From assembly GCA_027923505.1 (NCBI GenBank), contig BROI01000020.1:1-64000 (forward strand): DNA of 64,000 nucleotides. The letters are read 5' to 3'. Below the pieces are notes generated by a model. It was not told where the DNA came from and made no database searches. It saw only the letters and a program-made list of their open reading frames with translations. Below are positions 1 through 64,000 of this stretch, piece by piece. A program made the position numbers and the translations under genes. Position 1 is the first letter of the stretch. Each line of letters opens with the position of its first letter. This DNA is from Mayamaea pseudoterrestris (taxonomy: Eukaryota).

Positions 1-3000
1 CTGGACATGTTTGGCCTGACTCATTGGGTATTTGGGTGGCCAGGGCATGGGGCGTTTGACAGGTCAGAATCGACAACTTGTGGTGTTGGCCATACCCACC
101 GTGGAGGCCGTTCCCATGGTGTCAGCCTCCAGGCAGTCCTTTTTGCACCATTTGAGACTATGCACCTGTCAATGGCATACCCTGGACATGTTTGGCCTGA
201 CTCATTGGGTATTTGGGTGGCCAGGGCATGGGGCGTTTGACAGGTCAGAATCGACAACTTGTGGTGTTGGCCATACCCACCGTGGAGGCCGTACCCATGG
301 TGTCAGCCTCCAGGCAGTCCTTTTTGCACCATTTGAGACTCTGCACCTGTCAATGGCATACCCTGGACATGTTTGGCCTGACTCATTGGGTATTTGGGTG
401 GCCAGGGCATGGGGCGTTTGACAGGTCAGAATCGACAACTTGTGGTGTTGGCCATACCCACCGTGGAGGCCGTACCCATGGTGTCAGCCTCCAGGCAGTC
501 CTTTTTGCACCATTTGAGACTCTGCACCTGTCAATGGCATACCCTGGACATGTTTGGCCTGACTCATTGGGTATTTGGGTGGCCAGGGCATGGGGCGTTT
601 GACAGGTCAGAATCGACAACTTGTGGTGTTGGCCATACCCACCGTGGAGGCCGTACCCATGGTGTCAGCCTCCAGGCAGTCCTTTTTGCACCATTTGAGA
701 CTCTGCACCTGTCAATGGCATACCCTGGACATGTTTGGCCTGACTCATTGGGTATTTGGGTGGCCAGGGCATGGGGCGTTTGACAGGTCAGAATCGACAA
801 CTTGTGGTGTTGGCCATACCCACCGTGGAGGCCGTTCCCATGGTGTCAGCCTCCAGGCAGTCCTTTTTGCACCATTTGAGACTCTGCACCTGTCAATGGC
901 ATACCCTGGACATGTTTGGCCTGACTCATTGGGTATTTGGGTGGCCAGGGCATGGGGCGTTTGACAGGTCAGAATCGACAACTTGTGGTGTTGGCCATAC
1001 CCACCGTGGAGGCCGTACCCATGGTGTCAGCCTCCAGGCAGTCCTTTTTGCACCATTTGAGACTCTGCACCTGTCAATGGCATACCCTGGACATGTTTGG
1101 CCTGACTCATTGGGTATTTGGGTGGCCAGGGCATGGGGCGTTTGACAGGTCAGAATCGACAACTTGTGGTGTTGGCCATACCCACCGTGGAGGCCGTACC
1201 CATGGTGTCAGCCTCCAGGCAGTCCTTTTTGCACCATTTGAGACTCTGCACCTGTCAATGGCATACCCTGGACATGTTTGGCCTGACTCATTGGGTATTT
1301 GGGTGGCCAGGGCATGGGGCGTTTGACAGGTCAGAATCGACAACTTGTGGTGTTGGCCATACCCACCGTGGAGGCCGTACCCATGGTGTCAGCCTCCAGG
1401 CAGTCCTTTTTGCACCATTTGAGACTCTGCACCTGTCAATGGCATACCCTGGACATGTTTGGCCTGACTCATTGGGTATTTGGGTGGCCAGGGCATGGGG
1501 CGTTTGACAGGTCAGAATCGACAACTTGTGGTGTTGGCCATACCCACCGTGGAGGCCGTACCCATGGTGTCAGCCTCCAGGCAGTCCTTTTTGCACCATT
1601 TGAGACTATGCACCTGTCAATGGCATACCCTGGACATGTTTGGCCTGACTCATTGGGTATTTGGGTGGCCAGGGCATGGGGCGTTTGACAGGTCAGAATC
1701 GACAACTTGTGGTGTTGGCCATACCCACCGTGGAGGCCGTACCCATGGTGTCAGCCTCCAGGCAGTCCTTTTTGCACCATTTGAGACTCTGCACCTGTCA
1801 ATGGCATACCCTGGACATGTTTGGCCTGACTCATTGGGTATTTGGGTGGCCAGGGCATGGGGCGTTTGACAGGTCAGAATCGACAACTTGTGGTGTTGGC
1901 CATACCCACCGTGGAGGCCGTACCCATGGTGTCAGCCTCCAGGCAGTCCTTTTTGCACCATTTGAGACTCTGCACCTGTCAATGGCATACCCTGGACATG
2001 TTTGGCCTGACTCATTGGGTATTTGGGTGGCCAGGGCATGGGGCGTTTGACAGGTCAGAATCGACAACTTGTGGTGTTGGCCATACCCACCGTGGAGGCC
2101 GTACCCATGGTGTCAGCCTCCAGGCAGTCCTTTTTGCACCATTTGAGACTCTGCACCTGTCAATGGCATACCCTGGACATGTTTGGCCTGACTCATTGGG
2201 TATTTGGGTGGCCAGGGCATGGGGCGTTTGACAGGTCAGAATCGACAACTTGTGGTGTTGGCCATACCCACCGTGGAGGCCGTACCCATGGTGTCAGCCT
2301 CCAGGCAGTCCTTTTTGCACCATTTGAGACTCTGCACCTGTCAATGGCATACCCTGGACATGTTTTGCCTGACTCATTGGGTATTTGGGTGGCCAGGGCA
2401 TGGGGCGTTTGACAGGTCAGAATCGACAACTTGTGGTGTTGGCCATACCCACCGTGGAGGCCGTACCCATGGTGTCAGCCTCCAGGCAGTCCTTTTTGCA
2501 CCATTTGAGACTCTGCACCTGTCAATGGCATACCCTGGACATGTTTGGCCTGACTCATTGGGTATTTGGGTGGCCAGGGCATGGGGCGTTTGACAGGTCA
2601 GAATCGACAACTTGTGGTGTTGGCCATACCCACCGTGGAGGCCGTACCCATGGTGTCAGCCTCCAGGCAGTCCTTTTTGCACCATTTGAGACTCTGCACC
2701 TGTCAATGGCATACCCTGGACATGTTTGGCCTGACTCATTGGGTATTTGGGTGGCCAGGGCATGGGGCGTTTGACAGGTCAGAATCGACAACTTGTGGTG
2801 TTGGCCATACCCACCGTGGAGGCCGTACCCATGGTGTCAGCCTCCAGGCAGTCCTTTTTGCACCATTTGAGACTCTGCACCTGTCAATGGCATACCCTGG
2901 ACATGTTTGGCCTGACTCATTGGGTATTTGGGTGGCCAGGGCATGGGGCGTTTGACAGGTCAGAATCGACAACTTGTGGTGTTGGCCATACCCACCGTGG

Positions 3001-6000
3001 AGGCCGTACCCATGGTGTCAGCCTCCAGGCAGTCCTTTTTGCACCATTTGAGACTCTGCACCTGTCAATGGCATACCCTGGACATGTTTGGCCTGACTCA
3101 TTGGGTATTTGGGTGGCCAGGGCATGGGGCGTTTGACAGGTCAGAATCGACAACTTGTGGTGTTGGCCATACCCACCGTGGAGGCCGTACCCATGGTGTC
3201 AGCCTCCAGGCAGTCCTTTTTGCACCATTTGAGACTCTGCACCTGTCAATGGCATACCCTGGACATGTTTGGCCTGACTCATTGGGTATTTGGGTGGCCA
3301 GGGCATGGGGCGTTTGACAGGTCAGAATCGACAACTTGTGGTGTTGGCCATACCCACCGTGGAGGCCGTACCCATGGTGTCAGCCTCCAGGCAGTCCTTT
3401 TTGCACCATTTGAGACTCTGCACCTGTCAATGGCATACCCTGGACATGTTTGGCCTGACTCATTGGGTATTTGGGTGGCCAGGGCATGGGGCGTTTGACA
3501 GGTCAGAATCGACAACTTGTGGTGTTGGCCATACCCACAGTGGAGGCCGTACCCATGGTGTCAGCCTCCAGGCAGTCCTTTTGCACCATTTGAGACTCTG
3601 CACCTGTCAATGGCATACCCTGGACATGTTTGGCCTGACTCATTGGGTATTTGGGTGGCCAGGGCATGGGGCGTTTGACAGGTCAGAATCGACAACTTGT
3701 GGTGTTGGCCATACCCACCGTGGAGGCCGTACCCATGGTGTCAGCCTCCAGGCAGTCCTTTTTGCACCATTTGAGACTCTGCACCTGTCAATGGCATACC
3801 CTGGACATGTTTGGCCTGACTCATTGGGTATTTGGGTGGCCAGGGCATGGGGCGTTTGACAGGTCAGAATCGACAACTTGTGGTGTTGGCCATACCCACC
3901 GTGGAGGCCGTACCCATGGTGTCAGCCTCCAGGCAGTCCTTTTTGCACCATTTGAGACTATGCACCTGTCAATGGCATACCCTGGACATGTTTGGCCTGA
4001 CTCATTGGGTATTTGGGTGGCCAGGGCATGGGGCGTTTGACAGGTCAGAATCGACAACTTGTGGTGTTGGCCATACCCACCGTGGAGGCCGTACCCATGG
4101 TGTCAGCCTCCAGGCAGTCCTTTTGCACCATTTGAGACTCTGCACCTGTCAATGGCATACCCTGGACATGTTTGGCCTGACTCATTGGGTATTTGGGTGG
4201 CCAGGGCATGGGGCGTTTGACAGGTCAGAATCGACAACTTGTGGTGTTGGCCATACCCACCGTGGAGGCCGTACCCATGGTGTCAGCCTCCAGGCAGTCC
4301 TTTTTGCACCATTTGAGACTCTGCACCTGTCAATGGCATACCCTGGACATGTTTGGCCTGACTCATTGGGTATTTGGGTGGCCAGGGCATGGGGCGTTTG
4401 ACAGGTCAGAATCGACAACTTGTGGTGTTGGCCATACCCACCGTGGAGGCCGTACCCATGGTGTCAGCCTCCAGGCAGTCCTTTTTGCACCATTTGAGAC
4501 TCTGCACCTGTCAATGGCATACCCTGGACATGTTTGGCCTGACTCATTGGGTATTTGGGTGGCCAGGGCATGGGGCGTTTGACAGGTCAGAATCGACAAC
4601 TTGTGGTGTTGGCCATACCCACCGTGGAGGCCGTACCCATGGTGTCAGCCTCCAGGCAGTCCTTTTCGCACCATTTGAGACTCTGCACCTGTCAATGGCA
4701 TACCCTGGACATGTTTGGCCTGACTCATTGGGTATTTGGGTGGCCAGGGCATGGGGCGTTTGACAGGTCAGAATCGACAACTTGTGGTGTTGGCCATACC
4801 CACCGTGGAGGCCGTACCCATGGTGTCAGCCTCCAGGCAGTCCTTTTTGCACCATTTGAGACTCTGCACCTGTCAATGGCATACCCTGGACATGTTTGGC
4901 CTGACTCATTGGGTATTTGGGTGGCCAGGGCATGGGGCGTTTGACAGGTCAGAATCGACAACTTGTGGTGTTGGCCATACCCACCGTGGAGGCCGTACCC
5001 ATGGTGTCAGCCTCCAGGCAGTCCTTTTGCACCATTTGAGACTCTGCACCTGTCAATGGCATACCCTGGACATGTTTGGCCTGACTCATTGGGTATTTGG
5101 GTGGCCAGGGCATGGGGCGTTTGACAGGTCAGAATCGACAACTTGTGGTGTTGGCCATACCCACCGTGGAGGCCGTACCCATGGTGTCAGCCTCCAGGCA
5201 GTCCTTTTTGCACCATTTGAGACTCTGCACCTGAGAATCGACAACTTGTGGTGTTGGCCATACCCACCGTGGAGGCCGTACCCATGGTGTCAGCCTCCAG
5301 GCAGTCCTTTTTGCACCATTTGAGACTCTGCACCTGTCAATGGCATACCCTGGACATGTTTGGCCTGACTCATTGGGTATTTGGGTGGCCAGGGCATGGG
5401 GCGTTTGACAGGTCAGAATCGACAACTTGTGGTGTTGGCCATACCCACCGTGGAGGCCGTACCCATGGTGTCAGCCTCCAGGCAGTCCTTTTTGCACCAT
5501 TTGAGACTCTGCACCTGTCAATGGCATACCCTGGACATGTTTGGCCTGACTCATTGGGTATTTGGGTGGCCAGGGCATGGGGCGTTTGACAGGTCAGAAT
5601 CGACAACTTGTGGTGTTGGCCATACCCACCGTGGAGGCCGTACCCATGGTGTCAGCCTCCAGGCAGTCCTTTTTGCACCATTTGAGACTCTGCACCTGTC
5701 AATGGCATACCCTGGACATGTTTGGCCTGACTCATTGGGTATTTGGGTGGCCAGGGCATGGGGCGTTTGACAGGTCAGAATCGACAACTTGTGGTGTTGG
5801 CCATACCCACCGTGGAGGCCGTTCCCATGGTGTCAGCCTCCAGGCAGTCCTTTTTGCACCATTTGAGACTCTGCACCTGTCAATGGCATACCCTGGACAT
5901 GTTTGGCCTGACTCATTGGGTATTTGGGTGGCCAGGGCATGGGGCGTTTGACAGGTCAGAATCGACAACTTGTGGTGTTGGCCATACCCACCGTGGAGGC

Positions 6001-9000
6001 CGTACCCATGGTGTCAGCCTCCAGGCAGTCCTTTTTGCACCATTTGAGACTCTGCACCTGTCAATGGCATACCCTGGACATGTTTGGCCTGACTCATTGG
6101 GTATTTGGGTGGCCAGGGCATGGGGCGTTTGACAGGTCAGAATCGACAACTTGTGGTGTTGGCCATACCCACCGTGGAGGCCGTACCCATGGTGTCAGCC
6201 TCCAGGCAGTCCTTTTTGCACCATTTGAGACTCTGCACCTGTCAATGGCATACCCTGGACATGTTTGGCCTGACTCATTGGGTATTTGGGTGGCCAGGGC
6301 ATGGGGCGTTTGACAGGTCAGAATCGACAACTTGTGGTGTTGGCCATACCCACCGTGGAGGCCGTACCCATGGTGTCAGCCTCCAGGCAGTCCTTTTTGC
6401 ACCATTTGAGACTCTGCACCTGTCAATGGCATACCCTGGACATGTTTGGCCTGACTCATTGGGTATTTGGGTGGCCAGGGCATGGGGCGTTTGACAGGTC
6501 AGAATCGACAACTTGTGGTGTTGGCCATACCCACCGTGGAGGCCGTACCCATGGTGTCAGCCTCCAGGCAGTCCTTTTTGCACCATTTGAGACTATGCAC
6601 CTGTCAATGGCATACCCTGGACATGTTTGGCCTGACTCATTGGGTATTTGGGTGGCCAGGGCATGGGGCGTTTGACAGGTCAGAATCGACAACTTGTGGT
6701 GTTGGCCATACCCACCGTGGAGGCCGTACCCATGGTGTCAGCCTCCAGGCAGTCCTTTTTGCACCATTTGAGACTCTGCACCTGTCAATGGCATACCCTG
6801 GACATGTTTGGCCTGACTCATTGGGTATTTGGGTGGCCAGGGCATGGGGCGTTTGACAGGTCAGAATCGACAACTTGTGGTGTTGGCCATACCCACCGTG
6901 GAGGCCGTACCCATGGTGTCAGCCTCCAGGCAGTCCTTTTTGCACCATTTGAGACTCTGCACCTGTCAATGGCATACCCTGGACATGTTTGGCCTGACTC
7001 ATTGGGTATTTGGGTGGCCAGGGCATGGGGCGTTTGACAGGTCAGAATCGACAACTTGTGGTGTTGGCCATACCCACCGTGGAGGCCGTACCCATGGTGT
7101 CAGCCTCCAGGCAGTCCTTTTTGCACCATTTGAGACTCTGCACCTGTCAATGGCATACCCTGGACATGTTTGGCCTGACTCATTGGGTATTTGGGTGGCC
7201 AGGGCATGGGGCGTTTGACAGGTCAGAATCGACAACTTGTGGTGTTGGCCATACCCACCGTGGAGGCCGTACCCATGGTGTCAGCCTCCAGGCAGTCCTT
7301 TTTGCACCATTTGAGACTCTGCACCTGTCAATGGCATACCCTGGACATGTTTTGCCTGACTCATTGGGTATTTGGGTGGCCAGGGCATGGGGCGTTTGAC
7401 AGGTCAGAATCGACAACTTGTGGTGTTGGCCATACCCACCGTGGAGGCCGTACCCATGGTGTCAGCCTCCAGGCAGTCCTTTTTGCACCATTTGAGACTC
7501 TGCACCTGTCAATGGCATACCCTGGACATGTTTGGCCTGACTCATTGGGTATTTGGGTGGCCAGGGCATGGGGCGTTTGACAGGTCAGAATCGACAACTT
7601 GTGGTGTTGGCCATACCCACCGTGGAGGCCGTACCCATGGTGTCAGCCTCCAGGCAGTCCTTTTTGCACCATTTGAGACTCTGCACCTGTCAATGGCATA
7701 CCCTGGACATGTTTGGCCTGACTCATTGGGTATTTGGGTGGCCAGGGCATGGGGCGTTTGACAGGTCAGAATCGACAACTTGTGGTGTTGGCCATACCCA
7801 CCGTGGAGGCCGTACCCATGGTGTCAGCCTCCAGGCAGTCCTTTTTGCACCATTTGAGACTCTGCACCTGTCAATGGCATACCCTGGACATGTTTGGCCT
7901 GACTCATTGGGTATTTGGGTGGCCAGGGCATGGGGCGTTTGACAGGTCAGAATCGACAACTTGTGGTGTTGGCCATACCCACCGTGGAGGCCGTACCCAT
8001 GGTGTCAGCCTCCAGGCAGTCCTTTTTGCACCATTTGAGACTCTGCACCTGTCAATGGCATACCCTGGACATGTTTGGCCTGACTCATTGGGTATTTGGG
8101 TGGCCAGGGCATGGGGCGTTTGACAGGTCAGAATCGACAACTTGTGGTGTTGGCCATACCCACCGTGGAGGCCGTACCCATGGTGTCAGCCTCCAGGCAG
8201 TCCTTTTTGCACCATTTGAGACTCTGCACCTGTCAATGGCATACCCTGGACATGTTTGGCCTGACTCATTGGGTATTTGGGTGGCCAGGGCATGGGGCGT
8301 TTGACAGGTCAGAATCGACAACTTGTGGTGTTGGCCATACCCACCGTGGAGGCCGTACCCATGGTGTCAGCCTCCAGGCAGTCCTTTTTGCACCATTTGA
8401 GACTCTGCACCTGTCAATGGCATACCCTGGACATGTTTGGCCTGACTCATTGGGTATTTGGGTGGCCAGGGCATGGGGCGTTTGACAGGTCAGAATCGAC
8501 AACTTGTGGTGTTGGCCATACCCACAGTGGAGGCCGTACCCATGGTGTCAGCCTCCAGGCAGTCCTTTTGCACCATTTGAGACTCTGCACCTGTCAATGG
8601 CATACCCTGGACATGTTTGGCCTGACTCATTGGGTATTTGGGTGGCCAGGGCATGGGGCGTTTGACAGGTCAGAATCGACAACTTGTGGTGTTGGCCATA
8701 CCCACCGTGGAGGCCGTACCCATGGTGTCAGCCTCCAGGCAGTCCTTTTTGCACCATTTGAGACTCTGCACCTGTCAATGGCATACCCTGGACATGTTTG
8801 GCCTGACTCATTGGGTATTTGGGTGGCCAGGGCATGGGGCGTTTGACAGGTCAGAATCGACAACTTGTGGTGTTGGCCATACCCACCGTGGAGGCCGTAC
8901 CCATGGTGTCAGCCTCCAGGCAGTCCTTTTTGCACCATTTGAGACTATGCACCTGTCAATGGCATACCCTGGACATGTTTGGCCTGACTCATTGGGTATT

Positions 9001-12000
9001 TGGGTGGCCAGGGCATGGGGCGTTTGACAGGTCAGAATCGACAACTTGTGGTGTTGGCCATACCCACCGTGGAGGCCGTACCCATGGTGTCAGCCTCCAG
9101 GCAGTCCTTTTGCACCATTTGAGACTCTGCACCTGTCAATGGCATACCCTGGACATGTTTGGCCTGACTCATTGGGTATTTGGGTGGCCAGGGCATGGGG
9201 CGTTTGACAGGTCAGAATCGACAACTTGTGGTGTTGGCCATACCCACCGTGGAGGCCGTACCCATGGTGTCAGCCTCCAGGCAGTCCTTTTTGCACCATT
9301 TGAGACTCTGCACCTGTCAATGGCATACCCTGGACATGTTTGGCCTGACTCATTGGGTATTTGGGTGGCCAGGGCATGGGGCGTTTGACAGGTCAGAATC
9401 GACAACTTGTGGTGTTGGCCATACCCACCGTGGAGGCCGTACCCATGGTGTCAGCCTCCAGGCAGTCCTTTTTGCACCATTTGAGACTCTGCACCTGTCA
9501 ATGGCATACCCTGGACATGTTTGGCCTGACTCATTGGGTATTTGGGTGGCCAGGGCATGGGGCGTTTGACAGGTCAGAATCGACAACTTGTGGTGTTGGC
9601 CATACCCACCGTGGAGGCCGTACCCATGGTGTCAGCCTCCAGGCAGTCCTTTTCGCACCATTTGAGACTCTGCACCTGTCAATGGCATACCCTGGACATG
9701 TTTGGCCTGACTCATTGGGTATTTGGGTGGCCAGGGCATGGGGCGTTTGACAGGTCAGAATCGACAACTTGTGGTGTTGGCCATACCCACCGTGGAGGCC
9801 GTACCCATGGTGTCAGCCTCCAGGCAGTCCTTTTTGCACCATTTGAGACTCTGCACCTGTCAATGGCATACCCTGGACATGTTTGGCCTGACTCATTGGG
9901 TATTTGGGTGGCCAGGGCATGGGGCGTTTGACAGGTCAGAATCGACAACTTGTGGTGTTGGCCATACCCACCGTGGAGGCCGTACCCATGGTGTCAGCCT
10001 CCAGGCAGTCCTTTTGCACCATTTGAGACTCTGCACCTGTCAATGGCATACCCTGGACATGTTTGGCCTGACTCATTGGGTATTTGGGTGGCCAGGGCAT
10101 GGGGCGTTTGACAGGTCAGAATCGACAACTTGTGGTGTTGGCCATACCCACCGTGGAGGCCGTACCCATGGTGTCAGCCTCCAGGCAGTCCTTTTTGCAC
10201 CATTTGAGACTCTGCACCTGTCAATGGCATACCCTGGACATGTTTGGCCTGACTCATTGGGTATTTGGGTGGCCAGGGCATGGGGCGTTTGACAGGTCAG
10301 AATCGACAACTTGTGGTGTTGGCCATACCCACCGTGGAGGCCGTACCCATGGTGTCAGCCTCCAGGCAGTCCTTTTTGCACCATTTGAGACTCTGCACCT
10401 GTCAATGGCATACCCTGGACATGTTTGGCCTGACTCATTGGGTATTTGGGTGGCCAGGGCATGGGGCGTTTGACAGGTCAGAATCGACAACTTGTGGTGT
10501 TGGCCATACCCACCGTGGAGGCCGTACCCATGGTGTCAGCCTCCAGGCAGTCCTTTTTGCACCATTTGAGACTCTGCACCTGTCAATGGCATACCCTGGA
10601 CATGTTTGGCCTGACTCATTGGGTATTTGGGTGGCCAGGGCATGGGGCGTTTGACAGGTCAGAATCGACAACTTGTGGTGTTGGCCATACCCACCGTGGA
10701 GGCCGTACCCATGGTGTCAGCCTCCAGGCAGTCCTTTTTGCACCATTTGAGACTCTGCACCTGTCAATGGCATACCCTGGACATGTTTGGCCTGACTCAT
10801 TGGGTATTTGGGTGGCCAGGGCATGGGGCGTTTGACAGGTCAGAATCGACAACTTGTGGTGTTGGCCATACCCACCGTGGAGGCCGTACCCATGGTGTCA
10901 GCCTCCAGGCAGTCCTTTTTGCACCATTTGAGACTCTGCACCTGTCAATGGCATACCCTGGACATGTTTGGCCTGACTCATTGGGTATTTGGGTGGCCAG
11001 GGCATGGGGCGTTTGACAGGTCAGAATCGACAACTTGTGGTGTTGGCCATACCCACCGTGGAGGCCGTACCCATGGTGTCAGCCTCCAGGCAGTCCTTTT
11101 TGCACCATTTGAGACTCTGCACCTGTCAATGGCATACCCTGGACATGTTTGGCCTGACTCATTGGGTATTTGGGTGGCCAGGGCATGGGGCGTTTGACAG
11201 GTCAGAATCGACAACTTGTGGTGTTGGCCATACCCACCGTGGAGGCCGTACCCATGGTGTCAGCCTCCAGGCAGTCCTTTTTGCACCATTTGAGACTCTG
11301 CACCTGTCAATGGCATACCCTGGACATGTTTGGCCTGACTCATTGGGTATTTGGGTGGCCAGGGCATGGGGCGTTTGACAGGTCAGAATCGACAACTTGT
11401 GGTGTTGGCCATACCCACCGTGGAGGCCGTACCCATGGTGTCAGCCTCCAGGCAGTCCTTTTTGCACCATTTGAGACTCTGCACCTGTCAATGGCATACC
11501 CTGGACATGTTTGGCCTGACTCATTGGGTATTTGGGTGGCCAGGGCATGGGGCGTTTGACAGGTCAGAATCGACAACTTGTGGTGTTGGCCATACCCACC
11601 GTGGAGGCCGTACCCATGGTGTCAGCCTCCAGGCAGTCCTTTTTGCACCATTTGAGACTCTGCACCTGTCAATGGCATACCCTGGACATGTTTGGCCTGA
11701 CTCATTGGGTATTTGGGTGGCCAGGGCATGGGGCGTTTGACAGGTCAGAATCGACAACTTGTGGTGTTGGCCATACCCACCGTGGAGGCCGTACCCATGG
11801 TGTCAGCCTCCAGGCAGTCCTTTTTGCACCATTTGAGACTCTGCACCTGTCAATGGCATACCCTGGACATGTTTGGCCTGACTCATTGGGTATTTGGGTG
11901 GCCAGGGCATGGGGCGTTTGACAGGTCAGAATCGACAACTTGTGGTGTTGGCCATACCCACCGTGGAGGCCGTACCCATGGTGTCAGCCTCCAGGCAGTC

Positions 12001-15000
12001 CTTTTTGCACCATTTGAGACTCTGCACCTGTCAATGGCATACCCTGGACATGTTTGGCCTGACTCATTGGGTATTTGGGTGGCCAGGGCATGGGGCGTTT
12101 GACAGGTCAGAATCGACAACTTGTGGTGTTGGCCATACCCACCGTGGAGGCCGTACCCATGGTGTCAGCCTCCAGGCAGTCCTTTTTGCACCATTTGAGA
12201 CTCTGCACCTGTCAATGGCATACCCTGGACATGTTTGGCCTGACTCATTGGGTATTTGGGTGGCCAGGGCATGGGGCGTTTGACAGGTCAGAATCGACAA
12301 CTTGTGGTGTTGGCCATACCCACCGTGGAGGCCGTACCCATGGTGTCAGCCTCCAGGCAGTCCTTTTTGCACCATTTGAGACTCTGCACCTGTCAATGGC
12401 ATACCCTGGACATGTTTGGCCTGACTCATTGGGTATTTGGGTGGCCAGGGCATGGGGCGTTTGACAGGTCAGAATCGACAACTTGTGGTGTTGGCCATAC
12501 CCACCGTGGAGGCCATACCCATGGTGTCAGCCTCCAGGCAGTCCTTTTTGCACCATTTGAGACTCTGCACCTGTCAATGGCATACCCTGGACATGTTTGG
12601 CCTGACTCATTGGGTATTTGGGTGGCCAGGGCATGGGGCGTTTGACAGGTCAGAATCGACAACTTGTGGTGTTGGCCATACCCACCGTGGAGGCCGTACC
12701 CATGGTGTCAGCCTCCAGGCAGTCCTTTTTGCACCATTTGAGACTCTGCACCTGTCAATGGCATACCCTGGACATGTTTGGCCTGACTCATTGGGTATTT
12801 GGGTGGCCAGGGCATGGGGCGTTTGACAGGTCAGAATCGACAACTTGTGGTGTTGGCCATACCCACCGTGGAGGCCGTACCCATGGTGTCAGCCTCCAGG
12901 CAGTCCTTTTTGCACCATTTGAGACTCTGCACCTGTCAATGGCATACCCTGGACATGTTTGGCCTGACTCATTGGGTATTTGGGTGGCCAGGGCATGGGG
13001 CGTTTGACAGGTCAGAATCGACAACTTGTGGTGTTGGCCATACCCACCGTGGAGGCCGTACCCATGGTGTCAGCCTCCAGGCAGTCCTTTTTGCACCATT
13101 TGAGACTCTGCACCTGTCAATGGCATACCCTGGACATGTTTGGCCTGACTCATTGGGTATTTGGGTGGCCAGGGCATGGGGCGTTTGACAGGTCAGAATC
13201 GACAACTTGTGGTGTTGGCCATACCCACCGTGGAGGCCGTACCCATGGTGTCAGCCTCCAGGCAGTCCTTTTTGCACCATTTGAGACTCTGCACCTGTCA
13301 ATGGCATACCCTGGACATGTTTGGCCTGACTCATTGGGTATTTGGGTGGCCAGGGCATGGGGCGTTTGACAGGTCAGAATCGACAACTTGTGGTGTTGGC
13401 CATACCCACCGTGGAGGCCGTACCCATGGTGTCAGCCTCCAGGCAGTCCTTTTTGCACCATTTGAGACTCTGCACCTGTCAATGGCATACCCTGGACATG
13501 TTTGGCCTGACTCATTGGGTATTTGGGTGGCCAGGGCATGGGGCGTTTGACAGGTCAGAATCGACAACTTGTGGTGTTGGCCATACCCACCGTGGAGGCC
13601 GTACCCATGGTGTCAGCCTCCAGGCAGTCCTTTTTGCACCATTTGAGACTCTGCACCTGTCAATGGCATACCCTGGACATGTTTGGCCTGACTCATTGGG
13701 TATTTGGGTGGCCAGGGCATGGGGCGTTTGACAGGTCAGAATCGACAACTTGTGGTGTTGGCCATACCCACCGTGGAGGCCGTACCCATGGTGTCAGCCT
13801 CCAGGCAGTCCTTTTTGCACCATTTGAGACTCTGCACCTGTCAATGGCATACCCTGGACATGTTTGGCCTGACTCATTGGGTATTTGGGTGGCCAGGGCA
13901 TGGGGCGTTTGACAGGTCAGAATCGACAACTTGTGGTGTTGGCCATACCCACCGTGGAGGCCGTACCCATGGTGTCAGCCTCCAGGCAGTCCTTTTTGCA
14001 CCATTTGAGACTCTGCACCTGTCAATGGCATACCCTGGACATGTTTGGCCTGACTCATTGGGTATTTGGGTGGCCAGGGCATGGGGCGTTTGACAGGTCA
14101 GAATCGACAACTTGTGGTGTTGGCCATACCCACCGTGGAGGCCGTACCCATGGTGTCAGCCTCCAGGCAGTCCTTTTTGCACCATTTGAGACTCTGCACC
14201 TGTCAATGGCATACCCTGGACATGTTTGGCCTGACTCATTGGGTATTTGGGTGGCCAGGGCATGGGGCGTTTGACAGGTCAGAATCGACAACTTGTGGTG
14301 TTGGCCATACCCACCGTGGAGGCCGTACCCATGGTGTCAGCCTCCAGGCAGTCCTTTTTGCACCATTTGAGACTCTGCACCTGTCAATGGCATACCCTTG
14401 ACATGTTTGGCCTGACTGGTGGCCAGGGCATGGGGCGTTTGACAGGTCAGAATCGACAACTTGTGGTGTTGGCCATACCCACCGTGGAGGCCGTACCCAT
14501 GGTGTCAGCCTCCAGGCAGTCCTTTTTGCACCATTTGAGACTATGCACCTGTCAATGGCATACCCTGGACATGTTTGGCCTGACTCATTGGGTATTTGGG
14601 TGGCCAGGGCATGGGGCGTTTGACAGGTCAGAATCGACAACTTGTGGTGTTGGCCATACCCACCGTGGAGGCCGTACCCATGGTGTCAGCCTCCAGGCAG
14701 TCCTTTTTGCACCATTTGAGACTCTGCACCTGTCAATGGCATACCCTGGACATGTTTGGCCTGACTCATTGGGTATTTGGGTGGCCAGGGCATGGGGCGT
14801 TTGACAGGTCAGAATCGACAACTTGTGGTGTTGGCCATACCCACCGTGGAGGCCGTACCCATGGTGTCAGCCTCCAGGCAGTCCTTTTTGCACCATTTGA
14901 GACTCTGCACCTGTCAATGGCATACCCTGGACATGTTTGGCCTGACTCATTGGGTATTTGGGTGGCCAGGGCATGGGGCGTTTGACAGGTCAGAATCGAC

Positions 15001-18000
15001 AACTTGTGGTGTTGGCCATACCCACCGTGGAGGCCGTACCCATGGTGTCAGCCTCCAGGCAGTCCTTTTTGCACCATTTGAGACTCTGCACCTGTCAATG
15101 GCATACCCTGGACATGTTTGGCCTGACTCATTGGGTATTTGGGTGGCCAGGGCATGGGGCGTTTGACAGGTCAGAATCGACAACTTGTGGTGTTGGCCAT
15201 ACCCACCGTGGAGGCCGTACCCATGGTGTCAGCCTCCAGGCAGTCCTTTTTGCACCATTTGAGACTCTGCACCTGTCAATGGCATACCCTGGACATGTTT
15301 GGCCTGACTCATTGGGTATTTGGGTGGCCAGGGCATGGGGCGTTTGACAGGTCAGAATCGACAACTTGTGGTGTTGGCCATACCCACCGTGGAGGCCGTA
15401 CCCATGGTGTCAGCCTCCAGGCAGTCCTTTTTGCACCATTTGAGACTCTGCACCTGTCAATGGCATACCCTGGACATGTTTGGCCTGACTCATTGGGTAT
15501 TTGGGTGGCCAGGGCATGGGGCGTTTGACAGGTCAGAATCGACAACTTGTGGTGTTGGCCATACCCACCGTGGAGGCCGTACCCATGGTGTCAGCCTCCA
15601 GGCAGTCCTTTTTGCACCATTTGAGACTCTGCACCTGTCAATGGCATACCCTGGACATGTTTGGCCTGACTCATTGGGTATTTGGGTGGCCAGGGCATGG
15701 GGCGTTTGACAGGTCAGAATCGACAACTTGTGGTGTTGGCCATACCCACCGTGGAGGCCGTACCCATGGTGTCAGCCTCCAGGCAGTCCTTTTTGCACCA
15801 TTTGAGACTCTGCACCTGTCAATGGCATACCCTGGACATGTTTGGCCTGACTCATTGGGTATTTGGGTGGCCAGGGCATGGGGCGTTTGACAGGTCAGAA
15901 TCGACAACTTGTGGTGTTGGCCATACCCACCGTGGAGGCCGTACCCATGGTGTCAGCCTCCAGGCAGTCCTTTTTGCACCATTTGAGACTCTGCACCTGT
16001 CAATGGCATACCCTGGACATGTTTGGCCTGACTCATTGGGTATTTGGGTGGCCAGGGCATGGGGCGTTTGACAGGTCAGAATCGACAACTTGTGGTGTTG
16101 GCCATACCCACCGTGGAGGCCGTACCCATGGTGTCAGCCTCCAGGCAGTCCTTTTTGCACCATTTGAGACTCTGCACCTGTCAATGGCATACCCTGGACA
16201 TGTTTGGCCTGACTCATTGGGTATTTGGGTGGCCAGGGCATGGGGCGTTTGACAGGTCAGAATCGACAACTTGTGGTGTTGGCCATACCCACCGTGGAGG
16301 CCGTACCCATGGTGTCAGCCTCCAGGCAGTCCTTTTGCACCATTTGAGACTCTGCACCTGTCAATGGCATACCCTGGACATGTTTGGCCTGACTCATTGG
16401 GTATTTGGGTGGCCAGGGCATGGGGCGTTTGACAGGTCAGAATCGACAACTTGTGGTGTTGGCCATACCCACCGTGGAGGCCGTACCCATGGTGTCAGCC
16501 TCCAGGCAGTCCTTTTTGCACCATTTGAGACTCTGCACCTGTCAATGGCATACCCTGGACATGTTTGGCCTGACTCATTGGGTATTTGGGTGGCCAGGGC
16601 ATGGGGCGTTTGACAGGTCAGAATCGACAACTTGTGGTGTTGGCCATACCCACCGTGGAGGCCGTACCCATGGTGTCAGCCTCCAGGCAGTCCTTTTGCA
16701 CCATTTGAGACTCTGCACCTGTCAATGGCATACCCTGGACATGTTTGGCCTGACTCATTGGGTATTTGGGTGGCCAGGGCATGGGGCGTTTGACAGGTCA
16801 GAATCGACAACTTGTGGTGTTGGCCATACCCACCGTGGAGGCCGTACCCATGGTGTCAGCCTCCAGGCAGTCCTTTTTGCACCATTTGAGACTCTGCACC
16901 TGTCAATGGCATACCCTGGACATGTTTGGCCTGACTCATTGGGTATTTGGGTGGCCAGGGCATGGGGGCGTTTGACAGGTCAGAATCGACAACTTGTGGT
17001 GTTGGCCATACCCACCGTGGAGGCCGTACCCATGGTGTCAGCCTCCAGGCAGTCCTTTTTGCACCATTTGAGACTCTGCACCTGTCAATGGCATACCCTG
17101 GACATGTTTGGCCTGACTCATTGGGTATTTGGGTGGCCAGGGCATGGGGCGTTTGACAGGTCAGAATCGACAACTTGTGGTGTTGGCCATACCCACCGTG
17201 GAGGCCGTACCCATGGTGTCAGCCTCCAGGCAGTCCTTTTGCACCATTTGAACTCTGCACCTGTCATGGCATACCCTGGACATTTTGCCTACTCATGGTT
17301 TTGGGTGGCCATGGCATGGGGCGTTTGACAAGTCAGAATCGACAACTTGTGGTGTTGGCCATACCCACCTGGAGGTACCTGTTCAGCCTCCAGGCAGTCC
17401 TTTTTCACCATTTGAGACTCTACACCTGTCAATGGCATGTCAGCCTCCAGGCAGTCCTTTTGCACCATGAGACTCTGCACCTGTTCGCTACCCTGAGACA
17501 TGTTGGCCTGACTCATTGGGTATTTGGTGGCCAGAGGCATGAGGCGTTGACAGGTCAGAATGTCGACAACTTTGTGGTGTTGGCCCATACCCACCGTGGT
17601 GTTCCCATGGTGTCAGCCTCCAGCATCCTTTTACCATTTGAGACTCTGCCTGTCAATGGCATACCCTGGACATGTTTGGCCTGACTCATTGGTATTTGGT
17701 GGCCGGTACTTGACCTTTGTTTGTGCCCATACCCACGTGGGGCTACCGTTCTCGAACTTGATCCTTTTCACCAATGAGACTCTACTTGTACCCTGAATGT
17801 TTTTCTCACTTGGATATGTGGCCATTTGCGACATCAAATGACATTGTACTACACCCACCGTGGAGCCTACCCATTCGCCTCCGAACTCCTTTTCACCTTT
17901 TCAGGACTGCATGCACCTGTCAATGACCCTGGACATGTTTAGCCTGACTCTTATTTGGTGTGCCACATTCAGAATCGACAACTTGTGGTGTTGGCCATAC

Positions 18001-21000
18001 ACCCGTGGAGCGCTACCTTCTTAGTCCACATCCTTTTTTACACCATTGAGACTCTACACCTGTCAATAGCATACCTGTTTGACTGACTCATTGTTTTGTT
18101 GGGGATCTTTGACATCAACAGCAACTTGTGGTGTTGTAGCCATGACTACGTTGTCACCTCAGCAATCTTTGCACCATGAGACTCTCACCCCCTGGACACT
18201 GAAACTCCGATTATTTGGGTCCCGGTGTCAGTTGACGAAACAGTACTTGTGGTGTTGGCCAGCGTGTGCAAGGTGTTTTAATCACGCACCATTGGAGCTC
18301 TCTCTGAACCTCTCTAATCAAGCACCTAGACATGTTGCTGACCTCTCTTCAGTTGGGTACCCAGGCATGGGGTTTGACAGTCATCTGAAACTTGGTGTTG
18401 GCGCACCCCACCGTGGAGACCGTACATGGTATTCTGCCTCTAGCTGTCCTTTTTTCACCATTTGAGACTATACCTGTCGTGGCATACCCTGGACATGTTT
18501 GGCCTGACTCATTGGGTATCGGGATGGCCTGGGCATAAGCGTTTGAAATAGAATCGACAACTTGTGGTGTTGGCCATACCCTCGTGGGGCCGTACCCATG
18601 GTGTCAACCTCCAGACAGTCCTTTTTGCACATTTGAGACTCTGCCTGTCATTGGCATACCCTGACATGTTTTGCTGATCTCATTGGGTAACTGGGTGGCG
18701 AGAACTCAGAATCGACCAACTTGTGGTGTTGGCCCATACCACGTTAAGCCGTACCATGGTGTCAGCCTCCGTCCTTTTTGCCTGCGAGACTATCCTACTT
18801 GGCATACCCTGAACATTTTGGCCTGTCTCATTGGGTATTTGGGTGGCCAGGCATGGCGTTTGACAGGTCAGAATCGACCTTTGTGCCATACCCGGGACCC
18901 AGTTCCCTCAGAACGTCCCTTTTTTTTTGAGACTCTACTGTCAATGGCATCACCCTGAATTTTGGCCTGACTGTAATGTGCCAGACGTAGAATTCGACTT
19001 GTGGTGTTGGCCCTACCCACGTGGTACTTCACTTCACCATGGACTCACCTGTGTTGGCATACCCTGGACATATTTGGCCTGTCATTGGGTATTTGGGTGC
19101 CAGCATCGTTGTTGTAGAATCGACAACTTGTGGTGTTGACCATACCCACGTGGATTCCAGGTGTCAGCCTCCGGCGTCCTTTTGCACCATTTGAGACTCT
19201 GCACCTGTCGTGCATACCCTGGAATTTTGGCCTGACTTCGGGTATTTGGGTGGCCAGGCCATGGGCGTTTGACGTCAGAATCGACAACTTGGTGGTGTTG
19301 GCCCTACCCACCGTGGAGGCCGTACACCAGTGTCACCTCAAACAGTCCTTTTTGCACCATTTGAGACTATGCCTGTCAATGCATACCCTGACATGTTTGG
19401 CCTGACTCATTTATTTGGTGGCCAGCATGGGCTTTGACATCGAGCTTGTGGTGTTGGCCATACCCACCGTGGAGGCCGCCAGTCAGCCTCAGAGCAGTCC
19501 TTTTTTGCACCATTTGAACTCTGCGACCTGTCAATGCATACCCTGGACATGTTTGGCTGACTCATCGTATTTGGGTGGCCAGGCATGGGGCGTTTGACGG
19601 GTCAGAATCGACAACTTGTGTTTGGCCAACCCGGAGTACCCCCGCGTCCTTTTCCTGGACCGCTGCCTTTTTTTGGTGGCCCATGTTTGACAAAATCGAC
19701 AACTTGTGTGTTCGCGCACCACCAGAGTACCCTGTGTCAGCCTCCAGGCGTCCTTTTGCACCATTTGAGACTCTGCACCTGTCAATGGCAACCCTGGACA
19801 TGTTTGGCTACTCTTGGTTTTGGGTGGCCGGGCTGCTTTGACGGTCATCGACAACTTGTGGTGTTGGCCTACCCTCCGTGGAGCTACCTGGTTCAACCTC
19901 CATCCTTTTTGCACCATTTGAACTATCACCTGTCAGTCCCTGGACATGTTTGGCCTGACTCTTCCTGGGTATTTGGGTGGCCAGGGCATGGGTTTGACAT
20001 CAGAATCGACAACGTTTGGCCATACCCACCGTGGAGGCGTACATGGTGTCACCTCAGGATCCTTTTTGCACCATTTGAGACTCTGCACCTGTCAATGGCA
20101 TGCCCTGGACATTTTGCCTGACTCATTGGGTATTTGGGTGCCCCATTTGACAGTCAATGACAACTTGTGGTGTTGGCCATACCCGTGGAGCTCTACCTCA
20201 GGCAGTCCTTTTTGCACCATTTGAGACTCTGCACCTGTCAATGGCATACCCTGGACATGTTTGGCCTGACTCATTGGGTATTTTGGTGGCCAGGGCATGG
20301 GGCGTTTGACAGGTCAGAATCGACAACTTGTGGTGTTGCCATACACCGTGGAGGCCGTGCCATGTCAGCCTCGCAGTCCTTTTGCACCATTTGAGACTCT
20401 GCACCTTCAATGGCATACCCTGGACATTTTGGCCTGACTTTGGGTATTTGGGTGGCCAGGGCATGGGGCGTTTGACAGGTCAGAATCGACAACTTGTGGT
20501 GTTGGCCATACCCACCTGGTCCCTGTCAGCCTCCAGGCAGTCCTTTTTGCACCATTTGAAACTCTGCACCTGTCAATGGCATACCCTGGACATGTTTGCC
20601 TGACTCATTGGGTGGTGGCCGGCATTTTGACATAGAATCGACAACTTGTGGTGTTCCACCCCCCGTGGAGCCATACCCATTGTGCTCCTCCTTTTTGCAC
20701 CATGACTCTGCACCTGTAATCGGCAACCCTGGACATGTTTTGCCTGACTCTTCGTATTTGGGTGGCCAGGGCAGGGCGTTTGACAGTCAAATCGACAACT
20801 TGTGGTGTTGGCCAACCGTGGAGGCCGTACCATGTGTAGCCAGCCTCCAGGCAGTCCTTTTGCACCATTTGAGACTCTGCACCTGTCAATGGCATCCCTG
20901 GACATTTTGGCCTGACTCTGGGTATTTGGGTGGCCAGGGCATGGGGCGTTTGACAGGTCAGAATCGACAACTTGTGGTGTTGGCCGTACCCACCGTGGAC

Positions 21001-24000
21001 CGTGCCCATGGTGTCAGCTCAGGCAGTCTTTTGCACCATTTGAGACTCTGCACCTGTCAATGGCATACCCTGGACATGTTTGGCCTGACTCATTGGGTAT
21101 TTGGGTGGCCAGGGCATGGGGCGTTTGACAAGTCAGAATCGACAACTTGTGGTGTTGGCCATACCCACCGTGGAGGCCGTACCCATGGTGTCAGCCTCCA
21201 GGCAGTCCTTTTGCACATTGAGACTTGCACCTGTCAATGGCATACCCTGGACATGTTTGCCTGACTCTTGGGTATTTGGGTGGCGGGCATGGGGCGTTTG
21301 ACAGTCAGAATCGACAACTTGTGGTGTTGGCCATACCCCGTGAGGCCGTACCTGGTGTCAGCCTCGGCAGTCCTTTTTGCACCATTTGAGACTCTGCACC
21401 TGTCAATGGCATACCCTGGACATGTTTGGCCTGACTCATTGGGTTTTTGGTGGCCAGCATGGGGCTTTGACAGTCAGAATCGGCAACTTGTGGTGTTGGC
21501 CATACCCACCGTGGAGCCTCCCGTGGTGTCAGCCTCCAGGCAGTCCTTTTGCACCATTTGAACTCTGCACCTGTCAATGCATACCCTGGACATGTTTGGC
21601 CTGACTCATCGGGTATTTGGGTGGCCAGGCAGGGGCGTTTGACAGGAGAATCGCAACTTGTGGTGTTGGCCATACCCACGTGGGCCGTACCCTGTCAGCC
21701 TCAGGCAGTCCTTTTGCACCATTTGAGACTCTGCACCTGTCAATGGCATACCCTGGACATGTTTGGCCTGACTCATTGGGTATTTGGGTGGCCAGGGCAT
21801 GGGGCGTTTGACAAGTCAGAATCGACAACTTGTGGTGTTGGCCATACCCACCGTGGAGGCGTACCCATGGTGTCAGCCTCCAGGCAGTCCTTTTTGCACC
21901 ATTTGAGACTCTGCACCTGTCAATGGCATACCCTGGACATGTTTGGCCTGACTCATTGGGTATTTGGGTGGCCAGGGCATGGGGCGTTTGACAGGTCAGA
22001 ATCGACAACTTGTGGTGTTGGCCATACCACCGTGGAGGCGTACCCGGTGTCAGCCTCGCGTCCTTTTTGCACCATTTGAGACTCTGCACCTGATAATGGC
22101 ATACCCTGGACATGTTTGGCCTGACTCATTGGGTATTTGGGTGGCCAGGGCATGGGGCGTTTGACAGGTCAGAATCGACAACTTGTGGTGTTGGCCATAC
22201 CCACCGTGGAGGCCGTACCCATGGTGTCAGCCTCCAGGAAGTCCTTATTGCACCATTTGAGACTCTGCACCTGTCAATGGCATACCCTGGACATAATTGG
22301 CCTGACTCATTGGGTATTTGGGTGGCCAGGGCATGGGGTGTTTGACAGGTCAAAATCGACAACTTGTGGTGTTGGCCATACCCACCGTGGAGGCCGTACC
22401 CATGGTGTCACCTCCAGGCAGTCTTTTTGCACCATTTGAGACTCTGCACCTGTCAATGGCATACCCTGGACATGTTTGGCCTGACTCTTTGGGTATTTGG
22501 GTGGCCAGGGCATGGGGCGTTTGACAGGTCAGAATCGACAACTTGTGGTGTTGGCCATACCCACCATGGAGGCCGTACCCATGGTGTCAGCCTCCAGGCA
22601 GTCCTTTTTGCACCATTTGAGACTATGCACCTGTCAATGGCATATGACTCATTGGGTATTTGGGTGGCCGGGGCATGGGGCGTTTGACAGGTCAGAATCG
22701 ACAACTTGCGGTGTTGGCCATACCCACCGTGGAGGCCGTACCCATGGTGTCAGCCTCCAGGCAGTCCTTTTTGCACCATTTGAGCATCTGCACCTGTCAA
22801 TGGCATACCCTGGACATGTTTGGCCTGACTCATTGGGTATTTGGGTGGCCAGGGCATGGGGCGTTTGACAGGTCAGAATCGACAACTTGTGGTGTTGGCC
22901 ATACCCACCGTGGAGGCCGTACCCATGGTGTCAGCCACCATTTGAGACTCTGCACCTGTCAATGGCATACCCTGGACATGTTTGGCCTGACTCATTGGGT
23001 ATTTGGGTGGCCAGGGCATGGGGCGTTTGACAGGTCAGAATCGACAACTTGTGGTGTTGGCCATACCCACCGTGGGGCCGTACCCATGGTGTCAGCCTCC
23101 AGGCAGTCCTTTTTGCACCATTTGAGACTCTGCACCTGTCAATGGCATACCCTGGACATGTTTGGCCTGACTCATTGGGTATTTGGGTGGCCAGGGCATG
23201 GGCGTTTGACAGGTCAGAATCGACAACTTGTGGTGTTGGCCACACCCACCGTGGAGGCCGTACCCGGGTCCGCCTCGGTCTTTTTGCACCATTTGAGACT
23301 CTGCACCTGTCAATGCATCCCTGGACTTTTGGCCTGACTCATGGGTATTTGGGTGGCCAGGGCATGGGGCGTTTGACAGGTCAGAATCGACAACTTGTGG
23401 TGTTGGCCATACCCACCGTGGAGGCCGTACCCATGGTGTCAGCCTCCAGGCAGTCCTTTTTGCACCATTTGAGACTCTGCACCTGTCAATGGCATACCCT
23501 GGACATGTTTGGCCTGACTCATTGGGTATTTGGGTGGCCAGGGCATGGGGCGTTTGACAGGTCAGAATCGACAACTTGTGGTGTTGGCCATACCCACCGT
23601 GGAGGCCGTACCCATGTTGAGCCTCAGGCAGTCCTTTTGCACCATTGAGACTCTGCACCTGTAATCATCTGGACATTTGGCCTGACTCATTGGGTATTTG
23701 GTGGCCCAGGGCATGGGGCGTTTGACTTCCTTTGGGTTGGCCATACCACCCCGTGGAGCCTACCCATGGTGTCGCCTCGCAGTCCTTTTTGCACCATTTG
23801 AGACTCTGCACCTGTCAATGGCATACCCTGGACATGTTTGGCCTGACTCATTGGGTATTTGGGTGGCCAGGGCATGGGGCGTTTGACAGGTCAGAATCGA
23901 CAACTTGTGGTGTTGGCCTTACCCACCGTGGAGGTGTACCAGTGGTGTCAGCCTCCAGGCAGTCCTTTTTGCACCATTTGAGACTCTGCACCTGTCAATG

Positions 24001-27000
24001 GCATCCCCTGGACATGTTTGGCCTGACTCATTGGGTATTTGGGTGGCCAGGGCATGGGGCGTTTGACAGGTCAGAATCGACAACTTGTGGTGTTGGCCAT
24101 ACCCACCGTGGAGGCCGTACCCATGGTGTCAGCCTCCAGGCAGTCCTTTTTGCACCATTTGAGACTCTGCACCTGTCATGGCATACCCTGGACATGTTTG
24201 GCCTGACTCATTGGGTATTTGGGTGGCCAGGGCATGGGGGCGTTTGACAGGTCAGACGACAACTTGTGGTGTTGGCCATACCCACCGTGGGCCATGGTGT
24301 CAGCCTCAGCAGTCCGTTTTGCACCATTTGAGACTATGCACCTGTCAATGGCATACCCTGGACATGTTTGGCCTGACTCATTGGGTATTTGGGTGGCCAG
24401 GGCATGGGGCGTTTGACAGGTCAGAATCGACACTTGTGGTGTTGGCCATACCCACCGTGGAGGCCGTACCCAGTGTCACCTCCAGCAGTCCTTTTTGCAC
24501 CATTTGAGACTCTGCACCTGTCAATGGCATACCCTGGACATGTTTGGCCTGACTCATTGGGTATTTGGGTGGCCAGGGCATGTGGTGTTTGACAATCAGA
24601 ATCGACAACTTGTGGTGTTGGCCATACCCACCGTGGAGGCCGTACCCATGGTGTCAGCCTCCAGGCAGTCCTTTTTGCACCATTTGAGACTCTGCACCTG
24701 TCAATGGCATACCCTGGACATGTTTGGCCTGACTCATTGGGTATTTGGGTGGCCGGGGCATGGGGCGTTTGACAGGTCAGAATCGACAACTTGTGGTGTT
24801 GCCCATACCCACCGTGGAGGCCGTACCCATGTGTCAGCCTCCAGCAGTCCCTTTTGCACCATTTGAGACTGCTGCACCTTCAATCAACCCTGGAATGTTT
24901 TGCCTGACTTTGGGTATTTGGGTGGCCAGGGCATGGGCGTTTGACAGGTGAATCGACAACTTGTGGTGTTGGCCAACCCACCGTGGCGTGTACCTGGTGT
25001 CACCTGAGCAGTCCTTTTTGCACCATTTGAGACTCTGCACCTGTCAATGGCATACCCTGGACATGTTTGGCCTGACTCATTGGGTATTTGGGTGGCCAGG
25101 GCATGGGGCGTTTGACAGGTCAGAATCGACAACTTGTGGTGTTGGCCATACCCACCGTGGAGGCCGTACCCATGGTGTCAGCAGGCAGTCCTTTTTGCAC
25201 CATTTGAGACTATGCACCTGTCAATGGCATACCCTGGACATGTTTGGCCTGACTCATTGGGTATTTGGGTGGCCAGGGCATGGGGCGTTTGACAGGTCAG
25301 AATCGACAACTTGTGGTGTTGGCCATACCCACCGTGGAGGCCGTACCCATGGTGTCAGCCTCCAGGCAGTCCTTTTTGCACCATTTGAGACTATGCACCT
25401 GTCAATGGCATACCCTGGACATGTTTGGCCTGACTCATTGGGTATTTGGGTGGCCAGGGCATGGGGCGTTTGACAGGTCAGAATCGACAACTTGTGGTGT
25501 TGGCCATACCCACCGTGGAGGCCGTACCCATGGTGTCAGCCTTCCAGGCAATCCTTGTTGCACCATTTGAGACTCTGCACCTGTCAATGGCATACCCTGG
25601 ACATGTTTGGCCTGACTCATTGGGTATTTGGGTGGCCAGGGCATGGGGCGTTTGACAGGTCAGAATCGACAACTTGTGGTGTTGGCCATACCCACCGTGG
25701 AGGCCGTACCAGTGGTGTCAGCCTCCAGGCAGTCCTTTTTGCACCATTTGAGACTCTGCACCTGTCAATGGCATACCCTGGACATGTTTTGCCTGACTCA
25801 TTGGGTATTTGGGTGGCCAGGGCATGGGGCGTTTGACAGGTCAGAATCTACAACTTGTGGTGTTGGACATACCCACTGTGGAAGCCGTACCCATGGTGTC
25901 AGCCTCCAGGCAGTCTTTTTTGCACTCTGCACCTGTCAATGGCATACCCTGGACATGTTTGGCCTGACTTATTGGGTATTTGGGTGACCAGGGCATGGGG
26001 CATTTGACAGGTCAGAATCGACAACTTGTGGTGTTGGCCATACCCACCGTGGAGGCCGTACCCATGGTGTCAGCCTCCAGGCAGTCCTTTTTGCACCATT
26101 TGAGACTCTGCACCTGTCAATGGCATACCCTGGACATGTTTGGCCTGACTCATTGGGTATTTGGGTGGCCAGGGCATGGGGCATTTGACAGGTCAGAATC
26201 GACAACTTGTGGTGTTGGCCATACCCACCGTGGAGGCCGTACCCATGGTGTCAGCCTCCAGGCAGTCCTTTTTGCACCATTTGAGACTCTGCACCTGTCA
26301 ATGGCATACCCTGGACATGTTTTGCCTGACTCATTGGGTATTTGGGTGGCCAGGGCATGGGGCGTTTGACAGATCAGAATCGACAACTTGTGGTGTTGGC
26401 CATACCCACCGTGGAGGCTGTACCCATGGTGTGTCAGCCTCCAGGCAGTCCTTTTGCACCATTTGAGACTCTGCACTTGTCAATGGCATACCCTGGACAT
26501 GTTTGGCCTGACTCATTGGGTATTTGGGTGGCCAGGGCATGGGGCGTTTGACAGGTCAGAATCGACTACTTGTGGTGTTGGCCATACCCACCGTGGAGGC
26601 CGTACCCATGGTGTCAGCCTCCAGGCAGTCATTTTTGCACCATTTGAGACTCTGCACCTGTCAATGGCATACCCTGGACATGTTTGGCTTGACTCATTGG
26701 GTATTTGGGTGGCCAGGGCATGGGGCGTTGACAGGGCAGAATCAGCAACTTGTGGTGTTGGCCATACCGGGGAGGCCGTGCCACCCATGGTGTCAGCCTC
26801 CAGAAGTCCTTTTTTCAATTTAGAGACTCTGCACCTGTCAATGGCATACCCTGGACATCTTAGTGACTCATTGGGTATTTGAGTGGCCAGGGCATGGGGC
26901 GTTTGACAGGGAAGAATCGACAACGTGTGGTGTTGGCCATACCCACCGCGGAGGGTACCCCCTTGGTGTCAGCCTCCGGCAATCCTTGTTGCACCATTTG

Positions 27001-30000
27001 AGACTGCATCCTGTCAATGGCATACCCTGGACATGTTTGGCCTGATCATTGGGTATGCTTGGGTGGCCAGGGCATGGGGCGTTTGACAGGACAGAATCGA
27101 CAACTTGTGGTGGCCATACCACAGTGGAGGCCGTCACCCATGTTTTCAGCCTCAGGCGATCTTTGCACCATTTTGAGACTCTGCCTGTCAATGGCCTACC
27201 CTGGACATGTTTTGCCTGACTCATTGTTTTGGGTGTAGGGCATGGGGCGTTTGACAGGGAAGAATCTGCAACTTGTGGTGTTGGCCATACCCAAGTGGAA
27301 GCGTACCCATAGGTGTCAACCTCAGGCAGTCCTTTTGCAACATTTGAGACCATGCACCTTTCAATGGCATACCTGGACATGTTTCCTGACTCATGTATTT
27401 GGGTGGCCAGGGCATGGGGGGCGTTTTGACAGGAATCTGCAACTTGCAGTTACGTATTGCTCACCATTTGAGACTATGCACCTGTCAATGGCATACCCTG
27501 GACTGTTTGGCCTGACTCATTGGGTTTGGGTGGCCAGGGCATGCGTTTGACAGATCCAGAATCTGAAGCAACTTGTGGTGTTGGCCATACCCACGTGAAA
27601 CCGTACCCATGGTGTCAGCCTCAGCAGTCCTTTCACCATTTGAGGACTCTGCACCTGTCAATGGCATACCCTGGACATTTGCCTGACTCATTGGAGTATT
27701 TGGGTGGCCAGCATGGCTTTGACGGAGTCAGAATCGACACTTGTGTGTTGGCCAACCGTGGAGCCGTACCCCATGGTGTCACCTCAGCAGTCCTTTTTGC
27801 ACCATTTGAGACTATGCACCTGTCAATGGCATACCCTGGACATGTTTGGCCTGACTCATCGGGTATTTGGGTGGCCAGGGCATGGGGCGTTTGACAGGTC
27901 AGAATCGACAACTTGTGGTGTTGGCCATACCCACCGTGGAGGCCGTACCCATGGTGTCAGCCTCCAGGCAGTCCTTTTTGCACCATTTGAGACTCTGCAC
28001 CTGTCAATGGCATACCCTGGACATGTTTGGCCTGACTCATTGGGTATTTGGGTGGCCAGGGCATGGGGCGTTTGACAGGTCAGAATCAACAACTTGTGGT
28101 GTTGGCCATACCCACCGTGGAGGCCGTACCCATGGTGTCAGCCTCCAGGCAGTCCTTTTTGCACCATTTGAGACTCTGCACCTGTCAATGGCATACCCTG
28201 GACATGTTTGGCCTGACTCATTGGGTATTTGGGTGGCCAGGGCATGGGGCGTTTGACAGGTCAGAATCGACAACTTGTGGTGTTGGCCATACCCACCGTG
28301 GAGGCCGTACCCCATGGTGTCAGCCTCAAGGCAGTCCTTTTGCACCATTTGAGACTCTGCACCTGTCAATGGCATACCCTGGACATGTTTGGCCTGACTC
28401 ATTGGGTATTTGGGTGGCCAGGGCATGGGGCGTTTGACAGGTCAGAATCGACAACTTGTGGTGTTGGCCATACCCACCGTGGAGGCCGTACCCATGGTGT
28501 CAGCCTCCAGGCAGTCCTGGTTGCACCATTTGAGACTGTGCACCTGTCAATGGCATACCCTGGACATGTTTGGCCTGACTCATTGGGTATTTGGGTGGCC
28601 AGGGCATGGGGCGGTTGACAGGTCAGAATCGACAACTTGTGGTGTTGGCCATACCCACCGTGGAGGCCGTACCCATGGTGTCAGCCTCCAGGCAGTCTAT
28701 TTGAGACTCTGCACCTGTCAATGGCATACCCTGGACATGTTTGGCCTGACTCATTGGGTATTTGGGTGGCCAGGGCATGGGGCGTTTGACAGGTCAGAAT
28801 CGACAACTTGTGGTGTTGGCCATACCCACCGTGGAGGCCGTACCCATGGTGTCAGCCTCTAGGCAGTCCTTTTTGCACCATTTGAGACTCTGCACCTGTC
28901 AATGGCATACCCTGGACATGTTTGGCCTGACTCATTGGGTATTTGGGTGGCCAGGGCATGGGGCGTTTGACAGGTCAGAATCGACAACTTGTGGTGTTGG
29001 CCATACCCACCGTGGAGGCCGTACCCATGGTGTCAGCCTCCAGGCAGTCTATTTGAGACTCTGCACCTGTCAATGGCATACCCTGGACATGTTTGGCCTG
29101 ACTCATTGGGTATTTGGGTGGCCAGGGCATGGGGCGTTTGACAGGTCAGAATCGACAACTTGTGGTGTTGGCCATACCCACCGTGGAGGCCGTACCCATG
29201 GTGTCAGCCTCCAGGCAGTCCTTTTTGCACCATTTGAGACTATGCACCTGTCAATGGCATACCCTGGACATGTTTGGCCTGACTCATTGGGTATTTGGGT
29301 GGCCAGGGCATGGGGCGTTTGACAGGTCAGAATCGACAACTTGTGGTGTTGGCCATACCCACCGTGGAGGCCGTACCCATGGTGTCAGCCTCCAGACAGT
29401 CCTTTTTGCACCATTTGAGACTCTGCACCTGTCAATGGCATACCCTGGACATGTTTGGCCTGACTCATTGGGTATTTGGGTGGCCAGGGCATGGGGCGTT
29501 TGACAGGTCAGAATCGACAACTTGTGGTGTTGGCCATACCCACCGTGGAGGCCGTACCCATGGTGTCAGCCTCCAGGCAGTCCTTTTTGCACCATTTGAG
29601 ACTCTGCACCTGTCAATGGCATACCCTGGACATGTTTGGCCTGACTCATTGGGTATTTGGGTGGCCAGGGCATGGGGCGTTTGACAGGTCAGAATCGACA
29701 ACTTGTGGTGTTGGCCATACCCCCCGTGGAGGCCGTACCCATGGTGTCAGCCTCCAGGCAGTCCTTTTTGCACCATTTGAGACTCTGCACCTGTCAATGG
29801 CATACCCTGGACATGTTTGGCCTGACTCATTGGGTATTTGGGTGGCCAGGGCATGGGGCGTTTGACAGGTCAGAATCGACAACTTGTGGTGTTGGCCATA
29901 CCCACCGTGGAGGCCGTACCCATGGTGTCAGCCTCCAGGCAGTCCTTTTTGCACCATTTGAGACTCTGCACCTGTCAATGGCATACCCTGGACATGTTTG

Positions 30001-33000
30001 GCCTGACTCATTGGGTATTTGGGTGGCCAGGGCATGGGGCGTTTGACAGGTCAGAATCGACAACTTGTGGTGTTGGCCATACCCACCGTGGAGGCCGTAC
30101 CCATGGTGTCAGCCTCCAGGCAGTCCTTTTTGCACCATTTGAGACTCTGCACCTGTCAATGGCATACCCTGGACATGTTTGGCCTGACTCATTGGGTATT
30201 TGGGTGGCCAGGGCATGGGGCGTTTGACAGGTCAGAATCGACAACTTGTGGTGTTGGCCATACCCACCGTGGAGGCCGTACCCATGGTGTCAGCCTCCAG
30301 GCAGTCCTTTTTTGCACCATTTGAGACTCTGCACCTGTCAATGGCATACCCTGGACATGTTTGGCCTGACTCATTGGGTATTTGGGTGGCCAGGGCATGG
30401 GGCGTTTGACAGGTCAGAATCGACAACTTGTGGTGTTGGCCATACCCACCGTGGAGGCCGTACCCATGGTGTCAGCCTCCAGGCAGTCCTTTTTGCACCA
30501 TTTGAGACTCTGCACCTGTCAATGGCATACCCTGGACATGTTTGGCCTGACTCATTGGGTATTTGGGTGGCCAGGGCATGGGGCGTTTGACAGGTCAGAA
30601 TCGACAACTTGTGGTGTTGGCCATACCCACCGTGGAGGCCGTACCCATGGTGTCAGCCTCCAGGCAGTCCTTTTTGCACCATTTGAGACTCTGCACCTGT
30701 CAATGGCATACCCTGGACATGTTTGGCCTGACTCATTGGGTATTTGGGTGGCCAGGGCATGGGGCGTTTGACAGGTCAGAATCGACAACTTGTGGTGTTG
30801 GCCATACCCACCGTGGAGGCCGTACCCATGGTGTCAGCCTCCAGGCAGTCCTTTTTGCACCATTTGAGACTATGCACCTGTCAATGGCATACCCTGGACA
30901 TGTTTGGCCTGACTCATTGGGTATTTGGGTGGCCAGGGCATGGGGCGTTTGACAGGTCAGAATCGACAACTTGTGGTGTTGGCCATACCCACCGTGGAGG
31001 CCGTACCCATGGTGTCAGCCTCCAGGCAGTCCTTTTGCACCATTTGAGACTCTGCACCTGTCAATGGCATACCCTGGACATGTTTGGCCTGACTCATTGG
31101 GTATTTGGGTGGCCAGGGCATGGGGCGTTTGACAGGTCAGAATCGACAACTTGTGGTGTTGGCCATACCCACCGTGGAGGCCGTACCCATGGTGTCAGCC
31201 TCCAGGCAGTCCTTTTGCACCATTTGAGACTCTGCACCTGTCAATGGCATACCCTGGACATGTTTGGCCTGACTCATTGGGTATTTGGGTGGCCAGGGCA
31301 TGGGGCGTTTGACAGGTCAGAATCGACAACTTGTGGTGTTGGCCATACCCACCGTGGAGGCCGTACCCATGGTGTCAGCCTCCAGGCAGTCCTTTTTGCA
31401 CCATTTGAGACTCTGCACCTGTCAATGGCATACCCTGGACATGTTTGGCCTGACTCATTGGGTATTTGGGTGGCCAGGGCATGGGGCGTTTGACAGGTCA
31501 GAATCGACAACTTGTGGTGTTGGCCATACCCACCGTGGAGGCCGTACCCATGGTGTCAGCCTCCAGGCAGTCCTTTTTGCACCATTTGAGACTCTGCACC
31601 TGTCAATGGCATACCCTGGACATGTTTGGCCTGACTCATTGGGTATTTGGGTGGCCAGGGCATGGGGCGTTTGACAGGTCAGAATCGACAACTTGTGGTG
31701 TTGGCCATACCCACCGTGGAGGCCGTACCCATGGTGTCAGCCTCCAGGCAGTCCTTTTTGCACCATTTGAGACTCTGCACCTGTCAATGGCATACCCTGG
31801 ACATGTTTGGCCTGACTCATTGGGTATTTGGGTGGCCAGGGCATGGGGCGTTTGACAGGTCAGAATCGACAACTTGTGGTGTTGGCCATACCCACCGTGG
31901 AGGCCGTACCCATGGTGTCAGCCTCCAGGCAGTCCTTTTTGCACCATTTGAGACTATGCACCTGTCAATGGCATACCCTGGACATGTTTGGCCTGACTCA
32001 TTGGGTATTTGGGTGGCCAGGGCATGGGGGCGTTTGACAGGTCAGAATCGACAACTTGTGGTGTTGGCCATACCCACCGTGGAGGCCGGTGAGCCTCGGC
32101 AGTCCTTTTGCACCATTTGAGACTCTGCACCTGTCAAGGCATACCTCACGGTATTGGGGGCAGCCAGGGGCGTGCAGGTAGAATCGACAACTTGTGGTGT
32201 TGGCCATACCCACCGTGGAGGCCGTACCCATGGTGTCAGCCTCCAGGCAGTCCTTTTGCACCATTTGAGACTCTGCACCTGTCAATGGCATACCCTGGAC
32301 ATGTTTGGCCTGACTCATTGGGTATTTGGGTGGCCAGGGCATGGGGCGTTTGACAGGTCAGAATCGACAACTTGTGGTGTTGGCCATACCCACCGTGGAG
32401 GCCGTACCCATGGTGTCAGCCTCAGGCAGTCCTTTTTGCACCATTTGAGACTCTGCACCTGTCAATGGCATACCCTGGACATGTTTGGCCTGACTCATTG
32501 GGTATTTGGGTGGCCAGGGCATGGGGCGTTTGACAGGTCAGAATCGACAACTTGTGGTGTTGGCCATACCCACCGTGGAGGCCGTACCCATGGTGTCAGC
32601 CTCCAGGCAGTCCTTTTTGCACCATTTGAGACTCTGCACCTGTCAATGGCATACCCTGGACATGTTTTGCCTGACTCATTGGGTATTTGGGTGGCCAGGG
32701 CATGGGGCGTTTGACAGGTCAGAATCAACAACTTGTGGTGTTGGCCATACCCACCGTGGAGGCCGTACCCATGGTGTCAGCCTCCAGGCAGTCCTTTTTG
32801 CACCATTTGAGACTCTGCACCTGTCAATGGCATACCCTGGACATGTTTGGCCTGACTCATTGGGTATTTGGGTGGCCAGGGCATGGGGCGTTTGACAGGT
32901 CAGAATCGACAACTTGTGGTGTTGGCCATACCCACCGTGGAGGCCGTACCCATGGTGTCAGCCTCCAGGCAGTCCTTTTGCACCATTTGAGACTCTGCAC

Positions 33001-36000
33001 CTGTCAATGGCATACCCTGGACATGTTTGGCCTGACTCATTGGGTATTTGGGTGGCCAGGGCATGGGGCGTTTGACAGGTCAGAATCGACAACTTGTGGT
33101 GTTGGCCATACCCACCGTGGAGGCCGTACCCATGGTGTCAGCCTCCAGGCAGTCCTTTTGCACCATTTGAGACTCTGCACCTGTCAATGGCATACCCTGG
33201 ACATGTTTGGCCTGACTCATTGGGTATTTGGGTGGCCAGGGCATGGGGCGTTTGACAGGTCAGAATCGACAACTTGTGGTGTTGGCCATACCCACCGTGG
33301 AGGCCGTACCCATGGTGTCAGCCTCCAGGCAGTCCTTTTTGCACCATTTGAGACTCTGCACCTGTCAATGGCATACCCTGGACATGTTTGGCCTGACTCA
33401 TTGGGTATTTGGGTGGCCAGGGCATGGGGCGTTTGACAGGTCAGAATCGACAACTTGTGGTGTTGGCCATACCCACCGTGGAGGCCGTACCCATGGTGTC
33501 AGCCTCCAGGCAGTCCTTTTGCACCATTTGAGACTCTGCACCTGTCAATGGCATACCCTGGACATGTTTGGCCTGACTCATTGGGTATTTGGGTGGCCAG
33601 GGCATGGGGCGTTTGACAGGTCAGAATCGACAACTTGTGGTGTTGGCCATACCCACCGTGGAGGCCGTACCCATGGTGTCAGCCTCCAGGCAGTCCTTTT
33701 TGCACCATTTGAGACTCTGCACCTGTCAATGGCATACCCTGGACATGTTTGGCCTGACTCATTGGGTATTTGGGTGGCCAGGGCATGGGGCGTTTGACAG
33801 GTCAGAATCGACAACTTGTGGTGTTGGCCATACCCACCGTGGAGGCCGTACCCATGGTGTCAGCCTCCAGGCAGTCCTTTTTGCACCATTTGAGACTCTG
33901 CACCTGTCAATGGCATACCCTGGACATGTTTGGCCTGACTCATTGGGTATTTGGGTGGCCAGGGCATGGGGCGTTTGACAGGTCAGAATCGACAACTTGT
34001 GGTGTTGGCCATACCCACCGTGGAGGCCGTACCCATGGTGTCAGCCTCCAGGCAGTCCTTTTGCACCATTTGAGACTCTGCACCTGTCAATGGCATACCC
34101 TGGACATGTTTGGCCTGACTCATTGGGTATTTGGGTGGCCAGGGCATGGGGCGTTTGACAGGTCAGAATCGACAACTTGTGGTGTTGGCCATACCCACCG
34201 TGGAGGCCGTACCCATGGTGTCAGCCTCCAGGCAGTCCTTTTTGCACCATTTGAGACTCTGCACCTGTCAATGGCATACCCTGGACATGTTTTGCCTGAC
34301 TCATTGGGTATTTGGGTGGCCAGGGCATGCTAGGGCATGGGGCGTTTTTACTCTCACCTGTATGTCATTGTTGGCGGGTGTTGACAGGTCAGAATCGACA
34401 ACTTGTGGTGTTGGCCATACCCACCGTGGAGGCCGTACCCATGGTGTCAGCCTCCAGGCAGTCCTTTTTGCACCATTTGAGACTCTGCACCTGTCAATGG
34501 CATACCCTGGACATGTTTGGCCTGACTCATTGGGTATTTGGGTGGCCAGGGCATGGGGCGTTTGACAGGTCAGAATCGACAACTTGTGGTGTTGGCCATA
34601 CCCACCGTGGAGGCCGTACCCATGGTGTCAGCCTCCAGGCAGTCCTTTTTGCACCATTTGAGACTCTGCACCTGTCAATGGCATACCCTGGACATGTTTG
34701 GCCTGACTCATTGGGTATTTGGGTGGCCAGGGCATGGGGCGTTTGACAGGTCAGAATCGACAACTTGTGGTGTTGGCCATACCCACTGTGGAAGCCGTAC
34801 CCATGGTGTCAGCCTCCAGGCAGTCCTTTTTGCACCATTTGAGACTCTGCACCTGTCAATGGCATACCCTGGACATGTTTGGCCCGACTCATTGGGTATT
34901 TGGGTGGCCAGGGCATGGGGCGTTTGACAGGTCAGAATCGACAACTTGTGGTGTTGGCCATACCCACCGTGGAGGCCGTACCCATGGTGTCAGCCTCCAG
35001 GCAGTCCTTTTTGCACCATTTGAGACTCTGCACCTGTCAATGGCATACCCTGGACATGTTTGGCCTGCATTATTGGGTATTTGGGTGGCCAGGGCATGGG
35101 GCGTTTGACAGGTCAGAATCGACAACTTGTGGTGTTGGCCATACCCACCGTGGAGGCCGTACCCATGGTGTCAGCCTCCAGGCAGTCCTTTTTGCACCAT
35201 TTGAGACTCTGCACCTGTCAATGGCATACCCTGGACATGTTTGGCCTGACTCATTGGGTATTTGGGTGGCCAGGGCATGGGGCGTTTGACAGGTCAGAAT
35301 CGACAACTTGTGGTGTTGGCCATACCCACCGTGGAGGCCGTACCCATGGTGTCAGCCTCCAGGCAGTCCTTTTGCACCATTTGAGACTCTGCACCTGTCA
35401 ATGGCATACCCTGGACATGTTTGGCCTGACTCATTGGGTATTTGGGTGGCCAGGGCATGGGGCGTTTGACAGGTCAGAATCGACAACTTGTGGTGTTGGC
35501 CATACCCACCGTGGAGGCCGTACCCATGGTGTCAGCCTCCAGGCAGTCCTTTTGCACCATTTGAGACTCTGCACCTGTCAATGGCATACCCTGGACATGT
35601 TTGGCCTGACTCATTGGGTATTTGGGTGGCCAGGGCATGGGGCGTTTGACAGGTCAGAATCGACAACTTGTGGTGTTGGCCATACCCACCGTGGAGGCCG
35701 TACCCATGGTGTCAGCCTCCAGGCAGTCCTTTTTGCACCATTTGAGACTATGCACCTGTCAATGGCATACCCTGGACATGTTTGGCCTGACTCATTGGGT
35801 ATTTGGGTGGCCAGGGCATGGGGCGTTTGACAGGTCAGAATCGACAACTTGCGGTGTTGGCCATACCCACCGTGGAGGCCGTACCCATGGTGTCAGCCTC
35901 CAGGCAGTCCTTTTTGCACCATTTGAGACTCTGCACCTGTCAATGGCATACCCTGGACATGTTTGGCCTGACTCATTGGGTATTTGGGTGGCCAGGGCAT

Positions 36001-39000
36001 GGGGCGTTTGACAGGTCAGAATCGACAACTTGTGGTGTTGGCCATACCCACCGTGGAGGCCGTACCCATGGTGTCAGCCTCCAGGCAGTCCTTTTTGCAC
36101 CATTTGAGACTCTGCACCTGTCAATGGCATACCCTGGACATGTTTGGCCTGACTCATTGGGTATTTGGGTGGCCAGGGCATGGGGCGTTTGACAGGTCAG
36201 AATCGACAACTTGTGGTGTTGGCCATACCCACCGTGGAGGCCGTACCCATGGTGTCAGCCTCCAGGCAGTCCTTTTGCACCATTTGAGACTCTGCACCTG
36301 TCAATGGCATACCCTGGACATGTTTGGCCTGACTCATTGGGTATTTGGGTGGCCAGGGCATGGGGCGTTTGACAGGTCAGAATCGACAACTTGTGGTGTT
36401 GGCCATACCCACCGTGGAGGCCGTACCCATGGTGTCAGCCTCCAGGCAGTCCTTTTTGCACCATTTGAGACTATGCACCTGTCAATGGCATACCCTGGAC
36501 ATGTTTGGCCTGACTCATTGGGTATTTGGGTGGCCAGGGCATGGGGCGTTTGACAGGTCAGAATCGACAACTTGTGGTGTTGGCCATACCCACCGTGGAG
36601 GCCGTACCCATGGTGTCAGCCTCAGGCAGTCCTTTTTGCACCATTTGAGACTCTGCACCTGTCAATGGCATACCCTGGACATGTTTGGCCTGACTCATTG
36701 GGTATTTGGGTGGCCAGGGCATGGGGCGTTTGACAGGTCAGAATCGGCAACTTGTGGTGTTGGCCATACCCACCGTGGAGGCCGTACCCATGGTGTCAGC
36801 CTCCAGGCAGTCCTTTTTGCACCATTTGAGACTCTGCACCTGTCAATGGCATACCCTGGACATGTTTGGCCTGACTCATTGGGTATTTGGGTGGCCAGGG
36901 CATGGGGCGTTTGACAGGTCAGAATCGACAACTTGTGGTGTTGGCCATACCCACCGTGGAGGCCGTACCCATGGTGTCAGCCTCCAGGCAGTCCTTTTTG
37001 CACCATTTGAGACTCTGCACCTGTCAATGGCATACCCTGGACATGTTTGGCCTGACTCATTGGGTATTTGGGTGGCCAGGGCATGGGGCGTTTGACAGGT
37101 CAGAATCGACAACTTGTGGTGTTGGCCATACCCACCGTGGAGGCCGTACCCATGGTGTCAGCCTCCAGGCAGTCCTTTTTGCACCATTTGAGACTATGCA
37201 CCTGTCAATGGCATACCCTGGACATGTTTGGCCTGACTCATTGGGTATTTGGGTGGCCAGGGCATGGGGCGTTTGACAGGTCAGAATCGACAACTTGTGG
37301 TGTTGGCCATACCCACCGTGGAGGCCGTACCCATGGTGTCAGCCTCCAGGCAGTCCTTTTTGCACCATTTGAGACTATGCACCTGTCAATGGCATACCCT
37401 GGACATGTTTGGCCTGACTCATTGGGTATTTGGGTGGCCAGGGCATGGGGCGTTTGACAGGTCAGAATCGACAACTTGTGGTGTTGGCCATACCCACCGT
37501 GGAGGCCGTACCCATGGTGTCAGCCTCCAGGCAGTCCTTTTTGCACCATTTGAGACTCTGCACCTGTCAATGGCATACCCTGGACATGTTTGGCCTGACT
37601 CATTGGGTATTTGGGTGGCCAGGGCATGGGGCGTTTGACAGGTCAGAATCGACAACTTGTGGTGTTGGCCATACCCACCGTGGAGGCCGTACCCATGGTG
37701 TCAGCCTCCAGGCAGTCCTTTTGCACCATTTGAGACTCTGCACCTGTCAATGGCATACCCTGGACATGTTTGGCCTGACTCATTGGGTATTTGGGTGGCC
37801 AGGGCATGGGGCGTTTGACAGGTCAGAATCGACAACTTGTGGTGTTGGCCATACCCACCGTGGAGGCCGTACCCATGGTGTCAGCCTCCAGGCAGTCCTT
37901 TTTGCACCATTTGAGACTCTGCACCTGTCAATGGCATACCCTGGACATGTTTGGCCTGACTCATTGGGTATTTGGGTGGCCAGGGCATGGGGCGTTTGAC
38001 AGGTCAGAATCGACAACTTGTGGTGTTGGCCATACCCACCGTGGAGGCCGTACCCATGGTGTCAGCCTCCAGGCAGTCCTTTTTGCACCATTTGAGACTA
38101 TGCACCTGTCAATGGCATACCCTGGACATGTTTGGCCTGACTCATTGGGTATTTGGGTGGCCAGGGCATGGGGCGTTTGACAGGTCAGAATCGACAACTT
38201 GTGGTGTTGGCCATACCCACCGTGGAGGCCGTACCCATGGTGTCAGCCTCCAGGCAGTCCTTTTTGCACCATTTGAGACTCTGCACCTGTCAATGGCATA
38301 CCCTGGACATGTTTGGCCTGACTCATCGGGTATTTGGGTGGCCAGGGCATGGGGCGTTTGACAGGTCAGAATCGACAACTTGTGGTGTTGGCCATACCCA
38401 CCGTGGAGGCCGTACCCATGGTGTCAGCCTCCAGGCAGTCCTTTTTGCACCATTTGAGACTCTGCACCTGTCAATGGCATACCCTGGACATGTTTGGCCT
38501 GACTCATTGGGTATTTGGGTGGCCAGGGCATGGGGCGTTTGACAGGTCAGAATCGACAACTTGTGGTGTTGGCCATACCCACCGTGGAGGCCGTACCCAT
38601 GGTGTCAGCCTCCAGGCAGTCCTTTTTGCACCATTTGAGACTATGCACCTGTCAATGGCATACCCTGGACATGTTTGGCCTGACTCATTGGGTATTTGGG
38701 TGGCCAGAGCATGGGGCGTTTGACAGGTCAGAATCGACAACTTGTGGTGTTGGCCATACCCACCGTGGAGGCCGTACCCATGGTGTCAGCCTCCAGGCAG
38801 TCCTTTTTGCACCATTTGAGACTATGCACCTGTCAATGGCATTCCCTGGACATGTTTTGCCTGACTCATCGGGTATTTGGGTGGCCAGGGCATGGGGCGT
38901 TTGACAGGTCAGAATCGACAACTTGTGGTGTTGGCCATACCCACCGTGGAGGCCGTACCCATGGTGTCAGCCTCCAGGCAGTCCTTTTTGCACCATTTGA

Positions 39001-39392
39001 GACTCTGCACCTGTCAATGGCATACCCTGGACATGTTTGGCCTGACTCATTGGGTATTTGGGTGGCCAGGGCATGGGGCGTTTGACAGGTCAGAATCGAC
39101 AACTTGTGGTGTTGGCCATACCCACCGTGGAGGCCGTACCCATGGTGTCAGCCTCCAGGCAGTCCTTTTTGCACCATTTGAGACTATGCACCTGTCAATG
39201 GCATACCCTGGACATGTTTGGCCTGACTCATTGGGTATTTGGGTGGCCAGGGCATGGGGCGTTTGACAGGTCAGAATCGACAACTTGTGGTGTTGGCCAT
39301 ACCCACCGTGGAGGCCGTACCCCATGGTGTCAGCCTCCAGGCAGTCCTTTTTGCACCATTTGAGACTCTGCACCTGTCAATGGCATACCCTG
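1..39392. repeat. 181-bp tandem satellite array, about 220 head-to-tail copies, continuing past the left window edge
   Basis: The monomer CTGGACATGTTTGGCCTGACTCATTGGG...CACCTGTCAATGGCATACC recurs with a 181-bp period, and identical ORFs recur every 181 bp. Hand count gives 100/181 G+C. The last satellite bases are ...GGCATACCCTG at 39392. Confidence 0.99.
247..10220. repeat. 4987-bp tandem duplication inside the satellite (copies 247-5233 and 5234-10220)
   Basis: Eight variant monomers recur at an offset of exactly 4987 (ORF pairs 575/5562, 1299/6286, 2023/7010, 3290/8277, 3651/8638, 3832/8819, 4555/9542, 4736/9723). The out-of-register junction CACCTG|AGAATCG is at 5233/5234. Confidence 0.9.
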
Positions 39393-39698
39393 AGTCGAAG
39401 TTGAAGGTGTATCCTACCTTCCTACCGAGGTGCAAGCACCTCTCTTACTATATGTGTAAGTTGACGCCCCAACGGCATCGTGGACGAGCAATCGTGATGC
39501 CCACGATGGGCGAGCGAGGTAAATCAATAGCAGTTAATTAAATCCTCTCAGTTAATCACCAACGCCTTCGTTGTTGTAGCAGTTGCAATTACTCGAGTCC
39601 TTTGCTCTTGTTGTTGCTCTTAATAACAGTCTCCATTCAACCTATTGAGTGAGAAGCATTTGCTAGTGCAGCCATTGCTGTCGCTGGAAATCTTCACT
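39393..39698 (+). repeat. 5' LTR (306 bp), AGTCGAAG...CTTCACT
   Basis: By eye it is identical to 47381-47687 except one indel (CATTCAACCTA vs CATTCAATCCTA). The PBS follows immediately. Confidence 0.95.
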
Positions 39699-39710
39699 GG
39701 TTACGAGCCC
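39699..39710 (+). promoter_or_regulatory. Primer-binding site GGTTACGAGCCC, half-tRNA-iMet type
   Basis: It abuts the 5' LTR. It matches the complement of an initiator tRNA-Met anticodon arm (GGTTATG[A/G]GCCC, as in Drosophila copia) with one mismatch, rather than a tRNA 3' CCA end. Confidence 0.75.
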
Positions 39711-39805
39711 CACGGTTCTTCTGCAGTCGTCGTCTTGCCAAGGGAGTGCACGCCCAAGCAAGCAACTAAGACAGAAGCCAAAGCTTTAATCACACTCGAG
39801 TTACC

Positions 39806-42800
39806 ATGGCGCCAGGAACGCCAACACCACCACGGCCTCCAGTCCAAATGACGGAGGACCAGCGCATGCTCCTACAAGCTGCCGAGTTCCAGCGATCCGA
39901 AATGATCAATCGGGTGGAACGTGAACGACGCGCCAAGCTCACCCAAGCTGAGCGAGACGCCGAGGATGAAATTCGCCAGCTGTATAACGAACAACAGCAG
40001 CGGATGAAGATTGCTGCTCAGCTCAAAGCCAAGCAAGAGCAGCAGGCTGCCATCGATGACGCCGTTCGTCAGGCGATGGAAGAAGCCGCGCGTGACCGAC
40101 AGCGTGCCGTCGACGAAGCCATCGCCAAACACATGGATTCCGAAATCGCCAAAGAGATGCTACGTCAGCATCGCGCACCTGTCCAAGTGTACACGCCAAA
40201 CAAACCCATCATGGGCACTGTCGTCCAAATCTCCACCAAGGAGCGAGCGGCATGCATGGGCGGCGGTCCACCAAATGTGGATTGGTCGGGATTGGAAAAG
40301 CCAGTCGCCGACGGAGCCAAGCCAAGCAACTCGTTGATGCTTCGTCCCTTGAACGATTCAAAGCAACAAGAGCGGCAGAAAGGACTTCCAATGAAGTTTA
40401 CGTTGACGTGCAATTTGCAGCATCAACAAATGCTCTTTAAGGAACAGGCGGAGCTCTGTGGCAACGACACATATTGTTACGTCATCGACCCGCGCGATCC
40501 AACCAAGACCAAGTTGGTTAATTTCCTTCAATATTATTCGCTGTTCGAGAGCATTGAGTCGGTCAAGGAAGCCATTGCTCCTTTCGTCGCCAGCTACGAC
40601 GAATATGATCGCGGCAACGACAAGGATCTCATTAGATTCTTCAAGAATTCGTGCAACGAGGAGCTTCGCACGCGCCTGGATCATTATACCAGCGCTAGCG
40701 CCCAGGATAGCTTCTGTGTCGTCTATTTCCAAGTAATGGAGATGATTCTTCACCAATCCCGCGACTGGTACTTGAAAGTGGAACAAGAAGTCGCCGCCTA
40801 CAAGCCGCAAGCGGAGCCAGGCCAAAACATTACCACCTACATGGATGCGCTTATTATCAAAGCAAAGCCATTGATTAATGCGGGTCAGTATCCGCATTCC
40901 CTGACCACCAAAGTGTTGAAAAACCTTCTCCAAGCAGGAGGCGAGCGCTGCCTTGAAAACACTGGCGGCGAGGAGTTCATTGACGAAATGAAAGCTTGGA
41001 AAGCTAAGCATGTCATTGGCTTGAAAGCTTGCTCGAATATGACTCCAACGGATCAGGATGCTTACATGACGCGTGAGCATCTAACATTAAAGGATTTGGC
41101 GCAGGTAGCTAATACTGCTTACCGCCAGATTCATGCGGCCAATGACTGGGTTCCCGCCAAGAATCCGCGCGACAAGACTGCCATTCCGCCCACCTTTGGA
41201 GGCGTTGTTCAACTTGACAAAGCCAAGGCAAACGGAAGGGGAGCAAAGGAGGAAAAGACTTGTCACATTTGCCATAAGCCCGGCCATTTTCAGCGCGATT
41301 GCCCACAGGCAACGACTGTGAAAACTAGCAACAAGCGCGGCGCTCCCAAAGGAAATGGAAAAGGGAAGCCCAAGACTGCTCCAAAGAGTGGAAAGGGTGC
41401 TTCGTCAAAGGCCATTGACGATGTCCATCACTACCATGCGCCATGGCGGCGAATTGCTCCTTCAGCGTCGCAGCCATCTACCATTGAAAAGGGAGGAAAG
41501 ACCTACCATTGGTGCGCGCATTGCAACAAGTGGCAACTTAACCATGGCACTGACGAGCATACTGGAAGTAAATCTGCTCCGGCCGCTGCTCCCAATGGTG
41601 GTCATCTTGCTTGGTTTGATACGCCAGCTGCCTATCTAGCTATCGAGGATCCATCAGCTTGCGCCCAAGCCGCCGCTGACGCCAAAGCCCTTGCTTTAGC
41701 CAATGACGATTGTTCTCTTGAAGAAGGTGAAGAAGCTGTCATTGACGCGATTGCATCTGCCATGGTGGACGGCGAGGATGCCATTGCTTCCATTGTTGCC
41801 GATGATCCAATGATCATTGATGAGCATACGCCAGCGGCCATCGTCGCCAAGCTCTGCAATATTGAGCGCTCTCCTAGTGATGATCGCTATGAGTCTGATG
41901 TGCAGTTTGCTCGGAATGCAGCTATTCAAGCGAGGGAGCTTGCAAGTGGTGTTAACGCTCCCCCTGCAAAGATTGCTAAGTTGAATCCTGCTGCTCCAGC
42001 CTGGACGCCTCCTTTGAGCCCCAGCTCCGAGCCATCTGCCAAGCGCCCTACCAAGCCAAACAAGGTGCTTTACCGTCGCTCTCGCAGTCTCTCTCCAAGT
42101 GCACTTTCATTTGTGCTTATGATTGGATTGATTTGCTTGGTGAATTCGTGCTCAGCAGCTCGATTGGTTAAGCGCCCAGCTTCGGCCCTGCCTGTGAGCC
42201 ATTCGACTTTAAGTGAGGCATTCTTCACTGTGACTCGAACTGTTTCATCTCTTGTTCGTTCAAATAACGCAACTGAGACTCAGGCTTTGCATACTGCTGT
42301 GGCCCAGCAGTTTGCCCATACAACAGCCGCCCTTGGCGAGAGTCTCCATTTGGCTGATCAACTTGGCCATTCCATCATGACAGTTGGTTGCGAGAGCCTT
42401 TCTCTTGTCCATGTCATTGGCCGTTTGATTTACCATCATTGGCGTTTGATGGTGCCAGGGATTCTTTGGTTGACGCTCACTAGTGTCGCCATTGCCTTGA
42501 TATTTTGGAAGCCACCTGCAAAGCCTCCTCGGCATTCGGATCGACGCCATCGTCGCTTCTATCTCCATCAAGATCGCCGCAATCGTCACTCTGTTTCAAG
42601 GTTCCAACGGTTCCGTTTCTTATTCCATCGGTTTCACCGTCTCCGTCGGTTTCGGAAGCGGGTAATCCCCTGGTTTTTGCATCTCCAAGCCAAGTTCCTT
42701 GCCTTCTTGCGCGCCATTCTATGCAGGTTGCCTTCCAACGAGGGAAAACCATGGCATTTGCATGCTCGAAGACGAGGCCCAGCTCGAGTCCAACCAAGAA

Positions 42801-43066
42801 ACCGTGCTCAGCAGCATCATCGCAATGGTCGAAACCATGGACAGCACTCACGCCCAAGTCCAAACCAAGCGCAGCGCCATCGCCAGCGTCCTCGCCAAGG
42901 CCCAGACCAAAGCCAAGTGCCGCGCCGTCGCCCAGCTCGCGACCAACCATGGCGCCCTCGGACTGCCCACGCAGTTGCCGTTGCTCCGCCCTTGGTAATT
43001 AATGCTCGCGCTGAGGCTCTCCGTTCAACTTTTCGACAAGCTCAAGCTGCCCAATCAAGTGAATGA
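39806..43066 (+). CDS. gag: Gag-like ORF1 (1086 aa) with a long C-terminal membrane-type extension
   Basis: Coiled-coil-like N-terminus, CX2CX4HX4C knuckle CHICHKPGHFQRDC (41261-41302) and a second Cys/His motif WCAHCNKWQLNHGTDEH. These are followed by an acidic region, two hydrophobic segments and an Arg-rich tail. Confidence 0.88.
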   Translation: MAPGTPTPPRPPVQMTEDQRMLLQAAEFQRSEMINRVERERRAKLTQAERDAEDEIRQLYNEQQQRMKIAAQLKAKQEQQAAIDDAVRQAMEEAARDRQRAVDEAIAKHMDSEIAKEMLRQHRAPVQVYTPNKPIMGTVVQISTKERAACMGGGPPNVDWSGLEKPVADGAKPSNSLMLRPLNDSKQQERQKGLPMKFTLTCNLQHQQMLFKEQAELCGNDTYCYVIDPRDPTKTKLVNFLQYYSLFESIESVKEAIAPFVASYDEYDRGNDKDLIRFFKNSCNEELRTRLDHYTSASAQDSFCVVYFQVMEMILHQSRDWYLKVEQEVAAYKPQAEPGQNITTYMDALIIKAKPLINAGQYPHSLTTKVLKNLLQAGGERCLENTGGEEFIDEMKAWKAKHVIGLKACSNMTPTDQDAYMTREHLTLKDLAQVANTAYRQIHAANDWVPAKNPRDKTAIPPTFGGVVQLDKAKANGRGAKEEKTCHICHKPGHFQRDCPQATTVKTSNKRGAPKGNGKGKPKTAPKSGKGASSKAIDDVHHYHAPWRRIAPSASQPSTIEKGGKTYHWCAHCNKWQLNHGTDEHTGSKSAPAAAPNGGHLAWFDTPAAYLAIEDPSACAQAAADAKALALANDDCSLEEGEEAVIDAIASAMVDGEDAIASIVADDPMIIDEHTPAAIVAKLCNIERSPSDDRYESDVQFARNAAIQARELASGVNAPPAKIAKLNPAAPAWTPPLSPSSEPSAKRPTKPNKVLYRRSRSLSPSALSFVLMIGLICLVNSCSAARLVKRPASALPVSHSTLSEAFFTVTRTVSSLVRSNNATETQALHTAVAQQFAHTTAALGESLHLADQLGHSIMTVGCESLSLVHVIGRLIYHHWRLMVPGILWLTLTSVAIALIFWKPPAKPPRHSDRRHRRFYLHQDRRNRHSVSRFQRFRFLFHRFHRLRRFRKRVIPWFLHLQAKFLAFLRAILCRLPSNEGKPWHLHARRRGPARVQPRNRAQQHHRNGRNHGQHSRPSPNQAQRHRQRPRQGPDQSQVPRRRPARDQPWRPRTAHAVAVAPPLVINARAEALRSTFRQAQAAQSSE

Positions 43067-46000
43067 GGCTTACGAGAATATGATCAGTGACCGCCTTCGC
43101 GCCCAAGAGGAAGATTGGAACGCATGGCTAAATGATACGCTTCTTTATCAATATGAAGAGCGCCATCGGATTCGCAATCGAGATTGGCGTAATGATCCAT
43201 TGATTACAACGCCTGATGGAGTCACCTACTTCAGTATAGCTCATGCAGATCGGGAGCGGCAAGCCAGTCGGCGTCAACCATTCCGCTTTAAAACTGACAA
43301 GGCGCCAACGCCTTTGCCTCCACCAGTGCCGCAAGCTTCAATTCAATCAATTGATCCAATGCCACAAGAGGTGTTTGCGTCTGTTGTGTTTGGGGATTTT
43401 TCAGATTTCGACGATTTTGGAGAAGCCTACCAAGCGTCCCACTTGGAATCTGCCCAGCCGAATATACCAACATTGAGCCAATCTCTCTTTAACAATAAAT
43501 ATCGCAAGTCCCCGCCAGCACCACCGTGCAAGGAGAAGGACAAGATGCTGCCAGTAATCTGGGATTCAGGAGCAAGCATCTCCATTTCGCCAAGCCGTGA
43601 CGACTTTGTTGGCCCCATTCAGCCAGCGCCAAGTGTTCGTTTGAATGGTCTCTTCAAAGATGGTCGAGTTAAAGGCAAAGGGTTTGTCGCCTGGAGCTTT
43701 CTTGACAATGGAGGCATGCTTCGCACAGTAAAGGTTCCAGCATACTGGATTCCTGAGGCCAAAGTGCATCTTTTGAGTATGCCAGGATTGCTGCAACAGT
43801 ATCCAAATGAAGTTATATATGCCGATCGCCGAGCTATCTACTTGAGCGGTTCTGTGGAGCGAGTCCACAAGGATGGCTCTATAACGAATGATGGTGTTGA
43901 GGCTCCAATTGATCCTCTTACCAACTTGCCGACTGCTATCGCATACGATCTCAGTGGCATGCCAAGTTCTTACAATGCTGGCGAGGCGCCTTTGCCTCCG
44001 CCTGGTCCTGGTCCTGGTCCAGCACCTGCTCAGCAGCCGCCGCGCGGTCCACCGCCAGCTGATGGTCCTCCAAGTGATGGAGGAGCAAGTGCGCCCACAA
44101 GACGCCCTCGCCGTGAGCCAAGACCACCGCCAAGCCAAAGCTCCACCGTCGCCAGCTCGAATACCAACTTGTCTGAGGCTGAAAAGGAATTGCTCCGTTG
44201 GCATTTCCGTCTTGGCCATTTGAACTTTAAAACCATTCAGTTTCTAATGCGTGGTGGAACGCTTGCTAACTCTGAGTCGGCACGCCGTCTCCATAGAGCT
44301 TGCGCAACTTTGCAGCCATGTCCCAAGTGCACTGCCTGCATGTACGCCAAGCAGCGAGTGCGTTCCTCTCCTGGTCAAACAACCAAAGTTGTTAAAGACC
44401 GAGTTGATGCTTTGCGCCGAGACAATCTTCTCCCAGGCCAGCGCATCTCCGTTGATCACTTTGTTTGCTCAACAAAAGGACGCCTTTTCTCCTCGCGTGG
44501 CAAGACAAAGGAAACTGCCATGAACACAGGCGGTTGTGTGTTTGTTGATCATGCATCCGGCTACGTTCATCTTGAGCTGCAACAGCATTTAAATACGGAT
44601 GATACATTAAGATCTAAAGAAGCTTTCGAGTTGTTCTGCCGTGATGTTGGAGTCATTCCCCTCGAGTATCTCTCCGACAATGGTGGTGCCTTTACGTCAC
44701 AAGGCTTCTCCAAGCATCTTACAACTTTCCATCAAGTCAGTGCGCTTGCTGGAGTCGGCGCTCACCATCATAATGGGATTGCCGAGCGTTGCATACAGAC
44801 CATTATGTCTATTTCGCGTGCCATGTTGATGCATGCTAAGATCCATTGGCCCGATGTCGCTGATGTTTCACTTTGGCCCATGGTCACCAAGCATGCCGTG
44901 TATCTTTGGAACAAGGTCCCTAATCTACAGAGCGGCCTTTCTCCCCAAGATATCTTTACTCGCACTCGATGGCCCCATTCCAAGTTCCATGACTTGCACG
45001 TTTGGGGGTCTCCAGTGTATGTTCTTGATAAAACGATATCGGACGGCCACAAGTTGCCCCGCTGGCAGCCGCGGTCCCATTGCTGCATCTTTGTTGGAAT
45101 GAGTGAAGCCCACGCGAGCTCCGTTCCTTTGGTTTTAAATCCGCACTCGGGCGCCATTACGCCGCAGTTTCACGTCGTCTTTGATGATTGGTTTGCCACT
45201 GTGGCTGTAACTGAGTCGCAAATGCCGGATTTTGCATCCACAGAGTGGTATAATCTCTTTGGAAACACGTCTCTTCAATATATCCCATTGGATGATGAAG
45301 ATGAAGCCATAGCTTCTGCTGAATTCGAGGCTGAGCCTGCCGTCTCCACTCGAGCGGATGCTGTTCGTGATGCTTTTGAGCGCCATGCTCCTCCTCGAGA
45401 TTTGCAAGTCCCTCCTCCTGCTGAGTTGCCAGCGCCGCCTTCGTCGGCACCAAGCCAAGAGCCCGCCCAAGCGAGGGAGCCCGAGTCTCCGAGGGAGCTT
45501 CCAATTGAAGTGCAAGATGAATCTTCGCCTCCGAGGGAGCTGCCGGCTGATCCATCGCCATCTTCGGTCTCCAACAATGAGTCTCCGAGGGAGAATCCTA
45601 CAGCTCCAACAGCTACGCCAAGTACTCGCCGTTCCAGTCGCGCCACTAAGAAGCCATCCCGCCTCTCTTACGACGCCTCCGGAGCCCAAATCGAGTCAGT
45701 TTGTGACGCCAGTTTCGTCTCCTACTTTGCTGCTTTTAATATTGCTGCTCCAGCCCTCTACAAGGCTGCCGCATCGGATCCAGATACTTTAACTTGGGAT
45801 CAAGCCATGGCTGATCATGCTCATGTAAAGCATTGGCAAGCTGCCGCCGAGAAGGAGATTCAATCGTTGGAGTCCAAAGGAACATGGACTGAAGTCCCCA
45901 AATCGGAAGCCAAGACCAAAATTCTTCCGGGTACTTGGGTCTTTCGCCGTAAGCGCTCCCCAGATGGGACGTTTAAGAAATACAAAGCTCGCTATTGCGT

Positions 46001-47357
46001 TCGAGGTGATCTGCAAGAAGGCGACTTTGAAACGTACGCACCAGTTGTGGCATGGTCGACCATCCGATTGATGTTGATTCTAGCCCTTAACCTTAACTGG
46101 TATGCCTGCTCCACGGATTTTGCCAGTGCATTTGTCCAAGCCGAGCTCCATGACCCAGTGTGGATCCATCTCCCTCGAGGTTTTCACACAAGTAAAGGCC
46201 CCGGCATGTGTTTGCGCCTCCTAAAGAGTCTTTACGGATTGACTGTAGCCCCTCGGCTATGGTTTGAGCATTTGAAGGCAGCCCTCATCAAGCTCGGTCT
46301 GAAACAAAGCTACTTTGATCCTTGTTTGTTCTATGGAAAGAACTTGGTGATGTGTTGCTTCGTGGACGACTCCATCTTTGTCGCTAAGACATGCAAGCTT
46401 GTCGATGCCTTCATTGAAAAGCTTCGCGCTCTCGGTTTTGAGCTTACCAAGGAAGACACCCTATGTGAATACCTTGGAATCAAAATGGAGCGCGACGACA
46501 AGGCAGGTACCATTACCTTGACCCAGCCAGGTTTAATTGACAAGATTGTTGCTTCTGCCAATATGACGCATTGCAATCCAACTTTGACACCAACAAGTCT
46601 CTTGGCTCTCGGCTCGGATCCCCATGGTCCCGGCATGAAGGAAACTTGGGGCTACTCGTCCATTGTTGGAATGCTTCTTTACTTGTCAATCAATACTCGA
46701 CCCGACATCGCATACGCTGTCAGTCAAGCTGCCCGGTTCAATGCTGCTCCAAAGCAGTCTCATGCCGCTGCAGTTAAAATGATTGTGCGCTACCTCAAAG
46801 GCACGCGCAATCATGGTACAGTTATCAAGCCAACGGGAACTCTCGCCTTAGATCTCTACGTTGATGCTGATTTTGCCGGTCTCCATCGACGGGAACCAGA
46901 TGAATTGCCAGTCTCAGTTCGATCCCGCACTGGGTACATCATCTTGCTGTCTGGTTGTCCGTTAGTGTGGAAATCCCAGTTGCAGACGGAGATTTCGCTC
47001 TCGACCCTTGAAGCCGAGTACAGCGCTCTCTCCTTTGCCCTCAAGACTTTGCTTCCTTTAAAGCGAATTCTATCCGAGGTGATTGCCGTTCTAGATGTGC
47101 CATCTCCTCTCAAGACTTCCATCAAGGCTCGCGTCTTTGAAGACAATCAAGGCGCCTACTATTTAGCCATCAACCACAAGTTGACAAACCGCACTAAGTA
47201 CTTTCTGGTCAAGTTCCATTGGTTCTGGAGCCATTACAAGCGCGGTGAATTTGAAGTCCTTAAGGTCGACACGACCAACCAGTTAGCAGACTATCTGACA
47301 AAGGGCCTCCCACGTGATTCCTTCATCAAGAATCGCTTAGCTGTCCAGCGCAATTAA
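43002..47357 (+). CDS. pol: Pol polyprotein: aspartic protease, integrase, reverse transcriptase, RNase H
   Basis: Protease IWDSGAS (D at 43563). Integrase HHCC region WHFRLGH...CTAC and core RISVDH...SDNG...NGIAER. RT KARYCVRG...KSLYGL...FVDD (46359-46370). RNase H DADFAG...EAEY...EDNQ...LADYLTK. The frame is uninterrupted. The true start is uncertain (frameshift versus the AUG at 43002). Confidence 0.97.
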   Translation: MLALRLSVQLFDKLKLPNQVNEAYENMISDRLRAQEEDWNAWLNDTLLYQYEERHRIRNRDWRNDPLITTPDGVTYFSIAHADRERQASRRQPFRFKTDKAPTPLPPPVPQASIQSIDPMPQEVFASVVFGDFSDFDDFGEAYQASHLESAQPNIPTLSQSLFNNKYRKSPPAPPCKEKDKMLPVIWDSGASISISPSRDDFVGPIQPAPSVRLNGLFKDGRVKGKGFVAWSFLDNGGMLRTVKVPAYWIPEAKVHLLSMPGLLQQYPNEVIYADRRAIYLSGSVERVHKDGSITNDGVEAPIDPLTNLPTAIAYDLSGMPSSYNAGEAPLPPPGPGPGPAPAQQPPRGPPPADGPPSDGGASAPTRRPRREPRPPPSQSSTVASSNTNLSEAEKELLRWHFRLGHLNFKTIQFLMRGGTLANSESARRLHRACATLQPCPKCTACMYAKQRVRSSPGQTTKVVKDRVDALRRDNLLPGQRISVDHFVCSTKGRLFSSRGKTKETAMNTGGCVFVDHASGYVHLELQQHLNTDDTLRSKEAFELFCRDVGVIPLEYLSDNGGAFTSQGFSKHLTTFHQVSALAGVGAHHHNGIAERCIQTIMSISRAMLMHAKIHWPDVADVSLWPMVTKHAVYLWNKVPNLQSGLSPQDIFTRTRWPHSKFHDLHVWGSPVYVLDKTISDGHKLPRWQPRSHCCIFVGMSEAHASSVPLVLNPHSGAITPQFHVVFDDWFATVAVTESQMPDFASTEWYNLFGNTSLQYIPLDDEDEAIASAEFEAEPAVSTRADAVRDAFERHAPPRDLQVPPPAELPAPPSSAPSQEPAQAREPESPRELPIEVQDESSPPRELPADPSPSSVSNNESPRENPTAPTATPSTRRSSRATKKPSRLSYDASGAQIESVCDASFVSYFAAFNIAAPALYKAAASDPDTLTWDQAMADHAHVKHWQAAAEKEIQSLESKGTWTEVPKSEAKTKILPGTWVFRRKRSPDGTFKKYKARYCVRGDLQEGDFETYAPVVAWSTIRLMLILALNLNWYACSTDFASAFVQAELHDPVWIHLPRGFHTSKGPGMCLRLLKSLYGLTVAPRLWFEHLKAALIKLGLKQSYFDPCLFYGKNLVMCCFVDDSIFVAKTCKLVDAFIEKLRALGFELTKEDTLCEYLGIKMERDDKAGTITLTQPGLIDKIVASANMTHCNPTLTPTSLLALGSDPHGPGMKETWGYSSIVGMLLYLSINTRPDIAYAVSQAARFNAAPKQSHAAAVKMIVRYLKGTRNHGTVIKPTGTLALDLYVDADFAGLHRREPDELPVSVRSRTGYIILLSGCPLVWKSQLQTEISLSTLEAEYSALSFALKTLLPLKRILSEVIAVLDVPSPLKTSIKARVFEDNQGAYYLAINHKLTNRTKYFLVKFHWFWSHYKRGEFEVLKVDTTNQLADYLTKGLPRDSFIKNRLAVQRN

Positions 47358-47370
47358 CCCAGCACGAGAT

Positions 47371-47380
47371 AGCGAGGGAG
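47371..47380 (+). promoter_or_regulatory. Polypurine tract AGCGAGGGAG
   Basis: Purine-rich run immediately 5' of the 3' LTR, 13 bp after the pol stop. Confidence 0.85.
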
Positions 47381-47687
47381 AGTCGAAGTTGAAGGTGTAT
47401 CCTACCTTCCTACCGAGGTGCAAGCACCTCTCTTACTATATGTGTAAGTTGACGCCCCAACGGCATCGTGGACGAGCAATCGTGATGCCCACGATGGGCG
47501 AGCGAGGTAAATCAATAGCAGTTAATTAAATCCTCTCAGTTAATCACCAACGCCTTCGTTGTTGTAGCAGTTGCAATTACTCGAGTCCTTTGCTCTTGTT
47601 GTTGCTCTTAATAACAGTCTCCATTCAATCCTATTGAGTGAGAAGCATTTGCTAGTGCAGCCATTGCTGTCGCTGGAAATCTTCACT
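47381..47687 (+). repeat. 3' LTR (307 bp)
   Basis: Direct repeat of 39393-39698. Identity ends after CTTCACT. Confidence 0.95.
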
Positions 47688-47812
47688 TAGAGTAGCTAAT
47701 CTCTCGGTTATATCGAACGCAACAAAGTGACAATAAGCTGTGCGAGAAACTCTGGCGCAGGTTTAACTTGTATCTACAGTTCAATCTGCTTGAAGATTCC
47801 CGTAATAGTATC

Positions 47813-49144
<1,332 letters not shown>

Positions 49145-49682
49145 GCTATTTGAAATGATTGATTGCAGATGCAGCTGATATTGATGCAATACTTGGCAGA
49201 CGACTTGATGTTTTGTGCGAGTGGAACGAGAGGAAGGACGAGCGTCGAACGACGCGGCGCGTCACGCTCCAAAAGATCCGAACCCGAATCCAATTTCGGG
49301 TTCACGTGCTTCCACTTAGGGTTCAGCATGCTCACCGCAGCGTCTGTCCGCCAGCCGCACGTCCCAGGCGTTGATGCGCGCGCGCTGCGGCATGTTGCTT
49401 CCGCTGCGAGCCGCTAGCAACGTTTGCAAGGCAGAGCCAAATTGACCTTCATTCGGCATACTAAACAAGAGCAACGATACAACTGGACTTGCTTAGCGCC
49501 GTGTTTCCATTGCTTGTCTTAAATTCTGGTCCAGCGCCGGCAGCTGATTCTCAGTTTCACGAAACGTTTCACGCTTCCACGTTGCTCGCCATTTTTACTT
49601 GGGTTCGTTCACATCCGACGGTTCCTAATTCAAACACGACTACGCTTGTTTCACACTACTAGTCCATATACAATTATTCAAA
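49145..49682. promoter_or_regulatory. Short divergent intergenic region, a likely bidirectional promoter for MDH and XPO1
   Basis: About 540 bp lies between two head-to-head start codons. This is positional inference only. Confidence 0.5.
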
Positions 49683-52600
49683 ATGAGCGCTCCCGGATTA
49701 AACGGAACCAATAGCAACAACTGGGACGTGTCTCGTCTCTGGTCTCCAGCCGGAGACTTTGACATAATTGGTCTCGATCAAGTCATGGTGGCCGCCTACA
49801 GTCCGACGGACCCGCATCGCGCGTCGGCCAATAAACTGCTCATGCAGCTCCAGGAAATGCCCGAGCTCTGGACCAAGGCGGATGCCATTATTGAGCAAGC
49901 GCAGAATCCGCAGGCGCGATTCTTTGGATTGCAGGTATTGGATGATGCGATTAAAACACGCTGGAAGGTTGTGGCGCAGGATCAGCGCGATGGAATCAAG
50001 AATTATGTCGTTGGGAAAGTGATTAACATGAGCAAGGATGAAGTAGTGATGAATCAGGAACGAGTCTTTATTAGTAAATTGAATTTGACGCTGGTGGAAA
50101 TACTAAAGCAAGAGTGGCCGCACAATTGGCCGTCGTTCATCACCGATTTGGTTGGCAGCTCCAAGACGAGCGAAGTCTTGTGCGAAAACAACATGCAGAT
50201 TCTCAAGCTCCTGTCGGAGGAAGTCTTTGACTTTTCCAAGGATCAAATGGTCACGGATAAGGTCAAGCGCATGAAGGAGAGTCTCAATGGCGAGTTTGCG
50301 CAGATTTATCAGCTGTGCGAGTTTGTTTTACTGAACTCGCAACGACCATCCTTGCTGCGGGTCACGCTGCAGACGCTGCAGCGGTTTCTTACGTGGATTC
50401 CGCTTGGATTTATCTTTCAAACCAATTTGATTGATGTTCTTGTCAACAAGTTTTTTAGTACACCATTGTTTCGCAACGAGGCGCTCGATTGCTTGGCGGA
50501 AATTGGAAGCTTGAAGGACCTTGATCCACAGTATGATCATTTGTTTCGACAGTTGCTGCAAGGTTTTCTCGTGCAGCTTGGCGCTATCATTACGCCGGAA
50601 ACAAACTTGACGCCTGCGTATGAGAATGGATCAGAAACGGACCGACTCTTTATCCAAAAGCTTGCCCTGTTTCTGTCGGGCTACTTTAAGTCGCATCTTC
50701 ACGCGCTCGAAGCGCCCGAGTCGCAGGAAGCCTTGCTCAAGGGCATGGTATACTTGGTGCGTGTGTCGGAGGTGAAGGATACTGAAATCTTTCGCATTTG
50801 CCTCGAAGCATGGCACATGCTTGCCGACGACTTGTACAAGTGGGAGCAAAGTGTTGCGCGGAGCAGCTTGGGCAGCGGTTTGAACCTTGGCACGCCAGGT
50901 ATGAATGGAGCGGGACAGGCGTCGCGCAAGTTTCTTTATGCTAATGTTTTGACTGGCGTGCGGCATGTCATGATTGCCAACATGGCCAAGCCGGAGGAGG
51001 TTTTGATTGTCGAGGACGAGAATGGAGATATTGTCCGAGAAACGACCAAGGATACTGACGTTATTGCGCAATACAAGACGATGCGAGAAGCTTTGGTTCA
51101 TTTGACGCACTTGAACTATGAAGACACGGAGACGATCATGTTGGCCAAGCTGGCGGAGCAAGTAGACGGATCGGCTTGGAGCTGGAACAATTTAAACACG
51201 CTTTGTTGGGCGATCGGAAGCATTTCTGGCGCCATGACTGAAGACGAAGAGAAGCGATTTTTGGTGACTGTCATTAAAGACTTGCTGGGATTATGCGAGC
51301 AAAAGCGAGGAAAGGACAACAAGGCTGTCGTTGCATCGAATATCATGTACGTTGTGGGGCAGTACCCTCGGTTCTTGAAGGCACACTGGAAGTTTCTCAA
51401 GACAGTCGTCAATAAATTGTTTGAATTTATGCATGAGGTGCATCCTGGTGTGCAAGACATGGCTTGTGACACATTTTTGAAGATTGCTGGCAAGTGTAAA
51501 CGCAAATTTGTGACGGTGCAGTCGGACGAATCAGTGCCGTTTGTCTGCGAGCTTGTCGACTCCTTGCCAAGCATCATTAGCGACCTGGAACCGCATCAAG
51601 TGCAAGCGTTTTATGAAGCAGTGGCAACGATGCTGAGCGAGAATCCAGAGACCGTCCCGATTGATCGACCAGCCATTCTGTTGAAGCTGATGGAGCTTCC
51701 CAATCGAACCTGGCGAACGATAATGGAGCAGGCTGCGACGAATGTCGAAACGCTTATTGCACCGGCGACGATTAAAGAAATTATAAAGATCCTCAAGACA
51801 AACAACAAGGTCTGTGGAGCAGTTGGGTCACTGTATACGCATCAGTTGCAAGTCTTCTTCCTCGACATGCTGAATGTTTACAAGGTTTATTCAGAGCGAA
51901 TTTCTTTGGCGATTCAACAACAAGGTCCTCATGCGACTCAGTTGAGTCTCATCAAGAACCTCCGTAGTGCAAAGAAGGAAGTTTTGCGATTGCTGAGCGT
52001 ATTTATCGCGAAGAGCGGACCACCAGAAGCTGATCCTCGGGCTGTGGCAATGGGATTTATTCCGCCAATTTTGGACCCAATTCTTGGTGACTACAAGCGT
52101 AACATTGCGGGTGCACGAGATCCTGAAGTACTGAAGCTAATGGGGACAGTTGTCGAGAAGTTACAAAATTACGTGGCTGAAGACGTTCCTAGAATCATGG
52201 AAGCTGTGTTCGAAGTCACTCTGGAGATGATTACGAAGAATTTTGAAGATTTTCCGGAGCATCGCTTACAGTTCTTTTGGTTTCTGAAGATGATTAATCA
52301 CCACTGCTTTGGTGCGCTTTTCAAAATCCCACCCGAGCACCAGAAACTCGTCGTACAGTCGGTTGCTTGGGCGATGAAGCACACGGAACGCAATATTTCT
52401 GATACGGTACGTTGTTCAGTTTGTCATCATTTGCGTTCTGCCAATTTTCTCATCTCTTACACATCTTTGCTTTGTAGGGACTTGAGATCCTACATGAACT
52501 ATTGATCAACGTCTCTCAGACACCAGGTGTCGCTCAGGCATTTTATCAGCAATACCTCTTGTCCCTTATTCAAGATGTGTTCGCCGTGATGACCGATCGG

Positions 52601-53023
52601 CTACACAAGTCTGGTTTCAAGATGCACTCCACTCTGCTCCGTCAAATGTTCCATCTGGTGCAACTGAACCAAGTGACAGTCCCACTCTTTGACGTGTCGC
52701 AGCACCCTCCAGGGACCACCAATCCAAGCTTTTTGCGGAACCACGTTTGTACGTTGCTGCTATCAAGCTTTCCGAATTTGAATCAAACGCAAGTGACCAA
52801 ATTTGTCGATGGTATGTTTGATGTCTCAATGGATCTGGGCAAGTTCAAGCAGCATTTGCGAGACTTTTTGATCGAGCTGAAGGAATTCAACGGCGAGGAT
52901 AACTCGGCTCTGTTTACCGAAGAGACGGAGCAAGCGCAGCGAGCGCGAGAGCAAGCTCTCATGGCCGAGAGAAGCGCCGTTCCTGGCATGCTCAAGCCGT
53001 CGGAGATTGATAATGATCTTTAG
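49683..53023 (+). CDS. XPO1: Exportin-1 (CRM1), 2 exons (49683-52406, 52478-53023), about 1089 aa
   Basis: Motifs [51 protein letters not shown] and [26 protein letters not shown] 71-bp intron GTACGT..TTTGTAG (52407-52477) joins the two track ORFs in frame. Confidence 0.97.
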
Positions 53024-53294
53024 AATGAATGTCGATACCTGCACTACCGGTGGCTGTCACTTGATTTGGAGTACGGGTTGATATTAACGGCCACTCATGC
53101 TCAAAGTAGACAACATATCTATACATTTACGACGCAAAATCACATTTTGAATAGATTTATCTGTCATAGTTGGTAGTGCTGATTTGTAATGGAGAGCCTA
53201 CATCTTAAATTGGATGCGTTCGTATAATCGGCAAACCTAGCAGGCTTCAACATGCACGTTTTAGTGTAATCCTTGATTACAGTTGATCCAAAAG

Positions 53295-54335
53295 TTACAA
53301 GCGCGGCGCATTGTCGTCACTCGTCGCCGCGTCGCCCTCTTGGTCCACCGTCCACAGTGACACGACACTTTCCACCCGACGACCCGAAAAGAGCTTTGCG
53401 AATGGATTTCTTGTTGGAATTGGCGCTTGCTTGGCAAGTGCAGGCGATTCTTGCATTGGTAGCGGCGGCAGCTCCTCCTCGGGGAGTTGCAGCATGAACA
53501 CCGACATTGGCTCCAATGCACTTTTCGAGAATGGCATGTTAATGGCCTTTTTAACCAAGTTTCTTCGCAAAGGATCCTGCTCCAAATCATCCTTTATGTC
53601 ATTATCGTTGGCTTCCTCGTCGGCGGAAAAGGAGAAGAACGAATCGGCTGCCGCCTTGTCCGCTTCTCTGGCGTTGTGCTCCTCCAGCTCGACCATGTTC
53701 ACGAGCGACCTTTTCGCAGCAGCAGGATTCATTAGCGGCCTGTCGTCAAAGCTTCGATGAAAAGAGGAACTTGGTAGTAACTCTTCTTCAGTCAGCTTGA
53801 TGGGGCTTTCTCTGGGAAAATCGTTGTGAGTGTCAGCAACGACATTCCTATTGCTATTTTCAAAGCGACTGTCGTCAACATTAGCGGCTGCAAAAGAATT
53901 TTTGGATGGCATGTATGGAACATTGTTGACAACTTCACTATCCACGTTTCGTTGACTGTTGCGACTGCTCCGGCGGCGCCGTGAGCGAGTGTTTCGTCTT
54001 GTACCCTCATGAGTTTCTACTGCTGCTGCATCGTCGCCGTCAACCACCGACTGCTTCCTTCGCTCGACAAGCTCACGCAAGTCTTGACCAAAGTCCCGCA
54101 CCATGAAGACAATTTCCTTTTCAAAAGCTTCCAATACTGGAGATGTTTCTGGACCTGGAATATGATCGGTCTCCAATGCGGAGGCGTAATGCATGTCGGC
54201 ATCAAGGCCATCGACAATGTTGATGCTGTTGCCGCTGGAGGGTCTTCTCGAGTCTGGCCGCGGCGATGACTCTGTTGACGCCAATGAAGCTTCAATGACA
54301 AGTACAAGCAAAATGCTGGCGAGTCGTAGTTTCAT
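53295..54335 (-). CDS. Unknown protein with an N-terminal signal peptide, about 346 aa, largely low-complexity
   Basis: Long open frame (track 53295..54497). The internal ATG at 54335 begins MKLRLASILLVLVIEASLA, which looks like a signal peptide. No recognisable domain. Confidence 0.65.
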   Translation of the reverse strand: MKLRLASILLVLVIEASLASTESSPRPDSRRPSSGNSINIVDGLDADMHYASALETDHIPGPETSPVLEAFEKEIVFMVRDFGQDLRELVERRKQSVVDGDDAAAVETHEGTRRNTRSRRRRSSRNSQRNVDSEVVNNVPYMPSKNSFAAANVDDSRFENSNRNVVADTHNDFPRESPIKLTEEELLPSSSFHRSFDDRPLMNPAAAKRSLVNMVELEEHNAREADKAAADSFFSFSADEEANDNDIKDDLEQDPLRRNLVKKAINMPFSKSALEPMSVFMLQLPEEELPPLPMQESPALAKQAPIPTRNPFAKLFSGRRVESVVSLWTVDQEGDAATSDDNAPRL

Positions 54336-54661
54336 GGTGCGCGATATTACTGAAATGGTGTATGCGATTTCAATCGTTTCAGGTCGGTCGGCTCGCCATG
54401 GTCGACGACCATCATCCAAATCCACGTCATCTTTCAACCGCTCCGACGCAAGGACGTTTTTACGCATTCGCGTTTCGCTAGCTAAGGCGGCGATCATCTA
54501 TCTGCTTCTCTTCATTTTTTTTATCTCCTCTCGCCACCATTGCAAAAGACTCGACACGACTTATAAGACGTATAGTGGAAATATAGGTAGTTACTAGTTA
54601 ACATGTCGATGACCCGAACATGGATGATCCTTTATGTACTCGTGTCAACCGGTGAAAACTT

Positions 54662-56737
54662 CTACACGCAGGAGCAGTTGCAGTCGCACTGAACGCTAGC
54701 ACAATCAAGAACAATTCCATCATTTGCATTGACTGATGAAAACGCTTGACAAACTTGGCTGGGAACACTGCCCGACAAGTTTGTCTTATAGAATTGTAGT
54801 ATGCGTAGCTGCGGAAGTTGGGCAAACTCGGTCGGCAGTGTGCCACTGATGCGCGTCTCCGATAGATCCAAGGATGACAAGGACGTTAGTTGGGCAAGCT
54901 GGCTGGGAAGCGCTCCGGAAATACTAGTATTGTGCATGGTCCACGTGACCAGGCTTGTCATTTCTTGTATCTGCGATGGAATGGTTCCTTCGAGTAGTGG
55001 ATTGTTTGCCAGATCCATGAAGCGTAGGCGGGTGCAACCGGCGAGTTGTGTCGGAATTGAGCCCGACAAACGGTTGGAGTTGAGTTGTAAGGTGTAAAGC
55101 ATTGTCATCAGTCCCAGTGCAGTCGGAATCGGCCCCGAAAGCGAGTTTTGAGACAGATTAATCAACGTAGCGAGTGATTCTCTAATGTCGGAAGGTATAT
55201 TGATGGAGCCCGTGAACAAGTTGGCCGAAAGATCCAAACTGACAAGCGACGACAAATGAAATAGTTCCAATGGCAAACTGCCAAAGAAGCGATTCTTCTG
55301 AAGAAGCAGTTCCGTAATCTTTGGAAAGGAGTTTATAATACTTGGAAACGTACTCGAGAAATTGTTTTCATGCAAATGTATTGGTCGAGCATTCGCCCGC
55401 CAGCTTTGCCAGACGGCTTCCGGAATTTCGCCTCGCAGCAAATTTCCATTCAGTCGAATGTCGCGCAGGGTTGTCAGTAGCGCAAGCTCAATGGGAACTT
55501 CGCCAACGAGTCCATTGTTGGACAAATCCAAGTACTGGATACCACCTTCTCGACTCGGCAGACACGGCTCATTGTGCAGTGACATGTAGAAATTATCCGT
55601 CGCCGCATACCACCAGTAGCACCGATAGTCCTCCTCCGCGACGAGCCAGTTGCTACTGTTGTTCCAGTTTGGACCATCCGTGGCGTAGTACAGCACCACC
55701 AGCGCAAACATTTCCGTCACGGCGACAAAGGTGCGATTCTCAAGGTCTGGCTGCGTCATGAGCCATTTCCACGCCTTGCCCTGCGGCGATGTTGGCGAAA
55801 AGCTTTTATCATCTTCTTGGCTGGTCCATGCCTTGTTCTTGTACCAGTCTGGGCCTGTCACGTTTGGGAGTTCGTTTCGAATGGCTGTCAATGTGGATTC
55901 ATGCAGGATCAATACCAACTTTTCAAGCGTTGACGGCAAAATGAGCGGCGCCGCCGGAAGAACGTTTTGCGTCGTCATGGTTGGCTCGTTGGACGTTTCG
56001 ACGGTGATTCCAATTATAACAACAATACAAACCAATGCACCAATGCACCACAGGAGGCGTCGTCGTTTTACGTAAAAGCCTTGGACCGTGGTGGCTGGCA
56101 CTGCCACAATCACATTCACATCTGAAACTGGTGCATTCGACTCGGCATCATCGTCGTTGTCGTCATTATTATCGTCATCGTCATTATCATCATCGGACGC
56201 AACAACAATTCCGACCAGCGCCGACTCGTCCGCCGCCGCGTACTCGTCGAAAATGGTTTGCACGGTGACACCGTAATGCACCACGGCCACGTCATAGTCG
56301 TCCGTCACGTCCGTCGGATAGTCGCGGGGAACGTAGTCGACGGGGTATTGGTGAAAGGCTCCCGGTAGCCGTTCAAATGTTTCTATATGGTTGTTGTTGT
56401 GTAGTTCGTCGCTTGCGGCGCTGCTGCTGTGAGCAGATGGAATGGCAGCTTTTAGTTTGTGATTTGTCGCTGCAGAAAGCGACTTGGTCGCTTTGATACT
56501 GTTGGCATTGGTCGTGCTGCTGGATTCTGACATATTCAAAGCGTTGACATTAGCATCATGGCTCCTCGTATCAGTCGGAGCGCTTGGTGGATGGAAACTG
56601 CTGGTTGATGCAGCTGCAGCGTCAGCTGCTCTAGGCAATGTCACAGCTTGTTGCTCTTCCTCCTCTGTATCGGCAGCGTTATTATCTTCGACGATGCCAT
56701 CATCGGTTCCTTCATTAGTTGCTTGAGGATTTGGCAT
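54662..56737 (-). CDS. Single-pass membrane leucine-rich-repeat receptor-like protein without a kinase domain
   Basis: Disordered acidic N-terminus, then KRRR plus a TM segment LLWCIGALVCIVVIIGITV. A cap motif FALVVLYYATDGPNW...W...CYW precedes plant-type LRRs (LxLxxNxLxGxIP) and a C-terminal DC...CxCxCxC. The first ATG is at 56737. Confidence 0.9.
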   Translation of the reverse strand: MPNPQATNEGTDDGIVEDNNAADTEEEEQQAVTLPRAADAAAASTSSFHPPSAPTDTRSHDANVNALNMSESSSTTNANSIKATKSLSAATNHKLKAAIPSAHSSSAASDELHNNNHIETFERLPGAFHQYPVDYVPRDYPTDVTDDYDVAVVHYGVTVQTIFDEYAAADESALVGIVVASDDDNDDDDNNDDNDDDAESNAPVSDVNVIVAVPATTVQGFYVKRRRLLWCIGALVCIVVIIGITVETSNEPTMTTQNVLPAAPLILPSTLEKLVLILHESTLTAIRNELPNVTGPDWYKNKAWTSQEDDKSFSPTSPQGKAWKWLMTQPDLENRTFVAVTEMFALVVLYYATDGPNWNNSSNWLVAEEDYRCYWWYAATDNFYMSLHNEPCLPSREGGIQYLDLSNNGLVGEVPIELALLTTLRDIRLNGNLLRGEIPEAVWQSWRANARPIHLHENNFSSTFPSIINSFPKITELLLQKNRFFGSLPLELFHLSSLVSLDLSANLFTGSINIPSDIRESLATLINLSQNSLSGPIPTALGLMTMLYTLQLNSNRLSGSIPTQLAGCTRLRFMDLANNPLLEGTIPSQIQEMTSLVTWTMHNTSISGALPSQLAQLTSLSSLDLSETRISGTLPTEFAQLPQLRILQFYKTNLSGSVPSQVCQAFSSVNANDGIVLDCASVQCDCNCSCV

Positions 56738-58087
56738 GTTCAGCGGTAGCAGTGACACTGTATATGGAAACTACCTTTTGCGTGGTGCAGGATCAGCTGC
56801 AAGTTGCTGCTCATTGCTGCATGCAGACATTGGCAAGTGACCGCTCTCGCGCGGTGAAACTGCCGGAAATTGCCCTTTTGGTGCTCCTGCTCGTTCGTTT
56901 TCATGCAAAACGTCAGGTAGCGCGAAGAATCAATGATCACATCGAGAGTAAGTTGATCGTGTGAAACTAACATCGCTTCGTTGACATGATTGAAAACTCG
57001 TAAAACTGTCAGGCAGTATTGCGTACTTCAAGGAGAAAGTCATTTCAGCTGTTTCGTGAGTCGGAGCCATCTTTGAAATCCCTTCGTCGTTTCTCGTCTT
57101 GCGCCTGCTCTTCCCTCGAACTTCATCGTAGATATAAGGATCTTATTGTAAACGAAAGAAAGTTATAGACAAAAGAAAGATGTTTCAGCGTTCGACCCTT
57201 TATAAAGTGGTCCAGCAGCATCATCTTACATCGAGGAACGATAGCGTTGCCACGCGCCGCCAATTCAGCTCTGCCTACTGCAAATGCAAACCATGAGCCA
57301 TATGTTAATGCATCTATTACCAACAAAAACTCTCGCGGCAATTTGCATCATGCCAAGTGGTAACATCTGCTATCTCGACACGTCAGATGCTGAACGCCGA
57401 CAAACGAGCTAGTAGGCGCGGGCAGCAAACCGTGGCGACTGGCGACAGACGGCAAGGAACATGTAACGACCAAGCGAAAGGGCCGCAAACATTTTTCTTG
57501 CGTGCAGTGGCAGTACTGCGTCAAGTTTTGTGTCAGTGGACAACGAATGAACAAGTTGCGCTGTGTCACGTATTGGACTTTTGTAGCCCGACATTCAGTG
57601 GGTCGCATGCAAGGCTGCAAGGTGCGTCCAAATGGGGGAGAAAAAGCTGACGGAGCTTACATTTTGGCTTGTCGACAGTCTCGCATGGGCCAGCGCAGAA
57701 TGCACAACGCTTCTCCTGCAGTGTGTAACGTGCTGTTCATTGTTTTACAAATGAGCTCTCCGATACAACCGTATATACAGAGTCATAGCATCTAAACGAA
57801 CACCGTTACTACGTGGAGTCGCTCAGCCTACCGTAGTAATGTTGTCATTTTGTGCTTGGTTCTCGTCGCAGCACATAATCATTAACCAAACTACAGTGGA
57901 ATGAGTCTGTAATAAGCTCGCTTATTTTGCTGTCAGTGCTGTCACACGTCATCATCGTGTCGCTCCGGTGTAAATTTTTGGACTTTCTCGCGATCAGATT
58001 TTTCAACGAAGGATCCCGCCGCCTTCGCACAAGACTCTTCGCTTACAATATTGTCTGCAAGTCGCAACATATACTTGTATATAAATC

Positions 58088-59518
58088 ATGATTGATGAGA
58101 CTGTCTTTTGGGATGACGCGATGGGTTTCGAGGCGTATTTGGACCGCCTTACATGGGCTGCCGACGAACCATGCCGTCGAATTCAACTCATCGTGTGCCG
58201 TAAATGTATTCTCAAAGCTTCAGAACTATCACGTGCGGATTTGGGTCGCCTAAAGGAAAGACTCTGTACAGCCCCTATTAGTACAATTCAATTTTATGGT
58301 GGCGACCGACGACCACATCCGAGTTGTATGCCACTCGCCTTTGCAATCACCCTTTCTGGCCTAATGGAAAGCTTTGCATCAAACTCTAACCTGGTGTGTG
58401 CCAGGTGGACGGAAGATGATTCATTCTGTACTGCGAATCATGATCCCTGGCTTTCGTATGAGTTGCTGAAGATGCTGCCACGTGTTTGCAAGGTGCAATT
58501 TGATAATGCTTTTGCCACTGAAGGTGAGGTTTCCCAAATGCTTAGTGCTTTAGAAGGAAACAATATGCTTCAGGAATTTCGTCTTTGCACACGACCGGAG
58601 CATTTCGAGAAGGTTTTCTTCAAAGTCAAATTGCTTTCCTCGCTCAAATGCTTCACCCTTGAGGGTAACAAAAACATTAATGCTCCACGTAAAGTAATGG
58701 AGCCTGTCCATGCTTATGAAATTGCACAGCTACTCAAATCAAGCTTGCCAATTACTGTCCGTCTCAAAGGCTTAAACTTTTGTTCAAGAGATAGTCACCA
58801 TGTGCTGTGCGAAGGATTGGTGGGTGCGCACGTGGATGGGTTTGAACTTGATAGATGCAAAGTTCTCCATCTCGGTTTACTGGCTGAAGCTGTTGCAAAA
58901 TCACGCCTCAAGAAAGTCACCATACGTGTCTTTATGCAAAAGGAGCTGAATTTAAAGTCCTGGGTGAAAGGAATACTGTGTATGCCTTGCTTGGAAGTAC
59001 TTGACCTGTCAAGTACCTTCCAACTTGATAGATCTGCCCAGGAAATTGAAGCAGCAATGTTTGCAGCTGCTGCAAAATGTCCCTGCCTTAAGCGATTGAG
59101 ACTACCAGTGTGCTCTTTCTCTGTCAATCTTGACACTGCTTTGGCAAAATGTGTCACTCCGTCATCACCGATTGAAGACATCTCTCTGGTCTGCTGTCCT
59201 GCTAGCACATACACAATGCAATTATCTGCTTTCATCAAGGCAATGAAATTAAATTACACTGTCACATCAATCAAATTTGAGAAAAATTTGAACCTGACAC
59301 CGGTTGTGATACGTGACATGCAAAAGTGGCTTGGTATAATATGTCAACTCAACAAATTTGGCCGTAAATACTTACAAGACAATGCCGCAGATGAACAACA
59401 GTGTTTACACCTAATTGAAGGAATCAACAATGATATTGACTGTTGTTTTGTGCATCAGCAGGAAAATCCTTTGCTTTCTGGGCTAATATATTCTGCAGTG
59501 CGTAAGCGGAAGAGATAG
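58088..59518 (+). CDS. Hypothetical protein (476 aa), probable RNI-like/degenerate LRR family
   Basis: Intact single-exon ORF with LxxLxL periodicity (CLEVLDLS, CLKRLRLP). The C-terminal NYTVTSI...LNKFGRKYL...ENP resembles expanded diatom families. The family assignment is from memory, not a search. Confidence 0.65.
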   Translation: MIDETVFWDDAMGFEAYLDRLTWAADEPCRRIQLIVCRKCILKASELSRADLGRLKERLCTAPISTIQFYGGDRRPHPSCMPLAFAITLSGLMESFASNSNLVCARWTEDDSFCTANHDPWLSYELLKMLPRVCKVQFDNAFATEGEVSQMLSALEGNNMLQEFRLCTRPEHFEKVFFKVKLLSSLKCFTLEGNKNINAPRKVMEPVHAYEIAQLLKSSLPITVRLKGLNFCSRDSHHVLCEGLVGAHVDGFELDRCKVLHLGLLAEAVAKSRLKKVTIRVFMQKELNLKSWVKGILCMPCLEVLDLSSTFQLDRSAQEIEAAMFAAAAKCPCLKRLRLPVCSFSVNLDTALAKCVTPSSPIEDISLVCCPASTYTMQLSAFIKAMKLNYTVTSIKFEKNLNLTPVVIRDMQKWLGIICQLNKFGRKYLQDNAADEQQCLHLIEGINNDIDCCFVHQQENPLLSGLIYSAVRKRKR

Positions 59519-60905
59519 CTTTTAAGAAGACCATTGTCAAGTGCTTTGTTGCGCATGGATGTAGCTTGATAGACCATACCTCTTAGTGATGCTACATATG
59601 TTAGACTAAACCGCATCCAATACATGTGCTAGAGGTTCTGTATGATTGATTGCAACGCATACATGTGGCATCGATATGTAAGCTGACAAAAGCCTCCATT
59701 GTTGCCTTGGCCTCCATTGCCTTGGCTTCTATCATTGAGGTGGCCTCTACCTTGTGCTACACAAGCACAATCACTGCCTTTGGCTTTGTTATTGCGGTGT
59801 TTGAGCTGGCTTTTCATTCGTGTGGCGTTGAGCAGTCTCTCAAATCTCTTCGCACTGGAGCTTGTCAAAATACTTACAAAGCTCGGCTACTTCCATACCT
59901 TGGTGGCTGACATGCAGCAACACGTTCAGCTTTTGGCTGGTGTTTAACAGGTTGCTTGGTAAACGCCCAATTGCGAGTTTGTTTGGGTGTGAAGATATCA
60001 TCAATCACGTCCGGGTTGCCTGTACTTTTGGGATTCTGGATTGGTCAAAATGAGAGGTGGTTCAGGATTCCAAGTTCCTTTAAGCCACACCAGCGGCATT
60101 CGCAGCAAACAGTCCCTTCAAGCTTTCCTTGTTCTTCAGTTCGGAGTGGCGCATGTCCCGTGGGGCATTCACTGGCAATTCCAAAGTAGTCGTGGTCATC
60201 CGGAACAATGACCTGATCGTGGATGACCATTTGGTTGCAGCACACCAACAACAAACCAGTCTGCTCCTTTGTTGTTGTTATTGCTGCAGCTCATATTTCC
60301 TGGATCACCCCGAGTCTCCCATCAAGACCGGTAAATATAGATTTTGAAGTCTTCCTCCATCAAGATGTCTTCCGACTGGCTCTCCTACTACTCGGATCTG
60401 AGTCGCAACTGTCGCGTTCTTCCTCCACTCTACAATGGACTCGTTGCAGGATGCGAACGAAAACAGCGAAAATTGGGCAAGTCACACCGAATGTCCGATA
60501 GGGTGACACAGCGGCACTCGCGACTCACCACAGCCTCACGATCGCGTGATGCGTGGCAGCGACGGCTTCGAAGCAATTCAACGAGTATATTGCTGAAACT
60601 AGTGCGATATAGAGTAGAAACAAGCAGACTTACTAAGCTTGAAGAGTTAAAAGAGCGATTTATTTGTCTCTCGTATTGTAGCAACTGCAAGCTTGGATTG
60701 GCCATCCAAGGACAGCTACAAGCGAAAGGTGCAACGATTTGATTTACAAGTTACAAGATTAACACTGTCTTGAGACTCATTGCCTCGGCATAGAGACTTT
60801 ATCGATGAAGAGTACTATTGATTTATGAAGTAACGTGGACGCACGTTGGTTCTTGGCCCGGAAAGTTCCGCAGGTGATAGCAAGAACATTGTCACGACGA
60901 CAACG

Positions 60906-63900
60906 ATGGTGGAAACTCGCGCGCAAAAGGACGCGGCTTTCGCGCATGTTTACAAAGAGAACGTAGGCGTTTTCCAGGATCCTCAGTTCAAGGAGTTATT
61001 CGACAAACTTGGAGTAGAATCACTTACGCAATTGATCGAGATGGAGTATGACAATTTCGCGATGAAGTGGAACGTCACGACGACGACTGACGATGGCGAC
61101 AATGTCACGCAGGAAACGAGCGAACACTCGCTAACGAAGATGAAACAACGCACGATCACGAACGCGATCGAATGGTATTTGGCGCAAGAGTCGCCGGACA
61201 TCAAGACATGGTCGCAACTGACCAGCGAAACGCTGTTGACGTTCGTCACAGCATGAGCGAAGGAACGAGTCCAAGCACGCAACATTGCGAGTGTGGGCAG
61301 CGGAAGCGGAGCGAAACCTCCAGCAAAAGAAGGCGAAATGGAATCCAAGAAGGACGAATCCAAGGACTCCATGCTATCAAACGAAGGCGATGAGTCGAAA
61401 CCCGACTCGGCTGACAAGGTGCCACCGACGAGCGTGGACGTGGACACAAAGCAGTCACCAACATCCGTATTGGACCTCGGCGACGATGAAGACGACGAGA
61501 AGTATTCAGACCAATTTACAAAGTCTATCAAGTTCTCGGCGAAGGATTGTAAAGAAATGAAGCTGGATTCCTCATGGAAGCAGTGGATTTCCGAGTTGAA
61601 AGTCATCGCTACATTGCGCGACTTCCACGAAGTCTTTGACGATGATTATGACCCGAAGGAAAAGGGACCAAAGGAACAGAAGGTGTATGCAAAGAAGAAT
61701 GTGTTTGTGTACAGAATCTTTCTCACGCACTGTCGAACTCCATCTGCATCACTCGCAGTACAGCAGTTCAAGAAGACGATGGACGGACGCGAAGTCTACC
61801 AACGATTGCAAACGCGATACGAAGAAGGCGCTACTGCTCACATCGAGAAGGAACGCGCGCAAACGGAACTGCAGGGAATGCGGCTGACCGAGAAGTGGTC
61901 ACGGCCGACGATCGAATTTCTCGCACTGTTCTACAAGAAAGTCATCTGGCTGCTCGAAATGGACGCAGAAGCTCTGACAGGTTTACAACAATACGACATG
62001 CTACACGACGCTTTCTCCAAGCACACTGGATTCAGTGCATCGCTAGCAGGTTTTGACGGAATGATTGCCATCAAGAAACACATGGGGCAACACGACTCGG
62101 AAGACAATTTCGCGCAGTTGAACACGCACTTAGAAGAGTGCTGCATCAAGTATGACAAGAAACACCCATCGACGACAAAGACTAAGCGCACAATCAATCA
62201 AGCGCAGTCTAGTGGAACGAAAGGAGGCGGCAGCGGCAATGGCGGCGCGACTCCAAGCAGCTTATCGGCGGAACGATTTGCAGCGATCATGAAGAAACCT
62301 CACGCGAGCGTGAAGGATGAAGTCTGGTTGGAGATGAAGTTCGATCAGTGAAAGCAGTTGAAGGACAAGCGTGCGACGGCGCCCAAGACACCCGAAAACG
62401 GATGGCGACTGCGCAACCAACAAGGCACGGCTACGACGCAGACGCAAGTCAAGGCGGTGCATCAAGAGCATCACGCAACGGAATCTGTAGCGAACGATCA
62501 CGCAAGCGTTCCTGGCACGATTAATATTCAGCCAGGCAATAGTGGAATGTCAGTCCAAACGGCTGCACGATCGGTTCTGCAAGCGAACAATGCGAGTACT
62601 ACAACTCAGCAAGTGACAGGATCGTTGACGACTGATAACACCGGACGAGGTACATTCAGCTTCAACATGCATCGTCGTATGCGCGTCAATCGCGCACACT
62701 ACGAGCGGATCAACGAAGGCGCACTCATCGACAGCGGCGCGAACGGAGGCTTATGCGGAGGAGACATGCTCGTCGTTTCGGAAATGAACGCCGAGGTGGA
62801 TGTGACTGGTATTGACAATCATATTGTCCCAGCTCTCAAGATTGGCACTGCAGCTGGACTGGCTAAGACCCTTAGTGGCGAAACCATTCTACTGATGTGT
62901 CACCAGTATGCTTTAAAGCGAGACGGACCAACGATTCATTGCCCGAATCAATTGCGCGCAATGGGACATCGAGTCGACGATATATCGACCCTGTTTGGTG
63001 GAACGCAACGAATTACGACGAACATTGGAGGCTACGTTTTGCCATTGGCGATTCGCGACGGCCTGGTGTATTTGGACGTGACGAAACCCATGTTCGATGA
63101 TTTGGATAAGTATCCGACTGTCACGATGACGTCGGACGTGCCGTGGAATCCGACTGTTTACGATGTCGAGCACGCACACAACAATTTCGACGAACGCAAT
63201 CACGATTATGGATCTTTCGATGAACGATTCGACGATGACGGTATTACGCACCGCAATTGTCACACGCCGACATGCACTGGCGACGAACTTGACGTACTGA
63301 TCAATCGGTGCGTGCGACACGCTCAGTTTTCACGCGTTAATTTGCGGAAGCTACGAAGCAAGGAACCGGACTACAACGCTCTTCGGCCGTACCTCGGATG
63401 GGTTCCGACTGAGCGATTTCAACAGACTTTATGACACACGGAAGCATGGTATCATCTCAGCAAACATCCGCGATTACCATTTCGACACCTCACGAAATTG
63501 AGATTTCTGGCCGCGAACGTTCAGCGGTTGCGCAAACTATTCGCCATGGACACGATACACTCTGACACGCCAGCTTTGGATGATGGAATTCTAGGGCATG
63601 GGGGAGCTACTAAGATGCAGCTCTTTGTTGGACAAGAAAGTTTTTACACGCGCGGCTACCCAATGAAGTCGGAGAGTGAAATGTCAAACGCGTTAGAGGA
63701 TTTTATCCGCGAAGTGGGCGCTCCTAATGGACTGCTCAGCGACAACGCCAAGTCGGAGACTGGCAAAGCAGTGAGGGATCTCTGTCGGATGTACAATATT
63801 CCTCAAGTGACCACAGAACCGGGTCATCCAGAACAAAATCCATGCGAACGTCACACGTCGCACATTAAGCCAATGATGGAGAACCTTCAACGAGATTTGG

Positions 63901-64000
63901 GTTTGCCAGGCCATTGCTGGGTTTTGCTGATTAAATTCGTAATCATGATTCTGAAAGTCCTTGCGACAAAATCGCTGGGATGGCGCACTCCAACGGAAGT
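60906..64000 (+). mobile_element. Second, degenerate Ty1/copia (CoDi-like) element: gag, protease and integrase in one frame broken by three TGA stops, truncated by the window edge
   Basis: Track ORFs 60846, 61293 and 62358 share one frame. Gag-like QQFKKTMDGREVY, protease LIDSGANGGL. After 63434 the same frame reads MDTIHSDTPALDDG...EDFIREVGAPNGLLSDNAKSE...EPGHPEQNPCER, an integrase DDE core. PR followed directly by IN is the copia order. Confidence 0.9.

Follow-up and report, generated by a model that had tools for sequence, protein, structure and literature searches.

The Ty1/copia element that we analysed in Mayamaea pseudoterrestris encodes Gag, a module of hydrophobic segments with a basic tail, and Pol as a single polyprotein of about 2516 aa. 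There is hardly any doubt that this module is a real, conserved coding part of the element, and its composition suggests that the entire polyprotein is probably attached to one of the cell's internal membranes. Our best reading, favoured with some reserve, is that a membrane hairpin of the polyprotein tethers it to endomembranes. The coordinates given below refer to the window, that is, the whole 64-kb stretch of DNA that was analysed (Table 1).

Table 1. Features of the element in the 64-kb window (aa numbering of ORF1 or ORF2)
Feature	Position	Strand	Description
5' LTR, 307 nt	39392..39698	+	direct repeat of 47380-47687, 99.7% identity, one indel
ORF1, 1086 aa	39806..43066	+	Gag, zinc motifs, linker, H1, loop, H2, basic tail
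CCHC zinc knuckle, aa 486-499	41261..41302	+	C-x2-C-x4-H-x4-C pattern
Second Cys/His motif WCAHCNKWQLNHGTDEH, aa 569-585	41510..41560	+	W-C-x2-C-x2-W-...-H-x4-H
Acidic/Ala-rich stretch and Pro/basic linker, aa 612-765	41639..42100	+	composition
DPSAC	41648..41662	+	local form of the D/N/Q-P-S/A-A-W motif before the hydrophobic region
H1, ALSFVLMIGLICLVNSCSAA, aa 766-785	42101..42160	+	signal-peptide-like; Kyte-Doolittle peak 2.12
Loop, 95 aa	42161..42445	+	one sequon, NAT, at aa 821 (nt 42266-42274)
H2, LMVPGILWLTLTSVAIALIFW, aa 881-901	42446..42508	+	followed by WKPP; Kyte-Doolittle peak 2.17
Arg/His/Pro/Gln-rich tail, aa 902-1082	42509..43049	+	composition
ORF2, 1451 aa	43002..47357	+	pre-protease region, protease (PR), integrase, reverse transcriptase (RT), C-terminal part
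CCC run	43050..43052	+	CC in contigs of four sequencing runs; the extra base splits ORF1/ORF2 here
PR motif DSGAS	43563-43577	+	ORF2 aa 188
3' LTR	47380..47687	+	purine-rich tract GAGATAGCGAGGGAG just before

The element looks intact and is young. It shows the traits that define Ty1/copia elements (Pseudoviridae), namely a flanking pair of LTRs, a CCHC nucleocapsid knuckle in Gag (Pfam zf-CCHC score of 19.4 bits, slightly below the cut-off of 20.8) and the order protease, integrase, RVT_2-type reverse transcriptase. The Pfam domains of ORF2 are gag_pre-integrs (aa 380-451), a weak rve (508-573), SH3_retrovirus (662-729) and RVT_2 (961-1198). There is no ORF in the 22 nt that separate the stop codon of Pol (47357) from the 3' LTR (47380), and no further copies of the element were found within the window. 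The parts named in an earlier, sequence-only reading of this DNA (ORF1, the zinc motifs, linker, H1, loop, H2 and tail) were all located where it had placed them.

In the contigs of all four sequencing runs (X1, X2, X4 and X6) a base is missing at 43050, at full depth, which makes ORF1 and ORF2 a single frame there; the split is special to the copy in the window or to its assembly. One of these contigs (X2 record 8, 6013 nt) covers 41400-43400 with that gap only and 18 substitutions, none of which creates a stop. The relatives are built alike: P0010, an uninterrupted ORF of a metagenome contig, takes in the loop, H2 and the basic tail and continues into the protease (its aa 3-173 align to the ORF1 module with E 2e-19 and aa 357-450 to the ORF2 N-terminus and protease with E 1e-17), and P0013 is a single ORF of 2028 aa in which the CCHC knuckle and the second zinc motif are followed in turn by DPSAW, hydrophobic segments, a polybasic run and PR-IN-RT, its Pol being 49% identical to ORF2 across 1304 aa. 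The earlier placement of the region between nucleocapsid and protease is supported; its description as an extension of a separate Gag ORF has to be given up, as the run contigs, P0010 and P0013 make it the middle of one polyprotein.

That the region is coding, as had been supposed, follows from codon usage, the single frame and the relatives. The codon-usage score, trained on Gag and Pol, prefers the ORF1 frame up to about 42500: this frame leads in the windows at 41606 to 42206 and scores 13.3 in the one at 42356, where a reverse frame reaches 14.3. In the tail, the ORF1 frame alone beats shuffled sequences in similarity to P0003 (z 2.7, 5/300 shuffles reaching the score), P0012 (z 2.4, 6/300) and P0013 (z 2.0, 9/300). 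As to selection among near-identical copies, we scored 30 substitutions of the main lineage, among the 40 of 98 differences listed, 24 of them within 41400-43049. Half of the eight in 41640-42508 are synonymous (P=0.20), as are five of 13 in the tail, whichever frame is taken; they show no purifying selection and are too few to demonstrate it. Stops or frameshifts in sister copies had been named as signs of a non-coding spacer or neutral fragment. Indels of this kind, 1 nt and 5 nt long, occur in the module region of a sister family in the same runs (X1 record 3 and X2 record 9; P0002), which looks decayed.

An exhaustive HMMER search over 1.84 billion representatives gave nine matches at E<=0.001, among them P0003 (2.5e-12), which spans the loop, H2 and tail, P0004 (3.4e-10), which spans the linker, H1, loop and H2, and P0009, whose match falls at H2. 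A profile of the module added two sequences from outside the profile, P0012 (2.3e-8) and P0013 (1.4e-7). Of the named proteins, the nearest belong to Mayamaea pseudoterrestris. Scans of metagenomes and viral contigs for DNA of the relatives found none, and the ESM Atlas gave no usable match. The family as sampled comprises about ten sequences, mostly fragments, three of which are of the long-loop type. In this sample the pair of hydrophobic segments and the basic tail recur in distant relatives.

Upstream of the hydrophobic segments, the second Cys/His motif is present also in P0005, P0006, P0007, P0008, P0009 and P0013, and the D/N/Q-P-S/A-A-W motif in all six relatives covering that part (P0005-P0009 and P0013). 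ORF1 extends 475 aa beyond the zinc motifs. Its linker region is 76% identical in P0002, and P0004 has a similar acidic, then Pro/basic run ahead of its own H1; P0005 and P0013 lack such a linker. H1 can be aligned with the corresponding segments of P0004 and P0010, and H1, loop and H2 together are 29% identical to P0010 (E 2e-19). The loops contain one N-x-S/T sequon here, four in P0003 and two in P0004. At H2, the pattern HW..LPxLLWL...FWKPP is common to the element, P0003/P0010 and P0004, and W140, W149, A156 and P164 of alignment A2 are invariant. The tail (22% Arg, 8% His) contains RFQRFRFLFHRFHRLRRFRKR at aa 932-952, FHRFHRLRRFR at 42623-42655 and the amphipathic FLHLQAKFLAFLRAILC; a related motif, [FLI]H[RK][RK][YHL]Px[RK]LR, occurs in P0003/P0010, P0005, P0012 and P0013. 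The hydrophobic segments lie at 494-520 and 541-562 in P0005 and at 502-533 and 552-570 in P0013, with loops shorter than 30 aa; H2 of P0013 peaks no higher than 1.45, and the number of segments is three in P0007 and two or three in P0009. Since the segments vary in number and strength, a strict two-pass hairpin is not universal in the family.

In ORF1 the 19-aa Kyte-Doolittle mean reaches at least 1.6 only at H1 and H2, and ORF2 has one weaker window (1.67), within RT. When the 475-aa extension was shuffled 5000 times, two non-overlapping windows of at least 2.0 appeared in 5 of the shuffled sequences; for the whole ORF1 the count was 2 of 2000. A simple additive sum with Hessa-scale values gave +0.8 and -0.2 kcal/mol for the two segments. 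The 15 residues upstream of H1 have a net charge of +7. H2 is a second apolar span of about 20 residues with a positive flank, WKPPAKPPRHSDRRHRR, its end being marked by Trp and then Lys/Arg (WKPP), and the stretch after it is strongly basic; in all six sequences reaching that far, Lys and Arg together number 15-20 in the 60 aa that follow the last hydrophobic segment. The orientation proposed earlier, with Gag and Pol in the cytosol and the loop in the lumen, fits this distribution of charge. In structure prediction, also suggested earlier, AF2 places helices over both segments (one at module residues 25-48), but with low confidence (pLDDT 66, pTM 0.27). Foldseek found no match for the model in the PDB at E<=0.001, and Pfam no family in the module, P0004 or P0010.

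The helices and tail might instead form a soluble spacer for oligomerisation or RNA binding, for instance one controlling dimerisation of the protease. The long low-confidence helices that are all AF2 yields, the Arg/His/Phe-rich tail, as for nucleic-acid binding, and the variable number of hydrophobic segments would be in line with such a function. However, almost wholly apolar segments of 19-21 residues, bounded by Trp and basic residues, are what membrane spans typically look like and are seldom found in soluble linkers, and no part of the polyprotein is more hydrophobic than H1 and H2; we consider a soluble spacer unlikely. True insertion of the module into a membrane appears fairly likely.

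The membrane hairpin could operate as follows. H1, an internal signal-like segment after the nucleocapsid zinc motifs, would engage the ER or another endomembrane, the short loop would face the luminal side, and H2 would bring the chain back to the cytosol, where the basic tail would lie at the membrane surface, ahead of the protease, integrase and reverse transcriptase. In this way the polyprotein, and the translating RNA with it, would be held on the membrane, and the components would be concentrated at the site of particle assembly. Gag and Pol would afterwards be released by the element protease and perhaps also by host signal peptidase, cutting where H1 ends in small residues. We put the chances that tethering for assembly is the main role of the module at about even. 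With its C-terminus fixed in a membrane, Gag could hardly close into a shell unless cleavage came first.

A small chance must be allowed for the module being chiefly a device for processing and dosage: signal peptidase would cut H1 after CSA/A, parting Gag from loop, H2, tail and Pol without the element protease, and a faster turnover of the membrane-bound Pol part would leave Gag in excess without frameshifting. The single ORF of the majority copies means that no recoding fixes the Gag:Pol ratio. By inspection, H1 has the n-h-c architecture of a signal peptide, as noted earlier, with a basic n-region (RRSRS), a 13-aa hydrophobic core (LSFVLMIGLICLV) and a c-region of small residues (NSCSAA). 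Small residues at -3 and -1 are the signal-peptidase rule, and all three long-loop sequences have them at the end of H1 (CSA/A here, ANA/A in P0004 and AHA/S in P0010). Capsid-anchor cleavage in polyproteins of flaviviruses and hepaciviruses offers an analogy: there a basic capsid part that binds nucleic acid comes first, then an internal signal/anchor, a segment in the lumen and a span that brings the chain back, and the cuts are shared between host signal peptidase and the viral protease. The likeness is on paper only, with no relation in sequence or fold, and the element differs in having a tiny luminal part, not an envelope glycoprotein, and in being reverse-transcribing. Against such a device, P0005 and P0013 have no obvious small -3/-1 pair after H1 on inspection, and the turnover is pure conjecture. 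Processing of this kind and the membrane tether are compatible and can coexist.

Among known elements, the CoDi-like Ty1/copia elements of diatoms (CoDi1-7) are the closest in description, with a diatom host, short LTRs, PR-IN-RT and a CCHC Gag. According to the article text of Maumus et al. (2009, PMC2806351), in most CoDi elements gag and pol are separated by at most one stop or frameshift; neither 'transmembrane' nor 'hydrophobic' occurs in that text, and the passages on CoDi elements in Llorens et al. (2009, PMC2774666) mention no such segments. In the literature we found no description of a membrane hairpin module in copia-class elements. As to yeast Ty1, Doh, Lutz and Curcio (2014, PMC3945221) report that SRP takes part in the translation of its RNA and that targeting to the ER nucleates the site of assembly. 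Ty1 is a copia-type element for whose assembly co-translational ER targeting serves as nucleation, and the present element differs from it in having hydrophobic segments within the polyprotein, between nucleocapsid and protease. Ty1 Gag is not known to have a signal peptide or transmembrane segment. If the tether is real, it would be a sequence-encoded counterpart to the puzzling dependence of Ty1 on the ER and SRP, and some copia elements would, like many RNA viruses, have all of their replication machinery seated on a membrane; it would also suggest how single-ORF elements part Gag from Pol or set their ratio, and would be a plausible first step toward gaining an envelope. Pseudoviridae are described in the ICTV profile (PMC8515867) as building intracellular particles and having no extracellular phase.

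It is quite improbable that the element has an embedded mini-envelope or a fusogen like FAST or sORF2, the loop, H2 and tail forming, once cut at H1 and by the protease, a small type I membrane protein with a short glycosylated ectodomain for budding into a membrane compartment or for passage from cell to cell, e.g. at gamete fusion. The order of ectodomain, transmembrane segment, polybasic patch and amphipathic stretch, with a short putative ectodomain, is that of FAST proteins of reoviruses and of sORF2 of the Drosophila MDG1 group (Ty3/gypsy), as described in passages of PMC11952523; like the element, the MDG1 group are LTR elements without env. The loop carries sequons, and aa 943-960 of the tail have a helical hydrophobic moment of 1.68. 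This moment is ordinary, though, as 1.73 is reached elsewhere in ORF1, and the FAST resemblance seen in the sequence-only reading proved generic, a transmembrane segment followed by basic residues. FAST and sORF2 are stand-alone ORFs of about 75-200 aa with a single transmembrane segment (N-out/C-in), usually N-myristoylated, whereas the module lies inside a polyprotein of about 2516 aa, contains two hydrophobic segments besides its polybasic patch and lacks an acylation motif (MGxxxS/T), ORF1 starting with MAPGT and the module being internal. With two hydrophobic segments, a single-span form would arise only if H1 were cleaved off. The loop, moreover, is poorly conserved in length and sequence (95 aa vs <30 aa in P0005/P0013), and the hosts are walled unicells, seldom in membrane-to-membrane contact. 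The envelope-like role proposed earlier is likewise improbable: the loop varies in length, and nothing like a receptor-binding or fusion domain was seen. The env-like ORFs of sireviruses and errantiviruses are likewise membrane-spanning segments encoded by LTR elements, but, as in retroviral-type Env, they are separate ORFs after pol with large ectodomains and fusion machinery, in contrast to a loop of 95 aa or less. We regard it as similarly doubtful that one lineage of diatom copia elements has come to carry a minimal membrane protein within its polyprotein. Such a protein, small, glycosylated, of type I and with a polybasic, amphipathic tail, would be set free by host signal peptidase and the element protease and would serve as a FAST/sORF2-like fusogen or a primitive envelope with which particles would bud into the ER or pass between cells at mating; if true, this would be an independent route from retrotransposon towards virus within Pseudoviridae.

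That the arrangement of the window is genuine, Pol being reached by a programmed +1 frameshift in 42999-43066 or the tail being a non-coding or out-of-frame spacer, is scarcely credible: ORF2 does overlap ORF1 by 68 nt in the +1 frame, none of the six frames is closed within 42666-42998 and frame 0 slightly exceeds the ORF1 frame in one 150-nt bin (15.1 vs 11.7), but the contigs of four runs restore one frame with CC for CCC, P0010 and P0013 are single-frame throughout, frame 0 ends with TAA at 42996-42998, and only the ORF1 frame resembles the tails of the relatives.

The frame-0 ORF of 42666-42998, which is RNY-like with C-rich third positions and stops right before ORF2, was rejected, its similarity to the relatives' tails being not above shuffles (z<=1.4). 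Two minus-strand ORFs (42260-42595 and 42480-42998) are taken as mirror images of the RNY periodicity, and the relatives give them no support. The gene model P0001 exits the ORF1 frame after aa 753, as though 42065-42087 (23 nt, GT..AG) were spliced; since such a joint is present in no contig of the four runs, this departure is taken for an artefact of the model. P0001, the nearest annotated gene model, quits the frame right before H1 and omits the module.

The hydrophobic module is housed by an LTR retrotransposon of 8.3 kb, present in a single copy within the window, the two LTRs of which differ by one indel only (Table). Pfam searches revealed a CCHC knuckle in ORF1 and the gag_pre-integrs domain, a weak integrase core, a retroviral SH3-like domain and RVT_2 in ORF2; the order of the domains is that of Ty1/copia, in agreement with every Ty1/copia test run here. 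Among named proteins, those closest to the element's products come from the diatom Mayamaea pseudoterrestris itself and are annotated as hypothetical. Between the nucleocapsid and the protease of its single polyprotein, this element carries a conserved coding module that comprises two apolar segments of membrane length (H1 and H2), a basic flank before H1 and a strongly basic stretch after H2.

Table. Features of the element and of its hydrophobic module (nucleotide positions are those of the window)
Feature	Nucleotides	Residues and remarks
5' LTR	39392-39698	
ORF1	39806-43066	1086 aa
Acidic/Ala-rich stretch and Pro/basic linker		ORF1 aa 612-765
H1	42101-42160	ORF1 aa 766-785
Loop		95 aa, one NAT sequon
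H2	42446-42508	ORF1 aa 881-901
ORF2	43002-47357	1451 aa, +1 frame relative to ORF1, overlap 68 nt
DSGAS protease motif		ORF2 aa 188
3' LTR	47380-47687	

All features that the sequence-only reading had listed were found in place, the tail after H2 being 22% Arg and 8% His. Within ORF1, only H1 (peak 2.12) and H2 (peak 2.17) reach a Kyte-Doolittle mean of at least 1.6 in 19-residue windows, and the one other such window in the whole element is weaker (1.67) and lies inside the RT; when the extension was shuffled 5000 times, two non-overlapping windows of at least 2.0 turned up in five cases. Simple additive sums on the Hessa scale are about +0.8 kcal/mol for H1 and -0.2 kcal/mol for H2, that is, borderline to favourable for insertion. 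As to structure prediction, an AF2 model built from a five-sequence alignment is all-helical, and the two proposed membrane spans did receive helices; however, the model is weak (pLDDT 66, pTM 0.27), and Foldseek found no match to it at E<=0.001. A less likely rival reading is a soluble spacer that is never inserted into a membrane; the two peaks and their rarity among the shuffles favour membrane segments.

The sequence-only reading had described the module as an extension of Gag, which has to be corrected, since it occupies the middle of a polyprotein. Logan contigs of four sequencing runs (X1, X2, X4 and X6) were aligned to 41400-43400, and where the window has CCC (first C at 43050), one base is absent at full depth from every contig. 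With CC at this place the ORF1 frame is joined to the ORF2 frame, and the common form is therefore one polyprotein of ~2516 aa, as computed from the coordinates, the window's copy having a one-base insertion. A contig that covers the whole interval (X2 record 8, 6013 nt) combines the gap at 43050 with 18 substitutions, none of which makes a stop. The extra C may have arisen by true mutation in this copy, or it may reflect a homopolymer error; Nanopore reads with subsequent polishing underlie the published assembly of this species (PMC9724779). A genuine two-ORF arrangement, the rival reading here, would rest on the window's copy, and the contigs of all four runs speak for the joined frame. Among the indels listed, only two fall outside a second, more diverged family: the base at 43050 and an in-frame insertion of 15 nt after 43184 (pre-protease part of Pol), which is present in the main copies of X1 and X6 and absent from the window's copy.

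Codon-usage log-odds, with Gag (39806-41599) and Pol (43560-47354) as the training set and scored in 150-nt bins, prefer the ORF1 frame in all bins from 41606 to 42206 inclusive. At 42356 a reverse frame is ahead (14.3 vs. 13.3 for the ORF1 frame), and over 42506-42956, where all six frames are open, no frame is singled out. The NCBI gene model (P0001, 780 aa) agrees with ORF1 at every residue through aa 753, then switches frame and ends ahead of H1. This frame change resembles the splicing-out of a 23-nt GT..AG stretch (42065-42087), a joint absent from the contigs of the four runs; it is probably due to faulty annotation, which conceals the module.

An exhaustive HMMER search of 1.84 billion representative proteins with ORF1 aa 559-1086 yielded nine matches at E<=0.001, and with these relatives the observation extends from one element to a lineage. 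The match of P0003 (E 2.5e-12, 30% identity) runs from the loop through H2 into the tail, and that of P0004 (E 3.4e-10) from the linker through H1 and the loop to H2; the match of P0009 falls at H2, and for P0005-P0008 it is the second zinc motif that matches best. Both P0003 and its cluster mate P0010 are uninterrupted ORFs, found on metagenome contigs 1.5 and 2.3 kb long. Considering that P0010 matches both the ORF1 module (aa 3-173, E 2e-19) and the ORF2 N-terminus with the protease (aa 357-450, E 1e-17), the loop, H2, the basic tail and the protease are there in one frame. A module profile (alignment A2), for which P0005 and P0009 are top matches by construction, being its members, recovered two sequences outside it, P0012 (2.3e-8) and P0013 (1.4e-7). 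The latter is one 2028-aa ORF, with 49% identity to the window's Pol over 1304 aa, and contains in succession CCHC (381), the second zinc motif (453), DPSAW (489), H1 (Kyte-Doolittle 2.3-2.5), a short loop, a weaker H2 (1.45), a polybasic stretch, FHRKYPRRLR and DSGAS (789).

The order of zinc knuckle, W-C-x2-C...H...H, D/N/Q-P-S/A-A-W, hydrophobic segments and basic tail is kept in all relatives covering it, the number of hydrophobic segments varying from one to three in a family that is small and consists largely of fragments. In the long-loop form (the window, P0003/P0010 and P0004) the acidic and Pro/basic linker precedes H1, and the loop of ~85-110 aa bears one, four and two sequons, respectively; in the short-loop form (P0005 and P0013) the loop is below 30 aa, and P0009 is less clear-cut. 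The 60 residues after the last hydrophobic segment contain 15-20 Lys+Arg in all six sequences reaching that far. Compared with composition-preserving shuffles, the tail in the ORF1 frame scored above them against P0003 (z 2.7, 5/300), P0012 (z 2.4, 6/300) and P0013 (z 2.0, 9/300) and not against P0005 (z 1.0), while the other two frames never exceeded them (z<=1.4). The motif [FLI]H[RK][RK][YHL]Px[RK]LR is common to P0003/P0010, P0005, P0012 and P0013, and in the window FHRFHRLRRFR stands at the corresponding position. Two metagenome scans and one viral-contig scan for DNA of the relatives found nothing.

One more feature of this region is a second Cys/His motif, W-C-x2-C-x2..6-W-x3-H-x4-H, located ~70 aa after the CCHC knuckle (within 41510-41662) and followed, just ahead of the hydrophobic region, by the D/N/Q-P-S/A-A-W motif (DPSAC in the window). 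This C-terminal Gag signature, common to all relatives covering that part and matched by no Pfam family, could be a zinc-binding or a protease-cleavage signature.

Purifying selection on the module was not demonstrated by the near-identical copies. Thirty main-lineage substitutions, among the 40 listed of 98 differences in the contig comparison, were scored: the ORF1 frame makes 4 of 8 synonymous in 41640-42508 (P=0.20); for the tail the figure is 5 of 13, equally in all three frames; and only over the whole span 41400-43049 does the count (12 of 24) give P=0.03. The second family (X1 record 3 and X2 record 9; protein P0002, with 76% identity over part of the linker) is ~88% identical to the main one and has about one fifth of its contig depth; within 41487-42785 it bears insertions of 9, 3 and 6 nt, deletions of 1, 3, 5 and 15 nt and replaced segments, and appears decayed.

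We suppose that H1, with its basic n-region RRSRS, 13-residue core and small-residue c-region CSAA (ANAA and AHAS at this position in long-loop relatives), acts as an internal signal/anchor, that the loop would be on the luminal side and that H2 may serve as a stop-transfer span. Gag and Pol should then remain cytosolic, in line with the positive-inside rule, which predicts the cytosolic side for the basic flanks here. The main role of the module would be to tether the polyprotein, along with the RNA under translation, to an endomembrane and thus to nucleate assembly there; the element's protease, possibly aided by signal peptidase, would bring about release. A less likely rival reading is a processing and dosage device acting through signal-peptidase cleavage; the membrane anchor is the best-supported mechanism. 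As for the fusogen or envelope role suggested earlier, an embedded FAST/sORF2-like or envelope-like protein is of low probability. Env-like ORFs of sireviruses and errantiviruses are placed after pol and have large ectodomains, whereas this module is not after pol and has no large ectodomain. The nearest functional analogy among LTR elements is sORF2 of Drosophila MDG1-group gypsy elements, presented in PMC11952523 as a FAST-like small membrane protein; the order putative TM, polybasic, amphipathic is shared with it, but the module is not a stand-alone ORF and has no acylation motif.

In Ty1, nucleation of assembly at a membrane appears to be achieved through SRP and the ER (PMC3945221). Ty1 is not known to have an obvious signal for this, whereas the signal/anchor-like H1 is built into the polyprotein of this element. 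Diatom copia elements were first described in two papers: the main text of PMC2806351 contains neither "transmembrane" nor "hydrophobic", and membrane segments are likewise absent from what PMC2774666 says on CoDi, as they are from a 2025 preprint on diatom TEs. Full-text searches on retrotransposon, copia or Gag-Pol polyproteins with transmembrane segments returned no description of such a module.

A 181-bp satellite array of ~217 units occupies 1-39392 and stops exactly at the 5' LTR start, and on its right side the element is flanked by non-satellite DNA; no target-site duplication was seen at the flanks (left ...ACCCT, right TAGAG...). Many 124-aa ORFs in the array were rejected as repeat artefacts. 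A candidate primer-binding site, (T)GGTTACGAGCCCCACGG, lies directly 3' of the 5' LTR (39699-39716). Between the protease and the integrase zinc region, ORF2 contains a Pro/Gly-rich low-complexity insert, PLPPPGPGPGPAPAQQPPRGPPPADGPP... (aa ~320-375, window ~43960-44130), which P0013 lacks (alignment gap). An ORF of 940 aa ~2 kb downstream of the element (49683-52505) looks like a host gene.
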